Virus record (IMG/VR): IMGVR_UViG_3300042319_001458
Location: 1 to 59,772 of that record
Strand: one strand, 5' to 3'
DNA length: 59,772 nucleotides
Source: a virus
Lineage: Duplodnaviria > Caudoviricetes
Shown here: in pieces, positions 1 to 59,772 of the stretch
Layout: the number at the start of each line of letters is the position of its first letter
Position numbering within the stretch: the first letter of the stretch is position 1
Notes under the pieces: generated by a model
The model's input: the letters and a program-made list of their open reading frames with translations, nothing else
Told to the model about the DNA's origin: nothing
Database searches by the model: none
Made by a program: the position numbers and the translations under genes

Positions 1-127
1 CAGCTGTAGAGAAGGGTATTGTTTACGGCCTTGAGACAGGCGTCTTAGACGACGAATGCATAAAGGTAGCGAAGGATGAGTTCTGGCGACTTATGGCTTT
101 ATCAAGTGACCCTGCAGCCGAAAAAGA
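1..127. repeat. Terminal direct repeat copy 1 (circular assembly overlap)
   Basis: Identical to 59646-59772. The 127-nt length matches a common assembler k-mer, and the repeat lies inside a continuous ORF. Confidence 0.95.
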
Positions 128-611
128 AGAAGCCGCAGTTCCTGAAATGGTTAAAATCGGCCTTAAAGAATTGCGAGGATATGGACCGCCAACATCTGCC
201 CAAGGCAAAATTGAGTATAGGTTTGACGCGATCGCGGTTCCCTTTATCGGTTACTATGATATTGAATGGAAGAACCATAACATACTGGTAGATATTAAAA
301 CGACCCATGCTTTACCGTCTAAAATTTCTACAAATCATGCGCGACAAGTATCGCTTTATGCTGCTGCTTTGGGCAATGAAGTTGACCCAAGAGTTACTTA
401 TGTCACGCCGAAGAAGTCTGCGACGTATCGGGTTGAAAATGTATCTGAGCATGTCAAAGCTTTGGAGCGAATCGGTCTTGCGATCCAACGGTTTTTATCG
501 ATAAGCGAAGATCCTATGGAGCTCGCCAAACACGTCGTTCCTGACGTTGATAGTTTTTACTTTAAAGATCCAATGACGCGTCAAGCAATCTTTGAAATTT
601 GGGGAATGTGA
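1..611 (+). CDS. PD-(D/E)XK (RecB/Cas4-like) exonuclease, 3' part; gene starts at 59501 and crosses the origin (about 251 aa)
   Basis: The joined frame reads MNNDPFAAYGIQHLSPS...AAHRGTAVE...IGYYD...LVDIKTT...HARQVSLY, which carries the HLSPS, G-x-x-D, D-x-K and Q-x-x-x-Y motifs. Confidence 0.85.
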   Translation, partial: AVEKGIVYGLETGVLDDECIKVAKDEFWRLMALSSDPAAEKEEAAVPEMVKIGLKELRGYGPPTSAQGKIEYRFDAIAVPFIGYYDIEWKNHNILVDIKTTHALPSKISTNHARQVSLYAAALGNEVDPRVTYVTPKKSATYRVENVSEHVKALERIGLAIQRFLSISEDPMELAKHVVPDVDSFYFKDPMTRQAIFEIWGM

Positions 612-826
612 TGAGTATAATTCATTCAGCTGGATATATCGCTTTAACTCTTAATAACGGAAACACAGTTACAGTTAAGATTTCTAAGATTAACGCCATT
701 AGCACATTAGGTAATGATGGCGTTGCTCAAATACTTTTTGACGGCGGTTTCGAAATTACAGTTAAAGAAAAGATGCATGAAATCTTTGAAAAGATCGATG
801 CATATATAGCGCCTGAATTGCGCTGA
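611..826 (+). CDS. Hypothetical protein
   Basis: ATG overlaps the upstream TGA; operon context. Confidence 0.6.
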   Translation: MSIIHSAGYIALTLNNGNTVTVKISKINAISTLGNDGVAQILFDGGFEITVKEKMHEIFEKIDAYIAPELR

Positions 827-894
827 TTCAGAAATTCCCCGCAACGGGGAGAGGCAAGAGGCTGGCCAGACAGTCTCATCAATGGAGAAGTAAA

Positions 895-1542
895 ATGGCA
901 TTTGGTGGATTTTTTGATGGCGTTGGTGAAGGTGGTTCATTCCTTCCGATTGTAAAATATGATGCGCGCTCAGGCCGCATTTCACGTCGTGATCGCGAGA
1001 ATGGCGAGAACAATGACATTGATATCACAAAGAGCTTTAAAGCAATCTTTGACTTTGAAAATGTCGAAATTGGCTGGATCAATTTTAATACAGGCGGCGC
1101 TCCTGACTTTCGTGTCGCTCGCTACGCTGATGGCGCTGCTGTCGGTAAGCCTGACGGCGACGGGTTCAAACGAGGCGTCCGCCTTGTCGTTAAGCTCTCG
1201 AAGGAGTGCGGCGGAGACGTTCGCGAGTTCGCGTCCAATGCGGCTGCGTTTCTCGATGGTGCAAAGGCTTTGATGGATGCTTACGAGACAGGTGTAAAAG
1301 CCAATCCTGGTAAGCTTCCTGTCGTTGTATTGGAAGATTCAGTTGCAAAGACTTCGAGTGGAGGGGCTCTGAAGACGACGAACTATGTGCCTGTGTGGAA
1401 GATTGCTTCTTGGGTTAATCGCCCGGACGATCTTGTGTATTCGGCGCGTAGTTCGTCGAGCGCGCCCACATCATTTGAAGGACCTGCCTCGACTGGCTCG
1501 ACAAAGGTTTCTGCGCCAGCAGGAGAAGATGACTTCGGTTGA
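895..1542 (+). CDS. Putative single-stranded DNA-binding protein
   Basis: GGAG SD, position next to the exonuclease, flexible S/A/P tail ending in acidic-aromatic EDDFG. Confidence 0.65.
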   Translation: MAFGGFFDGVGEGGSFLPIVKYDARSGRISRRDRENGENNDIDITKSFKAIFDFENVEIGWINFNTGGAPDFRVARYADGAAVGKPDGDGFKRGVRLVVKLSKECGGDVREFASNAAAFLDGAKALMDAYETGVKANPGKLPVVVLEDSVAKTSSGGALKTTNYVPVWKIASWVNRPDDLVYSARSSSSAPTSFEGPASTGSTKVSAPAGEDDFG

Positions 1543-1547
1543 TTAAG

Positions 1548-1612
1548 TTAGGTGGGCGTTAAAGCTCACCTAATAGAGGTGTGGCGTAACCCGCAAAGCA
1601 GCGCCACACCTC
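1548..1612 (+). promoter_or_regulatory. Two adjacent stem-loops between SSB and the next gene
   Basis: TTAGGTGGGC/GCTCACCTAA (1548-1573) and a perfect 11-bp stem GAGGTGTGGCG/CGCCACACCTC (1576-1612); no U-tract. Confidence 0.55.
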
Positions 1613-1630
1613 ATTACACAAGGACAGACA

Positions 1631-1927
1631 ATGCGTTTTTTGATTACGATGAATATGCCGTCGTTCAATAATAATCTTGTTCATCAAGTTAATGTTGAAC
1701 ATGCTGCTTCAAAAAGCATTGAGGATTTCATTACGGCTTTAACCGATAATGATTTTGTGCTTGTTGAAGAATTTTATCGCGATCCAACAACGGGAATGGA
1801 GAACAGCCGGGGACAACTGGCTTTAAATTACCGCTTCGTAGGTAAAGTGAAAATCATGAACGGCGAAGCATTCCAAAACACTCAACTGAAACGAGATCGA
1901 TATGACTATAACCGCAAATCCGCATGA
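1631..1927 (+). CDS. Hypothetical phage protein
   Basis: AAGGA SD, 98 aa, overlaps the next gene. Confidence 0.7.
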   Translation: MRFLITMNMPSFNNNLVHQVNVEHAASKSIEDFITALTDNDFVLVEEFYRDPTTGMENSRGQLALNYRFVGKVKIMNGEAFQNTQLKRDRYDYNRKSA

Positions 1928-2348
1928 GCTCCTTCATCAAGCCGCTAGTGTTTTACAAGAGCGCGCACAGACGCATGGCGACTTTGAAAACAATTTTCAG
2001 CTTATTGCTGATCTGTTTTCTTTACGCATTGGACGCGACTTTCATCCTTACGAAGTATGCATTCTTCTTGAATGCGTGAAAGACGCGCGCATGTTTGCCA
2101 ATCCGGTAAACGTCGATAATTATCTTGACGGGATTAATTATCGCGCCTTTGCAGCTCTCTTTGCACAGGACTATGTTGGCAGCGCCGCCGGCAATTCAGG
2201 CGTTGCTTACATCAAAAAGAATGAGCTCAAAAAGGCGGACATGAAGCCTGTTGAAGTCGTGAATAAATCAAAAGTAAAACCTGCAACTCCGTCAAATGTT
2301 GCTCTTAGTATCGATAATCTTTCAGACTTAGAGGCGGTAGGACAATGA
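1902..2348 (+). CDS. DUF6378-like phage protein
   Basis: Pattern A...ER...HGD...NF..IA.L...EV...L..VK.AR...DNYLDGINY. Confidence 0.7.
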   Translation: MTITANPHELLHQAASVLQERAQTHGDFENNFQLIADLFSLRIGRDFHPYEVCILLECVKDARMFANPVNVDNYLDGINYRAFAALFAQDYVGSAAGNSGVAYIKKNELKKADMKPVEVVNKSKVKPATPSNVALSIDNLSDLEAVGQ

Positions 2349-2734
2349 CCGGCAAATTAAAACGCGTAACGAGAGATGAATCTTTCAAAATTTATGAACT
2401 GCTAAAAAGAAACGGCATCAGAAAACCAGACAACATTTATGAATATAATGATGGCTGGGATGACGATAAGATTGCAGCATCTGTGGGGCCTAATATTTCT
2501 CGCTGGTCTGTTAAAAATATAAGAGCTGAGTCTTTTGGCATTACAAGAATGAGATTCGTCGACAAAAAAGGCGAGCTTGAAAAGCGGGTTGAAGAACTTG
2601 AAAGGTTGGTTACCGGGTTGTCTAATGCGGTATCAAAAATCAGCCCTCAAGTTCATGGTGCATACGTTGCTAAAACGCCGCTTTTTGAGCCACAGATGGT
2701 GAGCAAAATCGCTAGTTCGCAATCTGAGTTTTGA
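2345..2734 (+). CDS. Hypothetical protein (possible HTH plus coiled coil)
   Basis: ATGA coupling to the upstream gene; WDDDKIAA motif; LEKRVEELERLV coiled coil. Confidence 0.65.
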   Translation: MTGKLKRVTRDESFKIYELLKRNGIRKPDNIYEYNDGWDDDKIAASVGPNISRWSVKNIRAESFGITRMRFVDKKGELEKRVEELERLVTGLSNAVSKISPQVHGAYVAKTPLFEPQMVSKIASSQSEF

Positions 2735-2743
2735 CAATAAATT

Positions 2744-2766
2744 GGGGGCTGCGGCCCCCTCTTTTT
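2744..2766 (+). terminator. Rho-independent terminator
   Basis: GGGGGC-TGCG-GCCCCC followed by TCTTTTT. Confidence 0.75.
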
Positions 2767-2782
2767 GTGGTATTATAGCCGC

Positions 2783-2989
2783 ATGGATATAAAGCATTAC
2801 AAATACGTCCCACATCACCAGCAGAAGGCCTGGGAAGAGGCTGGGTGGGTTTTTGATACAGACCTAGGGCCACCACATGCGGCCTATGCAAGTTTGTTTC
2901 GTTGGCCTTACGACAGCGATCCCGTTATGCCTCAAAACACATGCATAACGGTTACAAAGATTCGGTTGGAGAAAAAAGATGGCGAATAA
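2783..2989 (+). CDS. Hypothetical protein
   Basis: ATG at 2783; overlaps the next gene start. Confidence 0.55.
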   Translation: MDIKHYKYVPHHQQKAWEEAGWVFDTDLGPPHAAYASLFRWPYDSDPVMPQNTCITVTKIRLEKKDGE

Positions 2990-3176
2990 TGATCCAGATT
3001 ACGATTCCGGCGTGAAAGATGAACGCGCCCGATGCATGGTTATTTGCGAGTGCTGGAAGCGCCCTGCTTATATCGCCACGCATTATGGACCTATTGACGA
3101 AGTCGGCATGCGCGTTTTACAAAAAGTTGTAGCGGGCATTGAAGCTGACATCGCGAGCGGCCAACAGCCGCAGTAG
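2979..3176 (+). CDS. Hypothetical protein
   Basis: GGAG SD, 65 aa. Confidence 0.65.
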   Translation: MANNDPDYDSGVKDERARCMVICECWKRPAYIATHYGPIDEVGMRVLQKVVAGIEADIASGQQPQ

Positions 3177-3206
3177 CATTTTTATTTTTATTCACTGGTG
3201 ATTGAT

Positions 3207-3854
3207 ATGGAACCTACAGAAAATTACGCCGTCAGTGCGCGTAGATTGTCGCCAACAGACGGCAATGATGATTTCCCTACGCCGCCATGGGCTACGCGCG
3301 CCTTGATCGAGCACGTCATTGGTATTGACCGCGTGCGTGGTCAAATATGCTGGGAGCCTGCAGCCAATCGCGGATTTATGTCGAGGCCTTTGAATGAGTA
3401 TTTTTCTTACGTTATGGAATCAGACATCCACGATTACGGAGACCGTAACGTGGTTGATTTCCTCGCTACTGAAATTGATAAAAACAATTCTACAGTTCAT
3501 TGGATAATAACCAACCCGCCATTTAATAAAGCTCAGCAGTTTATAGAGAAGGCGCAAACGATTGCGCGTGATGGTGTAGCCATGCTTGTGCGCACGTCGT
3601 TCCTTGAAGGCGTTATGCGCTATCAAACACTGTTCATGAAAAACCCGCCGGATATTGTCGCACAGTTTTCTGAACGCGTGCCAATGGTGAAAGGACGCTG
3701 CGATGCTAAGGCCTCAACGGCTACAAGCTATGCTTGGCTGGTTTGGTATATCGATCCTCATCCTGACGTGGATAAGCAGACAATTCTTAGATGGATTGAG
3801 CCGTGCAGGAAAAAACTTGAGCGAGAGGGGGACTACAAAGATGGTCGCGATTAA
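3207..3854 (+). CDS. SAM-dependent DNA amino-methyltransferase (probably N6-adenine)
   Basis: DDFPTPPW (motif X), WEPAANRG (motif I), SDIHDYG, IITNPPF (motif IV). Confidence 0.85.
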   Translation: MEPTENYAVSARRLSPTDGNDDFPTPPWATRALIEHVIGIDRVRGQICWEPAANRGFMSRPLNEYFSYVMESDIHDYGDRNVVDFLATEIDKNNSTVHWIITNPPFNKAQQFIEKAQTIARDGVAMLVRTSFLEGVMRYQTLFMKNPPDIVAQFSERVPMVKGRCDAKASTATSYAWLVWYIDPHPDVDKQTILRWIEPCRKKLEREGDYKDGRD

Positions 3855-4074
3855 TACAACCCATCATCACTGGAAAGACCCAGCAGGCTTAACGCCGTAT
3901 GAGGCGCGTATCTGGGAGCTGAAGAAACAAGGATTAAACCCACAAGAAATATCTGACGCAATGGGCGGCACATCCAGCCCGCTGTCGATCCAATCAAGAA
4001 TGAAAGTAATAAGAGAAAAAGTAGCGTTGAAGGAGATTACGGATGCACAGAGTCGACGTATATCTTGGGGCTAG
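3841..4074 (+). CDS. Small HTH (LuxR/sigma-4-like) protein
   Basis: LTPYEARIWELKKQGLNPQEISDAMG pattern. Confidence 0.6.
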   Translation: MVAINTTHHHWKDPAGLTPYEARIWELKKQGLNPQEISDAMGGTSSPLSIQSRMKVIREKVALKEITDAQSRRISWG

Positions 4075-4133
4075 TATAGCCCTTATGTGTGCAGCATCAA
4101 TTTTAGCCGCGCGTGGTTGGTGAGGAGCGTAAA

Positions 4134-4388
4134 ATGACACTAGATGATTTTTGCTTCCCAATGGAAGAAGGTTATGACGGCGTTGCAAATAAATCACACA
4201 TGCCAGCGCGCGTTTATAACCTAATGCGCAGCCTCGGCCTCGAAACAGCAGAAGAGATTGCTCAAATTAATTCTATTCAATTTCTTCTTCTTGATGGCGT
4301 AGGATTCAAAACAATAAACTGGATAGAGGACAGGCTCGAGGAAGTCGGTCTCGCTCCTTGGCTACAATATATGCACAGCGTCCATTAA
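4134..4388 (+). CDS. Stand-alone RNA polymerase alpha C-terminal-domain-like protein
   Basis: PARVYNLMRSLGLETAEEIAQ...FLLLDGVGFKTINWIEDRLEEVGL aligns by eye with alpha-CTD (SVRSANCLK..GI..IGDL...LL..PNLG.KSL.EI...L...GL); GAGGAG SD. Confidence 0.7.
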   Translation: MTLDDFCFPMEEGYDGVANKSHMPARVYNLMRSLGLETAEEIAQINSIQFLLLDGVGFKTINWIEDRLEEVGLAPWLQYMHSVH

Positions 4389-4401
4389 TTCGGAGAATAA
4401 A

Positions 4402-5004
4402 ATGCCTAAATTATTTGTTCCTGCATATTGGCCGCTGTTTAAGACGCACGAGCTGCGCCGCTTTGATTATAGCGGCAAAGACCTGCCGCCATTCACGTCT
4501 GTGTTTAGCTATGACGTCGGATCCGATTCAATGCTTTACAACAATTATGATGCAAATGGCGTATGGCTGAACAAGTGGTTTTATCAATATAGAACTGGCT
4601 TTGGCATTGCCGAATGGCGCGATGATTATCCCGGCGGCAAGAAAGTTGTGTTATTGCCGCCAATTGGTTGGGGCGAGTTTCAGGACGTTGGATCAAATTA
4701 CATCAACTATCCTAAGTTTGATTTCTTCAAATGCTGGCCGCCTGCATCAAGTAATGGTGTGCAAGTCGTTCATTTCGAGCAGCACCTGACATCCTTTACC
4801 GCATGCGCCGTTACCTACACTGACGTGATTCAGTTCACCTATTTGCAGAATTGGAATGGCAAGCCTGCAACAGGCGCGCGTTATTGGATGGCTTTAGGTG
4901 TGGGCCCTGTTGCTACGCAGTTCCTGACGCAAGATGCAAATGATCCAACAAAAATCACCGAGACAGGGCGCTGGGATGCTGTTGTTACGAGGGTGAACCC
5001 GTGA
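4402..5004 (+). CDS. Hypothetical aromatic-rich beta protein
   Basis: GGAG SD; 200-aa clean ORF rich in W/Y/F. Confidence 0.75.
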   Translation: MPKLFVPAYWPLFKTHELRRFDYSGKDLPPFTSVFSYDVGSDSMLYNNYDANGVWLNKWFYQYRTGFGIAEWRDDYPGGKKVVLLPPIGWGEFQDVGSNYINYPKFDFFKCWPPASSNGVQVVHFEQHLTSFTACAVTYTDVIQFTYLQNWNGKPATGARYWMALGVGPVATQFLTQDANDPTKITETGRWDAVVTRVNP

Positions 5005-5207
5005 GCGACTATTCAAGCCTTATAAAACAATTGCGCGATGAGCATAATCCACCTTGGATAGTAAATCCTGCCGCTAAAATAGCCGCCGACGCTATTGAGG
5101 CGCAAGCAAAGAGGATTGCTGAACTCGAAGCAGCGTTAGAATTGTATCCCAATATCACTAAATATTTATTGGTCGAAGCTGACAGGGTTTTGGGGGGCCA
5201 GAAATGA
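5001..5207 (+). CDS. Small coiled-coil protein
   Basis: GTGA coupling; AADAIEAQAKRIAELEAAL. Confidence 0.7.
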   Translation: MSDYSSLIKQLRDEHNPPWIVNPAAKIAADAIEAQAKRIAELEAALELYPNITKYLLVEADRVLGGQK

Positions 5208-5443
5208 GCATATCTAACGAAGATTTAAAGCGTCTAGTGAATGAACAAGCAAAGCGCATTGCTGAACTAGAAGCGGCTCTGAAACCGTTTGCTGAAATCA
5301 CAGCGCAACAAAATTTTAAAGACTATCAATATAACCAAGACGATTGCGTTATGACGGCGGGAGTTTGGGGTTTCAAGCCAGATTTTACGTTTAAACTTGG
5401 CGACCTCCGCGCCGCCCGTAAGGTATTGGGGAATAAACAATGA
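5204..5443 (+). CDS. Small coiled-coil protein, partial paralogue of the upstream gene
   Basis: ATGA coupling; QAKRIAELEAALKPFA...GDLRAARKVLG. Confidence 0.7.
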   Translation: MSISNEDLKRLVNEQAKRIAELEAALKPFAEITAQQNFKDYQYNQDDCVMTAGVWGFKPDFTFKLGDLRAARKVLGNKQ

Positions 5444-5607
5444 TTGATATAAGCGATGAAGAAATTAAGGATATGAGCGACGAAGATAAGGTTTATATGA
5501 TTCGTTATTTGGTGAAGCTTGTTCAGTCGTATCAAGAGTCAAGCAATATACAGTATGAGCTCATCAGTGCCCTTGTAAAAGGCAACGGCAAGAACCGCAT
5601 TAATTGA
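5440..5607 (+). CDS. Hypothetical 55-aa protein (not in the ORF track)
   Basis: ATGA coupling; MIDISDEEIKDMSDEDKVYMIRYLVKLVQSYQ...; fills the gap between neighbours. Confidence 0.65.
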   Translation: MIDISDEEIKDMSDEDKVYMIRYLVKLVQSYQESSNIQYELISALVKGNGKNRIN

Positions 5608-5620
5608 TAATGAGGTAAAT

Positions 5621-6046
5621 ATGAAACGCGTTATTGCATTATGTTTATTTATATCCGGCTGCTCCTTTCCTGTCCCTGGCTTGCGAGAAAATTGCACAGC
5701 CGCGCATGGGGGAGACCCGCGCACATGCTGGACGGCATTGCATCTCGATAAGTCACGCCCTGCAACAGGCGCGAGCTACCACAGCGCCGGGACAATGTCG
5801 CTTGCGCATGCAACATGCGTAAAGCAAAACAGTCAGTGGTGGTTTCATGGCGCGCATCATCCTGTGACAAAAGAGATCAGCAGCGAAGGCAATCACGCAT
5901 TGCGCTCTGCTTATTCTACGCGTTACCCGGCGGTAACAAGATATCTTGACGATCGCCGTGCATTGGAGACAACAAGATGGACAAAGCTGTCTGGGTCGGA
6001 TCTGAACAGGCTCGGAGTGCCGCTCTGCAACAGTTCTTCGAATTAA
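5621..6046 (+). CDS. Putative lipoprotein
   Basis: GAGG SD; MKRVIALCLFISG-C signal peptide and lipobox. Confidence 0.65.
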   Translation: MKRVIALCLFISGCSFPVPGLRENCTAAHGGDPRTCWTALHLDKSRPATGASYHSAGTMSLAHATCVKQNSQWWFHGAHHPVTKEISSEGNHALRSAYSTRYPAVTRYLDDRRALETTRWTKLSGSDLNRLGVPLCNSSSN

Positions 6047-6153
6047 AGGATGATAGTGAAACTATCCTTGCAGCCGTGATAGTTATTGGTATTGGTATTT
6101 TTATTGGATGCTGGCTTGGAGATAGAGAAAATGCAAATAGAAAAGGTAAGTAA
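5977..6153 (+). CDS. Possible small membrane protein (58 aa, not in the ORF track)
   Basis: GGAG SD; hydrophobic stretch ILAAVIVIGIGIFIGCWLG; overlaps both neighbours. Confidence 0.4.
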   Translation: MDKAVWVGSEQARSAALQQFFELKDDSETILAAVIVIGIGIFIGCWLGDRENANRKGK

Positions 6154-6502
6154 ATATAAGCCGATTTCGACGCCTTCGCGATCACATGATGGCCAGACAA
6201 TCCGTCAAATGCTTATATCTATTCCTCGCTTAAAATGGCTTGAGCAAGACATAGATGATTGCCAATATTATCGTCAGTATAAAAACCCTAACGACGTAAT
6301 CAAAAAATTACCTATAGATATCCGTAGATCGCCTACATGGTGCGCGACGTTAAAAGGACAGCCGCTTTCACCGCAAGAGAAGAAAGTTGATGAGCTGCGC
6401 ACGTCCATGCAGCCAACAGCGATAGGCCGCGCTTTAGGTCTAAAGGTCTCAACAGTTCGAGGAATGCTTGCCAGAATAAGAGCCAAAAAAGGTGAACTAT
6501 GA
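6131..6502 (+). CDS. Protein with C-terminal HTH
   Basis: LSPQEKKVDELR...PTAIGRALGLKVSTVRGMLARIR. Confidence 0.7.
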   Translation: MQIEKVSKYKPISTPSRSHDGQTIRQMLISIPRLKWLEQDIDDCQYYRQYKNPNDVIKKLPIDIRRSPTWCATLKGQPLSPQEKKVDELRTSMQPTAIGRALGLKVSTVRGMLARIRAKKGEL

Positions 6503-6924
6503 GACAGATGACGGAAGAAAAAAGGCAACGCATAGCAGAGCTTTGGAATCAAAACATGCCAAGCTCAAAAATTGCTGAAGAGGTTGGCGTAACAAGAAAC
6601 GCCGTTATTGGCGCTGTATATAGATTGCGAAAACGCGGCGAGATAATAAAAAGCGCCAGTGAAAAAAGACAATATAAGCCGCGCGCTAAAAAGCCTCTTG
6701 CGATACGAAAGAACTTTCGCAAGCCTCCAGAATTGGGCAAGCCTGTAGGATTGATGAAACTCACAAGCCAGTCATGCAGATTTATTGTTTCAGAGGAAGG
6801 CGCTGAAGAGACGCTTTATTGCAACAACCAAATAGATCGCGCATCATATTGCACAGAGCATTATAAAATTTGTTATGTGCCGCCACGCAGAGCTATTGAG
6901 GGAATGATAGCTGGTGATAAATAA
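6499..6924 (+). CDS. gcrA: GcrA-family cell-cycle transcription regulator
   Basis: N-terminal ELW..NM.SSKIAEEVGVTRNAVIGAVYRL and C-terminal LMKLT..SCRF...YC......YC.EH..ICY, the typical GcrA architecture. Confidence 0.9.
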   Translation: MRQMTEEKRQRIAELWNQNMPSSKIAEEVGVTRNAVIGAVYRLRKRGEIIKSASEKRQYKPRAKKPLAIRKNFRKPPELGKPVGLMKLTSQSCRFIVSEEGAEETLYCNNQIDRASYCTEHYKICYVPPRRAIEGMIAGDK

Positions 6925-6958
6925 CGCGGCCTAACTTAAAAGAATAAATTGCTACAAA

Positions 6959-6992
6959 AATCATGACGGCGATGCGTATTGCCGTCATGATT
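6959..6992. terminator. Inverted repeat between convergent early and late units (likely bidirectional terminator)
   Basis: 12-bp perfect arms AATCATGACGGC/GCCGTCATGATT with an A-run upstream. Confidence 0.7.
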
Positions 6993-7014
6993 ATATAATG
7001 ATGATCAGGACGCA

Positions 7015-7665
7015 TCATGTCCAGGATATGCTCACTGAGCCTGTGCTGCCGCCAGTTCCGCCACTGCTTCTATTCCAGCAATTACAATATTCAAAAAGTT
7101 TATAATAATTACACCCGCCAGTGCCTCCGCTGCCACCCGAGCCAACACTTACTAATATTGATGCTCCAGAAGGAGGGCCCGATCCACCTTGAATTGGATT
7201 AGTATATGTTTGTGTTACTGTAGATCCGGGTGTTGGACCTCCACCACCCCCCGAGCCAGGACCACCCCCGGCAGAAACATATCCTCCGAAAGAACTGGTT
7301 CCTCCAGATCCTCCAGATCCTCCAGCAGGATCACCGGTGCATCCATCTGCATTTGATCCCGCAGATCCACCACCACCGCCGCCGCCACCTGTGCAAGTGA
7401 TCGTAATAGTATTATAAACAGGAACAACTATTGTCTGGCTTGAGCCATATGACGCACTACCACCAGTAATTTTTGATGTTGAATAGAACAAGTCCATGGC
7501 AAGAGAGTTGCCAGGAGTTGGAAATTGATACGCTAATCCATTTTTACCTGCATAAACGCCTTGATACGACGCCATGTCATTGCCGTATCCGAACTCGCTA
7601 TTGATTGAACGGCCTGTAGCGCCGTCTGTTCCTAGTTGTAAATAACCAGAAGCAGGGAGAGCCAT
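7015..7665 (-). CDS. Gly-rich tail fibre-associated/adhesin-like protein
   Basis: MALPASG..L...SINSEFG N-terminus typical of small fibre-tip proteins; poly-Gly runs; follows the S74 fibre gene. Confidence 0.7.
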   Translation of the reverse strand: MALPASGYLQLGTDGATGRSINSEFGYGNDMASYQGVYAGKNGLAYQFPTPGNSLAMDLFYSTSKITGGSASYGSSQTIVVPVYNTITITCTGGGGGGGGSAGSNADGCTGDPAGGSGGSGGTSSFGGYVSAGGGPGSGGGGGPTPGSTVTQTYTNPIQGGSGPPSGASILVSVGSGGSGGTGGCNYYKLFEYCNCWNRSSGGTGGSTGSVSISWT

Positions 7666-8486
7666 TATTTCTTCTCCAATTGCTCAACGCGTGCAGATAA
7701 ATCATTTATTGCATTTACTAAGACACCAACAAGATTTTGGTATGCAATCGTCAAATAACCAGAGTCTTGGTGTTCGACTACTGCATCTGGAACAATCTGC
7801 TGCAGCTCTTGCGCAATCATACCAACATATCTATTGCCGTCTTTGTCTTCAAAGAAGACGCCGCGCATGCGATTAACAAGATCAAGCGCATTTTCAATCG
7901 TCTGAACATTATGCTTGAGGCGCGCATCAGAAAAGGCCGTGATGTTGCCTGTTGCTGTAATTGTGCCAGTGACAGATAAATTAGGCGAGCCGGCTGTAGG
8001 GTCATACGAAAGCTTTGTTACAGATGCGCTCTGCAGCGCCAGCGTGCCGTTATTTACGGAAAGATTGCCTGTGATCGTGCCGCCTGTGACATTGAGTTTT
8101 TGGTCAATCGCTTCGTAGCATTCTGTGCCATTGCTGAAGACGATAGATGTGTATCCGTTTTTAACGCTTACGTTGTTTGAGCCGGTTAATGTTTTAAAGT
8201 TAACATTATATCCGCCGGTCGTATTGTTGGACACAATCCAAAAGCCGCCATATGTAGCCGGGATCGTGACTGTTCCCGTAGCTGATAAAGTGCCCGTCAG
8301 ATTGACGCGCATGTTCTGAATATCTGTGCTCGTAAGCGTGTATGTATTGCCAGCAACAGAAGGCGTGATCGACGTGCCAAAGCACTGATCGATAATTGTT
8401 GTGCTATTATTAAGAGGCGTATTCCAGTTCTGATCATTATAGTCAGGACGGTTTAGCTGTTTATTTGTCGTCGGATTATTAGCCAT
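7665..8486 (-). CDS. Tail fibre/needle protein with C-terminal intramolecular chaperone (peptidase S74)
   Basis: FSDARLKHNV autocleavage motif, GMIAQEL, LVNAINDLSARVEQLE. Confidence 0.88.
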   Translation of the reverse strand: MANNPTTNKQLNRPDYNDQNWNTPLNNSTTIIDQCFGTSITPSVAGNTYTLTSTDIQNMRVNLTGTLSATGTVTIPATYGGFWIVSNNTTGGYNVNFKTLTGSNNVSVKNGYTSIVFSNGTECYEAIDQKLNVTGGTITGNLSVNNGTLALQSASVTKLSYDPTAGSPNLSVTGTITATGNITAFSDARLKHNVQTIENALDLVNRMRGVFFEDKDGNRYVGMIAQELQQIVPDAVVEHQDSGYLTIAYQNLVGVLVNAINDLSARVEQLEKK

Positions 8487-8495
8487 TTTTGCCTC

Positions 8496-10469
8496 TTATA
8501 TATTCTCGTTTGCAACCTTTAGAGCACGAACGACATGCTCATCGGGCTGTTCAAGAATTGATTCCGTCGTCTTTTGACCTTCTGCCTTTGCGCGCTCTAC
8601 AGCCGCAATAAGCATTTGAGCCGTCATGCCTCGATTGATCCGGCCACCTGTTGCGCGGCCCGAGCGTTCTTCTCCAGGAAAGTATGGTCTCTCTTCCTGT
8701 GGAGGCGTTGTCGCCTGTGTCGCATAATTAATTATTTCTGGTCTTTGACGTGCAAGAGCTACAGCAGCAGGAGACGCGGCTCTTGTTGCATAATCCATAG
8801 CCGGCATTGCATAGCGATATGGAGCAGAGCCAGCTATCCTGCCAAGACCATAAGAGGTAGCGCCCATCAATGATGGCGATTGAACAGCGCCCTGCATACC
8901 AGCAAGACCAAGAGCTAAGCCTATCCTACTAGGATCCATGCTAACCATCTGCGCGCCAATATTATACATATGCGGCAGCACAGAAAATTTCTCAGCAGTT
9001 CCGGCAGCGCCACGCGCAACGCCACTATGGATACTGTCGCCAGCAACCATAAACGGAATGAGCGGATCCTTTTGACCAAGACGTTCAATTAAAGAAATGC
9101 CTTGCGGTGTTCTTTGAGCTGACATGAATTTCTTCATTTCAGCGTTCGCAGCTGTTTTGCCGCCAGTGCCTAAAGACTTTTGAATGTTTTGCAGATCATC
9201 ATCGATTGCCTGCCACTCATCCATAAGCTTCAAATAATCTGGAGCAACTTGTGCTATTGATGTTTTAACGCCGTTGTAGACGCTCATCAAAGCCTTGTTT
9301 GCGGCTGAGCCCTGCGGATATTGTTTAGCTTTTTCGTAGAGATCTTGCTTGAATTGATCAATGCCAAACAATTGCTTTTCAGCTGATCCAGATGGCGCAA
9401 GATATCTCTTCATGAGACTTCTCTCGACATCGTCAAGAGCGTCTAATGCAGTTGGATCCATCGCATATGTTCTTGAAGGCAATCTTGCCCGAATATCATT
9501 GATAGAATCAAAAGCGGGTTGTAATGGAATATCTACCTTTGTCGCGTTGGTTAAAGCGCCTTTTGTGCTTGCCCAATTGCCAATTGCTTCTTGCCTGACA
9601 GCATCAGCCGCATTGCGAGCACGCGTAGAAAAATCTATTGCATCCCCAGTGCCGCCAGAAAAAGAATTAAAAGCTTCTTTAGCCATCTGGCCCGTAATGG
9701 GTGTAGGAGCAACACCGGGAACTCTCGATGGCATTTGACCAATGATTTCTTCATTTGGAATTTTGCCAGCCTCAAAAGCTTTTTCGTAGCTATAAGTTGG
9801 GACGCCAGTTGAGAGATCGCGTATACCTCGAGCTTTTTCTGCAACACTGCCAACGCCTGTTTTTGCGATGTCCAATGCGCCCTGTGTCGGGTCCATAATA
9901 TCAGTTGCTACGCGGCCGACGCCTTCAATGAGCCTGCCCGTTTTAGGTGCAACCTTACCAACGAGAGTTCCTGCTTTTGTGATACCTCCACCAAATGGCG
10001 TAGCCGCCGTTGATAGGATTTCAAAAGGATCTTCCGCAAGTGATTTTTTAAATCCAGCAACAGACGTGTATGGCTCAACAATTGATTGGAGCGCCTCTTG
10101 CTGAGCTCTTAATTGCTCAGGATCTTTCTCTCGATATAAATTAGCTGCGCCAGCTAGGCCTTTGCCAAGAGTTGATAAAGCCTGACCCGTTTGCTCATAG
10201 TTCATCAAAGCAGATGGCAGAGCAGTTATTGCGCGACCCATGCTAGGAAGAAATTGACCAGACGCCCGACGCGCAACTTCTAACGCAGGCATGTTTTCGT
10301 AATATTCTTTTGGGTGCTCTTCGCCACGCGCAATAAGTGATTGTGCAGGTGGAGGAGCCGCCTTTACAGCAAGAGGCGTGCGAGGAACTGCGGGCTGCTC
10401 TTCAGGCGTTCCAAAGTATGGTCGATCAGACCCCTCTATTGCTCTAAGGCTTAGCGGGTCTTCCATCAT
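8496..10469 (-). CDS. Putative internal virion/DNA ejection protein
   Basis: A/G-rich helical 657-aa protein after the large ejection protein; RATGG motif near the C-terminus. Confidence 0.65.
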   Translation of the reverse strand: MMEDPLSLRAIEGSDRPYFGTPEEQPAVPRTPLAVKAAPPPAQSLIARGEEHPKEYYENMPALEVARRASGQFLPSMGRAITALPSALMNYEQTGQALSTLGKGLAGAANLYREKDPEQLRAQQEALQSIVEPYTSVAGFKKSLAEDPFEILSTAATPFGGGITKAGTLVGKVAPKTGRLIEGVGRVATDIMDPTQGALDIAKTGVGSVAEKARGIRDLSTGVPTYSYEKAFEAGKIPNEEIIGQMPSRVPGVAPTPITGQMAKEAFNSFSGGTGDAIDFSTRARNAADAVRQEAIGNWASTKGALTNATKVDIPLQPAFDSINDIRARLPSRTYAMDPTALDALDDVERSLMKRYLAPSGSAEKQLFGIDQFKQDLYEKAKQYPQGSAANKALMSVYNGVKTSIAQVAPDYLKLMDEWQAIDDDLQNIQKSLGTGGKTAANAEMKKFMSAQRTPQGISLIERLGQKDPLIPFMVAGDSIHSGVARGAAGTAEKFSVLPHMYNIGAQMVSMDPSRIGLALGLAGMQGAVQSPSLMGATSYGLGRIAGSAPYRYAMPAMDYATRAASPAAVALARQRPEIINYATQATTPPQEERPYFPGEERSGRATGGRINRGMTAQMLIAAVERAKAEGQKTTESILEQPDEHVVRALKVANENI

Positions 10470-13400
10470 GGCCTCCCTGGAGCAGTTGTTCTTTGAACTC
10501 TATCAACAGTTGGGAAAAATTCAGAAATGCCATCAGGAGCTTTTGCTCCAAAGCCGCCACTGCCATCAGGCTTTTTAGGACTATGGATAAAATCTTCTAT
10601 TTCTTGCGCAGTTAAACTGCCAGACATAAGCCGTTTAAACGTAGCAGGATCTTGCTTCATTATGTAGGCAATAATGTCCTGAGACTTTTTGTATTCGGCT
10701 TCCCGGTGCTTGTCTCTAAAGTCTTGGCCAGCGCCTTGCAGATTGCCTCTAGCGTCTCTGTTCCATCTATTCATATGAGCTTCGCGATCCATGGATTTCT
10801 TGCGGATCACCATCAGCTCAGCCATTAGTTTTGCGCCCGCATCTGGGCTCATTTCAAGATTAGGTATGGCGTCCTTAATTGCAGAAAGAGCCGCGTAGCT
10901 ATCTTGGTTCATGCCGCTTGCAGATTGGCCGGCAAGTAGCTGCTGGATCTTTGCAACGACCTCTGAATTTGATGGCAAGCTGCTAAGGTCTTCCTTACCG
11001 CCAAGATTGCGATACAGGAAGTTTGCCATGGACAATGCTTTTGCACGCGAACCGGCTTTCCAACCAGCCATGCCAGCGCCTGTATTGCTGTAAACGTCTG
11101 CAAGGCTTCCTGCCAATTCGTCAATAAATGGCGAGTTGTTTCTAGCATTCATTGCCTGCTGCGTTACATCAGCGCGATATGCTTCAGAATCTTTTCTTGC
11201 GTTAGCTGATGCAGGGCCACCGGCATAAATTAATCTTGCCGCTTCTTTTGCTCTGCGAGAGGAATCATCGTCGTAGACCACGCCAATTGGAAGCTTTTCT
11301 TCAACTTTTGGCTGCGTGAATTTAGAAGCGTCAGATGGTGGCGTGCCAGGAGCAGGCTCCGTTGTTCCCGGCGCTTTTGTCGTCGTTGTTGGCGACGTGA
11401 CATATTGCGTAATTGCCATTTGCGCGTTTTGTGGAACAGCGCCAGCAAGTTCAGGCTGCTTGCCACTTTCAACAGCTGACATATAGCTATCGAGCGGAAG
11501 CACAGATCCGTCTCTGAGGAAGACAAAATTACCAAACTCTGACGTGTAAAGAGAATTGCGCAGATTTTGAATATTCTGCCCAACAGTCTCCGCACCCATT
11601 TTTGTGCCAAGTATATTTCTAGCGCGCGTCTCTTCAGATTCTGTTGCTGTCTCCTGACGGCGCTTATCAATTTCAGACTGCTTGGCTTGCATATCCATAT
11701 AGCTGCCAGCGCCAGCTCCAAGGCCTTCCGCAATCGCGCCAAGAGCGTAGCGGTTCTTTGAACCAGCCATGGCTCCCAAGCCCTGCAGGACAGGCAGGAT
11801 CAAGCTTTCAGGATGCTCTTGCGTGCGCTCCATAAAGCCTTTTTCTTTTACCTGAGCCGATCCCAAGCCGGCTTGTGGTCCAGGCGCTTCAGTCGTTGGA
11901 CGATCGGGATACATCGCCATCATTTCGCGACGTGGATCACCTCTTGGAATATTTACATCCGCTTCGCCAAGGCCTTTCTTATACATGGCCTGATATTGCG
12001 GAATAGATGTTCCTAAAACATCACGCGCGCCCATATGCTTTTCATAGCCAGGACCGCCAAACCACATTGCAGCAGCGCCTTCTGGCGTTCCTGCTTTACC
12101 AAGATACTCGCCAAACTTATTGCGCGCGACAGCTTCTTGCGCGTCTTTGCTCGCAAGAAATTCATCTCTAGTCATTGCGCGACCGAGAGCTTCCTTTGTC
12201 CATGAAGGAACATTGCCCTCCATGACTTGATACTTGCCAAGAGCGCGGCCGTATTTCGTCTGCGGACCAACAGTGGCATAAGGATCTTTTCTTCCGCCAG
12301 ATTCAATCCGGGCAAGAGGGCGCAAATAATAATCTGCTTCTTCAGCTGTTAGGCCGCCCTCTTGATATTCAGCTCTACCGCCATCAGCCATGCCCAAAGC
12401 ACCAAGGCCAGATGAGACAAGCGCGCCTGAACCAGGCAAGAAATAATTAGCCGCCAAGCCAGCGCCGGCCTTAAGCAGGCCTCCAAGTCCGCCCTTTTGC
12501 TCTTGAGGAGCTTGTTGTGGCTGCTGAGGCTTAGAGACCTGAATAGGATTGCTCAATAAGTCCTGCATGGCGTCGCTATGAACATCGCCGCCTGCAGCTT
12601 TGCCTGTTGCAACTGCGCCAAGCGTATCCATCCATGATTCTGGATGAGCTTTGCGAGCCTCGCGGACTTGCAAACCTAACTTGCCTAGCTCTGCGCCCTT
12701 CGTGAGCATTGAACCAAGGCCGCCGGAAGACGCTCTGCTTTCCGGCAGGCGAGCCTCGAGCTGCTGCGCCGGGCGTATATCAGCCGTTGGGAATGCGACG
12801 TCTTCCATGTGCGGCATAATCCCAGCGCGATGTTGGGCAACAATGCTTTCAAAGCCAGCGTCACCGCCATAAGCATAACCGCCATCGGCATATCCCCCGC
12901 GTGAATAGTCGCCAGCCTCGTCAACAGCGCCGCCCATGCGAGCTCCGCCAAGACCTTCGTCGTAGCCATGGATCGCGCCACCGTCGGCGGCAAAGCCGCC
13001 AAAGAACGGCATTTGCTGGTAACCCATGGACGTTGACCCCATGAGTGGTCCAAGGCCTCCAGCAGCCTGTGCATAGAGCTGAGCCGTCTGTAGGGGATAC
13101 ATGCGCTCTTTTTGGAACTCGTTATAGAGGGCCTGTTTTTGGGCCGTCTCGGTTTGCTGCTGAAGCGTGCCAGCCTGCAACTGCGCCGATGCTTGCTTAA
13201 GAGCAGCATCTTGAGCTGCCGTGCCAAGGCCGCCAGCCTGTGCGCCGGCACCAAGAAGACGTTGGAGATTTGCAGCCTCGATACCTTGCTGGCCCTGGGC
13301 CGTCTGAAGGGCCTGACCATAGCCGGTCTGATAAAGCGGGCTGAGGGCTTGACCCAAAGCAAGACCTTGTTGGCCGCGCAGCAGTGCGCGTTCAACGCCT

Positions 13401-13831
13401 GCACGCTCGCCGCCAAAAGCGCCGCTCTTAATTGCCTGAGCCTGCTGTTGAGCCTGCTGCATGCCGAATTGCTGGCGAAGAGCATTCTGCACAGGGTCAA
13501 CGACCTGCGACATATAAGGGTTCATATATTCTTGGATTTGACCGCTTGTTAATCGATTAACAGGCGCAGCGCCGGCAAGCGTCATAGCGCCAGCCGTGCG
13601 ATAGTAAGGGTCCGTCATGCCCTGGAGGCCCGTCACATTCTGGATTGCTCCAGTTTGCGTTGACGTCAGAGGCGCAACATATGCGTTAGGATCAGAGCTA
13701 TATTTCTGGAATGGCTGAGACGTCGCTTGCGAGATACGATCCATTGCCGAGGAGTAGGCCGAAGCCGCCGGCAAGGAGGGATAAGCAACTTGCTGTGATG
13801 TCTGCTGAACGCCTTTGCCGCCACCGCACAT
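10466..13831 (-). CDS. Large internal virion/ejection protein with central lytic transglycosylase-like domain
   Basis: MCGGGKG start, Q/G-rich N-terminal third, ARIESGG...ALGKYQVM...EFLASKDAQEAVA...AAMWFGG lysozyme-like motifs. Confidence 0.78.
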   Translation of the reverse strand: MCGGGKGVQQTSQQVAYPSLPAASAYSSAMDRISQATSQPFQKYSSDPNAYVAPLTSTQTGAIQNVTGLQGMTDPYYRTAGAMTLAGAAPVNRLTSGQIQEYMNPYMSQVVDPVQNALRQQFGMQQAQQQAQAIKSGAFGGERAGVERALLRGQQGLALGQALSPLYQTGYGQALQTAQGQQGIEAANLQRLLGAGAQAGGLGTAAQDAALKQASAQLQAGTLQQQTETAQKQALYNEFQKERMYPLQTAQLYAQAAGGLGPLMGSTSMGYQQMPFFGGFAADGGAIHGYDEGLGGARMGGAVDEAGDYSRGGYADGGYAYGGDAGFESIVAQHRAGIMPHMEDVAFPTADIRPAQQLEARLPESRASSGGLGSMLTKGAELGKLGLQVREARKAHPESWMDTLGAVATGKAAGGDVHSDAMQDLLSNPIQVSKPQQPQQAPQEQKGGLGGLLKAGAGLAANYFLPGSGALVSSGLGALGMADGGRAEYQEGGLTAEEADYYLRPLARIESGGRKDPYATVGPQTKYGRALGKYQVMEGNVPSWTKEALGRAMTRDEFLASKDAQEAVARNKFGEYLGKAGTPEGAAAMWFGGPGYEKHMGARDVLGTSIPQYQAMYKKGLGEADVNIPRGDPRREMMAMYPDRPTTEAPGPQAGLGSAQVKEKGFMERTQEHPESLILPVLQGLGAMAGSKNRYALGAIAEGLGAGAGSYMDMQAKQSEIDKRRQETATESEETRARNILGTKMGAETVGQNIQNLRNSLYTSEFGNFVFLRDGSVLPLDSYMSAVESGKQPELAGAVPQNAQMAITQYVTSPTTTTKAPGTTEPAPGTPPSDASKFTQPKVEEKLPIGVVYDDDSSRRAKEAARLIYAGGPASANARKDSEAYRADVTQQAMNARNNSPFIDELAGSLADVYSNTGAGMAGWKAGSRAKALSMANFLYRNLGGKEDLSSLPSNSEVVAKIQQLLAGQSASGMNQDSYAALSAIKDAIPNLEMSPDAGAKLMAELMVIRKKSMDREAHMNRWNRDARGNLQGAGQDFRDKHREAEYKKSQDIIAYIMKQDPATFKRLMSGSLTAQEIEDFIHSPKKPDGSGGFGAKAPDGISEFFPTVDRVQRTTAPGRP

Positions 13832-14344
13832 TTATTTCTCTCCGCCTATGCCAGACTGGCTATTCTTGTTCCAAGCGCCAGTATGCGCCCCATAAAGAAA
13901 AAACGCGCCGGCAGGATCACCAAAAACCCTTTTATACATTTCTACTTTTCCCTGTGTCCGCTGATTAGACAGAATGCCAATCAGCAAGGGAAGACCCAAT
14001 TCATCAGCTACTTTTTTACTAAATTCACAGAGCTTTCGGGCCCTTCCACCCTTGGCGCTTCTGAATTTCTTGCTGACAAAAACCGTCTTTTCTTCAATAA
14101 TCTCGGCTTGACTATACCATGTATTGCCAACCCGGAGAAGCACGAAGCCTTCTAGCATGTCTCCCGTGTTACCAATAACGCCGACAATGCCATGATCGTT
14201 ATGCAGGGCAGCCCAAATTTCCCCAGCAACCATTTCTAATGTCGGCGCAAACAAACCATTTTCCATTGAAACCTGAGACGCGAGCTGCATGACGCCTTCA
14301 AAATCCTCCGGCGTAGCAACCCTAACGTGAACTTCATTCTCCAT
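13832..14344 (-). CDS. GNAT-fold acetyltransferase-like protein
   Basis: VRVATPEDF...FVSKKFRSAKGGRARKLCEF...MYKR; sits just before the ejection genes. Confidence 0.7.
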   Translation of the reverse strand: MENEVHVRVATPEDFEGVMQLASQVSMENGLFAPTLEMVAGEIWAALHNDHGIVGVIGNTGDMLEGFVLLRVGNTWYSQAEIIEEKTVFVSKKFRSAKGGRARKLCEFSKKVADELGLPLLIGILSNQRTQGKVEMYKRVFGDPAGAFFLYGAHTGAWNKNSQSGIGGEK

Positions 14345-14355
14345 GCGATTCCCCT

Positions 14356-14865
14356 TTAATCGCGCTTCGGACCTGGCAACTTACTAAGCGTTTGGATTGT
14401 TTTGGCTCGATAATCCTTAACAAACTCATCAAGATTCTTATGCCCTGCGTCGACATCGCCGCCGCCAATTCTATTAGCAACATTCTCGGGAGTAATCACA
14501 TACTCGCCGCCAGCTGCAACTATTTCAACTGGTTCGTGCTCGGGGCTGTTTTGTTGGACGCCGAAGACGGTATTGGCATATTTGAACCCGGCCATCGTGT
14601 TCCCTTCACCCATTGCCGAGATAATGTCGGCGGGGATGACGTAGGAACCTGAAGGAACATTGATTGGAAGATGATCAGTGCGGCCAGCAACATTACTGTG
14701 AATAGGCCCAACATGAATTTTTTCACTTACGCCGCCTTCCGCGCGAGCTCGCCGAGACTGGCTCAAGGCAGCCGCAATTGCTTGTTGCTGCGGATGGCCA
14801 GCATGCATCATTTCCCTGATGTTTGAGCTAATCGTTTCTTGGCTTTTGCCTTTAAGAAGTGGCAT
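14356..14865 (-). CDS. Small virion protein with AxGG / D..P...G.YV motifs (tape-measure C-terminal-like module)
   Basis: RAEGGV...GPIHS...GRTDHLPINVPSGSYVIPADII and AGGEYVITPENV. Confidence 0.7.
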   Translation of the reverse strand: MPLLKGKSQETISSNIREMMHAGHPQQQAIAAALSQSRRARAEGGVSEKIHVGPIHSNVAGRTDHLPINVPSGSYVIPADIISAMGEGNTMAGFKYANTVFGVQQNSPEHEPVEIVAAGGEYVITPENVANRIGGGDVDAGHKNLDEFVKDYRAKTIQTLSKLPGPKRD

Positions 14866-14873
14866 GTTTCACC

Positions 14874-15485
14874 CTATGAAATCGAATAGGTTACATTCAC
14901 GAACTGGCTTGCGGCGGGAATAGCCACAAGACCATAAGTGAAATTGACATTGATCGGATATGTCCCAAGCGTTCCGTTTAAAGAAGACAAAAGCAAATTT
15001 CTGTCGGTCGTATAATCGTAGATCTTGAAGACAATGCCAGCAATGGTCTGCGCTGCTGTCGTCGCATTGCTATATGAAAATGTATTATTTGTTGTATCAA
15101 CAGCCGTCACAACTGCTGATGTCGTATTATATCCAGAAGGCGTCATATTATAAATTGCAACTCTGTCATTCACTTTAAATGCATTGACGCCAGCATAGCC
15201 AACAGTCGCAATTGATCCAGTTCCTGTTGCACTCGTTGTCGCAAATGAAACAGAATCATAAATAAGTCCTGTCGTAGAGCCGCCTGTTGCAGCTGTCGTG
15301 TAAGAGACAAATCGACCAGAACCTCGAGCAACAGTTTGAGCCGTTGTTGATGTAATAGAACCTGATGTTGTCGCGCCTGCAAGATAGACGTAACTCGTGT
15401 AAAACGATCCCAAAGATTGAGATAAATTGTTGATGGCGACAACGCCATTTTTCTGTGTGGTGAGAATATCGTCGAGCGTAGCCAA
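14874..15485 (-). CDS. Putative tail protein
   Basis: T/S-rich beta protein directly after the nozzle gene. Confidence 0.7.
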   Translation of the reverse strand: MATLDDILTTQKNGVVAINNLSQSLGSFYTSYVYLAGATTSGSITSTTAQTVARGSGRFVSYTTAATGGSTTGLIYDSVSFATTSATGTGSIATVGYAGVNAFKVNDRVAIYNMTPSGYNTTSAVVTAVDTTNNTFSYSNATTAAQTIAGIVFKIYDYTTDRNLLLSSLNGTLGTYPINVNFTYGLVAIPAASQFVNVTYSIS

Positions 15486-18317
15486 TTAGAACTTCCCATC
15501 TTGTTCGAAGCGATACCGCATGGCTCCAAGACGCCAGAAAGTTCCTGTTTCATTTAAATCGCTTTGTATCTTTATCGACAAAAGGCGGCCGCGGAAACGA
15601 GGAGAGATAAATTCTGTGTCTATTGATATGTTGTAAGGACCATATGTTCTTGGCGTCTGACCAGGATAGTCCGTCACATAGAATGTAAGCAGTATATGCG
15701 CATTCTGGTTGCCATTGTAGAGGCCCCATTTCATGTCAGGCCATACTTGATCAACGAACAATTTAAATTCGCCATCAGAGATAACAAAGTAACCAGTCTG
15801 GAATGAGCTCTCCATAGCTTGGCCGTCAGCATCTTGGCCTATTTCATGCTGGTAAATATAATAAGTTCCTTGATCATCTATGCCAGCGCCGATTGGCGGA
15901 CCAAGAACAGACTGATTGATCCAAGCCGTTCTTGAAAGCGTGCCAAAGTCCCACTGACGAAGAGCAATATTATATTTAACGTAAGCGTTTACTTCGCCGC
16001 CGTTACTCAGCGTTGGATAATACCAAGTAATTTCACTAAAGCGCGAATTAGGCGCAACGCGGATCTTGTCCAAATTGCTTGTATCTAAGTCTTGGAAAAT
16101 CACGTCCCAAATAGGGCATGAAATTATTTCAACGCCACTTGAGCCGAGCATAAAGAACTGGCTTTGGCTCATCCAATAAACAATGCCGTTCATGGATGCA
16201 GCTGCCTTACGCGAGATAAGGCCGCAACCTGTGCCGACTTCGTTGAACTGGTAGACGTAAGGAGGGCCAACATATTGCATGGCCCATACAGCTAAATCGG
16301 TCCAAACAAGACCTTGTTGCGGGCCTTGGATACAGCCAACAACTCGAGAACCGCGTGGCAAACGATATGATCCGGCTTGATTAGTCGGCAGAGCAATCCA
16401 TGATGTGTAATCATTAACATCACACCAGCGAATCAACAATGGATCTTGAATGCCAGTAAATGTAGAGCCCCAGGCAATAATTTGACGCTGAGGCATGGCG
16501 ACAAACATGCCGTCATTTACAGGAGGGGCTTCTGCAATAATTGAAGCGAGAGAAGAGCCTGTATCTGGGCTCCAAATAAATATGCCATCTCCCACAGGAC
16601 ATGACAGGAAATCTGATCCCCAGTTGTCCAGCGTCCATTCTGTGACAGTAATCGGTGCGCCAGCTGTTGTAAGATTGGTAACAGTTCCTGCGACTGTCTG
16701 AGATCCAGTCGTTGTGCCTGCAAAGGTAATCTGATTCGTTGCTGGTATTGAGGTGACTGTATAAAGGCCGTTGTATCCCGTTGGCGTTACGCCGCTTATT
16801 AAAGCCTGATCGCCAACATTAAATAAATTTGTTGAATTATATGTGATCGTAACGACAGAACCTGTTCCAGACGTTGCCGTTGTCGCTGCAGATGGACTTG
16901 GCGGGATAACGCCATTTCCAAAACCGCCAACGCCATATCCGCCAACGCCAAATCCTGTGCCGGTCGGAAGAGGAGCAGGTGAGCGATAAACAACAATGTC
17001 AGCAAAGCCTGCATTCGAAAGAGCGTATGTGACAAGTAGCGTGCAGGATTGCAGCCCTGTAGAAACGACAGTTGTCGTTGCGTTTAAATATTTTATTTCT
17101 GTGTATGTTGATGTCGTTGATACATCTACAACGCGTGTATTGGTTGCATTATATCCAGCCGTTGGACAGTTTTCGATCGTTATAGAATCGCCTCTTGTTA
17201 CGCCATATCCCAGCGGAACGCGAACGGATGCCACTGTTCCAGTGCCCTCAAAATATATTGGCGTTGCTCTTGTCGCCGTATTATCAGCGCCAATACTAAA
17301 TTGCGTTGTCGCGTTAGCACCGTTTTCATCGCCAACATTCAAGACGGTATAATTACCAAGAAGGCGAACCGTGCCGGCATCAACGGCATCAATTACTGGA
17401 AATATATCTCCAGCCTGATAATTATGATTGGGGAAATATACATAAACTATCGATTGTTCATTCGTAAATCTGAACACAGGCATATCGCCCAAGCCAGGAT
17501 TTACTGACGCTGAATTAGTAACGGCAGGCTGAGGATCGCCTAAAGCATCTCGAGCAGTGATTTGAAAGTTATTTATGCTGACATATTGCGTTCTATACAA
17601 ACCAAATAAAACAATGCCACCAACGCTTATTGGCGTTTTAATATAAATTGAACTGTAGCTATTAAGATTAGAGCCCGGGATATAAACATCTACCGTTGCA
17701 GATCCAGCTCTTGTAACAAAGCCGTTGCCATAGCCTACGCTTCCGCCCGTAGCCGTAGCGGCCGCAAGTGTGGAGATTGTAAATTGAAACTGATTATAGG
17801 CAGGAACTGCCGTTACAACGAATGATCCGTTGTAATAGGAATCTGACATGCCAGTAATATAAATGTAATCGCCTATCTCAAAGAAATGATAGCCCGTAAT
17901 CGTTATTGTCGCCGTTGAGCCAGAAGCGGCACCAGTGCAGGCAAAGAAAAACGGCGTATAAATACTTGCAGACTGCGTATAAATGCCAAGATCAAGTTCA
18001 GTGATTGTTGGCGTTAAAACTTCTCTCTGGCCGTTTGAAATAACAGAAAGACCAGCGCCGTTATTTGCATCGCCTTCTGCGCCTACGCCAAGATATGTTG
18101 TCGCGTTTGTATCTTCCCATGCCCATAGAGCCCTGACGACAGTTGGAAGAGCGGCATTAAAATATTTAACCCATCCGCCTAGCTTTTGAACAAGCGCAAT
18201 ATTCTGCTTATCAGGGACAAAACGTATAAGATTGCTTTCAGATATCGCGGCTTCGTTTAATGCAAGCGTGCGATTCTGATCTACGCCAGGGATAAGCTTT
18301 AGCGTTGAATGCGGCAT
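15486..18317 (-). CDS. Tail nozzle/stabilisation protein (P22 gp10 / T7 gp12-like position)
   Basis: 943 aa, beta-propeller-like; LIRWCD..DYT.W, GCGLIS, R.RGR...IKI, WRLG..R motifs; inserted T-rich domains. Confidence 0.8.
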   Translation of the reverse strand: MPHSTLKLIPGVDQNRTLALNEAAISESNLIRFVPDKQNIALVQKLGGWVKYFNAALPTVVRALWAWEDTNATTYLGVGAEGDANNGAGLSVISNGQREVLTPTITELDLGIYTQSASIYTPFFFACTGAASGSTATITITGYHFFEIGDYIYITGMSDSYYNGSFVVTAVPAYNQFQFTISTLAAATATGGSVGYGNGFVTRAGSATVDVYIPGSNLNSYSSIYIKTPISVGGIVLFGLYRTQYVSINNFQITARDALGDPQPAVTNSASVNPGLGDMPVFRFTNEQSIVYVYFPNHNYQAGDIFPVIDAVDAGTVRLLGNYTVLNVGDENGANATTQFSIGADNTATRATPIYFEGTGTVASVRVPLGYGVTRGDSITIENCPTAGYNATNTRVVDVSTTSTYTEIKYLNATTTVVSTGLQSCTLLVTYALSNAGFADIVVYRSPAPLPTGTGFGVGGYGVGGFGNGVIPPSPSAATTATSGTGSVVTITYNSTNLFNVGDQALISGVTPTGYNGLYTVTSIPATNQITFAGTTTGSQTVAGTVTNLTTAGAPITVTEWTLDNWGSDFLSCPVGDGIFIWSPDTGSSLASIIAEAPPVNDGMFVAMPQRQIIAWGSTFTGIQDPLLIRWCDVNDYTSWIALPTNQAGSYRLPRGSRVVGCIQGPQQGLVWTDLAVWAMQYVGPPYVYQFNEVGTGCGLISRKAAASMNGIVYWMSQSQFFMLGSSGVEIISCPIWDVIFQDLDTSNLDKIRVAPNSRFSEITWYYPTLSNGGEVNAYVKYNIALRQWDFGTLSRTAWINQSVLGPPIGAGIDDQGTYYIYQHEIGQDADGQAMESSFQTGYFVISDGEFKLFVDQVWPDMKWGLYNGNQNAHILLTFYVTDYPGQTPRTYGPYNISIDTEFISPRFRGRLLSIKIQSDLNETGTFWRLGAMRYRFEQDGKF

Positions 18318-18322
18318 CTATA

Positions 18323-19132
18323 TCACCGTGTCGGCGTAGCGGTTGTAGAAGTGCTTTGCGATGACCACGCAGCCGCCTCGAACTTCTTGCGGTTTTCTTC
18401 AGACATCGCGCTCTTCAACAGTGTTTGATACTGCGTCTCATATGTGATTGGCATTTGTGGATCATTGCCTAGCGCGCTTGAGAAGTTGCGCTGATAGGCA
18501 GCAATATAGATCATGCTTGCCAATATCATTAATTCAGGCAGGTAAAGACTGATAAATGTTGTCGTCGTTGTGCTTGCAAAATTAGGATATGCAGCACCTG
18601 TATAGGTTATATAATTTGCCAAGAATGTTGCATCAGACGCACCAGGGCCAAGGCTCTGTGGGCGATAAGTTCCAACTAATTCGACAGTGTAATTTTGATC
18701 AGGGAAGGGTCCGACGTAAAAAGTATAATCATCGAACGGGCAGAAATATTTTGGCATCGCCGTGTAGGTGTAATCACCATAGACGGCGTCTAGAAATTCT
18801 TTTGTCGTCGGCAAAAGAGGATATCGTATTGCCGCGTTAGGGTCAGACACGCCGATCGGCGTTAAGACGTTAATCTGCTCGGGCACAACAAATGTGCCGG
18901 CTGGGACAGATAGCTGCCGATTGCCCGTGGTGAGCGTGTAGGACGTGGTCGAGATTGACGTGAACAGAAAGTCGAGATCTCGATATATTCTATTTTCGGC
19001 GTAGGAAATCATCGCCGGGAGGATGGTCAAAAAATTAGGGTCAGTCGTATCGACGACTGCCATCGTAGCTATTTGGTTCAAATAGTTCGCGCCCGTAGCC
19101 GGCGTGCCGTTAAAGCTAAGACCTGTCGTCAT
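18323..19132 (-). CDS. Tail adaptor/head-closure protein
   Basis: ISYAENRIYRDL, VGPFPDQNYTVEL, TTFIS.YLPEL; upstream of the nozzle gene. Confidence 0.75.
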   Translation of the reverse strand: MTTGLSFNGTPATGANYLNQIATMAVVDTTDPNFLTILPAMISYAENRIYRDLDFLFTSISTTSYTLTTGNRQLSVPAGTFVVPEQINVLTPIGVSDPNAAIRYPLLPTTKEFLDAVYGDYTYTAMPKYFCPFDDYTFYVGPFPDQNYTVELVGTYRPQSLGPGASDATFLANYITYTGAAYPNFASTTTTTFISLYLPELMILASMIYIAAYQRNFSSALGNDPQMPITYETQYQTLLKSAMSEENRKKFEAAAWSSQSTSTTATPTR

Positions 19133-19181
19133 CTAGAACCCCATAATTTAGGGCAGTTTACCATAAGACAGGGCCCGAAAG

Positions 19182-19415
19182 CTACTTGCGACCCCATCCG
19201 CATAGTTCCTTTCCGATCCGGTTGTGCTCTTTGGCTTCCCAGATCGTTGCGTCTGTGTCTTTTGAGCTCCAGTAAATGGGTTTTGCTGTTGCGCAAAATG
19301 TCGCCTGCTCGCTAATCGGGGCGTCTAAACCCGTCGTCGTCGCGCACCCCGCCAGGATTAAGCTGACGCTCGCGCTCAACAGCCAGACGGGCTTCAAGGG
19401 CTTTATGTGCCGCAT
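19182..19415 (-). CDS. o-spanin (Rz1-like lipoprotein)
   Basis: LILAG-C lipobox, FC..AKPIYWS..DT...EHN......CG; overlaps the i-spanin in another frame. Confidence 0.75.
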   Translation of the reverse strand: MRHIKPLKPVWLLSASVSLILAGCATTTGLDAPISEQATFCATAKPIYWSSKDTDATIWEAKEHNRIGKELCGWGRK

Positions 19416-19551
19416 CTATCTGCGCCTTTAAGTCTGCCACCTGTTGCTGCGTCTTACCTGCATCAACAAGGTTCTTGGCATAAAGCCAATCAAACATCTT
19501 ACCGGCAGCCGCAAATAGGCTGCCAATAACCGTCAGGATTGCGTAGATCAT
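19312..19551 (-). CDS. i-spanin (Rz-like)
   Basis: N-terminal TM helix plus periplasmic coiled coil, downstream of the endolysin. Confidence 0.7.
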   Translation of the reverse strand: MIYAILTVIGSLFAAAGKMFDWLYAKNLVDAGKTQQQVADLKAQIDAAHKALEARLAVERERQLNPGGVRDDDGFRRPD

Positions 19552-19718
19552 TTACCGACTACGTTAAAGTCTTTAGCGAAAACAAGACCGACGCCGATCA
19601 GCGCATTCTGAAGAGTTGGCCAATCAATGGTTTTAGTTTGCCAAGCTTGAATGCCGACCGTGATCAGTGCAAAAATGCCAGGGATAGTCGTAAGAAGATT
19701 TCTAAAAATACCGCTCAT
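19548..19718 (-). CDS. Small two-TM protein, holin candidate (56 aa, not in the ORF track)
   Basis: MSGIFRNLLTTIPGIFALITVGIQAWQTKTIDWPTLQNALIGVGLVFAKDFNVVGK; GGAG SD; ATGA-coupled to the i-spanin. Confidence 0.7.
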   Translation of the reverse strand: MSGIFRNLLTTIPGIFALITVGIQAWQTKTIDWPTLQNALIGVGLVFAKDFNVVGK

Positions 19719-19727
19719 TAGTCTCTC

Positions 19728-20231
19728 CTACTTAGTCAAAGCCAAAATTTGATTCTTTACATCAGCTATTCTTGCGGACCAGCCCTTGCCGAATGTTGAC
19801 CAAATCGACAGGCTTTGCATGAATGCAAGGCGCTTATTGGTCACGGCCATTGCGACGAAAGTCTTGGTGGCCTGTATCGTCTGAGGCCCAATCTGGCCAT
19901 CTTGCGTGACGCCAACTACTGCTTGCAGATATTTGGCCGCTCTTGATACGCCGCTATTCACTGCAAAATCGAACACAGCAAAATCAACGCCAGAGGGCAA
20001 ATCATCTCCAGAAATAGCATCCCAGTATTGCTGTTTATAAATTGCCGCCACAGCTGCATCGCTGATGTTGCGAACGCTTTGGGTTGGGAGACCATTTTTC
20101 TTTTGCCAAGCGTCATAGACCGCTTGCGTAATTCCTTTGTTAGTAGGGCCGCCCGGATCTTTCGGATGGTCGACATAGCCGCCCTCATACTTTAAAACTT
20201 GTTTAAGAGCTTGCGGATAATTTTCCTTCAT
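19728..20231 (-). CDS. Endolysin, glycoside hydrolase family 108
   Basis: EGGYVDHPKDPGGPTNKGIT catalytic motif, DFAVNSG, DG.IGP.T, FGKGWS.R. Confidence 0.92.
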   Translation of the reverse strand: MKENYPQALKQVLKYEGGYVDHPKDPGGPTNKGITQAVYDAWQKKNGLPTQSVRNISDAAVAAIYKQQYWDAISGDDLPSGVDFAVFDFAVNSGVSRAAKYLQAVVGVTQDGQIGPQTIQATKTFVAMAVTNKRLAFMQSLSIWSTFGKGWSARIADVKNQILALTK

Positions 20232-20461
20232 TTGTCGGCCTTATCGTCTAACTTATCGAATATTTTACCAAGCATTTCTTTTACTTCTTTCATAGCTTCG
20301 GCAAACTCATCCTTGCGCAAATAATGGCTTGGAAGCTCAACCTCAATCTTATGAATGTCTTCTTTAAGCTCTTTGACTGCTACCCATAACTCTCTGGCAA
20401 ACCATCCAAAAACAGCTATTGCCGCGCCAACGCCAAGGTTAAGGATATTTTGAAAGTCCAT
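20228..20461 (-). CDS. Single-TM lysis-module protein (holin/antiholin candidate)
   Basis: N-terminal TM helix then coiled coil ending KLDDKADK; ATGA-coupled to the endolysin. Confidence 0.7.
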   Translation of the reverse strand: MDFQNILNLGVGAAIAVFGWFARELWVAVKELKEDIHKIEVELPSHYLRKDEFAEAMKEVKEMLGKIFDKLDDKADK

Positions 20462-22194
20462 TATTCTTTCTCGCCCGTATACCACAGGAGATTCTCCTGT
20501 AGTCGCTTGTCGTCTGGATCAAGCTCACAGGCGAGCCTGCCCTGTTCTATCGCCGCTTCCTTCAGCCCAAGACGATACGCGGCAATTGCGGCGTGATCGT
20601 GCGGGAGGGCTCCCCAAGAAGATGGGTCAGTAGTATAAACTAATTCTTTATTTTTGATAGATAGGGCGCGCATCGCAGTCCCATAACTTTCCGCCCATTT
20701 GTTCTGTTCATAATATAATTTAGTCAGCGCCACCCAAGGCTCGCGCGTGTGTGGCGCTTCAGCAGCCGCCTTGTGATACCAGCCTTCAGCCGTCGCTTGA
20801 TCTCCAAGCGCCGCATAGCATTGGCCCAAGACGCGCATGGCGTAGCAGCGATCGTTGACCCAAGTCGCTTCTGGCATTTTCAGATAGCGGTTGAGCGCCT
20901 CAATCGCCTCTTCATAGCGGTTATAGAAATAGAGCTCACGCGCATAATAGAAGGCGTTTCGTGGGCAGTGTGGATCTTCTTTGACCGATAGCTCCAGCGT
21001 TTCCATATAATGACCCCTGCTTTTTGTGGGGTCAGGATGATGCGTTATGAGCAAAAAGTCAGTGTGCGCCCACACTTCGTTAATCCTCAGATCAGCCCTT
21101 ATGTGCTCATGGCAGGGATGGTGCCAGTAATAGCCGTGACGGGCGTGGATCTTTTCTGAGTAGAAAACGATCCCCAAGCTCCAATCAAACTTATAGCGTA
21201 AGTGCGTCGTCTCAGGCGTCCAAACGCGTTCTATTTCCTCCCGCCAGCCGGGTTCCATAACCTCATCCGCGTCAAGACAAATGCAGACGTCCATATCGCG
21301 AGGAATAAGAGCAAGAGAGGCATTACGCGCATGATCGAAGCGCCAAGGCGTAACGCAGATCTCATGAACGGTGACACCGTTTTCCTTTGCGATCTTTACT
21401 GTATCATCCGTTGATCCAGTATCGGCAATGAGCATCATGTCAGCATCTCGTGCTGAGTCGGCCCATCTTTTTATGAATTGATCTTCATTTTTTGTTATTG
21501 TGTAGACTGCGATCTTTAATTTCTTTTCCATCTTTTTTCTGGCCCCTTCTCCAAAAAATAGATCCAAATATTGTGGGCGGTTCTTTATCAGCCACGGCAT
21601 GGCGTCGTCATGCAGCTTCTGCGTGTTTTGTCCTAATGTCTGCGAGCCTGCGTGATGCACATAAGCGCGAGAAATATAATGCGTGTATCCTTTCGCATTT
21701 AAATCCTCGCACATGACGTCGTCGCTATACCATTCAATTGGCGGCAGGAATGTATCCTCATACATTTTTTTAGATAGATAATGGAATATTGGGCTTAGTC
21801 TTTTGATTGGGCGGCATTCATGCTCCCAAGACCATTTGCCATATTCTAATTTGTCTGATGGCGATTGCTGATAGCGTATATTTTGTGTGTAGCGCGTGAA
21901 GTCAGTGTGTGCCGCGACAAAGCCTAGTTTATCGCCGTGTATGGCTTTTAGATTTTCAATATCCTCACATAGCAAGCGATAGCTATCGGGCGTTAAAACC
22001 AGATCATCAGCGCAGACGATTACTTCATCATATTCTTGAAAAGCTATTTTAAGCGCAAAGTCATATGATTTGGCGGATGTCTCTTGCTTTGGGCTGTATA
22101 TTAGATGCGGGACATCAGGCGCGTATGCTTTGATGCTTGCCCGTAGAACGGGCAGACATTTTCCGTCCACTGTGCAAGTGACAATTGGAAGCAC
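20461..22194 (-). CDS. Glycosyltransferase: two GT-A/GT2 domains plus TPR repeats
   Basis: Domain 1 CADD...WYSDD...VHHAGSQT; domain 2 KNE, DTGSTDDT, FDHARN, LDADE; TPR-like helices at the C-terminus. Confidence 0.88.
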   Translation of the reverse strand: MLPIVTCTVDGKCLPVLRASIKAYAPDVPHLIYSPKQETSAKSYDFALKIAFQEYDEVIVCADDLVLTPDSYRLLCEDIENLKAIHGDKLGFVAAHTDFTRYTQNIRYQQSPSDKLEYGKWSWEHECRPIKRLSPIFHYLSKKMYEDTFLPPIEWYSDDVMCEDLNAKGYTHYISRAYVHHAGSQTLGQNTQKLHDDAMPWLIKNRPQYLDLFFGEGARKKMEKKLKIAVYTITKNEDQFIKRWADSARDADMMLIADTGSTDDTVKIAKENGVTVHEICVTPWRFDHARNASLALIPRDMDVCICLDADEVMEPGWREEIERVWTPETTHLRYKFDWSLGIVFYSEKIHARHGYYWHHPCHEHIRADLRINEVWAHTDFLLITHHPDPTKSRGHYMETLELSVKEDPHCPRNAFYYARELYFYNRYEEAIEALNRYLKMPEATWVNDRCYAMRVLGQCYAALGDQATAEGWYHKAAAEAPHTREPWVALTKLYYEQNKWAESYGTAMRALSIKNKELVYTTDPSSWGALPHDHAAIAAYRLGLKEAAIEQGRLACELDPDDKRLQENLLWYTGEKE

Positions 22195-22221
22195 ATTCTC
22201 CCCCTTCTGAGAATGTTGATA

Positions 22222-23910
22222 TTAATTGAACTTGATGATGACTACGCCAGAGCCGCCGATGCCGCCGTTGTAGGCACCAGAAGCCCCGCCACCACCACCG
22301 CCTCCTGTGTTTGCTGTGCCGGATACACCATTGGTTGATGTTCCATTTCCGCCACCACCTGATCCACCCAAACCACCAGAAGCAGTTCCTCCACCACCAC
22401 CGCCGCCAGCATAAGTAACAGATGGCCCAGTAATTGTAGAAGCCTGTCCTGCGCCACCTGCGCCACCAACATTACCCGGCGCAGGAGCCGTTGCTCCAGC
22501 TGCGAAGGCTCCACCGCCACCGCCGCCGTTTACATAAGCATTAGGATTAGTTGCTACTGTGTTGCCACCAGTAAAACCTTGATATGCAACAGCTGGAGCA
22601 CCGTTGCCACCAGCAGATGGCGCAGGAGGCGTATTACCAGCACCGCCAGTATAAACAGTCGTTTGAAAATTATTTACTCCACCGCCGCCGCCAGACCCGC
22701 CTGCTGTTCCGTTTTGATTAGATCCACCCCCACCACCGCCGCCAGCTGATGTGATTGCTGGAGAAAATCCGCCGGGGCCAGAAATAGAGGAGCTTCCGCC
22801 TGCGCTTCCGCCGCCACCGCCTGCACCCAAAGCGCCGCCAGCGCCGACCGTAATAGTATAAGAAGATCCAGCCGTTACAGCTGCGGCAGTTCCCGTTCTA
22901 AACCCGCCTGCTCCACCGCCGCCCCATCCTCCTCCACCACCACCAGCGACAACAAGGTAATCAATTGATGTGCAGCCAGCAGGTATCGTCACCGTTCCCG
23001 ATGAATAGAAAATGGCGACGTTGTTTGAAATTGGTTGCTGATATGAAAGTATGACTATGCCGGAGCCGCCGTTACCGCCATTAAATGCCGTTCCTCCGTT
23101 ATTACCGCCGCCGCCGCCGCCGCCGCCAGTATTAACACTGCCAACAGACCCGGCAGATCCGGCAGATCCACCTGCTCCGCCGCCGCCTGACCCCCCTGAC
23201 CCAGCCGTGCCAGATATATAAATGCCGCCACCGCCACCGCCCGCATAAGTTGTAGGTGTTCCTGATATAGATGACGAAGATCCATCGCCACCATTGCCGG
23301 TGCCTGTTGTTTTACCAACCGCACCAACTGTGCCCATGCCACCACCACCGCCGCCTGTGCCGCCAGCCGCTCCAGTGCCGCTATTACCTCCTGCTTTGCC
23401 TGCGCCTGTAGCAGATCCTCCAGTGCCACCGCCACCGCCTGCACCGCCGCCAGAACCACCGCTACGGCCATTCAAATTAGTAGAATAAGCACCGCCGCCG
23501 CCGCCGCCTATTGATGTTACAGAAGAAAAAACACATGAGCCGCCGTCTGTGCCAGCGGCATTTGTTGTCGCTCCACCGGCACCCCCGGCGTTTATAGTTA
23601 CTGTATAAGGTGTTCCGGCGCTAACGGATAAAGATCCGCTTTTCATTTCACCTGAACCGCCGCCGCCGCCGACGTTATTTCCGCCGCCGCCGCCGCTCCC
23701 CACAACTAAATAATCAACCGTTGAAACGCCTGTGGGGCAAACCCAATTGCCTGAAGCAGTAAATGACTGAATAATAGTCGCAGTCGGCAAAGGCCAAATT
23801 CCTTGGCTGCGATAAATTTGCTGCGCCAATAAAGACCAAACGCCGGATGCAACAGTTGTTGTTGGCGTATTGTTAGGGCCAAGAACGCCGCCGTTCAGTC
23901 TGCGTGACAT
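22222..23910 (-). CDS. Glycine-rich domain fibre/adhesin protein (two repeats), paralogue 3
   Basis: Two DYLVV(G/A)xGGGGG...GGSG(I/V)VI units. Confidence 0.85.
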   Translation of the reverse strand: MSRRLNGGVLGPNNTPTTTVASGVWSLLAQQIYRSQGIWPLPTATIIQSFTASGNWVCPTGVSTVDYLVVGSGGGGGNNVGGGGGSGEMKSGSLSVSAGTPYTVTINAGGAGGATTNAAGTDGGSCVFSSVTSIGGGGGGAYSTNLNGRSGGSGGGAGGGGGTGGSATGAGKAGGNSGTGAAGGTGGGGGGMGTVGAVGKTTGTGNGGDGSSSSISGTPTTYAGGGGGGIYISGTAGSGGSGGGGAGGSAGSAGSVGSVNTGGGGGGGGNNGGTAFNGGNGGSGIVILSYQQPISNNVAIFYSSGTVTIPAGCTSIDYLVVAGGGGGGWGGGGAGGFRTGTAAAVTAGSSYTITVGAGGALGAGGGGGSAGGSSSISGPGGFSPAITSAGGGGGGGSNQNGTAGGSGGGGGVNNFQTTVYTGGAGNTPPAPSAGGNGAPAVAYQGFTGGNTVATNPNAYVNGGGGGGAFAAGATAPAPGNVGGAGGAGQASTITGPSVTYAGGGGGGGTASGGLGGSGGGGNGTSTNGVSGTANTGGGGGGGASGAYNGGIGGSGVVIIKFN

Positions 23911-24299
23911 TAGGAAATGTCCTCATAAGAAACAGTGTAGGAGATTGCGCTGCCGGTTCCTGATGTCACAGATATGCAGGCGTTTTCCATCAAATAAATG
24001 CCGTTAGTTTTTTCAATAACAACTAATGAAGCATTGGCAGGAACAGTAACGGCTGTGCAAATTGGATACGCAGTTCCACCAGATGGCGCACTACCTTGCA
24101 CCGTTGCATTTGAGTAATACGAAACTGTGGTAGTTGCTGCTGAACCTGTATTATTCGAAGCAACTAAGCTTTCGATTTTAAAAACCTTGCCAGAAGACGC
24201 GGCATTATTCAGCAACGAAACTGCGCTTGTGCCGCTGGGCGTAAGGTAAGTTGTAACGCCAAGAATAGTCGTGACGTTAACAATATTAGGATTGGCCAT
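23910..24299 (-). CDS. Virion structural protein (fibre adaptor-like)
   Basis: MANPNIVNVTTI...VPANASL...YL.E...SYEDIS. Confidence 0.75.
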   Translation of the reverse strand: MANPNIVNVTTILGVTTYLTPSGTSAVSLLNNAASSGKVFKIESLVASNNTGSAATTTVSYYSNATVQGSAPSGGTAYPICTAVTVPANASLVVIEKTNGIYLMENACISVTSGTGSAISYTVSYEDIS

Positions 24300-24300
24300 T

Positions 24301-24507
24301 TTATCCTCCGAAGACTATCGACATCGCCACGGAGAAGCCGGTCGTGGAGACGGTTCCGGTAGCAGCCGGAAGTGTGAGCGTGTTTGTTCCAGCAACAGCC
24401 GGGGCTTTTACTGCTACCGTGCCGCTAGAAGAGCCGTTAAAATTGACGACAGCCGTCGCAGTTGCAGGAAGATCAACGCCCGTAGTTCCATTTAACGTAA
24501 GAGGCAT
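24301..24507 (-). CDS. Small fibre-shaft protein
   Basis: GSSSG.V...APAVAGTNTLTLPA repeat shared with 27305-27919. Confidence 0.7.
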   Translation of the reverse strand: MPLTLNGTTGVDLPATATAVVNFNGSSSGTVAVKAPAVAGTNTLTLPAATGTVSTTGFSVAMSIVFGG

Positions 24508-24509
24508 AA

Positions 24510-24884
24510 TTATGCTCCCGGTTGTGGCTCAACTAACTGCCATGACAACGTGCCTTCATTCCAAGAATAAACCTTGCCATCCGTTGGATAAGGAACAGGC
24601 GCTTCCCAATCAACCGTCACTGGGCTTAAAACCCAAGAAGGATAAGGCTTCGGCGGAATAAACGCGTCAAGCGTGAAATCGTAGGTATAACCAATACCCG
24701 CATATCGAACGCGGAAATTGCCGTTATAGCTTGTTTGCTTCCAGTTGCCGCCAAACAGGCGTTGGCAGAAAGCAATGCCAATGCTCTCCACTTCTGTGCC
24801 ATCAGGCGTTGAAGTATCGGCATTAGAGACGACGATCACGCGAAGAACGACGTCGTTGTTATCAAGTTCAGCAAAATGCGCCAT
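24510..24884 (-). CDS. Conserved phage tail-associated protein
   Basis: MAHFAEL...WKQTSYNGNFR..YAGIGYTYD...DAFIPPKPYPSW. Confidence 0.8.
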   Translation of the reverse strand: MAHFAELDNNDVVLRVIVVSNADTSTPDGTEVESIGIAFCQRLFGGNWKQTSYNGNFRVRYAGIGYTYDFTLDAFIPPKPYPSWVLSPVTVDWEAPVPYPTDGKVYSWNEGTLSWQLVEPQPGA

Positions 24885-24885
24885 G

Positions 24886-25494
24886 TTACTTTCCTAAATA
24901 AAGTGCGGTTAGTTCGTCTTCGTCCCCGACATGCCCGACAGGGAAGGTGTTAAAAGCTATGCTGATCCTTGTATCTTCTCCGCCTACTGGCTGAACCATA
25001 TGGGTCAATTCAGACGGGAAAAGAACAATGTCGCCAGTTCCTACAGGATACCACCAACTCTCAGAATTGTAACTATTCCACTCGACAGGCGGGAACTTAA
25101 TTCTCTGATAGCCATCTTTGTAGAAGAAGATTTTGTCGCTTTCCTTATCAGCATTCACATAATAGCAGCCGCTGATAAGCGAATTAGGGTGTGCATGCTT
25201 ATGGTGAAACTGCCCCGGCTTGGTCCAGTTCAGCCATGATTGCGTGATCCGCAGGCGAACATCGTTCTTCGGGCAGATCGTCGCCATGAGATATTCATGG
25301 ACGCATTTCTCAATAAATGTTGTGAGATTTGCGATCTTCTTCTGCTTCAAAATATACTTATCGACGCTGCTTGTATTGCCATCATTGGGCCGCTGTTCCT
25401 GATTTACCAGAAAGTCTTTCTGCGCCTCAGTCAGGCCCTCTTCATATTTAAAAAAGCCAATTGGCGTTGGGTAGAGGTTCTCAATTATCACCAA
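24886..25494 (-). CDS. 2OG-Fe(II) oxygenase (TIGR02466-like)
   Basis: SWLN...HxHxHPNS.ISG.YY...LFPS.L.H.V...RISIAFN. Confidence 0.85.
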   Translation of the reverse strand: MVIIENLYPTPIGFFKYEEGLTEAQKDFLVNQEQRPNDGNTSSVDKYILKQKKIANLTTFIEKCVHEYLMATICPKNDVRLRITQSWLNWTKPGQFHHKHAHPNSLISGCYYVNADKESDKIFFYKDGYQRIKFPPVEWNSYNSESWWYPVGTGDIVLFPSELTHMVQPVGGEDTRISIAFNTFPVGHVGDEDELTALYLGK

Positions 25495-25753
25495 GAGCCT
25501 CCTCTAATTCAGCATATTTAATACCCATTTCCTCTAGCTGCTTTTCAGTCCAGATTGTTGGGATGCTGTCCTCAAACGCCTTGATCTTTTCAATCGTTTC
25601 GTAAACTTCCTCAATCGTCGGGCAAGGACGATCATCCTCCCAGCGCGTAAACTGATTATTGCTGATTTCCCAAGCAGCGCCGGGACGCAATAAATGCATG
25701 GCCGTATCAATACCCATTAGCCTATATATCTTCGCATTCTCTGGTTTTTTCAT
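25481..25753 (-). CDS. Small tail-associated protein (XkdW-like)
   Basis: LRPGA.W......W.D.RP.PT.EE. Confidence 0.65.
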   Translation of the reverse strand: MKKPENAKIYRLMGIDTAMHLLRPGAAWEISNNQFTRWEDDRPCPTIEEVYETIEKIKAFEDSIPTIWTEKQLEEMGIKYAELEEALGDN

Positions 25754-25775
25754 CTTTTGAGACCCCTTCTTCTCA

Positions 25776-27305
25776 TTAGTTGAATTTGATAATTACGATT
25801 CCGGAGCCGCCTGCGCCACCTGGAGTATAGGCGCCAGGATAGCTCCCGCCACCGCCGCCGCTGCCAGTGTTTACTGTTCCCACGCCACCGGGAGCCGCTC
25901 CATTACCGCCGCCACCCGATCCTCCAGTGCCTGGCGTTCCTGCGCCTGCACCGCCGCCGCCGCCAGCCAACGTGCCTGCAAGAGGGCTTACGCTTGAACC
26001 AGCACCGCCATTTGGTGGACCTGGGCTGCCTGGTGATCCAGCGCCGCCAGCGCCACCGCCGCCACCGCCAGTTGAGGCACTAAGGCCACCTCCGCCATTA
26101 TTGCCTTGCGATGGCGTTGTTGCAGGCGTATTGCCTGCGCCAAAGTTACCCGCAGAGACATCGCCACCGCCGCCAGAGCCCCCGGCTATACCTAAATAGT
26201 TTGTTCCGTCAGACGCTCCGCCGCCGCCACCCGCAGATGTAATTGTTGAAAATGTCGATGAACTGCCGGGCGTTCCCTTAACTGAATAAGAGCCACCAGA
26301 GCCGCCAGCGCCTACAGTTACAGTGTAAGAAGTTCCAGCAGTTACTGACAACCCAGAGCCGTATCTATATCCACCGGCTCCGCCGCCGCCGCCGTATGAT
26401 CCGCCGCCACCGCCGCCAGCAACAACAAGATAATCAACCGATGTGCAGCCTGTAGGTGCTACAAATTGAGATGTAGATTTGAATGTAACCGATGTGCCTT
26501 TGGCGATTGAATAGGAGAGAATTACAATTCCAGAGCCGCCAGCGCCGCCGTTTGCAGGAACGCCGGATTGATTTCCTCCGCCACCGCCGCCGCCTGTATT
26601 CGCGGCTCCAGCAGTGCCTGGATTCCCCCCAGCGCCTCCTCCTCCAGACCCGCCAGCCCCAGAAGAAGTTCCAGGCAATGTTCCGCCACCACCGCCGCCT
26701 GCGTATGGTGTTCCGCTGTAAGCAGTTCCAGCGCCTCCAGCGCCTCCTACGGAGCCCGTTCCGGTGCCGCCACCTGCCGAAGCGCCGCCGCCGCCGCCGC
26801 CGCCATAATTAGGAGCCGCTCCAGTAGTCCCACCCCCAGCACTCCCCTGGGATGGTGTTGTTGATGGAGTATTCCCAGCCCCGCCAGATGTTGCGGAGCC
26901 AAGAACAGCACCGCCACCGCCAGATCCACCAGCAGAACCATTTGGTTGGCCTGTGTAAGCTCCGGCCTTTCCACCGCCTGCTGATGTAATAGAAGAAAAA
27001 GTGGATGCTGACCCATCTCCACCTAAATAAGGACCGCCACCACCAAAATATCCTCCACCTGAACCTGCTGCCCCAACCGTTACTGTATATGTGGTGCCTG
27101 CCGTAACAGCCAATCCAGTGCCAGCACGAAAGCCGCCAGCACCACCACCACCACTGGAAAAACCGCCACCGCCACCGCCAGCAACGACAAGATAATCGAC
27201 GCTTGTTACACCTGTAGGTGCAACCCAGCTGCCAGAGGCGAGGAAATTCTCAATAATTGTGTAGCCGCTGCTGCTGGCCAGAAAGAAATTAAGCGAGGAA
27301 AACAT
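25776..27305 (-). CDS. Glycine-rich domain fibre/adhesin protein (two repeats), paralogue 2
   Basis: Start MFSSLNFFLA at 27305; two DYLVVAGGGGGG...GGSGIVI units. Confidence 0.85.
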   Translation of the reverse strand: MFSSLNFFLASSSGYTIIENFLASGSWVAPTGVTSVDYLVVAGGGGGGFSSGGGGAGGFRAGTGLAVTAGTTYTVTVGAAGSGGGYFGGGGPYLGGDGSASTFSSITSAGGGKAGAYTGQPNGSAGGSGGGGAVLGSATSGGAGNTPSTTPSQGSAGGGTTGAAPNYGGGGGGGASAGGGTGTGSVGGAGGAGTAYSGTPYAGGGGGGTLPGTSSGAGGSGGGGAGGNPGTAGAANTGGGGGGGNQSGVPANGGAGGSGIVILSYSIAKGTSVTFKSTSQFVAPTGCTSVDYLVVAGGGGGGSYGGGGGAGGYRYGSGLSVTAGTSYTVTVGAGGSGGSYSVKGTPGSSSTFSTITSAGGGGGASDGTNYLGIAGGSGGGGDVSAGNFGAGNTPATTPSQGNNGGGGLSASTGGGGGGAGGAGSPGSPGPPNGGAGSSVSPLAGTLAGGGGGAGAGTPGTGGSGGGGNGAAPGGVGTVNTGSGGGGGSYPGAYTPGGAGGSGIVIIKFN

Positions 27306-27919
27306 TAGGGGGTATATCCCTGTGCCGCAGATCCATACCAATTTGTGCCATCAGCAACAAATGTGAAGATATCCATCTTGCCAGCTGTAGCTGTTACCGT
27401 TGGCGTTCCAGCCGTCCCCCATTTTACCGTTGACCATGTGATCGCGCCATTACCTGTTGATGCAGCTTGGCGCACAAGCAAGAGAAACGATTTACCGGCA
27501 GTCGCTGTTGGCATCGTTACTGTGCAAGTCGTTGATGCCGTAAGCGTCAATGTTTGCACAGTTCCATTTGAAAGCGTAGGAGAAGCCGTCGTCGTAACGG
27601 TTCCGATATTATAATAGGTCTCAATATAATCAGTAATTGTTGGATTAGTTATTGCAGGAGCGGAAGACGTTATCAGTGTGCCTGTTACGGCAGGAAGCGT
27701 TAACGTGTTCGTCCCGGCGATTGCCGTCGCCTGCAAGGTTATGGTGCCGCTTGTGGAGCCAATAAATTTGGCTGAAGCGGTGCCGCCCGTCATAGTCGTT
27801 GTGCCAGTGACCGTTAAGCCGCTGCCAATTACAACATTACCACTGGCGTCAAGCGACAGGTTCGCCGCGCCGGTGTTTGCGGCATTCGTGATCGTATCGC
27901 ATTTTACTGTTGCAACCAT
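27305..27919 (-). CDS. Tail fibre shaft/adaptor protein
   Basis: T-rich; NGTVQTLTLT...W..VKW..GTP......DI..F..DGTNWYG C-terminal module. Confidence 0.75.
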   Translation of the reverse strand: MVATVKCDTITNAANTGAANLSLDASGNVVIGSGLTVTGTTTMTGGTASAKFIGSTSGTITLQATAIAGTNTLTLPAVTGTLITSSAPAITNPTITDYIETYYNIGTVTTTASPTLSNGTVQTLTLTASTTCTVTMPTATAGKSFLLLVRQAASTGNGAITWSTVKWGTAGTPTVTATAGKMDIFTFVADGTNWYGSAAQGYTP

Positions 27920-27975
27920 TGCAGACCTCTAGAAAATTTTAACAGCTATGCGCCGATTGAGCCACTTATTTCTTG

Positions 27976-29565
27976 CTAATTAAATTTGATGATTACGATG
28001 CCAGAGCCTCCAGCAGCCCCTCTATCGGCATTTGCTGGAGGCGTTGGCGGCGAATATCCAGACGCAGCGCCTCCCCCACCGCCTGTATTAGGAGAGCCTG
28101 CCGTAGGATTTATAGCATAGGAGCCGCCAGAGCCTCCTACGCCAGAACCGCCGCTACCTACGGTTGTCCCGCTATAGGCAGCACCACCGCCGCCGCCTGC
28201 GTATGGGCTGCCACCATAAGGCGATCCAATTCCGCCATTTCCTCCATTCGCAGCAGTGCCGTTGCTACCCGTTCCACCTGCTCCACCACCGCCACCGCCA
28301 CCGTAAGTGGCACCAGAACCGCCATTATTACCTTGCCCAGAGGGAGACGCCTGCCCCGCAGTCCCTGTAAAATATCCAGAGTTTCCGCCTCCCGATCCAC
28401 CATTCGATCCGGTTCCTACAGAATTATATGATCCACCACCGCCGCCGCCAGTAGATGTAATTGTTGTAAAAGGAGCGGTTCCAGATAAAGTTGTAGTGGA
28501 CCCACTGCTGCCAGCAACGCCTGTCGTAGACCCGCCAGCGCCACCCGCGCCGATTGTAGCGGTTAATGTATTACCGGCAGTAACAGCAATGCTTGTTCCT
28601 GTTCTAAAACCACCAGCACCACCACCGCCGGAATAGTATTGACCGCCGCCACCACCGCCCCCTGCAACGCATAAATAATCAATTGATGTGCAGCCGGTTG
28701 GAATTGTTATTGTGGCAGTTGAGTTAAATGTGACCGATGTGGCTCTAGCTATTTTGTATGAGAGAATAACAATACCAGAACCGCCAGCGCCGCCAGCAGA
28801 TCCAGAGCCACCACCGCCTCCGCCACCGCCTGTGTTTGCGGTTCCCGCGTTACCACTTCCAGCACCTTGCCGACCATCAGCGCCACCGCCTTTATTGACA
28901 GTTGTAGGTGTGCCGCCGCCTAACCCATTTGTGCCGCCAGCATACCCGCCAGCGCCGCCACCACCGGAATAAGTTGTCCCGCTATATGGCGAAGAAGTTC
29001 CACCATTGCCGCCGTTATTACCAGAACCGACACCACCTACGCTTCCGGCACCACCACCGCCGCCGCCAGTATTGCCGCCAGGATTAGGTGCTCCAGCCCC
29101 TCCGGTATTGCCCTGGCCTGATGTTCCAGGTCCTCCAGCATACCCAAACTGAGCGCCACCGCCGCCTGATCCGCCAGATCCGCCCGTGTATGGAGAGACG
29201 TATCCGTTACCAAATCCGCCGCCTACAGCAGTAGTAACGCCTGGGAACGAGCTACTACTTCCTTGAACACCGTTTTGTTCACTTGCAGGACCTCCAGCGC
29301 CGCCGCCGCCAACGGTTACGGTATAAGAAGATCCTGCTGTAACCGCTAAATTTGAGCCGGTGATAAATCCACCTGCACCACCGCCGCCGCGTCCGCCGCC
29401 AGGCCCAGATGCACCACCACCGCCGCCACCGCCTGCAACAATTAAATAGCTATCAATCTGCGTAACAGCTGTAGGCGCGACCCAAGTTCCAGACGCAAGG
29501 AAATTTTCAACAATAGTATATCTTGCTGCCCCACTCGCCAGAAGCAGATTGAGAACGCCGCTCAT
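27976..29565 (-). CDS. Glycine-rich domain fibre/adhesin protein (two repeats), paralogue 1
   Basis: Two YL(I/C)VAGGGGGG...GGSGIVI units; ends IIKFN like its paralogues. Confidence 0.85.
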   Translation of the reverse strand: MSGVLNLLLASGAARYTIVENFLASGTWVAPTAVTQIDSYLIVAGGGGGGGASGPGGGRGGGGAGGFITGSNLAVTAGSSYTVTVGGGGAGGPASEQNGVQGSSSSFPGVTTAVGGGFGNGYVSPYTGGSGGSGGGGAQFGYAGGPGTSGQGNTGGAGAPNPGGNTGGGGGGAGSVGGVGSGNNGGNGGTSSPYSGTTYSGGGGAGGYAGGTNGLGGGTPTTVNKGGGADGRQGAGSGNAGTANTGGGGGGGGSGSAGGAGGSGIVILSYKIARATSVTFNSTATITIPTGCTSIDYLCVAGGGGGGGQYYSGGGGAGGFRTGTSIAVTAGNTLTATIGAGGAGGSTTGVAGSSGSTTTLSGTAPFTTITSTGGGGGGSYNSVGTGSNGGSGGGNSGYFTGTAGQASPSGQGNNGGSGATYGGGGGGGAGGTGSNGTAANGGNGGIGSPYGGSPYAGGGGGAAYSGTTVGSGGSGVGGSGGSYAINPTAGSPNTGGGGGAASGYSPPTPPANADRGAAGGSGIVIIKFN

Positions 29566-30268
29566 TAGGTCAATCCCGAACCGCTAATCAGCCATGTCGT
29601 TGAGGTCATCTTAATGGCAGTCGCTATGCCATATTGTGCAAGTGTGCGCGATCCAGTTGTTCCGGTTCCTGCAAGATACATTGTGTCTGTCGTTATGGCG
29701 ATTGTGCAGCTACCAGCATTCATATTAATAAACGTCAATACCGTTCCAATTGGGAAAGCAACGCTACTGCCGCCTGAGTTTGCAGGTATCGTAAATGTGC
29801 CAGCAGATGATGCATAGATATGCTTGCCGCTATCAGAAAGAACAACCGTATAACCAGCTGCTTGCGAGTTTTGCGGAACTTCCAAGTAGCCAACATTGAC
29901 GTTAACGCCAGGATTCGTCAGCGTATAGGTATATGAACCAGCAGCAGCGGCAGTCTGCAAAACAGCCGTGCCGCTTGTCGCGCCAGAAAGCGTTAATGTG
30001 CCAGCTGTCGTTCCAGCAATACCTAATGTTGGCGTAGCAGTTGCGCTAATTGTGTTTGCAGTTGCAGCAGCTAAAACAGTTCCAGCAGCAGCGGTTGTTG
30101 GGAAGACAGCAGTAGTCCAAGAGCCAATGCCAGCAGTCGTCGAAGAAAGAAGAGCGCCATTTGTTGCTGGCGCAGCCGATGGCCACTGAAAAGTGTAAGA
30201 CGTAACCGTTGCAGCAACAGTTAAGTTCACATAGCCAGATGTCGAGCCATTGAGCGTAATAGTAGCCA

Positions 30269-30269
<1 letters not shown>
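29565..30269 (-). CDS. Tail fibre shaft/adaptor protein
   Basis: PQNSQ..YT.VLSD.GKHI...FPIGT...RTLAQYG.AT..K...T.W.ISG.GLT. Confidence 0.78.
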
Positions 30270-31660
<1,391 letters not shown>

Positions 31661-32407
31661 TTATAGCGGCCCCGTCTGCGGTATCTGATCGGTATCGTAT
31701 GGAAGGCCGACATTCGTCGTTACCATCTTAGTCGTTCCGGTCAGTAAAGATCCCGCCGATAATACAGGATTTAACTGGTATGTGAAAGATGTCGCTGTCG
31801 TAACGGTGACAGTATAAAAGCCATTTGCTGTCGCCGTTGATAAGCCTTCAACTGAGATCTGATCTCCAGTCGAAAGACCATGAGCAGAAGAACAAGTAAC
31901 GGTCGCGATACCTGCGCCGTCGGAAGTAACAGAAACGAGCGGCAATGTTACATAATATGCAGTTGTTCCTTGAAGCGGCATGACTGCATTTTGATCAAGA
32001 CCTGGCTGCTGGCTGCGATCGGCTCTTGTCCCGCCAACTTGTTGTGTCACGCGCGTATTATTATTTTGCGTAATACGCGTATCGCCTCCAGGGACAGGTA
32101 TACCCGTCTGCGTATTGGTCGTATTGCCTTGAGTAAGGCGATAATCGGATTCTGCAGTATTATAATCTTGGATACGCGGATTCATGATTGGCACAGGATC
32201 AGCCGGCAAGACAATAGCGCGCAGCTGCTGCTGTGGAACATCGTTGCATGTTTCGCAAACAAGAATGCGTTTATTAATTAAAGACGCACCGGCCCAATCA
32301 AACTGCCAAGACAGCCGATCGTGGTTCATTAGGAACCCACACCGATCACAAATGGCAAAGGCTCTTGGATTTCTCGAACTTACTCTAGCGCGCCCATGAG
32401 GCCTCAT
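31661..32407 (-). CDS. Virion morphogenesis protein with CxxC...CxxC motif
   Basis: AICDRCGF...LVCETCND.PQ.QL; T-rich C-terminal domain. Confidence 0.7.
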   Translation of the reverse strand: MRPHGRARVSSRNPRAFAICDRCGFLMNHDRLSWQFDWAGASLINKRILVCETCNDVPQQQLRAIVLPADPVPIMNPRIQDYNTAESDYRLTQGNTTNTQTGIPVPGGDTRITQNNNTRVTQQVGGTRADRSQQPGLDQNAVMPLQGTTAYYVTLPLVSVTSDGAGIATVTCSSAHGLSTGDQISVEGLSTATANGFYTVTVTTATSFTYQLNPVLSAGSLLTGTTKMVTTNVGLPYDTDQIPQTGPL

Positions 32408-33084
32408 CGCCAATATCCACTAAGCTGAGGCGAGATATATTGTTGGGCCGTCTCTATATTCTGTGAAGCAGCAATTTGATACGATTCATCAGCCATCGGC
32501 TTCATGATGGCGACTTTTTCCGGGGCCCAAATAAGAGCAAGCCTTTCAGCAAGACCATAAGCCATGGCCTCCAGCCATATTGGCGGGATATCGACTTCTT
32601 GCGTGCCATTCATATTGGCGTCCTGAAGACGATCAACCTTATAATATTTTAAACTGGTTTGCGTTCCATCTGGCGTCGGCCAGATTGTTACAGTTGGAGA
32701 GAGCAAGCGATCAAACCAGAAAACTGTAGGGAAGCCTTGCTGCGTTTTATTTGGATATGACGCATATTCTGTGCGGCTGATCGGCAGAATTATTCGATCG
32801 ATCGGCGGCGTGCCATACTCGATATAAGCGTCAAGCATCACAACAGTGCTTGCATCAACGCTATATGTCGCCGTGCCAGCAACAAGCGGCACCGTTACAA
32901 GCGACACTTGCCAAAGATTTACGCCTTGGTTGCTCCAACGCGTAAACATCATATTCGTCGCCAGTCGCGCCGAATCCATATGCTCTTGAAGCAATGCCGT
33001 TGGCCGCACACCAATCAGCTGATACGCGTAAATCGTTAGCTCACCCAGGCCAGGATTAAACGTGTAAGTGCCGCTGGTCGCCAT
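32404..33084 (-). CDS. Head-tail connector/adaptor protein
   Basis: MATSGT..F...W.N.GVNLW...ISR.EY..YPNK..QG.P...WPTPD. Confidence 0.75.
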   Translation of the reverse strand: MATSGTYTFNPGLGELTIYAYQLIGVRPTALLQEHMDSARLATNMMFTRWSNQGVNLWQVSLVTVPLVAGTATYSVDASTVVMLDAYIEYGTPPIDRIILPISRTEYASYPNKTQQGFPTVFWFDRLLSPTVTIWPTPDGTQTSLKYYKVDRLQDANMNGTQEVDIPPIWLEAMAYGLAERLALIWAPEKVAIMKPMADESYQIAASQNIETAQQYISPQLSGYWR

Positions 33085-33094
33085 TTACGCATCC

Positions 33095-33583
33095 TTAGCT
33101 AATTTGCCAAACAGCAACAACAATTGAAGGGCAAGCAGGTTGAGCCGGAGAAACAGAAGGAACAGCAGCCTGCGCAGGGGTTGCAAGAATTTCTGCGGTA
33201 TTATCTTGACCGGCCATCCACATTTCAAAATAATCGCCAGCGGTTGTGCAGCTAACGATAAATGTCGCAACTACGGTCGTTGGCGCATCTTTTGACGTCC
33301 CAACTCTTGTGCTCGTATTTGCTTCATCAATGTTATTTTTTCTGATCCAGAGATTTAGCCACTTAGCACTAGCTGAACCAGAGTTATGGCCAATGGCAGA
33401 GAACGTAAAGCAATAATTCCCAACTTGCGGGAGCGTAATTTTTGTATTGTCGGCAAGAAAAATGCCGCTTGCGTCCAGCGTCGTATTGTATGTGACCGCC
33501 TGAGCATTGGCGGCATTGGCAATTGTCTGCGTTGCAGAACTTGAAAAAGTAGCATGCGGGCCCGGAGGCGTATGATACGACAT
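33095..33583 (-). CDS. Virion protein (C1q/BclA-C-like beta sandwich)
   Basis: GNY.FTFS...WIRKN..D..N....AGDYFE.W...PS. Confidence 0.6.
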   Translation of the reverse strand: MSYHTPPGPHATFSSSATQTIANAANAQAVTYNTTLDASGIFLADNTKITLPQVGNYCFTFSAIGHNSGSASAKWLNLWIRKNNIDEANTSTRVGTSKDAPTTVVATFIVSCTTAGDYFEMWMAGQDNTAEILATPAQAAVPSVSPAQPACPSIVVAVWQIS

Positions 33584-33900
33584 TATATAACAATCCAGTT
33601 CGCGTTATCAGAGACAAGATAATATGACTCGTATTGAACGGCCATAATCTTTGTCGCCTGACCATCAATTGTCTCGGAATTGTAACCGTCAATTGTGATG
33701 ATGCCAGTTCCGCTATTCTTGATAATGAAATATTGCCCTTCTTTGCCTACAGCAGTTGGCATTGTGACGGTAAACGTATTCGCCGTGCAATTAACGACGC
33801 AATCCGTATTTTGAACGCCATATGTCGCCGACACCCCCGTGTAGGGAATAGTCGTCGAAGCGATAGCAGCAGTCTCAGGTGTCCAAGCAGGTCCACTCAT
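33583..33900 (-). CDS. Virion structural protein
   Basis: TVTMPTAVG..G..F.IKN.GTG.ITI....ETIDG...SD..NW. Confidence 0.7.
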   Translation of the reverse strand: MSGPAWTPETAAIASTTIPYTGVSATYGVQNTDCVVNCTANTFTVTMPTAVGKEGQYFIIKNSGTGIITIDGYNSETIDGQATKIMAVQYESYYLVSDNANWIVI

Positions 33901-34553
33901 TTGTTTACCACGTTAAACTGAGCAAATGTAGCCGCGACAGAACCAGAACCGCTATTCAGCAAAATTCTAGCAAATGTCGGCGTAAACTGAAAATTGGTGA
34001 ATACGTCTGCCACCGCCGTAACCGCGTCTGTGTCATTCGTGTTCAGCCATGAAACATTGCCAACAGCCACTGGATTTGTCGGGCTGTTAGGATCATCCAT
34101 TGTAACCTGAACCGTATAATTCGCTGTTCCAGAAACATTGCATTGAATTGCGGTATTGCTATCTGCCCAACTATCAAGGCGAACCCAGCGAGATCCAGCA
34201 ACGCCGTTTGTTCCAACCGTCACACCACTGACGCTTGTTGCGCCACTAACCGCGACACGCGTAACAGTTGCAAAATCCAATGTCGTCGCGACTGAACTGC
34301 CGCTCGTTCCTTGAACCGTTTCTGAAATCGTCTGTCCGCCGATCCATGTTCCGTAGACAGTAAATGTAAGTGCGCTGTCATTGCCGACGTTGGTGATTAA
34401 AACCTGGCGCGGCTCATCAAGCGTAGCAACACCGCTAGTAACCAGCGATCCGTTAAGAGTTAAATCTGCAGCGCCAGCAGTCGTCTGGCTTAATGCAATA
34501 TTATTTGCCGAAGCCGCTGCAAGTGGGCCGACAGTAACGGTAATTGGCTGCAT
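33897..34553 (-). CDS. Virion structural protein
   Basis: T/A/V-rich beta protein in the head-completion block. Confidence 0.7.
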   Translation of the reverse strand: MQPITVTVGPLAAASANNIALSQTTAGAADLTLNGSLVTSGVATLDEPRQVLITNVGNDSALTFTVYGTWIGGQTISETVQGTSGSSVATTLDFATVTRVAVSGATSVSGVTVGTNGVAGSRWVRLDSWADSNTAIQCNVSGTANYTVQVTMDDPNSPTNPVAVGNVSWLNTNDTDAVTAVADVFTNFQFTPTFARILLNSGSGSVAATFAQFNVVNK

Positions 34554-34726
34554 CAGCGTTTTCCTTTTGTATGGCCGGCACGAGCAGCAGCCACGTTATC
34601 TACTAAATTCGGATAAGGGCGGCCTGCAGCTCGCGCCTTAGCTTTTGCTATCTTAACACCTTTTGCGCTTAAAGCCTTGCTCTTTGCGTCTTTTGGTGCA
34701 TCTTTTTCCCAAAACGGCTTGCTCAT
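34553..34726 (-). CDS. Small basic protein
   Basis: MSKPFWEK...AKAKARAAGRPYPNLVDN. Confidence 0.7.
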   Translation of the reverse strand: MSKPFWEKDAPKDAKSKALSAKGVKIAKAKARAAGRPYPNLVDNVAAARAGHTKGKR

Positions 34727-34995
34727 TAGCAGTCCCACTTGCGCAATGATTTATTGATTCGACTGTTTGGATCTGCAGCTTTTGCAGAACCAGTTAATTT
34801 CTTTTTCATGCCCGTCATGCGAGCGCAAAATGAAGAGCGGCGACCTGCTGCTTTATCGCTTGTAGCAGCCTGCTCTTTAGAAACTGGAGGTTTTAAATTA
34901 TGGCCTTCACGCTTTGCAGAAGCGCGCCCCTTGGCGTTTAAACCGCCTTCAGGATTCTTTCCTTCTTTGCGCGTCCAAGCAGGGCTTTTAGCCAT
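34726..34995 (-). CDS. Small basic conserved phage protein
   Basis: AWTRKEGKNPEGGLNAKGRAS...RRSSFCARM.GM...DPNSRINKSLRKWDC; GGAG SD. Confidence 0.8.
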   Translation of the reverse strand: MAKSPAWTRKEGKNPEGGLNAKGRASAKREGHNLKPPVSKEQAATSDKAAGRRSSFCARMTGMKKKLTGSAKAADPNSRINKSLRKWDC

Positions 34996-35007
34996 CTCTG
35001 TCTCCAA

Positions 35008-35032
35008 GAAAGAAGCGGGGCTTGCGCCCCGC
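35008..35032 (-). terminator. Rho-independent terminator
   Basis: GCGGGGC-GCAA-GCCCCGC followed by TTCTTTC on the minus strand. Confidence 0.65.
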
Positions 35033-35040
35033 CGCTTGTA

Positions 35041-35274
35041 TCAATAATGCGAAGCTTTTCCGCGAGGCGTGCCAGCTTTAGCTGACGAAAACACACCGCC
35101 GCCAGAAGCGCGAGCAGGCTTCTTGCCTTTAGCAGCTTCAGAGAAAAGAGCTTTGCCGCCCTTCTTCATGCAGCCGCCCATAGCCTTTTCAGCTTTGCCG
35201 CCCTTTTTGAAGGACTCTTCGCGCTTTTCAGCATCTTTAATGGTTGTAGCAGGACCTTTGTAAGCACCCATCAT
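35041..35274 (-). CDS. Small Lys-rich protein with xKxGG motifs
   Basis: FKKGG, MKKGG, RASGG; GGAGG SD. Confidence 0.75.
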   Translation of the reverse strand: MMGAYKGPATTIKDAEKREESFKKGGKAEKAMGGCMKKGGKALFSEAAKGKKPARASGGGVFSSAKAGTPRGKASHY

Positions 35275-35283
35275 AGCCTCCTA

Positions 35284-35751
35284 TTACGGCGTTAGGTTGA
35301 TAGCTTGAACGTATTCAACGGTCAGAATAGCAGCGCCAGTCGTTACCGAAATAGCGTTAGCTGCCTTGACGTAGATGATGACGTCGTCTGCGCCAACATC
35401 AACCCAATTTGCAGTTCTCGTTGCGTCAGTTCCCGGCGAAGCGGCAAAAAGACCAACAGCACTGAGAAGGAAATTGGCAGAAGCAACGAGCTCAGTAGAC
35501 GTTGCAGACGTTCCAACATTCAAACCAGCAGACGCGCCACTAAATGCTACTGAAACAAGCGCCGTGATTGAGGTAATCTGGCTACCAGCTGGGATGCAAA
35601 TAGTAGTTGCAGCAGCAGTTGCAGACTGTGTGATAGCAACAGACTGCGCCATTTTTACATATCCAACATTCTTAACAGAACCAGCCGTTGAGCCAGTCGT
35701 GTCTAAAACGTCGCCGGCCTGTATAGGGCCGGTAAAAGTTGTAGTTCCCAT
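35284..35751 (-). CDS. Putative capsid decoration/cement protein
   Basis: MGTTTFTGPI...IPAGSQI...VG......G...LTVEYVQ; downstream of the major capsid gene. Confidence 0.7.
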   Translation of the reverse strand: MGTTTFTGPIQAGDVLDTTGSTAGSVKNVGYVKMAQSVAITQSATAAATTICIPAGSQITSITALVSVAFSGASAGLNVGTSATSTELVASANFLLSAVGLFAASPGTDATRTANWVDVGADDVIIYVKAANAISVTTGAAILTVEYVQAINLTP

Positions 35752-35830
35752 ATAATCCTCCTGCACAAGGTTTCGTCACGTCGTCTGTGCAGCGTCCGCT
35801 TGGTCGGTCGACGTAACTGATGTTCCAAGG
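35752..35830 (-). ncRNA. Candidate multi-pseudoknot structured RNA in the decoration-gene leader
   Basis: Four interleaved complementary pairs in about 70 nt, ending at the GGAGG SD (see findings). Confidence 0.55.
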
Positions 35831-36480
35831 CTTCTATTGCCAGAATGCTTTCTGATGTAGTCCGCACCCGCCAATAAAACTTCTACATTATCCTTTGCCT
35901 GTCCCAACATGCTATTACAAGAATAGCACAATAGTTCACGCACGGCACCTGTTTCATGACAATGGTCTACTGCTAGATCTTTTTTAGTTCCGCGATAATC
36001 CATTGTAGTCTCAGGCTGATGGCAAATAGCGCATTTACCATCTTGCTTGCGATACATTTCGGCGTAATCACCAATTGAAATGCCATAATAGCGCATCAAT
36101 CCGTAATGACGCCGTTGGTCCTTACTCATTTTATAGCCGATAGAACCATCTTCTTTCAAAACTCTTTCGGCTTTATGATCAGCCATCTTCAAGTTAGAAA
36201 TCTTAAGATTTTTCGTATCGTTATCTATAAAGAACACAGATCTATCTGGCCATTTGCCGTAATAAAGAAGCCATGCCGCCTGAGCTCCGGATATTTTTCT
36301 TCCACGATATGTGATGGAATAATAATCCTTGCCATTTTGCATTCGCTGCCAAACGCCGGCGCGTTGACCAACTTGAGCCCTGGAACTTGTTGACACTTTC
36401 CAGGTAAAAGAACCTGTTTCAGCATCATAATCCAGAACCTCTGATAGACACTCAAATGTCAGATCAACATTTTTTACCAT
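35776..36480 (-). mobile_element. Free-standing homing-type endonuclease: degenerate HNH domain fused to an endonuclease VII domain
   Basis: C-terminal YGIS..DY..M...Q.GKCAIC...LAVDHCH.TG.VR.LLC..CN..LG; N-terminal YD.ETG.F.W...AWL.YYG.WP...I.NL; AT-rich, own promoter. Confidence 0.85.
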
Positions 36481-36514
36481 TGCAAAATCCCCTTCTCTTT
36501 TATTAGAGTTAGAG

Positions 36515-36560
36515 ATTATACTTTAGATAAATATAATGTCAATCTGACATTTATATTTAT
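36515..36560 (-). promoter_or_regulatory. Consensus sigma70 promoter of the endonuclease, overlapping a palindrome
   Basis: TTGACA (36542-36537), 16-nt spacer, TATAAT (36520-36515); inverted repeat ATAAATATAATGTCA/TGACATTTATATTTAT. Confidence 0.75.
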
Positions 36561-36602
36561 AACTCGCTGCCTTCTTGTTCAGATACAGCGAGTTATTTTA
36601 TA

Positions 36603-37514
36603 TTAGGTTGGGAAAGAGCCAAATATTGAACGCCAATTGTAATAGCCAAAACTATAACGTTCATAGCCCTTCACCAAAAGATTGTCAGTTACGAAATCGA
36701 CTTGCATGTCAGTTTCGAACTTTACGCGCTCCATGTAGCTCAAGCCATCGATGTTCGTTAGCAAGAACCAAGCAGATGCAGACGTCAAGAAGTCGTTGAC
36801 CATGTAGCCTTCAGGCAAGCCGCCTGCAGTCATCATGATCGCGTTAACGTCATTGTCTGCCGTGCCAGGACGCAGTTCCGTCTTCGTCAGACGAATTGCG
36901 GTTGGCTCGAGAGCTGGCGGAACAACAAGACGACGACCGCGAGCAAATACTTTAAGACCAGCTTGGTCTTTAAAGTTTGTTCTGATCGAAATCATTGCGT
37001 TAAGCAGCGTGCTCTCATTGAGGTCCACATCAACTGCAGGACGGTTTGCAACCGTGCCGCCATCGATCGGATGGTTTGTTGCAATAAGAGAAACGCCGTC
37101 ACCGCCGACAGAAGCATTATACGTCGTTGCCGTGTTGAGCACGTTAGCGCCGTAGATTTCTTTCGTCTGCTGGAACGATTCAATGAGGCCGAGGTTCGAC
37201 GGCATAAACTGTGACTTATACAGGTTATCGTCGATGGCTTTACGCGTGATCGAATAGCCGAGAGCAATTTCAGTATGCTCTTGGTTATAGACGTAGCGTT
37301 CGCCTGCGGCGTTATCAAACGACGTTTGAGCGCCTTCGGTCTTTAACTGAGCAAGACCCAAGAAACGCATTTCCGCAGTGCGCTCGAGCGCCATTTTGGA
37401 ATCGTGTTTCGTGAAGATCTTGTCGTATTGAGATGGGATCATCTCATACTTGCCTTCAATCCCGCGGAGACCGGGGAGGAGAAGGTCTTTGATGGCAGAG
37501 AGATTAACAGCCAT
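36603..37514 (-). CDS. Major capsid protein
   Basis: 303 aa; LLPGL...K.EG....D...Y.HTEIALGYSIT.KAI.DNLY...D.D..T.NL..K..ERYSFG..NWR; biased codon use; downstream of the scaffold. Confidence 0.9.
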   Translation of the reverse strand: MAVNLSAIKDLLLPGLRGIEGKYEMIPSQYDKIFTKHDSKMALERTAEMRFLGLAQLKTEGAQTSFDNAAGERYVYNQEHTEIALGYSITRKAIDDNLYKSQFMPSNLGLIESFQQTKEIYGANVLNTATTYNASVGGDGVSLIATNHPIDGGTVANRPAVDVDLNESTLLNAMISIRTNFKDQAGLKVFARGRRLVVPPALEPTAIRLTKTELRPGTADNDVNAIMMTAGGLPEGYMVNDFLTSASAWFLLTNIDGLSYMERVKFETDMQVDFVTDNLLVKGYERYSFGYYNWRSIFGSFPT

Positions 37515-37527
37515 TGGTCCTTACTCC

Positions 37528-38112
37528 TTAGATTGTGACAAGCGTCTTGGTTGAGACGTTCAAGAATCCAACCACAACGTAGTTGGCGTTCGAGGCCGTA
37601 TCAGTGCCATTCGAGCCTGGTGGATCAGTGACAAGACTGATGACGCGGAATGGAGCCGTCGAAGACGTTCCAAGCGTTTCAACATACATGCCAGAGATGC
37701 CGGATGAAGTATTGCCGCTTGAACCGCCAGCGAGCGAGATCGAAGCGCCAACGCCAGCTTGCGTCACATTCGTGGTGCTGCCAGCTTGGACAAGGAAACG
37801 AGCGTTTGGATCGTTTACGACGTAGGCATAGACAACGCCATTGTTGTCTGAACCTGGCCAATAGTTCGACCAAACAGTGCGCTTCTGGGCGACTGAAAGA
37901 TATTTGCAGCCCTGAAAAACACCAGCAAGCTGCGTCGTCGGCGCGTCACCCGCGCGTGTGATCGTGCCGTTGGCGTCCTGGAGGACGGCATCACCGTAGA
38001 AAATAGGCGTCGTATAGTTGGACGCAATCTGCATTTCGACCTGTTCGTAGGTCGGGGCAGAACCGTTCCCGCTATATTGACGAAAACCGAAAGGCGCAAA
38101 CGTATTCGCCAT
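37528..38112 (-). CDS. Capsid-associated protein upstream of the major capsid gene
   Basis: MAN..APFGFR...IFYGD.V...GVF.GC.Y...V..DP...F.VQ. Confidence 0.75.
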   Translation of the reverse strand: MANTFAPFGFRQYSGNGSAPTYEQVEMQIASNYTTPIFYGDAVLQDANGTITRAGDAPTTQLAGVFQGCKYLSVAQKRTVWSNYWPGSDNNGVVYAYVVNDPNARFLVQAGSTTNVTQAGVGASISLAGGSSGNTSSGISGMYVETLGTSSTAPFRVISLVTDPPGSNGTDTASNANYVVVGFLNVSTKTLVTI

Positions 38113-38205
38113 GACGGGTTCTCCTTATATAGGAGGCTCATCATCGCGCGCCGGGGCGAATTTAGAACCGGAAGATTGTTAATGCTCCACGCCGGGGGAG
38201 CTCAG
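38113..38205 (-). promoter_or_regulatory. Structured leader of the capsid operon
   Basis: Two hairpins with the same CCCGGCG(T/C) loop, and an SD-sequestering hairpin CTCCT-ATATA-AGGAG. Confidence 0.6.
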
Positions 38206-38243
38206 GCTATTAAAGCTTGCGCCTATTATCTATAAACAACAGC

Positions 38244-38275
38244 AAAAAGTAAAGGGGCCGGCGAACCGACCCCTT
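38244..38275 (-). terminator. Rho-independent terminator
   Basis: AAGGGGTCGG-TTCG-CCGGCCCCTT followed by TACTTTTT. Confidence 0.75.
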
Positions 38276-38299
38276 AAAACACATTTATTTATAGAGAAA

Positions 38300-38866
38300 T
38301 TACTTCTCAGGGATTGGCATAGCTTCATACGATTTCTTAATTTGCGGCTTAACTCGCGCATCATCTCGCGTCATTGTGCCGTCTGGCGTGCCAGCAATTT
38401 GCTGCTCTTTTGCCCTTACCTGCATGCGTGCTTTGCGTAGGTCAGACGCGCGGCGCTCATCAATAATCTCAGTCGGGCATTGCATCAGGATCATGCCTTT
38501 ACGCAAAATCGTCTGCGTCGATGTATTGTTTGGCATCATCCATGGATGGCGCGCGACAGGGACAGGCTCCCAGCCAGCTCGAGCCAACTGGATCTGATAT
38601 GCAGGATCTTCCTGACCATAAATGGTGTGGCGCTTCCATTCATACGTCCAGCCATCAGGGATTTCATCTAGCGGGATGTAGAAATCATCTTGCGCGTCTA
38701 CCACGTCGCCAAGATGCTCACGCAGCTGGGCTGCGCGGCGAGAAGCGGCTGCTCGAGAATCATCTTCACGCATTGGCGGCCTCATCGTGTCTTCTTCTAC
38801 GGTTTCAATTTTCTTTACTGCGTTTGCGAATTTACCGCCGCGGCGGGGAGCATTGATAGGTTCCAT
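38300..38866 (-). CDS. Conserved head-module protein
   Basis: IPDGWTYEWKR....G..D......R.GWEPVP..RHP...G.ILM..P. Confidence 0.75.
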   Translation of the reverse strand: MEPINAPRRGGKFANAVKKIETVEEDTMRPPMREDDSRAAASRRAAQLREHLGDVVDAQDDFYIPLDEIPDGWTYEWKRHTIYGQEDPAYQIQLARAGWEPVPVARHPWMMPNNTSTQTILRKGMILMQCPTEIIDERRASDLRKARMQVRAKEQQIAGTPDGTMTRDDARVKPQIKKSYEAMPIPEK

Positions 38867-38876
38867 TTTTCAATCC

Positions 38877-39788
38877 TTAACGACCGTAGCGGCCTTCTTT
38901 TTGAGCTAAAGCTTTATTCTTTGCATATTCTTCCGGTTTCATACCAAGAGATGCGGCCATGTCGGCTTCTGCAGCCGTCAAACGCATAACATTTGGTCGT
39001 GAGCTCCCGCGAGAAACAGGCGCAGGAGAAGGCTGCACAGCTCTTTTTGGCGCAGCTGCAGCAGATAGCGGATTTTCTGCTGACGCATGCGTTTCATGCT
39101 CATCCATATTTCTACGAATGCCCAGACGCTGTTCAACATATGCAAAATATTCATCAGAATCAGGCGCAATGCCGTCATCAACAGCGTCTTCATGTGCGCG
39201 AAACATTTTTCTGATGTCACGCGCGCCTTTAAAGTGATCCTTATTCTCTTTTAACCAAGAAGCAGAGCGCGGGGAGACCTCCGATACAATTTGATCAAAG
39301 ATATCACCCTGTTGCGCAGCAGGCGGCGCTTTTTCAGCGGCCTCCATTTGCGCCTTCATGGCTTTTTCACCCTTTTTCAGCTCGGATAATTGTTGAGCAT
39401 TGGAGCTGATCGACAATTGTATCTCTGCAGCGCGCGAATAATCCTGCGTAGCCATCGCGTCTGCATAAGCATTCTTCAATTGCTCGTTTCTGGTGTTAAC
39501 CGTCTCGATCGCATTCACAACAAGCTGATAATCAGACTCTGTTTTGTCTGCGTTTGCCTGATGCGCCCTGTGATGAGCCTCTTGCGCACGCCTTTCAGCC
39601 TCTAAACGCGCTTGTTTTTCGCGCTCCAGGCTCTTTTTTAGGTCCAATATGCCTTCTTCAGGCGATACTTCAGGCTTTTTGGCTTGTTTCTCTGGTTCGC
39701 TATCAACAATTTCTACTTCAGGAGCGTCATTATCCTGTTTTTTATCGTCATCGAGAACGATTTCGACGCCATTATCTTCATCAGACAT
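38877..39788 (-). CDS. Putative scaffolding protein
   Basis: Acidic N-terminus, long coiled coil, C-terminal RLTAAEADMAASLGMKPEEYAK capsid-binding-like motif. Confidence 0.78.
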   Translation of the reverse strand: MSDEDNGVEIVLDDDKKQDNDAPEVEIVDSEPEKQAKKPEVSPEEGILDLKKSLEREKQARLEAERRAQEAHHRAHQANADKTESDYQLVVNAIETVNTRNEQLKNAYADAMATQDYSRAAEIQLSISSNAQQLSELKKGEKAMKAQMEAAEKAPPAAQQGDIFDQIVSEVSPRSASWLKENKDHFKGARDIRKMFRAHEDAVDDGIAPDSDEYFAYVEQRLGIRRNMDEHETHASAENPLSAAAAPKRAVQPSPAPVSRGSSRPNVMRLTAAEADMAASLGMKPEEYAKNKALAQKEGRYGR

Positions 39789-39799
39789 ATAAATTCTCC

Positions 39800-40192
39800 T
39801 TACCAAGCTGCATCTGGCGTCGGGATACTCATTTTGACCTGTGTATCAGATAGCATTCTGCATAGAACGCCATTAACCGTTAAGCTCCACCCGTCAGACG
39901 GACGGAAAACAAGCCAGTCATGCAGATTAATGTTTGCGTTGTTAAACCATTGGCCATTATCATCTTGAAAAGCGGTCGATCCCATCTTTACAAGCAAACC
40001 AACTTTTCCTTGATATCGATCTTCATCGACAGTTTTATCTGAAAGATAGATACCGCTCTTTGTTTTTGTTGGCCTGATATAAACAGCAACAAGGGCTTGG
40101 TTATTAAAAACCTTAAAGTTATCAAGATTACCAAGCCTGGAGAGCAATTCTTCTTTAGGATCTAGCGTGTGTTCCATAACCATTGGTGGCAT
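39800..40192 (-). CDS. groES: GroES-like co-chaperonin
   Basis: LVAVY.RP.KTKSGIYL.D.T...VGL.VKMG..AF...DW.VF...CRML.D. Confidence 0.8.
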   Translation of the reverse strand: MPPMVMEHTLDPKEELLSRLGNLDNFKVFNNQALVAVYIRPTKTKSGIYLSDKTVDEDRYQGKVGLLVKMGSTAFQDDNGQWFNNANINLHDWLVFRPSDGWSLTVNGVLCRMLSDTQVKMSIPTPDAAW

Positions 40193-40204
40193 TGTTTTCC
40201 CTTC

Positions 40205-40411
40205 CTAACGATACTTCTCTGCGCAAACTCGATCGGCTTCGTCGAGCAAGTCGAACGCAGATTTTAGACCGGCAATCTTGCCGGCTAAACTTTTATAATC
40301 TTCATATGATTCGACATAACCGTTAATCATCGGTTCAATTAATCTTTCAATCTCAATCTGAATGAGCTTCTTCAGCTCATTTTGATAAACTTGCACTGTT
40401 GTAAGCGCCAT
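40205..40411 (-). CDS. Small helical protein upstream of GroES
   Basis: G.VESYEDYK.L.G.I.GL; good SD. Confidence 0.75.
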   Translation of the reverse strand: MALTTVQVYQNELKKLIQIEIERLIEPMINGYVESYEDYKSLAGKIAGLKSAFDLLDEADRVCAEKYR

Positions 40412-40415
40412 ATGT

Positions 40416-40486
40416 CCAGTCCCTTCCTACTGGCCTTCCTAATGTAATAGCGAGGGTGGCTCTTAGGAAGGGGGTGAGCCACCCTC
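40416..40486 (-). promoter_or_regulatory. Hairpin pair with complementary loops over the SD
   Basis: 11-bp stem with loop ACCCCCTTCCTAA, followed by TTAGGAAGG and CCAGT-AGGAAGGG-ACTGG. Confidence 0.6.
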
Positions 40487-40497
40487 TATCGCTGCAA

Positions 40498-41628
40498 TTA
40501 CTTGCTGCGACCTGCTTTCGCTTTCGCGATATCTTCTTTCTGCAAACGACCTTCGCCAGAACCAGCGCCTGCTGTCATGTCTTTATACGACTTGGCGACT
40601 TTACTGATTCGACCACCGGCCTTGCGAGCAGGCGCATCTTTATGAAGCTTGGCAATGTCCGTCTTTTGCAGGCGGCCTTCGCCGCTTCCAGCACCGGCTT
40701 CCATGTCCTTATAGGACTTAGCGACTTTAGTGATTCGACCGCCAGCCTTGCGTCCAATTGGCAGGCCTGGAGGCAGCATAGGACCAGCGCCAGGAGGGCC
40801 CATAGGCGGCATAGCAGGCGCAGCAGCACCAGCGTCCATCGGAGGAGGAGGCGGCATCATGTCAGGAGCAGGGCGCTTCATGCCAGCGTCAACATGACGC
40901 GGCTCAGACTTTCCGGCGTTGATCACGATGTTAATGTCGGTCTTGCTGCCCTTCTTGCTGCTCTTTTTTGTCGCACCCTTCAAGGCGCTCATAAGAGAGC
41001 CGCCAGTGGCCTTAGCCGTGCGTCCGCCCTTCTTGTAGTTTTGATACTTGCCAGACCGCTCAGCGGCCTCGCCAGCCGCAGGGAGCGCATCGTCGCCTTT
41101 AAGAGCGCGATTAAGAGCGCCTTTGTCTTCCTGCGTATAATTCGCCGTGCCTGACTTGCCGACATCGCGCATGGATCGAGCTTGCTTCTCGCTCTCCGAG
41201 CCGCCAACCATTTTCTCGAGGAAGCTGCCACCGCCGGCTTTCTTGATCTTGCCGCCCTTCTTGTAATGCTGGGCAGCGCCGCGAACAGGCTTAATTTTCA
41301 TCGAGCCAAGGCGTGTTTTGGTATCTTCTGTTTCTGCAGCAGAAGGAACCGAGCCGCCGTCTTTGCGCTTTACAGCGCCGCCGGCTTTGAACGCGCCGCG
41401 CTTCATATCCCTGCCGATGGCTGCCTTCGTGTCGCGGGCGGCATTTGATTCGCCAATGCCCTTTGCCGATGGCTTCATAATTGGGCGAGCGCCGGTTTTT
41501 ACTTCCGCGCGCAGCAATGGCGCAGGCGTCCAGTCACTCGAATCTGTCTTCTGATCTTTCTCACCGGCGAGAGAGCGGGCTTTCGCCTTCATCTTCTCGC
41601 GCAGGGTCTTTGCGGAATATTCTGACAT
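40498..41628 (-). CDS. Lys/Ala-rich putative internal head protein with 8 xxxGG motifs and a C-terminal duplication
   Basis: FKAGG, RKDGG, YKKGG x2, KKAGG, KATGG, RKAGG x2; duplicated KVAKSYKDMxAGAGSGEGRLQK. Confidence 0.8.
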   Translation of the reverse strand: MSEYSAKTLREKMKAKARSLAGEKDQKTDSSDWTPAPLLRAEVKTGARPIMKPSAKGIGESNAARDTKAAIGRDMKRGAFKAGGAVKRKDGGSVPSAAETEDTKTRLGSMKIKPVRGAAQHYKKGGKIKKAGGGSFLEKMVGGSESEKQARSMRDVGKSGTANYTQEDKGALNRALKGDDALPAAGEAAERSGKYQNYKKGGRTAKATGGSLMSALKGATKKSSKKGSKTDINIVINAGKSEPRHVDAGMKRPAPDMMPPPPPMDAGAAAPAMPPMGPPGAGPMLPPGLPIGRKAGGRITKVAKSYKDMEAGAGSGEGRLQKTDIAKLHKDAPARKAGGRISKVAKSYKDMTAGAGSGEGRLQKEDIAKAKAGRSK

Positions 41629-41672
41629 TTTAAAACTCCAGCCGGAATTATGGAGGCGTCCCTCCTCCCGCG

Positions 41673-44600
41673 CTATCGCGAGAACTTAGATAATACCTTA
41701 AAGGCGTGATCAATTATAGGGCTCTTGCCAACATCCCCGCCGGATTTAAAGGCGGGCAGACCCTTGAGGATCGCGGCGCGCAGCTTGGGGGTGATTTGGA
41801 TGGCGTGAGCTTTTACTTCGCCATCTTCTCCTTTTAGAGAATGAGAATGCGGCGCAACCTTTACGTCTTTATCGTATTGCGAAATAAGCTTGCTTAATCG
41901 CTGTGGCACAAGCTTATCATAAAAAGACTTCATACCTTCGCCGCCGACTTGTAAATCTCCGCCGATTAATGAATGCACCGTATCGCCCTCAACATTCTGC
42001 GTATTAGGCAATGGCTTGGTAGAAACAAGCTTATTAGCAAGGTCTTTGCCAATTACATCAGGAAGATCTTTTTGATCAACTTTCTGATTAAATACCGCAT
42101 AGCCATCATGATCTAATGCATGCAAATGATTTGAATCTGGAGACCAATGAACGGCGCTTAATTTTCTGCTAAGATCATATCTTTTTGCTTGCTCGTTACC
42201 CGGCGTCCAAACCAGCTTATCATAACCGCCTTTTGCAGCCTCCATCAATGCACGCTTCAAGCCAAGGTCGACCCATTGGTTGGTGTCAGTGACGTAAGGG
42301 CCTGATGGAACGCCTGATCTTGCCTTTTTTGAAAGCTCATTAATTTTATCAGAAAGCTCTTCTTTTTTATTATTAATAGCAACAAACTCTGGATGATTAA
42401 CAATTTTATCACCAGAAAGTCCTTGCAAATATAATTCTTCAGCTTTGCTATTTAAATCTTTTTTTGCTTTTTCGAAATCCTGCATTGCACCAAAGAAAGT
42501 AGATTCATCTGGCGCAAAACCATTTTTCCTTCCTTCTTGACCCCAATCGCTTTGCAGTTCTTCAAGATGCAAGGTCTTGCCATTATCGCGATCAGACATG
42601 CGGAGATGAGCAAGAGGATTAGGAATACCCATCCAATGAGATGATTTATATGGTTCGTTAATAGGCTTGTTTTCTGTAACGATATTCATTGGAAATCTAT
42701 CAAGCTTTTGCGCAATATTGGGATTTCTCTCAGCCTTTTGACGCAATTCCTGAATATAACTTTCTGCTTCTTCTTTGCTATCAAAAACATCAGGAAGCGC
42801 ACCTGTTACACGAAATTGAGCTTTTGTTCCTCCATGCTGAGGCAAAGCCATTACAACTTCGCGATAGTTTTCACCACCGGGAACAGTATATTCTTTATAT
42901 AAAGGCTGCTCAATATTGTTGATGCTATTGTTTGCATGCTCAACTGCATCAGCTAACGTAAAATATGTTGAATGAAATCCTGATGGACCATGCACAGCAT
43001 ATTGATGCGGCATAACAGAATCATAATTTGTTTTTACGCTGATTAAATGAGGAGGCTTCCCATACGGTCCGACCTCATAAACATCATCAGCGTCTTCAAA
43101 ACCTTCAGGTCTTTCCAATAATGCTTTTGGTTCATACTGGATCGGCGGCTTACCTCCGTAAACTCTTTCTTTTATTTGCGGAACATTCTCCTGTAAATGC
43201 CGCGCAACTTCTTTCGGATCGACGCTCCTCTGTCCAGCAAATGCGTCTGCAAGATTAGCATTATCAAGCTCCGCTGCTTTGACATTGGGCTGCCCTTTGA
43301 TCTTGTTTAAGATCTGATCAATTGGAGCGCGCTGAGGTATTTTGCTGGCCGCCTCAGCTGCGGCGCTGTAAAAACCCATTGGCGTCAGGTTGCGAGCTGT
43401 ATCTACAGCCGATGTCGACGATGGCGCAGCCCCAACAATGTCGAGAGCTTTATTGACAGGATCATCAACTGAACCGCCCTCAGCGCGAGAAAGTGGACGA
43501 ACAAGCGGTGCCGCAGCATACGACCATAATATCAGACGACGCGCCTGATCCTCAAGATCGTCATACCTAAGCTCGATCGGATTGATTGCGCCGCCGTAAG
43601 CTTTTGCAGGTTTCTTTGAAAGCTTGGAGATGTTGCCTTCGGCTTTCTTAACACCAGCACTCTGCATCTTTACGGCTTGATCATAATCGTCTGTGCGTGC
43701 GCCCTGCGCGCCATCATACAGCTGATCATATGTCGGATCATAATGCATGAACACAACGTCAGGCTTGCCTTTGTTGTATGCATCAAAATCACTATGTTTC
43801 CAGCCTTCAGGTTTATACTCTTCATTCCATGGCATGCGAGATACAACGCGGAACTTATTGCGGCTGTAAATGTGCGGCAATGCCGTATCAAATGCATCTA
43901 GGCGTCTGCCGCCTTGAGCAATCGCCAACTGCAGCATGGCGTTAGAAACGTGCGTGTGACCGCTATCTCTGCTGTTGAACACCGAGACAATATCATCGCC
44001 TTTCAACGCAAACCCGGCTTTGCCGTTTGGCGTCATAAATAAGCGCATGCCTTTATATTCTTTCGGATCATATGCATGAACCGATGCAGCAAGTGGATTT
44101 GTTTTCTTTGATTCAGTTATGGCGCTATGAAATGCATTTGCGCCTTTAGCGCCAGAAGCAAGTTCAACCATAGACGGCGCAGCTATGCCGGCTTTGTTGA
44201 ATGCTTCTTGCGCTTCTGGTGTAACATCGTAAACGGCGCGAGCGGGCGCGTCGAAATCAGTCTCTAGGTTATTTTTCCCAACTCTTCCAGTTCTTCTACT
44301 GAAAGATTGTGGAAGTGCTTCTTGCCCAAATGCTTGCCGTGATGCTCTTGTGAGCTCACGGTTCCTTTGGAAGGACCGAAGCTGTGGCTCTTCCAATCCT
44401 GGAACTGGACCGGAATTTGCTCCTCCAATTCGGGACTCCAAGATGGCGGCTTCCCCATATATGCGAGGAGCAGATAATTTTCTCTCGTAAGTGGAATATG
44501 ATTCTCCTTCATCAGGGACAGAAGAGGATCTTGACCATGCGGGCTCATTTATACCTCCAGCTAATTCGACGATCTTCTTTCGAGCGTCATCAATATCAAT

Positions 44601-46091
44601 ATTGCCTGCAGCGTAATCTTTCCATATTTCGCGCACTGCTGCAATATTTTTATCATTTTTAAATGTATCTGGGAAAAGGCCCTTTAATCCTTCCCATGTA
44701 ATGGACTGCATTTCTCGAGGTTCAATTCCTCGCTCAGAGGCGGCTCTACGCAGGGCTTCAGTATAAAAAGGGTATGTGCCCTGCACCCCTGTCTCAGCCG
44801 AGCCCTTGGCGGCTGGAGAGCCATCCTGAACGCTATTCTTAAAGTTGTGAGAAACCTGCGTAGCATTAGCCCCAAGCGGCTCTAGAAGCGCCCCAGCGAC
44901 AGCATGCGTGTCTACAGTCACGTCTTGCGTTGGCGAATGCGGATCAAGAATATTGTTGTAAAAATTGCGGATCTTGTGGCGCAGTCCCATCAAGTCGCTA
45001 ATTCGCTCGCGGGTTGCGCCGCCCATTAAGGCTTGTATGCCTTTCATTATTTCTGACGTTGATCCCCAAGACACACGAGCATTGGAGCCATCTTGATTCT
45101 TTACCCAATCACCAATCACACCTTCTGGCGTCATCAAACGATGTGATGGATCGTGATATGTTTCATCGTAAAGACGTGCCCAGATTGCTTTTAAACGCGG
45201 GTCATCAACGTCGCCGTATGTCTTGCCACGAACCTTATCGAGTAACTCATCAAACTTTTCTTTGCCAAATATACGGTTCGCCGTCATCTCCATGTCGTGC
45301 GAATAATTTTCATCTTTAGCTTTATGGTGAATATCAAATAAACGCTCTGCAAGACTGGCATTTTGAAACCAATCTTTCTGAGGCGACATTGCAGCAATAG
45401 ACGCGGCTGCCGCGGCGGGATCTGCGCGATGTTCTTTCGCAAGGCGATTGGCAAACTTATTTGCGCCGACATACCATTCTTTCGCGCGAGCTCTTTGCTC
45501 TTCTGGCATTAAATCATGCAAGAAAAGATAATTGTCTTTTAAATGATTAATAAAATTCTCTGCAACCTCTTCATGCGATCCCTGCATTTCTTCAGGTCTT
45601 AAATGATCATACGTCTTAATCAAATTGACGTTATGCTCAAAAGATTTTGGATGCATCTTTGCGGCTTCAAGACCAACGGTCAAAGCCTGATCGTTTGGAT
45701 CTTCTTGGCTTTTCACAGCAGTAGGCATGCGCTGCGAAATAATTTGAGGATGCAATCCTTCCATGTCCATTGCAGCCGGCACAGGTTGCGTCTGCGTTGG
45801 CGTCTGAACTGGCGTAGGCTCAGGAGGCATGTTGTGCCCCATCTGCGGAGGGGGCGCAGCGTCTTCAGGCTCTAGCATTGGAGGCATTGGCTGCCGAGGG
45901 AACCCGCCGCGCGCCATTACCTGCCGACCAACTTCAGGCAAATAGTGCGTTGGGTAATCGTCTTCTAAAACATGGCCGCCACGAGCCATGCTTTTGCCAG
46001 CTGCTAACGGCGATGCAACTTGAAACGATGACGTCTGATCTTTTAAGTGATCGTTGATAATGTCGAGCGCGCGATCAATTATGCTTCCCAT
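41673..46091 (-). CDS. Large polyvalent protein: HhH-GPD glycosylase-like (DUF7178-like) domain, GNAT-like domain and an uncharacterised C-terminal domain
   Basis: WY...IAAMSPQKDW..N...KIRNFYNNI...VTVDTHA...PREMQSITW; AGFAL..DIVSVFN...AIAQGGRRLDAFDT.LP..Y; GFYS...GGENYRE...SHW...EELQSDWGQ...GYD...Q..RY...FYD. Confidence 0.75.
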   Translation of the reverse strand: MGSIIDRALDIINDHLKDQTSSFQVASPLAAGKSMARGGHVLEDDYPTHYLPEVGRQVMARGGFPRQPMPPMLEPEDAAPPPQMGHNMPPEPTPVQTPTQTQPVPAAMDMEGLHPQIISQRMPTAVKSQEDPNDQALTVGLEAAKMHPKSFEHNVNLIKTYDHLRPEEMQGSHEEVAENFINHLKDNYLFLHDLMPEEQRARAKEWYVGANKFANRLAKEHRADPAAAAASIAAMSPQKDWFQNASLAERLFDIHHKAKDENYSHDMEMTANRIFGKEKFDELLDKVRGKTYGDVDDPRLKAIWARLYDETYHDPSHRLMTPEGVIGDWVKNQDGSNARVSWGSTSEIMKGIQALMGGATRERISDLMGLRHKIRNFYNNILDPHSPTQDVTVDTHAVAGALLEPLGANATQVSHNFKNSVQDGSPAAKGSAETGVQGTYPFYTEALRRAASERGIEPREMQSITWEGLKGLFPDTFKNDKNIAAVREIWKDYAAGNIDIDDARKKIVELAGGINEPAWSRSSSVPDEGESYSTYERKLSAPRIYGEAAILESRIGGANSGPVPGLEEPQLRSFQRNRELTRASRQAFGQEALPQSFSRRTGRVGKNNLETDFDAPARAVYDVTPEAQEAFNKAGIAAPSMVELASGAKGANAFHSAITESKKTNPLAASVHAYDPKEYKGMRLFMTPNGKAGFALKGDDIVSVFNSRDSGHTHVSNAMLQLAIAQGGRRLDAFDTALPHIYSRNKFRVVSRMPWNEEYKPEGWKHSDFDAYNKGKPDVVFMHYDPTYDQLYDGAQGARTDDYDQAVKMQSAGVKKAEGNISKLSKKPAKAYGGAINPIELRYDDLEDQARRLILWSYAAAPLVRPLSRAEGGSVDDPVNKALDIVGAAPSSTSAVDTARNLTPMGFYSAAAEAASKIPQRAPIDQILNKIKGQPNVKAAELDNANLADAFAGQRSVDPKEVARHLQENVPQIKERVYGGKPPIQYEPKALLERPEGFEDADDVYEVGPYGKPPHLISVKTNYDSVMPHQYAVHGPSGFHSTYFTLADAVEHANNSINNIEQPLYKEYTVPGGENYREVVMALPQHGGTKAQFRVTGALPDVFDSKEEAESYIQELRQKAERNPNIAQKLDRFPMNIVTENKPINEPYKSSHWMGIPNPLAHLRMSDRDNGKTLHLEELQSDWGQEGRKNGFAPDESTFFGAMQDFEKAKKDLNSKAEELYLQGLSGDKIVNHPEFVAINNKKEELSDKINELSKKARSGVPSGPYVTDTNQWVDLGLKRALMEAAKGGYDKLVWTPGNEQAKRYDLSRKLSAVHWSPDSNHLHALDHDGYAVFNQKVDQKDLPDVIGKDLANKLVSTKPLPNTQNVEGDTVHSLIGGDLQVGGEGMKSFYDKLVPQRLSKLISQYDKDVKVAPHSHSLKGEDGEVKAHAIQITPKLRAAILKGLPAFKSGGDVGKSPIIDHAFKVLSKFSR
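44264..44548 (-). CDS. Nested out-of-frame small gene inside the polyvalent protein linker
   Basis: GGAGG-TATAA-ATG; protein-like N-terminal 52 aa DPLLSLMKENHIPLTRENYLLLAYMGKPPSWSPELEEQIPVQFQ, while the host frame reads as a low-complexity linker. Confidence 0.65.
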   Translation of the reverse strand: MSPHGQDPLLSLMKENHIPLTRENYLLLAYMGKPPSWSPELEEQIPVQFQDWKSHSFGPSKGTVSSQEHHGKHLGKKHFHNLSVEELEELGKIT

Positions 46092-48451
46092 TATTCAGTC
46101 TCCTGCGGGCCCTGACTTTGTAACGATTTTGCAAGCTCAAGTGCGCTACGGCTCTGACGATCTGCAGAGCGATGATGCGAATCAAGTATGCGATCAGCTT
46201 CGCGATGCTCCGATTCTTCGCGCAGCTTGTGAACATCGATGCCCATCTTCATGGCCTTGAGCTCGACATCCTGACGGCGCGTCTCTGCATCCATCATCTT
46301 CGCTTCTGCGTCGACGTTGCGATACTCGCCGTCTTCTCCGCCAGCTTTCGCTTGCGCCTCGATCATCTTTGCTTGCGCCGTTAGCTGTCTTGTCTGCGCG
46401 TCCATCATGCGCGCCTGACCTTCTACCTGCGCCTCTTGCACTGAAGCTTGCGCAACCATGCTCTTCGCGTCGGCTTCCTGCTTGAGGATTTTGATCTCCT
46501 CCATAACCTTCTGCATCTCTGGCGGGATCTGGCCAGCCTGCTCGGGCGGCGCAAGGAATTGCTCTGGATTGCTCCAGCCAATTGCTTTCATCGCAGCAAG
46601 GTCAATCGCCTTCGCGTCATACATTGCAGGATTAGAAGCCTGCAGCTGTTTTAACGCCATCACCTTCATCAGGCGCTGCGTCTGGCTTGCAGTGTTTGGA
46701 TCTGCCTGCGGAACAAGATCGCAATTATTAATTGCTTCAAGAAATGTTGCTTCGTCCCATTGGCGTTTTGGTTTTTTATTTCTTCCCCAGAATGAATCTG
46801 GGTGTTCGCGGAAGCAACGAACCAGCAACTGGAATTCTTCTGCTTGCGCGGTATGCAACCGTTTATGCACGGCGTTTAGGATCTTCGTTGCTTGATCAAT
46901 CAACGCAAGCGTTGTGCCGACAGGCGCGTCGGAGCGCCCCTCGCCGACCTGCAGCTCGCTCGTTGTGCCAACGCGCTGCCCTGTCTCAACCATGTTCAAG
47001 ACAAGGTTCATCAAAGCCTGACCAGGCTCTTTATACGGCAATGGCATTACAGCTTGATTGATTGGCATGCCGCCTGTCTTCACAAGCGCGCCGCCGCCTG
47101 GCGGAACGCGGAATATATTCGTGTTCTGACGCGCGCCAGTATCCGCCATGAGGAAGCCGGGGAAATTCGCATACATGCCGGCGTCCAGCATTTCGCGCCA
47201 TGCGGCAGTAACCGCGTTTGTGGTATTACCCAGAATATGAAGTAGACCAATATCGTAAAAACCCATACCAGGAACAAACTGATACTTGACGAAATTGATG
47301 CGAGCTTCAGGCAGCTCGTTGCCCTCTTCTCCCGTTGGCTCATCGTAGTTCCTCACAATGGAGAGAACCTCCCTCGAGCTTTTATCAATAGTCACGCGAT
47401 ACGGGATCTCGAGACCTGTTACCTTCCCTTTGTATTTGTGCTCGAAGCCAGGAATATCGAGCTCGCAATACACTTCATAAATTTCACGATCGCGATCATC
47501 GGGATTGCGCGCCTCTGCAGAAATTCCTTGCTGATCTGCTTTCTCACGCTGCACAGAATCTTTGCCTTCGTATGAAGGCGTGCCAAGTTCGATGTCGCGA
47601 TAAACGCCAAGGATCTGCAAACGCTTCACAGTGCTTGGGCGCATATAAACGCGATGCGTTATACGCTTCGCGGTTGTTAAGTCTGTTGCTGCGTTATTGA
47701 CGATGAGATCGTCCGCATCGACGGACTCACTAACTGGTCTTCCTCTGAGAGGGCAAAAATAGATTTTCTTAAATGCTGTTCCGCCAAAGCCGAGCATGAA
47801 GAGCATACGATCTGTATCGGGGTAGTATTCCCGAGCAATGGCTGTGAGATAGTGATTGAGATCGGCCTGGAGAGCGTCTGCAAGTTCGTCTTCTTGGATT
47901 GTGTCATCGTCCGATTCCGTTCTTACTTTTACAGGTCCATCGGTCGGCAGCAGTTCGCTGCGCGCATTCGCTTGAAAGCGAAGCACCGCTTCAAGCAATA
48001 GCGGATGGCGAACCTTCGACATGCCTTCAACAGGAGCGCCATCGCTTGCGCCTTGCAAGCCGGGTATCTCGATCTTTAATCCGAGAAGCTTGATGCCTTG
48101 CGCGCGATCTTCAATCCAATCTTGGCGGCTTGTTAAATCGTCTTCAATGCCGCGCAGCATATCGTCCGCGATTGCCGCCAGCTCGCCTTGATCAATATCG
48201 TCGACAAGATTGTTGAACCAGCCTTCTGGATTATCAGGGCCGCACGCGCTCTCTACAGGCTGCCCGTCAAGCGAAACGCTTATTGATCCATCATCATGCT
48301 CAATGCGCAGAATGTTGCCCTTGTCGTCTGTCTCTGGCTTGTCGTGGCCTTGTTCAATCTCGACAAGAATATCTTCAAGGCCGGCGAGGCCGCCACCGGG
48401 CTCCTCCTGCTGTTGGCGGATCGAAGGGTTAAGCCCGGGTGTCAATGGCAT
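46091..48451 (-). CDS. Portal protein
   Basis: 786 aa after the terminase; HPLLLEAV.RFQA.A..ELLP..GPVK, G.AFKK.Y, PG.GFY..GL.H, PVGTTLAL. Confidence 0.9.
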   Translation of the reverse strand: MPLTPGLNPSIRQQQEEPGGGLAGLEDILVEIEQGHDKPETDDKGNILRIEHDDGSISVSLDGQPVESACGPDNPEGWFNNLVDDIDQGELAAIADDMLRGIEDDLTSRQDWIEDRAQGIKLLGLKIEIPGLQGASDGAPVEGMSKVRHPLLLEAVLRFQANARSELLPTDGPVKVRTESDDDTIQEDELADALQADLNHYLTAIAREYYPDTDRMLFMLGFGGTAFKKIYFCPLRGRPVSESVDADDLIVNNAATDLTTAKRITHRVYMRPSTVKRLQILGVYRDIELGTPSYEGKDSVQREKADQQGISAEARNPDDRDREIYEVYCELDIPGFEHKYKGKVTGLEIPYRVTIDKSSREVLSIVRNYDEPTGEEGNELPEARINFVKYQFVPGMGFYDIGLLHILGNTTNAVTAAWREMLDAGMYANFPGFLMADTGARQNTNIFRVPPGGGALVKTGGMPINQAVMPLPYKEPGQALMNLVLNMVETGQRVGTTSELQVGEGRSDAPVGTTLALIDQATKILNAVHKRLHTAQAEEFQLLVRCFREHPDSFWGRNKKPKRQWDEATFLEAINNCDLVPQADPNTASQTQRLMKVMALKQLQASNPAMYDAKAIDLAAMKAIGWSNPEQFLAPPEQAGQIPPEMQKVMEEIKILKQEADAKSMVAQASVQEAQVEGQARMMDAQTRQLTAQAKMIEAQAKAGGEDGEYRNVDAEAKMMDAETRRQDVELKAMKMGIDVHKLREESEHREADRILDSHHRSADRQSRSALELAKSLQSQGPQETE

Positions 48452-48453
48452 GA

Positions 48454-48669
48454 TCAGTTCCCTTTGCCTTCCAAAAGGCGCGTAATATCTTCGGCGAAAC
48501 GCTCGAGGCCTTCGCGGGCGGCCATATTATCATCTTTGCCTTGGATCTCATAGACGCGCACATAATCATGCGGCTCCTTACCCCAGACAGTAACTTTGAA
48601 CTTTCCGAGCCCATGGCCATGAGCTGGAGGAGCGTCGATCACGTCGACGACGGCATTTGCATAAATCAT
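48454..48669 (-). CDS. Hypothetical protein between terminase and portal
   Basis: 71-aa ORF in operon context. Confidence 0.7.
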   Translation of the reverse strand: MIYANAVVDVIDAPPAHGHGLGKFKVTVWGKEPHDYVRVYEIQGKDDNMAAREGLERFAEDITRLLEGKGN

Positions 48670-48680
48670 TTTAGTTCCGA

Positions 48681-50330
48681 TTAAATTGGATAAAGCGGCT
48701 GCTCTTGATCGCTTATATGCATTCTACCCTCATCGAGACCGGCAGTCCATTCAGCGCCGCGGACCAGGAGACCAATCTCGCGCAGGTGTTTTAGCGCCAT
48801 GCTTGCCGTGTCGACCAGGTCGTCATGCTTGCCGCGCGGGAACTGTGCAGCCTGATTGATGACGGCTTCGGCCCATGGGCGGTCCGGAGCATGGATCAGG
48901 CCTTCGGCGAATAGATGCTGAATCGAGTAAAGACGCGCGAGCTTGTCGAGGCCCTTTGGATCAATCAGCTGGACGGCAAACTCATCGTAGCCGTAAACGC
49001 GGCGCAGCTCCTGTGCCACGCTGATGCCGCTCGCCTTGTTTTCGATTAGGAGCTTCTCGACGCCGTAGTTGTCCATGGTCTCTTGGACCTTCTCGATCAG
49101 CTGATGAAGCTCGAGGCGTTCGGCCCACGCATACATGAGCATGCACCGCGGGTGCTCCTCTTTGTATTGGCGATTAAGGATGGCCATCTGCCCGTCCGCG
49201 CCCATCGTCCTGGTGACTACGGCCGTTTGGTCGCCGCCCTTCCAGACGCCCCAGACGGTCATTGCGCTTGGATCGTTTTCGCTTTTGGTTGTGTAGGCAG
49301 TGTCGACCGCGGCGATCACATAATCAAAAGGCGGATAGGATTGCTGCCTCCATGGCGTCCACCATTCGCGCTTGATGACGCCGCCGCCTCTTGGCTCTGG
49401 CGATTGCTGGAACTGTCCTGCGACCGCATAGGGTCCCATAGCGTTTTCATCCCGATCGACCACAACCTCGGGAAAACGATCCGGAAAAATAAGCTCGCCT
49501 TCTTCTGTGCGCGGGTCTTCGAGGCCGAGCATAGTTGGGAATGATCGCCCCGGCTCGTAGCGCATCGGAAGCATAATATGGTCATAGCCAAGGTCCTTAT
49601 CAATAATGACGCCCGATACATCCTCTTCGTGCAGGCGCTGCATGATGACGACGATGGCGCTTTCCATCGGCTTGTTGAGACGTGTCGGGACCGCCTCGAG
49701 GAACCACTCGATCGTGCTGGCGCGTTGCTGATCCGAGTTTGCGCCTTCAACGCTGTGCGGATCGTCGATGATCACGCGGTCGCCGCGTGCGCCGGTGATC
49801 GAGCCGGCGGCGACGGCTTGACGAAAACCTGTCGACGTCAGTTCGAACTTGGTTTTTTGATTTTGATCTTTGGTTATTTGAACGCGATCGCCCCACCGCG
49901 CTTGATACCATTCTGATTCGATCAGCCGGCGCATTTTTGTCGAATCTCGGATTGCGAGATCCATCGAATGCGATGCGCACAGGTAACGCAGGTGCGGCAT
50001 GTTTCTCGGCCCCCATTCCCATGCGGGCCAAAAGACGTTGGTGAGGAGCGATTTCATCATGCCTGGTGGCACGTTAATCAGCAGGCGGTTGTATGGCGTG
50101 CCGTCATCGAGCTCGACGCCTTCGGTTATTGCCTCGAGCGATTCGGCGATTAGATCGACGTGCCAATTGTGAATATATGGAGCGCCTGGTTCGACGATGT
50201 GCCACGCCTGCCTGATAAATTCGGCAAGGCTTTCCTCGCACTCATCGCGGCTGATGCTGGTGAGCGTTTCGATTGCATCGATCTTCTGGCCGAATAATTC
50301 GACGATCAATGCGAGCTCCCTTCTGGCCAA
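48681..50330 (-). CDS. terL: Terminase large subunit
   Basis: INVPPGMMKS (Walker A), IIDDPH (Walker B), IMQRLHEED, DTA, IENKASG, FPRGKHDDLVD. Confidence 0.95.
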   Translation of the reverse strand: MARRELALIVELFGQKIDAIETLTSISRDECEESLAEFIRQAWHIVEPGAPYIHNWHVDLIAESLEAITEGVELDDGTPYNRLLINVPPGMMKSLLTNVFWPAWEWGPRNMPHLRYLCASHSMDLAIRDSTKMRRLIESEWYQARWGDRVQITKDQNQKTKFELTSTGFRQAVAAGSITGARGDRVIIDDPHSVEGANSDQQRASTIEWFLEAVPTRLNKPMESAIVVIMQRLHEEDVSGVIIDKDLGYDHIMLPMRYEPGRSFPTMLGLEDPRTEEGELIFPDRFPEVVVDRDENAMGPYAVAGQFQQSPEPRGGGVIKREWWTPWRQQSYPPFDYVIAAVDTAYTTKSENDPSAMTVWGVWKGGDQTAVVTRTMGADGQMAILNRQYKEEHPRCMLMYAWAERLELHQLIEKVQETMDNYGVEKLLIENKASGISVAQELRRVYGYDEFAVQLIDPKGLDKLARLYSIQHLFAEGLIHAPDRPWAEAVINQAAQFPRGKHDDLVDTASMALKHLREIGLLVRGAEWTAGLDEGRMHISDQEQPLYPI

Positions 50331-50578
50331 ACAACAAGATTGTTTTTCTTTGCGCGGTTGATTGATCGCATGATCGCATCAACAAATAATTTAAATTCTT
50401 GCTGGGCTTCGTCTTCGCTATTCATCACAGAGCATAAGACGCACGCCGTTGTTGAAGCAAGGATCTGCATAGCCATGTGCGCGTCGTGCGATTTTTCTAA
50501 TATCCGTATCAATTCATTCGTCCCGCTTACGATGGCGCGAAGCTCTTCATCTATTTCTTCGTCGCCATTATCGTTCAT
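50306..50578 (-). CDS. Hypothetical protein
   Basis: ATGA coupling to terS; 90 aa. Confidence 0.65.
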   Translation of the reverse strand: MNDNGDEEIDEELRAIVSGTNELIRILEKSHDAHMAMQILASTTACVLCSVMNSEDEAQQEFKLFVDAIMRSINRAKKNNLVVWPEGSSH

Positions 50579-51033
50579 TTTGATTCGACCGCGGCCTGAA
50601 GCGCAGCCTTTAGAACCTGGCGCTGCTCTTCATCTAGGCCGCGTGTGTCGATCTTTGTAACTGTCTCGGTTTTGATTGCGCCGCCATCAGGCCCGCTGAC
50701 TTCTGTTACCTTGCGCTCTGTGTAATCATCGCGGAAGCGCGCCTGCATAGACGTCTTCCAAACGAGCGCGTTAAACTTGTCGAGATACATGCCGCCGCGG
50801 CCTGCTTGCTCCCACCAACGCTGCTCTTCCATCTTCGCACGCGATAGAGCTGTCAGGAACTCTGGGTGATGTTCGCCCCAATAATACAACGTCGGGCGAT
50901 CCGTTTCGCACGCAAGCGCCCACTCGACCATCCCGGCACCTGTTTTGGCGATCTCGACGATCTTGTCGCAATACTCAGGCTTATATGTCGTTGGGCGTCC
51001 TACTGGGCGCTTTTTGGGGGCTTCTTCAGCCAT
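50575..51033 (-). CDS. terS: Terminase small subunit
   Basis: GRPTTYKPEYC...TLY.W...HPEF..AL..AK, SGPDGGAI; upstream of terL. Confidence 0.85.
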   Translation of the reverse strand: MAEEAPKKRPVGRPTTYKPEYCDKIVEIAKTGAGMVEWALACETDRPTLYYWGEHHPEFLTALSRAKMEEQRWWEQAGRGGMYLDKFNALVWKTSMQARFRDDYTERKVTEVSGPDGGAIKTETVTKIDTRGLDEEQRQVLKAALQAAVESK

Positions 51034-51431
51034 CAGAAATCATCCTCGCTTACCATGTTTCGCAACGCTCTAATCTGCTCCCTAAATGCATCGGCCTGCT
51101 TGCGCAAATCGTTTACGACATCCTCGAGCGCATTGAGTTGTCTTTTAACATAAGCAGCCGGATCGTCGTTATACAGGTCCGTTTGCCTTGCTGTATCGAT
51201 CACATCGTCATCGTCTACGTCTTCTCCATTAATCCATTTCCAATCGTCTGGGCTCAGTCCGAGAGCTATTGGAGCGTTTACTGAAGTTCCGTTTTGAATC
51301 AGATTTTGTTTCCATCCCTTTTTAAGTGGATGGGAAAGGCCGAGATAGGACACTGCTTGGCTTGTCCAAGCTCCATTGTTGAGCCCAAAATATCTTTCTA
51401 TTTCCTTCAATTCTTCGTATGTAAGGCGCAT
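51033..51431 (-). CDS. Hypothetical protein
   Basis: GAWT..A...LG...PL.KGW; C-terminal coiled coil. Confidence 0.7.
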   Translation of the reverse strand: MRLTYEELKEIERYFGLNNGAWTSQAVSYLGLSHPLKKGWKQNLIQNGTSVNAPIALGLSPDDWKWINGEDVDDDDVIDTARQTDLYNDDPAAYVKRQLNALEDVVNDLRKQADAFREQIRALRNMVSEDDF

Positions 51432-51432
51432 A

Positions 51433-51576
51433 TCAATTACAATTCCTGGGTTGCGTTACAGTGCAGTGAAATAGATATTTCGCTGGAGCCGCGCATCCTG
51501 CCAGGAAGGAAACTCCTACCAGAATGAAGCTATAGGTCGCAGCCACAGCCAACGCCCGCACTGTAATTTCTTTCAT
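51433..51576 (-). CDS. Small lipoprotein (47 aa, not in the ORF track)
   Basis: MKEITVRALAVAATYSFILVGVSFLAG-CAAPAKYLFHCTVTQPRNCN; LAGC lipobox; fills the gap exactly. Confidence 0.65.
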   Translation of the reverse strand: MKEITVRALAVAATYSFILVGVSFLAGCAAPAKYLFHCTVTQPRNCN

Positions 51577-51597
51577 AACACTGTCCCCTTAAAAGTG

Positions 51598-51632
51598 TTT
51601 CACCCCGAGATGATAACATACTCGGGGCGATT
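51598..51632 (-). terminator. Stem-loop after gapR (terminator or processing site)
   Basis: CACCCCGAG/CTCGGGGCG arms. Confidence 0.5.
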
Positions 51633-51642
51633 TGTTTATTTT

Positions 51643-51945
51643 TTAAAAATCGTCGTCTGCGTCGACTGGGTTACTCTTTGCGCGATCCATTGCCGCCTTT
51701 CCCAGGGGGGTGTCCGCCAGCATGCCCAAAGCATCCATATAGACTGCCAGAAGAGCTTGCTCCTCGGCCCTCTTGGCAGCATCCTGCTTACGAAGAGCAA
51801 CGATCTTTTTAATAATTTTTGGGTCAAACCCATTTACCTTGGCCTCGACGTAAACTTCTTTGATGTCATCGGCGATTGCTGCTTTTTCTTCCTCGAGCTT
51901 TTCGATTCGCTCAACAAGCGCCTTGATCTGGTTGTTGGTTACCAT
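51643..51945 (-). CDS. gapR: GapR-like (DUF2312) nucleoid-associated protein
   Basis: QIKALVERIEKLEEEKAAIADDIKEVYVEAKVNGFDPKIIKKIVALRK.D...EE.A.L..Y..ALGM. Confidence 0.93.
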   Translation of the reverse strand: MVTNNQIKALVERIEKLEEEKAAIADDIKEVYVEAKVNGFDPKIIKKIVALRKQDAAKRAEEQALLAVYMDALGMLADTPLGKAAMDRAKSNPVDADDDF

Positions 51946-52132
51946 TTTTCAGTCCTTCCTCAATTTGATGGCAGATATGATTCGCCATGTGCCAGCAATA
52001 GTCACAGGTCTCGAGACAGGGTTCCGTAGGGTCTGCAGCCGTTACACTTCCATATCCATCTCGATTTCGATTTATTGTGGCCCCGAAGGTGCAAACCCCA
52101 CGAGCAACAATTTTTCTTAAATTTACGTCCAT
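51911..52132 (-). CDS. Small Cys/His-rich hypothetical protein
   Basis: Probable start MDVNLRK; C...PC..CDYC.H..H.C. Confidence 0.5.
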   Translation of the reverse strand: MDVNLRKIVARGVCTFGATINRNRDGYGSVTAADPTEPCLETCDYCWHMANHICHQIEEGLKNGNQQPDQGAC

Positions 52133-52144
52133 GTCAATTTTTCC

Positions 52145-52204
52145 GCTTGACGTATGAAGAAACTTCACTATTATACGAATCACTGATTGATATTGAACTG
52201 GAGA
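52145..52204 (+). promoter_or_regulatory. Early promoter copy 1 with spacer palindrome and GANTC
   Basis: TTGACG (52147), TGAAG-AAA-CTTCA (52155-52167), TATTAT (52169), CGAATCA (52176-52182). Confidence 0.8.
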
Positions 52205-52210
52205 CTGACA

Positions 52211-52522
52211 ATGACAAACGCTTCAAACACCGCCGCTCTCGCCGATGCCTACGCTGCTCTTAAGCACGAGGAAAACTCAATCAAGGCTCGCCTCGAGACT
52301 GTCAAGGCCGAGATCCTGTCGGTTGGCGACAAAGAGATCGTTGGCGACACCTGCGTCGTTGCAGTCGTCGACAAGAAAGGCGCTGTATCGCTCGACAAGG
52401 ATGCTGCGATCTTGCTGCTCCGTCAGCTGGGCGCGACCGACGAGCAGATCGCTTCGCTCAACAAGGTTGGCAAGCCTACGCAGGCTCTGCAAATCAAAGC
52501 CAAGCTGGCGCTCGCAATCTAA
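52211..52522 (+). CDS. Hypothetical early protein
   Basis: GGAG SD; strongly biased codons; first gene after the promoter. Confidence 0.8.
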   Translation: MTNASNTAALADAYAALKHEENSIKARLETVKAEILSVGDKEIVGDTCVVAVVDKKGAVSLDKDAAILLLRQLGATDEQIASLNKVGKPTQALQIKAKLALAI

Positions 52523-52625
52523 TGCGAGCCCTCTGGCTGGTCCTCACAACATTGGCGGGCACGTTGATCGTGCCTGCTCTGTCCCTAGCAACGCTGTATA
52601 TTGTTTATCATTGATGGAGATTGAT

Positions 52626-52841
52626 ATGATCACTCTGACAAAACCAATTCCAGATAGTCCTTTACATGATTATGATGACGATACCATCAAAGCAATGATC
52701 AAATTTTGGCGCAACGATATGGAACTTGAACCAGACCAAACAATTTCTCCTTTAATGTATAAAAACTTAATCGATAATGCTTACAAAGTTCTTGGTTATA
52801 GATGCGCTATTCAATACCTAGAAATGTATGGAGACGAATAA
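52626..52841 (+). CDS. Hypothetical early protein
   Basis: GGAGA-TTGAT-ATG start. Confidence 0.7.
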   Translation: MITLTKPIPDSPLHDYDDDTIKAMIKFWRNDMELEPDQTISPLMYKNLIDNAYKVLGYRCAIQYLEMYGDE

Positions 52842-52842
52842 A

Positions 52843-53043
52843 ATGAGTATGGCAATCTCAAATAAACTGTCGGGCTTTTATGTTTCTAGTTTGCCAGTTG
52901 TCTTTGCCGGCGATTTACTAATGATTGGCACGATGGTGCTTGGCATGGGCATTTATTTTGAGAACGCTTCAACAATCTTTTTTGGCCTGTATGACATAAC
53001 GCTTGGCGCAATCTTCGTTAAAAACACAATCAAGGAGAGTTGA
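52843..53043 (+). CDS. Small membrane protein
   Basis: Two hydrophobic stretches. Confidence 0.55.
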   Translation: MSMAISNKLSGFYVSSLPVVFAGDLLMIGTMVLGMGIYFENASTIFFGLYDITLGAIFVKNTIKES

Positions 53044-53044
53044 T

Positions 53045-53494
53045 ATGGGAACTCGCGCTGTATATTCGTTCAACGATGGTGACGATAAATTCCACGTCTA
53101 TAAGCACTGGGATGGATACCCAGAAGGCGCTGCACTTTTCTTCATGAATGCTATTCCATACGCATGGGGCGGCACTCGTTTTGAGGCAATGGATTTTGCC
53201 GCAGCATTTGTTGCTGGAAACAAAAAAGAAGGCGGTGGCGACGTCTACTTTACCAAGGGCCCGAACCGTCATGGTGATTTAGAGTATATTTATGAGCTTT
53301 CTCAAAACAGTCTTGGTGGCCTAATGATTAAAGCTTACAGCGTTAATTGGGACGAAACCAAAAACAAAACCGTGAAAAATAAAAAGCCAATGTTCAGCGG
53401 ATCTCTATTTGCATTTATCTCTAACTATGGCGACGAAGAAACAAGAAAACGCGCCGAGGAACAGTGGCTGCCGAAAGAAAAACAGGCGGCGTAA
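53045..53494 (+). CDS. Conserved phage early protein
   Basis: MGTRA...YKHWDGYPEG...EYIY. Confidence 0.8.
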   Translation: MGTRAVYSFNDGDDKFHVYKHWDGYPEGAALFFMNAIPYAWGGTRFEAMDFAAAFVAGNKKEGGGDVYFTKGPNRHGDLEYIYELSQNSLGGLMIKAYSVNWDETKNKTVKNKKPMFSGSLFAFISNYGDEETRKRAEEQWLPKEKQAA

Positions 53495-53496
53495 AT

Positions 53497-53522
53497 AAAA
53501 GGGGGTTCGGCCCCTTTTTTAT
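53497..53522. terminator. Bidirectional-type terminator
   Basis: AAAGGGG-GTTCGG-CCCCTTT followed by a T-run. Confidence 0.75.
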
Positions 53523-53532
53523 TTTACACCAT

Positions 53533-53594
53533 GCTTGACATGTGAAGAAACTTCATTATATTACGAATCATAGATTGATATGGAGGTTGATATG
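53533..53594 (+). promoter_or_regulatory. Early promoter copy 2 with spacer palindrome and GANTC
   Basis: TTGACA (53535), TGAAG-AAA-CTTCA (53543-53555), TATATT (53557), CGAATCA (53564-53570). Confidence 0.8.
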
Positions 53595-53795
53595 AAAATC
53601 ATCACTTACCAATGCGATTGGACAAACGAGTGGATCGCTTTCGACGAAAACTATGCCGATGACTTTACGCCTCACGGTGTAGGCTCGACCATCGGCGCAG
53701 CAATTGAAGACCTAAAAAACATCATGGAGCAATACTTGGATTCCGAAACTAAATATAACGCATGGCTTGCTGACTTTTTATCTTATGGAGCTTGA
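53592..53795 (+). CDS. Small acidic early protein
   Basis: GGAGG-TTGAT-ATG; W.A.D.NY......G.G.T...AI.DL. Confidence 0.75.
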   Translation: MKIITYQCDWTNEWIAFDENYADDFTPHGVGSTIGAAIEDLKNIMEQYLDSETKYNAWLADFLSYGA

Positions 53796-53796
53796 T

Positions 53797-54039
53797 ATGA
53801 CCAAACAACCTAAACCAGACTTTATCGTTCACGCAGGCGAGTGGGCAACTGTGTGGCAATTCCAGCCTGTATCAAAGCAGGCTTTGGATCTGCTTGAAGA
53901 GATCCACATTGAGGATTGGCAATGGACTGGCAACGGCATGTTTGCCGTTGATCATCGCCCTGCACGCGATCTTGCTCGCTACATCGTCGGCGAAGGCATG
54001 ACGGTGTTTCACCCTGAGTATGGATATTTTGGAGGTTGA
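53797..54039 (+). CDS. Hypothetical early protein
   Basis: GGAG-C-TTGAT-ATG start. Confidence 0.75.
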   Translation: MTKQPKPDFIVHAGEWATVWQFQPVSKQALDLLEEIHIEDWQWTGNGMFAVDHRPARDLARYIVGEGMTVFHPEYGYFGG

Positions 54040-54043
54040 TATC

Positions 54044-54373
54044 ATGGATCAAAAACGCCCATACATCCTCGCGTCAAACCAGCTGTGCTACGACGCCAAC
54101 CCAACGCTATGGAATACATTTTGTGCACTGACTGGCCGACCTATCGGCCAGCCTAATTATAATTGGACTGAACAAGATGTTGTTGTCGCCATGCTTGCAA
54201 GAGGATTAAACAAAAATGACGCCGGAAAAAATGATTCAGATAATGGACAGGCAGGGAATGTCGAACCAGGACGTAGCTTCAATATCAGGCGTGACGTATC
54301 GTCAGGTAATGTCATGGCGGTCAGGCCAACATCCAGTTCCGATGATGCTGTCCTTTTTGTTGTTGGCTCTTGA
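54044..54373 (+). CDS. Hypothetical early protein (C-terminal half overlaps the HTH gene)
   Basis: GGAGG SD. Confidence 0.55.
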   Translation: MDQKRPYILASNQLCYDANPTLWNTFCALTGRPIGQPNYNWTEQDVVVAMLARGLNKNDAGKNDSDNGQAGNVEPGRSFNIRRDVSSGNVMAVRPTSSSDDAVLFVVGS

Positions 54374-54440
54374 CGAAGGCGCATTGAGTTCAGACTGGCT
54401 TGTGTCAGCACTGGAAAAAGAATTAATAGAACGCACATAA
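54216..54440 (+). CDS. Cro/XRE-like HTH protein
   Basis: MTP......GMSNQDVASISGVTYRQVMSWRSGQHPVP; GAGG SD. Confidence 0.8.
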   Translation: MTPEKMIQIMDRQGMSNQDVASISGVTYRQVMSWRSGQHPVPMMLSFLLLALDEGALSSDWLVSALEKELIERT

Positions 54441-54442
54441 AG

Positions 54443-54471
54443 AAAAAGGGGGAGGTAAGTTGCCTCCCCCT
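54443..54471. terminator. Terminator between convergent early and replication units
   Basis: AGGGGGAGG-TAAGTTG-CCTCCCCCT with an A-run (U-tract on the minus strand). Confidence 0.65.
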
Positions 54472-54594
54472 GCACACATAGGTGTCACGCGATGTGTGTA
54501 TTTCTGTCTTTTCGATTCAGAGCTCCATTAAACGAAAATAATCACGCCATTTAATAAATATCACAAGGCAGGCGTGATAAACCTTTTGTGATTC

Positions 54595-55278
54595 CTAAAA
54601 CGGAATATCGTCACCCTTCTCCCAATCGAAACCTTCGGGAGCGCCATCTATTGGCGGCGTTTCGTCAAATATACCCTCTTCTGTGGAGGAGCCAATAGGC
54701 GTTTCAAGCGGATCTGTTACGCTCGTTTTTGTGCGAGTTACTGTCGCGCCTTCAAAAACATGCTTGGCTTTGACGACGTCTGGGAACGCCGAGATCATGT
54801 GTGAAATTTCTTCCAGCGTGTAGACGTTAATCTTTCTACCCTCTGCATATATGCGATTCGCCAACTGTGGATCTCTGACGATCGTCGCCACTGTTCCATC
54901 CTCAAGGCAGACTTCCCAAATCTGCGGATCAAGCACTTGTGCACCAGCACTCTCTGCTGCTTTGTCGAGGGCCGTCCAAGCCTTTGCCATACGTCCGGCT
55001 TCTCTTCGCACATCCTCTAGGCCTCCTGTCCATCGCGCCTGGCTGGTTAAATATCGCTGTCGGTCGAACTTCTCGCGCAGCTCTGTGCTGACCAGGAGGC
55101 GCAACCGATCGCGACCCCACTTGAGCTCAAGCTCGACCTCTAGCGCGTCCGCCTCGTCGAGCGCCGCCCTGCCAGCGATATACATGCCGGGGGTCGCCAT
55201 CCAGGGAATTGGCTTATAGGTAACCGGGACGCCCCGATCGACCTTATCCTTTTTTATCGGCGTTTTCCGTGCTGCCAT
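54595..55278 (-). CDS. Hypothetical replication-module protein
   Basis: KWG.DRL..LVS.ELR.KF..Q; acidic tail ending DDIPF. Confidence 0.75.
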   Translation of the reverse strand: MAARKTPIKKDKVDRGVPVTYKPIPWMATPGMYIAGRAALDEADALEVELELKWGRDRLRLLVSTELREKFDRQRYLTSQARWTGGLEDVRREAGRMAKAWTALDKAAESAGAQVLDPQIWEVCLEDGTVATIVRDPQLANRIYAEGRKINVYTLEEISHMISAFPDVVKAKHVFEGATVTRTKTSVTDPLETPIGSSTEEGIFDETPPIDGAPEGFDWEKGDDIPF

Positions 55279-55462
55279 CTTTCATCTCCATTTCAATATC
55301 AACTTTTTTCTGTTCATCGATGATTGCGCGGATGAGCAGCATCGCCGTCTCACCCAATTTGAGACACCCGCAAGACGGATCTCTTGGCGCATTTCTCACG
55401 ATCGCCATGAACCTTTCCATGCGACCGCCTGTCAGCTGTGGGGGTAATTCCGAGGGGATCAT
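55244..55462 (-). CDS. Hypothetical protein
   Basis: Overlaps the next gene start; start uncertain. Confidence 0.5.
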   Translation of the reverse strand: MIPSELPPQLTGGRMERFMAIVRNAPRDPSCGCLKLGETAMLLIRAIIDEQKKVDIEMEMKDGSTENADKKG

Positions 55463-55529
55463 TTCGATACCAACATCATCAGAACGCCGTGGAGGCTAAA
55501 ACACACCAAGCCCACCTGTCAAGCGCCCG

Positions 55530-55760
55530 TCGGTAGCGAGCGCGTAGCCGCCCTAGCGGCGCAGCGCGAGCGGGGGGTTCTAGGGGGGTCCAGTTTTACG
55601 GAGTAAAACCAGCCGAGAAGATCCTTAGGGATCAATGGGTTATGAAGCATAAAATCAATACTCACTTTCTTTCGCGGAAACAACGACTTATCAACGATTT
55701 ATTGTTGAAAGCGTTGCTCGATGCCGAACTTACCTTGGCGGTCAATAACTTATGCGCTAT
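55530..55760. other. Probable replication origin / iteron region
   Basis: Non-coding region downstream of the primase-helicase, with four CAA-N4-TTA direct repeats and two hairpins. Confidence 0.55.
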
Positions 55761-55765
55761 AATCT

Positions 55766-57964
55766 TCAAAGCCCCTTACCTTTGCGCAAACCCTTTTTGT
55801 TGTTCTTATCACCCCATGTGTCGGTCACGATCACGTCCTCCTTATGCCACAAGTTTACATATTTTTGACAGACCTCGACAGACAAACCGAACGAATCACT
55901 GAGTCGATCTGCAGCGTTTCGATCCGATTCTTTTCCCCTCCCCCATGGGTATCCACCCCGCCATGCGTCATCGATCGCCTGCACCATCTTTCGGCACATC
56001 TCCATGTCGGGTTCTTTTTGCGTTTGCTGCGCCCCTCCGAAGCCTGCTGATGCGTCCTTCTTGTTAGGCGCTGGAGTAGTAGCCGCCTCTATCATACAAG
56101 CCACCAGCGAGCTGCTTGTGAGGTTCACAGGAACCTCTATCAGCTCAAAGGGGATCTCCCACCCGTCAGCCGCCTCCTTGATCTTTCTAGCCGTCATCGT
56201 GCCCGTCATAGCCGGCTTTTCACGCTCGATATGGAGAGCCACGTTTGCCGAGCCTTCAAAGACCGATGAGCCACGCATCGATGTCCCGCCACCCTTGGCC
56301 ATGTGATGGATGCCGACGACCGCGCAGCCGAATGCATGCCTGACCGCGTCACATCCCTGAACGTAAAGCGTCATGTCTTTCTGCAGGTTTTCGTCCGCTC
56401 CAGGTAAGACGCGCGACACCGTGTCGACGAAAATCGCGATAGGCTTCTCGTGACAGTAGTTTTCTATTTCATGCTTGATTGTCTGAATTAACTTCACAAT
56501 GTGTGAAGGATCTACAAAGTTCATCGATTCCCTGATGAAGTGAAAATTATTCCTATTTATTTTACGACCTGTCTTCTTCTCCCACGCCTGCATGCGGAAT
56601 TTCATGTCCGTCGAGCCCTCCGAGGAGATGTAGAGGACGGGCCCATGCTTGTTTATTTTTCGGCCCCACCAATGCGTGATGTCGACGTCGCAGAGCGAGA
56701 AGGCGAGATCTAACGCGACGAAGGTCTTGCCGCAGCCGGGGATGCCGTAGATGAAAGCCATTGCGCTTTCGATCATCAGCTTTTCGATCAAGAAGACAGG
56801 ATCGGGAAGGTTATAGATATCATCCACACGCAGCACCTCGAATAAATTAGTTGGCTTAGGATCGACGACAGTGAAGACCTGCTTTGGCGTGTCCCATTCG
56901 TCGTCAGATTCGAGTTGCGTTTTATTCGGCGAATTTTCCGCAACTGGCTCTGCAATCCCCTGCGCAATTTTATCGGCGAATGATGGTTCCTTTTTTGGTG
57001 TAGGCTTTGGGACCTTTGCCGCCTCGATAATCTTGTCCCAATCTTTGAGAGACGCGCGCCACTTTGCGCGAAATTCAGTTACGCCTCGGCCTTCGCGCTC
57101 AAGCAGCTGTTCCTTGCTTTCAGCCGGACCCGGGAGACGTGATTCGACCTTGCTGACGTAAATGCCAAACAGCTCTTCGCGCTGGGCCTCGAGCTCCTTG
57201 GGACCAGGCTGGATCGGGCAGTCGCGTGCTATGTCCGTCAGCCGCGCCCAAATCATCTTGAACATATAATCTTCGCGACCATCCTGAATGCCGCCCCAGG
57301 CATTCGTCGCATGCTCTGGAGACGCCGTCCTTTGCGTCGGGTCGCTTGGCGTATGCCCACCATACCTTTCAGCAAGAATGTCTATTTGCTCGCACAGGAA
57401 TTTAGGCGCGACAGCAATCTCTAAATCCCATGGCGCTTGCCCCTCGATCCATTCATACCGCTTGCCGCTTTCGTGCATCGATGGAGCCGCGACGATAAAG
57501 CCGCCAATGCCTCTAATATCGACGCCGATCGACGTTTTAATGGTTGGCGGGCTCCACCCATCAGGCGCGCGAAAAAGGATCTGCAAGCCGCCTCCACCAG
57601 TGCGCTGGGTAGGCGATTCAAGGTCAGCCGCATGCTCTTGCATGTCGAGACAGCAAGACCACCATAATGCCGCGTCAGGCTTAGAATGCGTATCGAGATC
57701 AACAACGAAGACGCGACCGCTACAGCCGCCCGTGAGGATGCCGATATTGTTGCGGGCTTCATTGATATTTGAAAACCAGCTGTTGAAGGTATTGTCATCA
57801 ACGAGCTCGTTTTGAAAATCACGCCATTCCTTCAGCGCGGGCCTTTTCCAATTATGGACGGCCCTGCTTGGGTAATATGACGGGACTGCTTGCAAACCAA
57901 GAGCGCGATACATGCGCGCATAATCTGTAAGACTTGCGAAGTCTTCTTCAAAGTCAGGTAGCAT
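55766..57964 (-). CDS. Primase-polymerase (bifunctional Prim-Pol) fused to RepA/AAA_25 helicase
   Basis: NIGILTG...VVDLD...TGGGG...DIRG.GGFIVAAPSMH.SG..Y.W; Walker A GIPGCGKT, YISSEG, FVDT, IHH..K..RGSS. Confidence 0.9.
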   Translation of the reverse strand: MLPDFEEDFASLTDYARMYRALGLQAVPSYYPSRAVHNWKRPALKEWRDFQNELVDDNTFNSWFSNINEARNNIGILTGGCSGRVFVVDLDTHSKPDAALWWSCCLDMQEHAADLESPTQRTGGGGLQILFRAPDGWSPPTIKTSIGVDIRGIGGFIVAAPSMHESGKRYEWIEGQAPWDLEIAVAPKFLCEQIDILAERYGGHTPSDPTQRTASPEHATNAWGGIQDGREDYMFKMIWARLTDIARDCPIQPGPKELEAQREELFGIYVSKVESRLPGPAESKEQLLEREGRGVTEFRAKWRASLKDWDKIIEAAKVPKPTPKKEPSFADKIAQGIAEPVAENSPNKTQLESDDEWDTPKQVFTVVDPKPTNLFEVLRVDDIYNLPDPVFLIEKLMIESAMAFIYGIPGCGKTFVALDLAFSLCDVDITHWWGRKINKHGPVLYISSEGSTDMKFRMQAWEKKTGRKINRNNFHFIRESMNFVDPSHIVKLIQTIKHEIENYCHEKPIAIFVDTVSRVLPGADENLQKDMTLYVQGCDAVRHAFGCAVVGIHHMAKGGGTSMRGSSVFEGSANVALHIEREKPAMTGTMTARKIKEAADGWEIPFELIEVPVNLTSSSLVACMIEAATTPAPNKKDASAGFGGAQQTQKEPDMEMCRKMVQAIDDAWRGGYPWGRGKESDRNAADRLSDSFGLSVEVCQKYVNLWHKEDVIVTDTWGDKNNKKGLRKGKGL

Positions 57965-57991
57965 GAGGAGGGGCCTCTATATATCGATTGA

Positions 57992-58042
57992 TTAAAGTTC
58001 AGGTTTTCTATATATTCCTATTGTTACTTTGGCTTTCGTCAT
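57992..58042 (-). CDS. 16-aa upstream ORF before the primase-helicase
   Basis: GGGAGG-ATTACA-ATG; MTKAKVTIGIYRKPEL. Confidence 0.4.
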   Translation of the reverse strand: MTKAKVTIGIYRKPEL

Positions 58043-58066
58043 TGTAATCCTCCCTTGGACTTTATG

Positions 58067-58085
58067 GGGTCTCGCAAGAGACCCT
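58067..58085 (-). terminator. Stem-loop after the RuvC-like gene
   Basis: GGGTCTC-GCAA-GAGACCC (plus-strand reading); no U-tract on the minus strand. Confidence 0.5.
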
Positions 58086-58537
58086 TATTTTTTTGTCTGT
58101 GCGCCGTATAACGCCAGCAACGCCGCCTCGGCTCGACCATCATCCTTCTTGCGTCGGAAGTGATCAGAGAAAGGCCATGTGCTGATTGCCAGCGCGCGTG
58201 ATTTTTCCTTATCAGATGTCAGACTAAAATGCTTTTTCCATTTACCCGGCGTTACGAAAATTACGGGGATCTGCAAAGCGCCAATAACGCCTTTTGCAAT
58301 TCCATAACTAACACCAAAATTAAATGAGCTTGATACGCCTTGCCGCGGCATGGAATGAACAATCTCAACCACAGCAAGATCCGGCGCGTATTTCTTTATT
58401 AAGTCACACAAAGCAGATGCGTTTATTTCCTTACCAACAACAGGAACATCGTATGCCGATATTGCTGCGCGTTGATCAGGAAAATAAAAAGCAACAGCTC
58501 CGCTGATGCCGGGATCAAGCCCCATGATACATTTCAT
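58085..58537 (-). CDS. RuvC-like Holliday junction resolvase
   Basis: GLDPG.SGA, VVE.VH.MP.QGVSS.F.FG, P..WKK, DGRAEAAL. Confidence 0.88.
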   Translation of the reverse strand: MKCIMGLDPGISGAVAFYFPDQRAAISAYDVPVVGKEINASALCDLIKKYAPDLAVVEIVHSMPRQGVSSSFNFGVSYGIAKGVIGALQIPVIFVTPGKWKKHFSLTSDKEKSRALAISTWPFSDHFRRKKDDGRAEAALLALYGAQTKK

Positions 58538-59313
58538 TATGGTTTCACCACATACGCTGTCCGTTGATTTTCAATCCATGCTTCATCGGCGTTTACGAAG
58601 ACAGATTTAATAAAGATCTTTTTTACTTCTTTATTATCTATGCCAAAATGCTGGGCGCGTATATGACCGCGGCGTAAATGTGGTCTAGGAGATGAATGAG
58701 AGCCTCCTTGGCTTTCATATCTTTCAGTTATATTCCCAATATTTATTGTTGTAATATATTTATATTTTTTTGCTTTTTTTCTACTATTTTCACTCGGCTG
58801 CTTAAATTCTATCGTAGATTTTTTTATGTTTTTAGTAGCCAACACAACAACTAATGTTGCTAAAACTTTGGCAGATGTAATGCTTTCTGCTCTACGAAAC
58901 TCCTCATAGCTTACATCTCGCAAAAGAACAGATTTCATGTTGTGTTTTTTGATATCATAATTTTCTTTTGGAGTGTAATAATATACTTCTTTCTCACCAA
59001 CGTAAGTTACGCCTGTTAAAAAATCATACGCATTTTGATCAAAATGCCAATTAAATCTATAATTTATGTTCTGTGGGATATCTAAATCTTTGTTTGCTTC
59101 AATTAATTTTTTTATTTGATCTCCATCTGAATCAAAAAGCCAATAAGCTAATTTTTCTATTCTACCAATCATTCTTACGTCAAATTTTTCAACAGGAGGC
59201 AAGCATATATTTAACTCCTCCATCTGTTTTGCTGTATGCATGACATCTTCAAGGGTCAATGCATCAACTAATTCTGCAGGTAAAATAAACAGCTGCCTGT
59301 CACGCTCGTCCAT
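58537..59313 (-). CDS. Hypothetical AT-rich phage protein
   Basis: GGAGA-TTGAT-ATG start; C-terminal SPRPHLRRGHIR.Q...FI...VN motif. Confidence 0.75.
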   Translation of the reverse strand: MDERDRQLFILPAELVDALTLEDVMHTAKQMEELNICLPPVEKFDVRMIGRIEKLAYWLFDSDGDQIKKLIEANKDLDIPQNINYRFNWHFDQNAYDFLTGVTYVGEKEVYYYTPKENYDIKKHNMKSVLLRDVSYEEFRRAESITSAKVLATLVVVLATKNIKKSTIEFKQPSENSRKKAKKYKYITTINIGNITERYESQGGSHSSPRPHLRRGHIRAQHFGIDNKEVKKIFIKSVFVNADEAWIENQRTAYVVKP

Positions 59314-59397
59314 ATCAATCTCCATAAAGTCAAGTCTCAGCTGACCCGCCAACAAGTGGTGGAGCCATCGACCATAATGTGGGCAGGTCAGCTAAGT

Positions 59398-59500
59398 TAC
59401 TTAGGGTAAGTCTCTCCTCGCGATTCTGTCAATCCACAGAATACAGTTGACTGAAGATTACCCACCCGCTACATCTAGACCGAATCGATATTGAGGCTTT
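59398..59500. promoter_or_regulatory. Divergent promoter pair
   Basis: Plus: TTGACT (59447), GCTACATC (59468-59475), CGAATCG (59481-59487). Minus: TTGACA (59432-59427) followed directly by GAATC. Confidence 0.65.
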
Positions 59501-59772
59501 ATGAACAACGATCCCTTCGCCGCTTACGGCATCCAGCATCTATCTCCATCAACCTGCAACCTGTTCATCGGGTCGCAAGCAGCGTTTGTATTGGACAAAT
59601 GCATGAAGAGAAAGGGGCAGGTGGGCGCAGCCGCACACAGAGGAACAGCTGTAGAGAAGGGTATTGTTTACGGCCTTGAGACAGGCGTCTTAGACGACGA
59701 ATGCATAAAGGTAGCGAAGGATGAGTTCTGGCGACTTATGGCTTTATCAAGTGACCCTGCAGCCGAAAAAGA
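59501..59772 (+). CDS. PD-(D/E)XK exonuclease, 5' part (continues at position 128 to 611)
   Basis: GAGG SD, ATG at 59501; frame open to the window end and in phase with ORF 93-611. Confidence 0.85.
   Translation, partial: MNNDPFAAYGIQHLSPSTCNLFIGSQAAFVLDKCMKRKGQVGAAAHRGTAVEKGIVYGLETGVLDDECIKVAKDEFWRLMALSSDPAAEK
59646..59772. repeat. Terminal direct repeat copy 2 (circular assembly overlap)
   Basis: Identical to 1-127. Confidence 0.95.

Follow-up and report, generated by a model that had tools for sequence, protein, structure and literature searches.

Pseudoknots at ribosome-binding sites (RBSs) are known as operators, as in the leader of the E. coli alpha operon, a nested double pseudoknot associated with S4, in rpsO (S15) and in the leader of T4 gene 32. 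Among self-cleaving RNAs, HDV-like ribozymes, examples of which occur in phages, follow the strand order P1-P2-P3-P3'-P1'-(P1.1)-P4-P4'-P2' and carry their catalytic C in J4/2, and the hammerhead is a three-way junction with a core of CUGANGA and GAA and a UH cleavage site. Exonuclease-resistant RNAs (xrRNAs) pair their 5' end with a junction strand and their 3' flank with a hairpin loop. The Mu-gpT-DE motif is a conserved RNA, described in Rfam, that lies downstream of Mu-like gpT major-head genes. Motifs similar to the one described here have earlier proved to be riboswitches, ribozymes or ribosome-binding operators.

Here we analyze a double-pseudoknot RNA of ~70 nt on the minus strand (35829..35761) of a complete 59,772-bp virus record with terminal repeats, the whole of which is referred to below as the window; the genome holds a single copy of the element. 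Its four helices follow the order A-B-C-A'-C'-D-B'-D'. It shares with Mu-gpT-DE the niche just downstream of a Mu-gpT-like head gene, the window capsid protein giving a weak match to Pfam Mu-like_gpT. The Rfam model of Mu-gpT-DE does not match the element, a comparison that covers location and model match; the term gpT is absent from the main text of PMC5737381.

Architecture of the element

The features of the locus are as follows.

35829-35825 with 35803-35799, minus strand: helix A, 5 bp
35817-35809 with 35783-35775, minus strand: helix B, 9 bp, one of them G-U
35807-35805 with 35798-35796, minus strand: helix C, 3 bp
35792-35787 with 35766-35761, minus strand: helix D, 6 bp, with a 7th (A-U) and an 8th (G-U) pair in the window copy
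35825..35829, minus strand: A 5' strand, the 5' tail of the element
35799..35803, minus strand: A', inside the loop of hairpin C
35787..35792, minus strand: D 5' strand, the junction strand
35761..35766, minus strand: D', the 3' tail of the element
35775..35783, minus strand: B', which holds the HNH stop codon TGA (35776-35778)
35757..35762, minus strand: Shine-Dalgarno (SD) sequence AGGAGG, overlapping D' by 2 nt, with the ATG at 35751
35284..35751, minus strand: cement/decoration gene, 155 aa, assigned by fold match and 38% identity to the DSL-LC04 cement protein
36603..37514, minus strand: major capsid protein gene, 303 aa (phrog_371 major head protein, E 3.1e-12)
35830..36599, minus strand: HNH/EndoVII homing-endonuclease cassette, delimited by contig joins in HNH-less relatives
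35776..36480, minus strand: HNH ORF, 234 aa (Endonuclease_7 of Pfam, E 8e-23, and HNH_3)

Helices B, C and D form a three-way junction, to which the tails add two pseudoknots: one between the 5' tail (A) and the hairpin C loop, the other between the 3' tail (D') and junction strand D. The two pseudoknots would lock the junction into a rigid knot. Linkers within the junction comprise 1 nt (A) from B to C, 3 nt (ACN) from C' to D and 3 nt ((A)GA) from D to B'. A' is joined to C' without a spacer and a single nucleotide lies between C and A', an arrangement that, going by standard pseudoknot geometry, would be an H-type pseudoknot with a one-nucleotide deep-groove loop. Since the loop between B' and D' has 4-8 nt with which to span the 9-10 bp of helix B, it must be taut. 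Few unpaired positions are invariant, and these are confined to the junction, with the addition of a U two nucleotides before D', which forms an invariant column in the 48-sequence alignment and is present in 122/126 sequences of the larger set.

The letters given in the earlier note for 35830..35749 on the minus strand proved exact on rereading. Its description of D' as running into the SD is likewise accurate, the end of D' at 35761 overlapping AGGAGG (35762-35757).

Compensatory changes in homologous loci

The likelihood of such an arrangement arising by chance was estimated on the single sequence, where crossing stems of at least 9 and at least 7 bp appeared in 6 of 3000 dinucleotide shuffles of the window sequence. 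The nested minimum-energy fold, in which pseudoknots are not modelled, is ordinary (z -0.34); this is expected, because nested folding ignores pseudoknots, and the value is uninformative on them.

A search of IMG/VR with the 155-aa downstream protein alone yielded 234 relatives. From these the best 80 loci were taken, and addition of GenBank record MW202675.1 brought the set to 81 loci and 47 distinct sequences, or 48 with that of the window. The element lies immediately 5' of the start codon in all 81 of these protein-selected loci (best 80 of 234, plus MW202675.1). When the 48 distinct sequences were aligned with MAFFT, 98.3% of the 1104 cells held standard pairs and double-sided changes were present in 14 of the 23 pairs; none of 500 shuffles matched the alignment in any of five measures. 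As a control, partners were slid by 1-3 columns, which left only 21-42% pairing.

Within this 48-sequence set, helix B shows double changes in 8 of its 9 pairs, with 98.1% of cells paired, and 82 distinct sequences of this helix exist among related loci. The third pair of helix A is AU in 18 sequences, GC in 14 and UA in 13. The middle pair of helix C is CG in 39, AU in 5 and UA in 4, with zero breaks, and its outer pair becomes U-A in locus L261. Helix D is nearly invariant in the protein-selected set.

A second sample was drawn with a loose 16-base core pattern run across IMG/VR, which found at least 120 stretches, 80 of them used; the pattern fixed part of the 5' strand of D and left its 3' strand free. 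The covariance model employed here (R1) was built from helices B and C only, D being absent from it. Full-length R1 matches of 45-92 bits were obtained in 77 of the 80 sources (window plus 79 loci), with a partial match at chance level in L099 and no match in L102 and L114. In the resulting alignment of 71 distinct rows, 96.3% of cells were paired overall and 99.3% in helix D, the first pair of which is CG in 43 rows, AU in 19, UG in 3 and UA in 2; two inner pairs of D are swapped jointly in 4 rows. D and D' occur as five unrelated complementary sequence types. Helix A is not alignable by position because the A-B loop varies, and it was therefore examined by a complement test: 128 of 129 distinct sequences have a perfect 5-nt complement of A' in the 24 nt ahead of B, versus 4.1% of shuffled segments, and A/A' too fall into five complementary sequence types.

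An all-versus-all, APC-corrected mutual-information scan was performed on 125 sequences, in which A and D' had been placed by complementarity beforehand, and B and C had not; the top ten scores all correspond to proposed pairs. The stems contain 57 G-U as opposed to 6 A-C combinations, which indicates that the folded strand is the transcribed strand. The cis RNA with two crossing pseudoknots put forward in the earlier note is thus backed by compensatory changes in all four helices of homologous phage loci, every helix being supported in this check. On sequence grounds the element, with each helix maintained by compensatory changes, is a conserved structured RNA, and its fold as a sense-strand cis RNA almost certainly exists.

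Genomic setting and distribution

The contact between fold and RBS is tight: in 125 of 126 distinct sequences, an SD-like 4-mer starts -2 to +2 nt from where D' ends. The distance from capsid stop to start codon runs from 112 to 935 nt (81 loci). We note that the nucleotides flanking D' (window 35761-35769, 35757-35760) co-vary (C-G 81, U-A 20, U-G 16, C-A 5 and A-G 4 of 126), and that the next pair outward is U-A in 119/126, pairing being excluded while D-D' stands. This covariation may reflect a weak alternative hairpin that masks the SD, or a clade effect. As a mechanism, an SD-masking hairpin around D' was dropped, being of 2-4 bp and missing from the mutual-information scan.

The AF2 model of the 155-aa protein encoded downstream is a jellyroll of moderate quality (pLDDT 74.7), for which the best Foldseek match was 7eel_H, the capsid of cyanophage Pam1 (E 2.8e-4, TM 0.53); further matches include the GP4 capsid and the KHP40 trimeric cement protein (8h89_J; 7dou_4 among the matches). 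The protein also has 38% identity to the one annotated as cement protein in phage DSL-LC04, and this identity, together with the jellyroll matches, agrees with the decoration-type gene that had been proposed from the window alone. With a jellyroll fold and a gene directly after that of the major capsid protein, the product is, as modelled, a cement/decoration protein. The window capsid protein, for its part, is 87.8% identical to the annotated MCP of MW202675.1.

Family-wide, the downstream ORFs measure 68-215 aa and are otherwise unrelated, sharing the start M..TTF(S/T)GP(V/I). By phmmer, 92 of 121 match the window protein; the other 29 comprise 26 with the N-terminal motif or a close variant and 3 miscalled starts. 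In loci L087-L199 and L206-L285, the shared N-terminus reads M..TTF(S/T)GP(V/I)..NGF, and some proteins continue with GNxTG repeats. The N-terminal coding sequence was considered as a part of the RNA element and rejected, since third codon positions vary freely, which indicates that the motif is conserved at the protein level. Two genes downstream (34726-35007, minus strand), a 93-aa ORF matches phrog_4689 (E 7.7e-32) among PHROG families of unknown function; the matches involve C-terminal parts only, including the ends of 450-928-aa profiles, and the ORF looks like a widespread C-terminal module.

Hundreds of aquatic phages have kept the element. It follows a co-oriented gene for a capsid-protein homologue in all 124 distinct sequences with enough upstream DNA (2 more lie at contig ends), with identities to the window protein from 33% to 99%. 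A second capsid clade was sampled with the capsid protein of L088 (33% identical to that of the window) as the sole query, yielding at least 598 relatives, of which 80 loci were used. R1 matches 29 of these 80 at E<1e-3, and roughly ten more diverged copies were recognized by reading or parsing (L235, L241, L248, L262, L275, L281, L258, L272, L277 and L285), which makes roughly 39/80 loci with the element. In the 20 distinct sequences parsed (L275 having been read solely by eye), helix D is ACATGC/GCATGT (12) or TCATGC/GCATGA (8), with 6/6 pairs in 20/20, and C is CAG/CTG in 13, CGG/CCG in 5 and CCG/CGG in 2. On the R1 alignment, this clade shows double changes in 17 of 18 counted pairs, and its D pairing of 78.9% is due to 3'-end register slips in about ten rows. 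The remaining loci of the clade have a plain hairpin-SD-ATG arrangement before a gene with another N-terminus, or endonuclease ORFs. We also observed that in the second clade the element accompanies the TTF-type N-terminus, and that it is absent before genes starting MSQTTW(S/T)GPL or M..DDLWLG.

Two cultured phages carry clear copies. In Pelagibacter phage HTVC023P the element (L286:2991-3068; 37 bits, E 1.9e-8) lies right before gp41, and in DSL-LC04 (L288:2954-3030; 33.8 bits) right before the annotated cement protein. In each phage the four helices are complete, with changed letters, and the junction nucleotides stay the same: D is GUAUAG/CUAUAC in HTVC023P and UAGUAG/CUACUA in DSL-LC04, where the closing pair of B is U-A. 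A weak variant (8.5 bits) was recognized by eye in HTVC027P, and R1 finds no match in Roseobacter phage CRP-901. The latter has a 140-nt spacer (L287:2903-3044) with a terminator hairpin, followed by a gene starting MATSTFSGPI; the fold parse fails there, and the spacer may hold a different or strongly diverged element. With blastn, the 81-nt element matched nothing in the phage collection; relatives were reached via proteins and the covariance model. Four MAG contigs (L202-L205) contain the element, three of them assigned to Opitutae and one to Aestuariivirga. Two of these, L203 (58,587 bases) and L205 (61,008 bases), have the length of phage genomes, and the binning is either a host hint or an artefact.

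These data bear on the idea of an aptamer or riboswitch-like RNA, in which a ligand or ion held in the junction would stabilise D-D' and tune access to the SD. The invariant junction nucleotides and a 3' pseudoknot strand that adjoins or overlaps the SD recall pseudoknot riboswitches such as preQ1-II and SAM-II, and the weak D'-flank covariation described above allows for an SD-masking mini-hairpin. However, the mutual-information scan (125 sequences) shows no alternative helix, and the mini-hairpin would consist of 2-4 bp. The element is found on phage contigs only, always before one structural gene, the 4 genome-collection matches all being on MAG contigs of which the two full-length ones are phage-sized, and metabolite control of a cement gene has no obvious rationale. 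We consider such a role unlikely.

The spacer upstream of the element has been invaded in the window. The earlier reading of an inserted endonuclease with its ORF tail in the element is corroborated by HNH-less contigs and by the position of the stop codon: the HNH ORF runs 55 nt into the element, and its TGA (35778-35776) lies inside B'. RNA-library contigs (two libraries) of HNH-less near-relatives join 35829 to 36599, one of them with 1 mismatch in 182 nt, which defines the cassette as 35830..36599 with its right edge at the first base of helix A; in the HNH-less relatives, a 39-nt hairpin segment replaces it. Among the 81 protein-selected loci, an HNH gene stands between capsid gene and element in 10, always upstream of A, and insertions between the element and the ATG number 0/81. 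In the window and 7 of the 10 loci, HNH frames with identities of 33-97% cross A, B, C and D and end at one shared stop position in B', so that the last 18 codons of the window HNH gene are borrowed from the RNA element. The locus shows homing endonucleases settling beside an ultra-conserved RNA element and taking its sequence as the tail of their ORF; the HNH gene is a later, secondary insertion outside the mechanism.

The presence of such divergent HNH genes at the same adjoining spot, together with that of GIY-YIG-like ORFs (recognized by eye) in the same spacer of other clades, would be in line with conservation at the level of DNA only, the element being a homing target or recombination joint and its helices incidental. 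The probability of this is practically negligible, given the compensatory changes in all four helices, the G-U over A-C excess that marks the transcribed strand, and the identity of the HNH-plus and HNH-minus cores (window versus L037). Moreover, use as a homing site can itself result from conservation of the RNA.

Several further observations were made in the spacer. A perfect sigma-70 consensus (TTGACA-16-TATAAT, 36542..36515, minus strand; 12/12) lies within the cassette, between the capsid stop and the HNH start; judging by these letters, the endonuclease seems to come with a promoter of its own, from which the element and the cement gene would be transcribed as well. At L088:3660-3745, in the distant clade, a promoter-like TTGACG-17 nt-TAAACT comes after the capsid terminator, at ~12 nt from helix A, and the element may there stand at the very 5' end of the primary transcript. 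A promoter right before helix A was considered as a general feature and rejected in the window's clade, where a hairpin ends 3-8 nt upstream. Loci L210, L222, L233, L249 and L255 contain, ~90 nt past the capsid stop, ORFs reading MPYK..GIYKIVNK..YVGQSQ, which by eye look like GIY-YIG homing endonucleases. Endonucleases of different types have a hotspot in this region behind the capsid gene.

Most loci that lack an HNH gene have, 3-8 nt ahead of A, the end of a terminator-like GC hairpin and its U-rich run. Such a hairpin with its U-rich linker is what could be expected if the element were a barrier at an mRNA end: a cut in the linker would leave a new 5' end buried in helix A and shielded from 5'-end-dependent RNases or, alternatively, the element would stop 3'-to-5' decay into the capsid message. 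The element does begin at a paired base, and a junction whose two tails are both in pseudoknots broadly recalls exonuclease-resistant RNAs. A simple hairpin would nevertheless suffice for this purpose, the invariant junction and fixed SD contact would be left unexplained, and both the window and L088 elements are preceded by promoter-like sequences rather than by processing sites. We hold a barrier function to be quite unlikely.

The element could also represent a new class of small self-cleaving ribozyme, which would split the capsid (or HNH) message from the cement message and create a defined 5' end beside the SD. Its compactness, double pseudoknot and loops near minimum length point in this direction, as do invariant unpaired nucleotides restricted to the junction, the lack of a match to known Rfam families, and a phage-borne, intergenic position like that of many twister, hammerhead, pistol, hatchet and HDV-like examples. 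On the other hand, no known catalytic core is present, CUGANGA/GAA being absent by reading and no Rfam ribozyme model matching at E ≤ 10, and the 0-2 nt spacing to the SD would be unneeded. The HNH frames that cross the element to the stop in B' argue mildly against fast constitutive cleavage upstream of that stop, and RNA-library contigs that bridge capsid gene, element and cement gene weakly so, since these contigs may include DNA. On balance, self-cleavage has a low probability.

Possible roles and relation to known RNAs

The reading that we favour, with a probability of approximately 0.45, is that the element acts in cis as a structured leader that controls translation initiation of the cement gene, possibly as an operator. 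At the end of helix D, the rigid knot would keep the SD unpaired and present it to the 30S platform, and would insulate the RBS from its upstream context, whether this is a terminator hairpin or an endonuclease gene that has been inserted. The knot could also offer a docking or operator site to a highly conserved partner, candidates being the ribosome, a repressor and protein S1. Such control would keep the supply of cement in step with that of capsid.

The fixed contact with the SD, the upstream-only insertions and the resumption of homology at A tie the element to the RBS of the cement gene, and not to the capsid gene; the invariance of this 0-2 nt contact favours a role in translation. The junction is kept across SAR11 and freshwater hosts and beside capsid proteins that are 33-43% identical, which points to a very conserved partner, and the position of the element suggests that this partner is the ribosome. 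Indeed, an RNA of ~70 nt that has kept four helices and a junction while the capsid protein fell to about a third identity argues for a strongly conserved partner or chemistry.

Some observations weigh against the translational reading. Helix D takes in only 0-2 nt of the SD, so that a simple on/off logic cannot be discerned. Relatives that combine the same capsid protein with another downstream N-terminus have a plain terminator-SD-ATG, which indicates that the element is optional and that basic expression can do without it. Ribozymes and aptamers are just as likely to have invariant nucleotides at the junction of a tight double pseudoknot, and the terminator-like hairpin 3-8 nt upstream in most HNH-less loci would fit a role at an RNA end too. 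That the element is the first member of a new phage-only catalytic or ligand-sensing RNA class (self-cleaving ribozyme or aptamer) appears possible from its sequence features, if unlikely; to our knowledge, the known ribozyme and riboswitch folds include no counterpart in which a 5' tail pairs with a hairpin loop and a 3' tail with a junction strand.

The element is abundant, with at least 120 pattern matches in IMG/VR and, by the 80-locus sample, presence in about half of the second capsid clade (at least 598 members), and its conservation spans freshwater phages and the pelagiphages of SAR11. Its occurrence in the cultured phages HTVC023P (SAR11) and DSL-LC04 makes it testable at the bench. 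Whatever its natural role, it is a compact natural module directly at an RBS.

Rfam 15 (4227 models) gave 0 matches over the whole window at gathering thresholds. At E ≤ 10, a 2-kb scan placed nothing on the element, and a 121-nt scan returned osmY alone, at 9.5 bits versus a cut-off of 46.9 and on the opposite strand; a scan for tRNA and tmRNA found none. The element had been claimed to match no described family and to differ in topology from HDV-like, pistol and twister ribozymes, and both statements stand: no Rfam family was found, pistol and twister included, and the HDV strand order is different.

Our literature searches found no description of the double-pseudoknot motif. The closest object in terms of data is the set of 8,495 unnamed 'DNAVirus_X' candidate structured RNAs from IMG/VR intergenic regions reported in PMC10690425, which share with the element both data source and kind of object. 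The available part of that paper, in which the T4 gp32 leader pseudoknot is also mentioned, makes no mention of a capsid-cement intergenic motif or a double pseudoknot, and the element may be listed without analysis among the 'DNAVirus_X' models of its supplementary list. The available part of 10.64898/2026.09.22.753630 contains nothing relevant to the element.

HDV-like ribozymes are alike in being compact nested double pseudoknots of ~70 nt with a 3-bp helix and minimal linkers. Their strand order is different, however, since A' of the element lies inside hairpin C and its D is not a hairpin; no HDV-type Rfam model matches at E ≤ 10 and no catalytic C could be assigned. With respect to the hammerhead, the junction strands of the element are A, ACN and (A)GA, and there is no Rfam match. 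CUG-like D sequences were considered as a hammerhead core and rejected, other subfamilies carrying unrelated letters there. The Rfam models of twister, twister-sister, pistol and hatchet give no match at E ≤ 10.

The xrRNAs of flaviviruses are also three-way junctions locked by two pseudoknots that use the 5' and 3' flanks. With the xrRNA fold taken as commonly described, the arrangement in the element is mirrored, and there is no Rfam match. The preQ1-II, SAM-II/V and guanidine-III riboswitches resemble it in having a 3' pseudoknot strand beside or over the SD and conserved core nucleotides; they differ in topology and have no Rfam match, and the element is restricted to phages and to one gene.

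The pseudoknotted RBS operators share with the element a pseudoknot at the RBS; theirs acts in cis at initiation of the regulated gene, as that of the element would, and that of the alpha operon is also double. Helix order and sequences differ, and no model of this group matches the element. Each of these operators binds a known protein and takes the SD or start codon into its structure, whereas the element ends just before the SD. We rate it as a new RNA family, of the general kind of pseudoknotted cis elements at RBSs and with a fold topology unseen elsewhere.

Follow-up and report, generated by a model that had tools for sequence, protein, structure and literature searches.

A small +1-frame gene embedded at the end of a DUF7178 domain in a tailed-phage polyvalent protein, and its possible role as a partner of that domain

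The window, a stretch of 59,772 nucleotides from a Caudoviricetes virus record (IMGVR_UViG_3300042319_001458), carries a polyvalent open reading frame (ORF) of 1472 aa. A small gene is nested in it in the +1 frame, with its start at the C-terminal border of a DUF7178 domain. Judging from its sequence conservation, this nested ORF is almost certainly a real, functional gene under purifying selection. The best overall explanation, to which we give a probability of about 0.6, is that the gene is separately initiated and that its product binds the DUF7178 domain, with masking of this domain as the preferred role.

The embedded gene and its host protein

The features are listed below by their coordinates in the window.
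41673..46091, minus strand: polyvalent ORF of 1472 aa, directly after the portal gene; frame 0 runs through the small gene
46091..48451, minus strand: portal gene (SU10-type), the upstream neighbour
44532..45740, minus strand: DUF7178 domain, aa 118-520 (Pfam PF23802, E 7e-25), with a predicted HhH-GPD glycosylase-like fold
44973..44975, minus strand: codon of Lys373 (HKIRNFYNN), invariant (35/35 aligned domains) and a candidate equivalent of the Lys in endonuclease III
44910..44912, minus strand: codon of Asp394 (VTVDTHA), present in 35/35 aligned domains; candidate catalytic Asp
44554..44558, minus strand: Shine-Dalgarno (SD) motif GGAGG, at a spacing of 5 nt from the nested ATG; the Gly-Gly codons of the domain end supply it
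44549..44551, minus strand: TAA stop in the +1 frame, immediately preceding the nested ATG
44264..44548, minus strand: small gene embedded in the 1472-aa ORF and read in its +1 frame; 94 codons followed by TAG
44384..44548, minus strand: conserved core (aa 1-55) of the small protein, with the family motif, four short helices and substitutions at nested third positions
44267..44383, minus strand: tail of the nested ORF, aa 56-94, conserved in close relatives only; the main frame is better conserved here
44238..44549, minus strand: main-frame linker, aa 515-618, S/R/E-rich, the frame-0 reading of the small gene
43641..44201, minus strand: second domain, aa 631-817, matching phrog_2563 and Microbacterium phage 'minor capsid protein' annotations
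41727..42914, minus strand: C-terminal region, aa 1060-1455, with a match to a section of the large profile phrog_7348

The host protein sits in a head-assembly block beside portal and terminase, its reading frame is open also in two relatives (L002 and L003), and it has the marks of a polyvalent protein, being large and multi-domain, encoded in a phage head module and composed of domains that are shuffled among relatives. At the end of the DUF7178 domain, where the main frame encodes ELAGGINE (aa 509-516), the minus strand reads GCT GGA GGT ATA AAT GAG, which contains GGAGG, the spacer tataa and ATG, so that the 94-codon ORF opens exactly as the original prediction had described. The small gene, which overlies main-frame aa 515-609, thus appears to possess its own start codon (ATG at 44548-44546; the TAG is at 44264-44266) and a putative ribosome-binding site. 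The further claim of read-through by the polyprotein also stood, since frame 0 continues across the small gene. The main-frame stretch over the gene was said to be a linker rich in S, R and G; the enrichment in S and R was found, with E as the third enriched residue (S 12, R 12 and E 11%, versus 7, 5 and 7% in the whole protein). Gene callers omit the embedded gene on long contigs.

Selection, family and linkage to DUF7178

In all eight close viral loci (L002-L009; main-frame identity 52-84%), the nested ORF is open and both the ATG and a GGAG-type SD are kept, in agreement with the expectation of conserved start signals. Pooled over 10 separate pairs, substitutions at main-frame codon positions 1:2:3 amounted to 119:63:49 in the overlap versus 430:294:1284 in the flanks (Fisher p 7e-32; same direction in 10/10 pairs), and those in the overlap concentrate on nested third codon positions. 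Over main-frame aa 516-566, the counts at positions 1, 2 and 3 were 2, 0 and 0 between the window and L002 (6, 4 and 72 for the same pair in the domain), 6, 0 and 0 between the window and L003, and 14, 2 and 4 between L005 and L006, while aa 567-609 gave mixed counts of 10, 8 and 13. Natural variants from two aquatic runs follow the same pattern: all three in the nested core are silent for the small protein, two of them alter the main-frame residue, and 19 of 22 in the DUF7178 part fall on main position 3. Codon-position counts and natural variants together bear out the purifying selection in the +1 frame that the original prediction called for. When the nested peptide is recoded synonymously, the main frame stays open in only 0.8% of cases; both frames are selected, and codon choice maintains both open.

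The first ~52 residues had been singled out as a compact unit, which fits the span of the family profile (aa 4-55) and the selection signature. When 20 small proteins from the database were made into a profile, with the window and its close relatives left out, it matched the window ORF at E 5e-24 (80 bits) among 1138 six-frame window pieces, the next best of which reached E 3.6. With a profile of 15 window and locus sequences, 1731 cluster representatives passed E <= 0.001, of which 264 also passed E <= 1e-10; the matches listed are for the most part 52-110 aa long, and the best-listed members are mostly separate proteins of this length that begin with M. The nested peptide is, in its first ~55 residues, a small, acidic and helical protein and a member of a large uncharacterised phage family (TRENY), which has the motif DPLLxxMKxxxIPLTRENYLxLAYMGxPPxWSxELEExIPxQFQ and is without a name in Pfam, PHROG or NCBIfam. 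An SD-like motif precedes the start codon in 55/60 distinct family loci when the start codon is chosen with preference for an SD.

Homologues had been expected directly 3' of DUF7178-like domains, free or nested, and this was the case, on the same strand, at 58 of the 58 distinct viral loci with enough upstream room to judge, 40 of them reached from the small protein or from its motif as seed, not from DUF7178. The gene is embedded at 28 of these loci, end-overlapping at 20 and separate at 10; it lies in the +1 frame at 50, and at most of them its ORF starts no more than about 20 nt from the domain end. In the window, the family profile match begins 14 nt ahead of the domain end. Separate and end-overlapping forms predominate in the clade around the window in the DUF7178 tree, which is consistent with a read-through origin of the linker, and at least eight layout changes are forced by well-supported branches of this tree. 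Two further types of +1 ORF occupy the same place at other DUF7178 loci, giving at least three types in all; many candidate ATGs of types 2 and 3 are without an SD.

These data bear on two simpler readings of the nested frame. The reading as a frame open by chance, or as the disused remnant of a formerly separate gene, would fit with the other alternative-frame ORFs of 90-100 codons in the same window and with the silence of gene callers on long contigs, but it is scarcely credible against the match to an independent profile, the kept ATG and SD, and the synonymous-only change in the nested frame across all-embedded lineages (the window clade versus the L005/L006, L117 and L014 clades). Only slightly less improbable is a ribosomal +1 shift at the end of the DUF7178 domain, which would yield a shorter DUF7178-peptide fusion stopping at 44264 and no separate protein. 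The predominance of the +1 frame, the closeness of most starts to the domain end and the SD-less candidate ATGs of types 2 and 3 would all suit such a shift, but in the window a +1 TAA stands immediately ahead of the ATG with GGAGG 5 nt upstream, the 10 separate loci place the gene past the DUF7178 stop, at distances of up to 1006 nt and in all three frames (0, +1 and +2), and the best-listed database members are mostly proteins of their own.

Predicted complex and possible roles

The AF2 model of the DUF7178 domain (pLDDT 92.5) resembles HhH-GPD glycosylases at the fold level, as a moderate match. Rows 1-20 of the VIA-align comparison were all HhH-GPD glycosylases or DUF2419, with 166-228 residues aligned at rmsd 3.7-5.4 and Z from 9.1 down to 5.5; the best row was 3n0u (Z 9.1, 187 residues at rmsd 3.8), and 7ugk reached Z 8.9 over 228 residues. 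A Z of 9 is moderate, in a range that VIA-align rates as common for helical proteins. Since only 187 residues are aligned in the best row, DUF7178 probably carries a large insertion. Searching the pdb with this model by Foldseek gave nothing at E <= 0.001, and Pfam HhH-GPD (PF00730) was absent among 25 listed of 39 families for 35 DUF7178 domains. The original prediction of a glycosylase-like domain was thus upheld in part: the fold-level match and VDTH (aa 393-396) with a Lys 21 residues upstream speak for it, whereas PF00730 had no match in the six frames of the window and did match in 14/14 control genomes. In E. coli endonuclease III (nth), the VDTH contains D138 and the Lys, K120, lies 18 residues upstream; both are catalytic residues. 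Full-text search on the name DUF7178 returned no literature, and no activity or toxicity is known for it.

Modelling of the domain with the peptide, which had been proposed as a check, predicted an interface: the complex scored 0.68 (runs 0.66, 0.70 and 0.68) versus 0.02 for the best control, with partner pLDDT >= 75 and contact agreement among runs >= 79%. The score mark was met by 58/80 solved complexes and 2/110 mismatched pairs, counts that are only rough because our own alignments were used. Based on this model, the small protein probably binds the DUF7178 domain. Predicted contacts include P120, R189, W225 and T278, the last adjoining Asp277 (domain numbering), and the confident ones are mostly with residues 157-193 and 224-232, not with the Lys/Asp motifs; these two regions may represent an insertion relative to canonical HhH-GPD enzymes. 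The predicted interface positions are no better conserved than the rest of the domain (0.54 vs 0.54).

The small-gene start likely overlapped the final DUF7178 codons in the +1 frame in the ancestral layout, and the DUF7178 frame would then have lost its stop or been fused to downstream domains, so that frame-0 read-through of the small gene could have produced the S/R/E-rich linker. With a GGAGG-ATG of its own, the small protein would be synthesised in step with the large protein, associate with the DUF7178 domain and mask the HhH-GPD-like enzyme domain in the producing cell, as an inhibitor or as a holding factor, and, as a non-covalent partner, it may be shed once the large protein is packaged or ejected. 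Inhibition in particular is plausible, at somewhat less than even odds.

It is also possible, if rather less probable, that the small protein is a genuine DUF7178 partner of another kind, namely a folding or holding chaperone, an adaptor for encapsidation to portal or scaffold, or an activating or co-packaged enzyme subunit. Such a role would share the linkage and the predicted binding with the masking reading, and it would suit the location in the head-assembly block, the confident contacts mostly away from the Lys/Asp motifs and the occurrence of DUF7178 domains with intact Lys and Asp but without this partner. Among 94 distinct DUF7178 domains, no +1 partner of any of the three types was detected for nine, four of which belong to an alignment (A2) in which Lys and Asp are invariant; therefore, an obligatory antidote is not required everywhere. 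Nevertheless, an acidic small protein touching T278 beside the invariant Asp suits the masking of a nucleic-acid site equally well, and the present evidence does not distinguish a non-inhibitor partner from an inhibitor. Extended to the whole domain family, the masking reading raises the doubtful but far-reaching idea that DUF7178 domains are DNA- or nucleotide-glycosylase effectors of virion proteins, nearly always accompanied by a dedicated small partner at the 3' edge (of at least three types, often +1-embedded), which would hold the enzyme inactive in the producing cell and be stripped at packaging and unfolding for ejection, so that the enzyme would act only in the next host.

Comparison with known systems

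A large unnamed family of phage proteins of about 55 residues is defined here and tied to DUF7178, a domain of unknown function, which itself gains a testable assignment as an HhH-GPD-like fold with invariant Lys and Asp. In its embedded form, such a gene escapes annotation pipelines. It also becomes testable by what means a phage keeps virion-delivered enzymes from doing harm during production, and if the effector-masking reading is true, a general rule of 'self-immunity by embedded gene' could hold for such enzymes.

Pairs of toxin and immunity protein, or of toxin and antitoxin, carry a small protective gene directly downstream. The DUF7178 pair is similar to them in having a small gene immediately 3' of an enzyme domain, with an overlap of the translational-coupling type, a specific complex, here predicted, and at least three sequence types of small ORF at one position. 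It differs in that a toxic action of DUF7178 and a protective one of the peptide are hypothetical, that DUF7178 often stands at the N-terminus or in the interior of a larger protein continuing through the small gene, and that some DUF7178 domains are without a detectable partner. Ugi of PBS2 and p56 of phi29, both small and acidic phage proteins, bind the host family-1 uracil-DNA glycosylase and inhibit it through DNA mimicry; TRENY proteins are likewise small and acidic, and their predicted target is the phage's own HhH-GPD-like domain. At the fold level, the DUF7178 model matches endonuclease III, Ogg, AGOG, MagIII and the DUF2419 queuine salvage enzyme, and it shares VDTH and the upstream Lys with E. 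coli nth, but HhH-GPD glycosylases give no sequence-level match to it. A multi-domain protein beside the portal, with a domain order shuffled among relatives, is found here as in the polyvalent proteins of Iyer et al. 2017 (PMC5512222), a paper that cites polymorphic toxin systems and whose main text is without the words 'glycosylase', 'overlapping' and 'frameshift' and describes neither an HhH-GPD-like domain nor embedded genes.

The closest parallel in gene arrangement is provided by the Rz/Rz1 spanins of phage lambda and its relatives, in which a larger phage gene likewise encloses a small +1-frame gene, the layout may be embedded, overlapped or separated, the products interact (an interaction that is predicted for the DUF7178 pair) and the embedded gene is overlooked by gene callers. 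The two systems have no relation in sequence or function, since spanins are membrane lysis proteins, whereas the DUF7178 pair belongs to the head module and comprises an acidic, soluble peptide and an enzyme-like domain of the cytoplasm or the virion. A spanin survey (PMC6139136) found no family that mixes embedded with overlapped or separated members, whereas the one TRENY family covers all three layouts; therefore, the path from a separate to an embedded gene is traceable here, in what would be, beside the spanins, the second well-supported embedded/overlapped/separated gene-pair system in tailed phages.

Genomic setting and sequence of the nested gene

The contig is complete (59772 bases) and bears direct terminal repeats. 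The nested ORF lies within its head module, inside a 1472-aa ORF, as follows.

minus strand, listed before the large terminase: small terminase
48681-50330, minus strand: large terminase
46091-48451, minus strand: SU10-type portal
41673-46091, minus strand: 1472-aa ORF, after the portal gene
aa 118-520 of this ORF: DUF7178 domain (Pfam)
aa 631-817: second domain, matching Microbacterium phage proteins annotated 'minor capsid protein'
C-terminal region: match to part of a very large PHROG profile

The GroES-like co-chaperonin gene (39800-40192, minus strand) and the major head protein gene (36603-37514) come after the 1472-aa ORF, and a gene with HNH and endonuclease VII matches (35776-36480, minus strand) directly follows the major head protein gene. 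Domain order and combination vary among relatives of the 1472-aa ORF, a pattern that fits the polyvalent proteins of Iyer et al. 2017 (PMC5512222). Outside the head module, the window encodes a Prim-Pol and AAA_25 protein of primase-helicase-type replication (55766-57964, minus strand) and a GcrA-like cell-cycle regulator (6499-6924, plus strand; Pfam GcrA E 1.6e-16), the latter indicating that the phage host is probably an alphaproteobacterium. DNA-modification genes, a possible reason for self-protection, were absent from the 20 window ORFs scanned with Pfam. Positions 44000-45200 were present whole in 18 DNA runs of lake or freshwater origin dated 2020-2024, no run recorded as RNA was among those listed, and diverged relatives occurred in two aquatic runs of 2025.

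The original prediction described a small gene opening in the +1 frame, behind a Shine-Dalgarno (SD) motif, where the DUF7178 domain ends, and everything it described of this ORF is present in the sequence. The main frame there reads ...ELAGGINEPAW, and the DNA gives GGAGG, five bases and ATG, with a +1-frame TAA immediately 5' of this ATG. The ORF runs for 94 codons to a TAG stop at 44264-44266, spanning main-frame residues 515-609, a stretch nearly coincident with the linker that joins the first domain to the second. In all eight close viral loci (L002-L009; three clades, with main-frame identities of 84, 57 and 52%), the +1 ORF is open over 96-98 codons and carries an ATG with a GGAG-type SD, while the main-frame residues at the start vary (GGINE vs NGVIHD). 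Judged by eye from the printed sequences, identity between clades over the first ~50 nested codons is about 70% for the peptide and about 35-40% for the main frame.

Selection in the +1 frame

In the DUF7178 domain, substitutions between the window and L002 fell at main-frame positions 1, 2 and 3 in the numbers 6, 4 and 72. Over main-frame residues 516-566 they shifted to the first positions, which are the third positions of the nested frame (window vs L002: 2, 0, 0; window vs L003: 6, 0, 0; L002 vs L003: 4, 0, 0; L005 vs L006: 14, 2, 4). The same shift was found in 10 of 10 phylogenetically separate pairs, some far from the window, with pooled counts of 119:63:49 in the overlaps vs 430:294:1284 in the flanks (Fisher p 7e-32). 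The last ~43 nested codons gave mixed counts (10, 8, 13) and a better conserved main frame, so that the first ~55 residues probably make up the functional small protein. Under this tail, main-frame residues 567-609 (44267-44383, minus strand) carry a motif conserved across clades, RSFxRxRxLxxAxxxAxG...PQSxxRRTGxxG, which adjoins the second domain and by eye looks basic and linker-like.

Natural variants, taken as differences in contigs from two aquatic runs (labelled 'RNA-Seq', probably DNA, and known as contigs only), point the same way: all three in the nested core leave the small protein unchanged (K>K, P>P, L>L), two of them altering a main-frame residue, and 19 of 22 in the domain part fell at main third positions. 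With such low contig depth, the confirmation is a small one. The main frame is also maintained across the overlap; only 0.8% of synonymous recodings of the nested peptide leave it open, and the third frame is closed. We have high confidence that the nested ORF is a separately started gene under selection. A chance open frame is unlikely beside this substitution pattern.

The small-protein family, its linkage and its layouts

A word-index protein search returned only two close relatives, whose contigs are 336 and 545 bases long; it took a full HMM scan to reveal the family, and tblastn of the nested peptide against phage GenBank records gave only a chance-level match (E 0.8). All further matches to a profile built from five nested peptides lay immediately 3' of DUF7178 domains and on their strand, part of them separate genes behind the stop codon of the DUF7178 ORF; elsewhere, none of about 9000 six-frame pieces matched at E < 0.01. 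Against 1.84 billion representative proteins, a 15-sequence profile retrieved 1731 matches at E <= 0.001, 264 of them at E <= 1e-10. The best 150 of these 1731 were mostly 52-110 aa long, a few being tandem duplications; the database members P0006 and P0007, for example, hold two tandem copies of a ~50-residue module. The consensus is approximately D-P-v-L-x-x-M-k-x-x-x-I-P-m-T-R-E-N-Y-L-x-L-A-Y-M-G-n-P-P-e-e-L-x-x-E-E-E-A-x-L-P-e-q-F-Q. As a check on circularity, a profile built from 20 database members alone matched the window ORF at E 5e-24. The nested peptide and 4 to 10 members, depending on the library, had no named match in Pfam, PHROGs, PADLOC or NCBIfam; ESM Atlas gave only 'hypothetical protein' clusters, and the family's clusters are named 'hypothetical protein' or not at all.

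For seeding independent of DUF7178, viral loci were fetched with two family members and the back-translated I-P-x-T-R-E-N-Y-[LI] motif. Over all loci there were 60 distinct family matches, and DUF7178 lay directly upstream on the same strand in all 58 with upstream room, 40 of which came from the set not seeded with DUF7178; the remaining two sit no more than 72 bases from the end of a locus. The small gene was embedded in the DUF7178-containing ORF in 28 of the 58 (the large ORF running off the locus in 6 of these), overlapped its end in 20, the DUF7178 ORF stopping shortly after the small-gene start, and followed its stop in 10. The +1 frame was used in 50 of 58. A start codon with an SD-like motif could be found in 55 of 60 loci, a figure biased toward SD by the choice of start among candidates, against a background of 8.7% per start-like triplet. 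Translation of the small gene by +1 frameshifting, compatible with the prevailing +1 frame, is unlikely given a start codon and SD of its own, and in the window a +1-frame TAA immediately precedes that start.

When mapped onto a FastTree built from 94 distinct DUF7178 domains, the embedded and end-overlap labels require at least eight changes on well-supported branches. The window clade comprises five embedded genes, has as its sister two loci in which the small gene is separate, and sits within a 24-row clade that has 17 end-overlapping members; the direction of change is a parsimony reading, as the tree is a quick one with a midpoint root. The window's second domain was not found 3' of the small gene in the separate-gene sisters L108 and L114, because domain order is shuffled, so a three-gene fusion path is drawn from the tree and the layouts only. 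In another locus, L023 (2419-3621), an in-frame stop within the DUF7178 domain may reflect a broken copy or a sequencing error.

Most of the 46 DUF7178-seeded loci without a family match bear different +1 ORFs in exactly this position. These fall into two sequence types, types 2 and 3 (alignments A4 and A5), each in one tree clade and with 12 and 13 distinct rows, respectively.

Loci with the other +1 ORF types (positions within each locus)
L010, L018, L021, L022, L027, L032, L035, L039, L044, L053, L069; about 3500-3880: one type
L028, L033, L037, L040-L042, L045, L055; about 3555-3755: the other type

For most of them the start is an ATG lying 58 or 76 nt upstream of where the domain stops, and their substitutions are shifted to main-frame first positions as in the family (L027 vs L034: 6, 0, 0; L033 vs L042: 16, 6, 5). 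Homology of types 2 and 3 to the family was not supported (hhalign probabilities 0.3% and 0.08%); between the two types hhalign gave 15.8% (E 0.0016), a value partly forced by the common main frame, and homology is not claimed. Nine of the 94 DUF7178 domains had no detected partner of any type.

The DUF7178 fold, predicted binding and possible role

An AF2 model of DUF7178 from 35 sequences reached pLDDT 92.5. Sequence searches of the PDB with the domain or its profile found nothing, Foldseek with the model gave nothing in its pdb set at E <= 0.001, and BFVD gave only uncharacterised polyvalent phage proteins. In an exhaustive VIA-align search, rows 1-20 contained HhH-GPD glycosylases and a relative of theirs, the queuine salvage enzyme DUF2419, and nothing else (3n0u, Z 9.1, rmsd 3.8, 187 aligned; 7ugk, Z 8.9, 228 aligned; 1xqp, Z 8.0; 8a5g, Z 7.6; down to Z 5.5). 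For a helical protein such Z values count as moderate; the argument for the match is that all 20 rows belong to one superfamily. All 35 aligned domains keep Lys373 (HKIRNFYNN) and Asp394 (VTVDTHA) unchanged. In the K-12 record, E. coli endonuclease III likewise carries VDTH, its Asp138 being preceded by a Lys 18 residues upstream; these two are its catalytic residues. The Pfam HhH-GPD model did not match, and the domain is therefore called HhH-GPD-like rather than filed as a member.

The small protein was modelled by AF2 from 28 sequences as four short helices (pLDDT 78). With both alignments, its predicted complex with DUF7178 scored 0.68 (runs 0.66, 0.70 and 0.68; best control 0.02), with partner pLDDT of at least 75 and contact agreement between runs of at least 79%. 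Of solved complexes, 58 of 80 reach the score mark, as do 2 of 110 mismatched pairs; with our own alignments as input, these counts apply only roughly. We know of no similar complex, which makes a pass by memorisation in the model unlikely. Confident contacts lie mainly at domain residues 157-193 and 224-232, with further ones at P120, R189, W225 and T278, the last adjoining the invariant Asp. Interface positions gave no signal of conservation (0.54 vs 0.54 for other positions) or of co-variation, and the consensus was common to 11 of 28 interface vs 159 of 349 other positions. Overall, the modelling supports binding of the small protein to the DUF7178 domain.

The small protein may mask its neighbor, a role proposed with less confidence than the gene itself. 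The DUF7178 frame could have lost its stop codon or become joined to downstream domains, reading through the small gene as a linker and leaving it embedded, while the strong internal SD would allow the small protein to be made alongside the large one. The acidic small protein might then mask the enzyme-like domain in the producing cell and come off when the large protein is packaged or ejected. As the main rival reading, it could serve as a chaperone, packaging adaptor or subunit, from which our data do not separate the masking role; linkage and predicted binding could serve either.

No full-text literature on DUF7178 by that name was found, and titles joining HhH-GPD with phage virions included none on this domain. 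The main text of PMC5512222 contains no 'glycosylase', 'overlapping' or 'frameshift', and its domain tables might list DUF7178 under another name. We found published descriptions neither of the small-protein family nor of the DUF7178 fold, and none of genes embedded in polyvalent proteins. Among known systems, the Rz/Rz1 spanin genes (PMC6139136) are the closest analogue in gene layout, and a toxin-immunity pair is the closest in logic.
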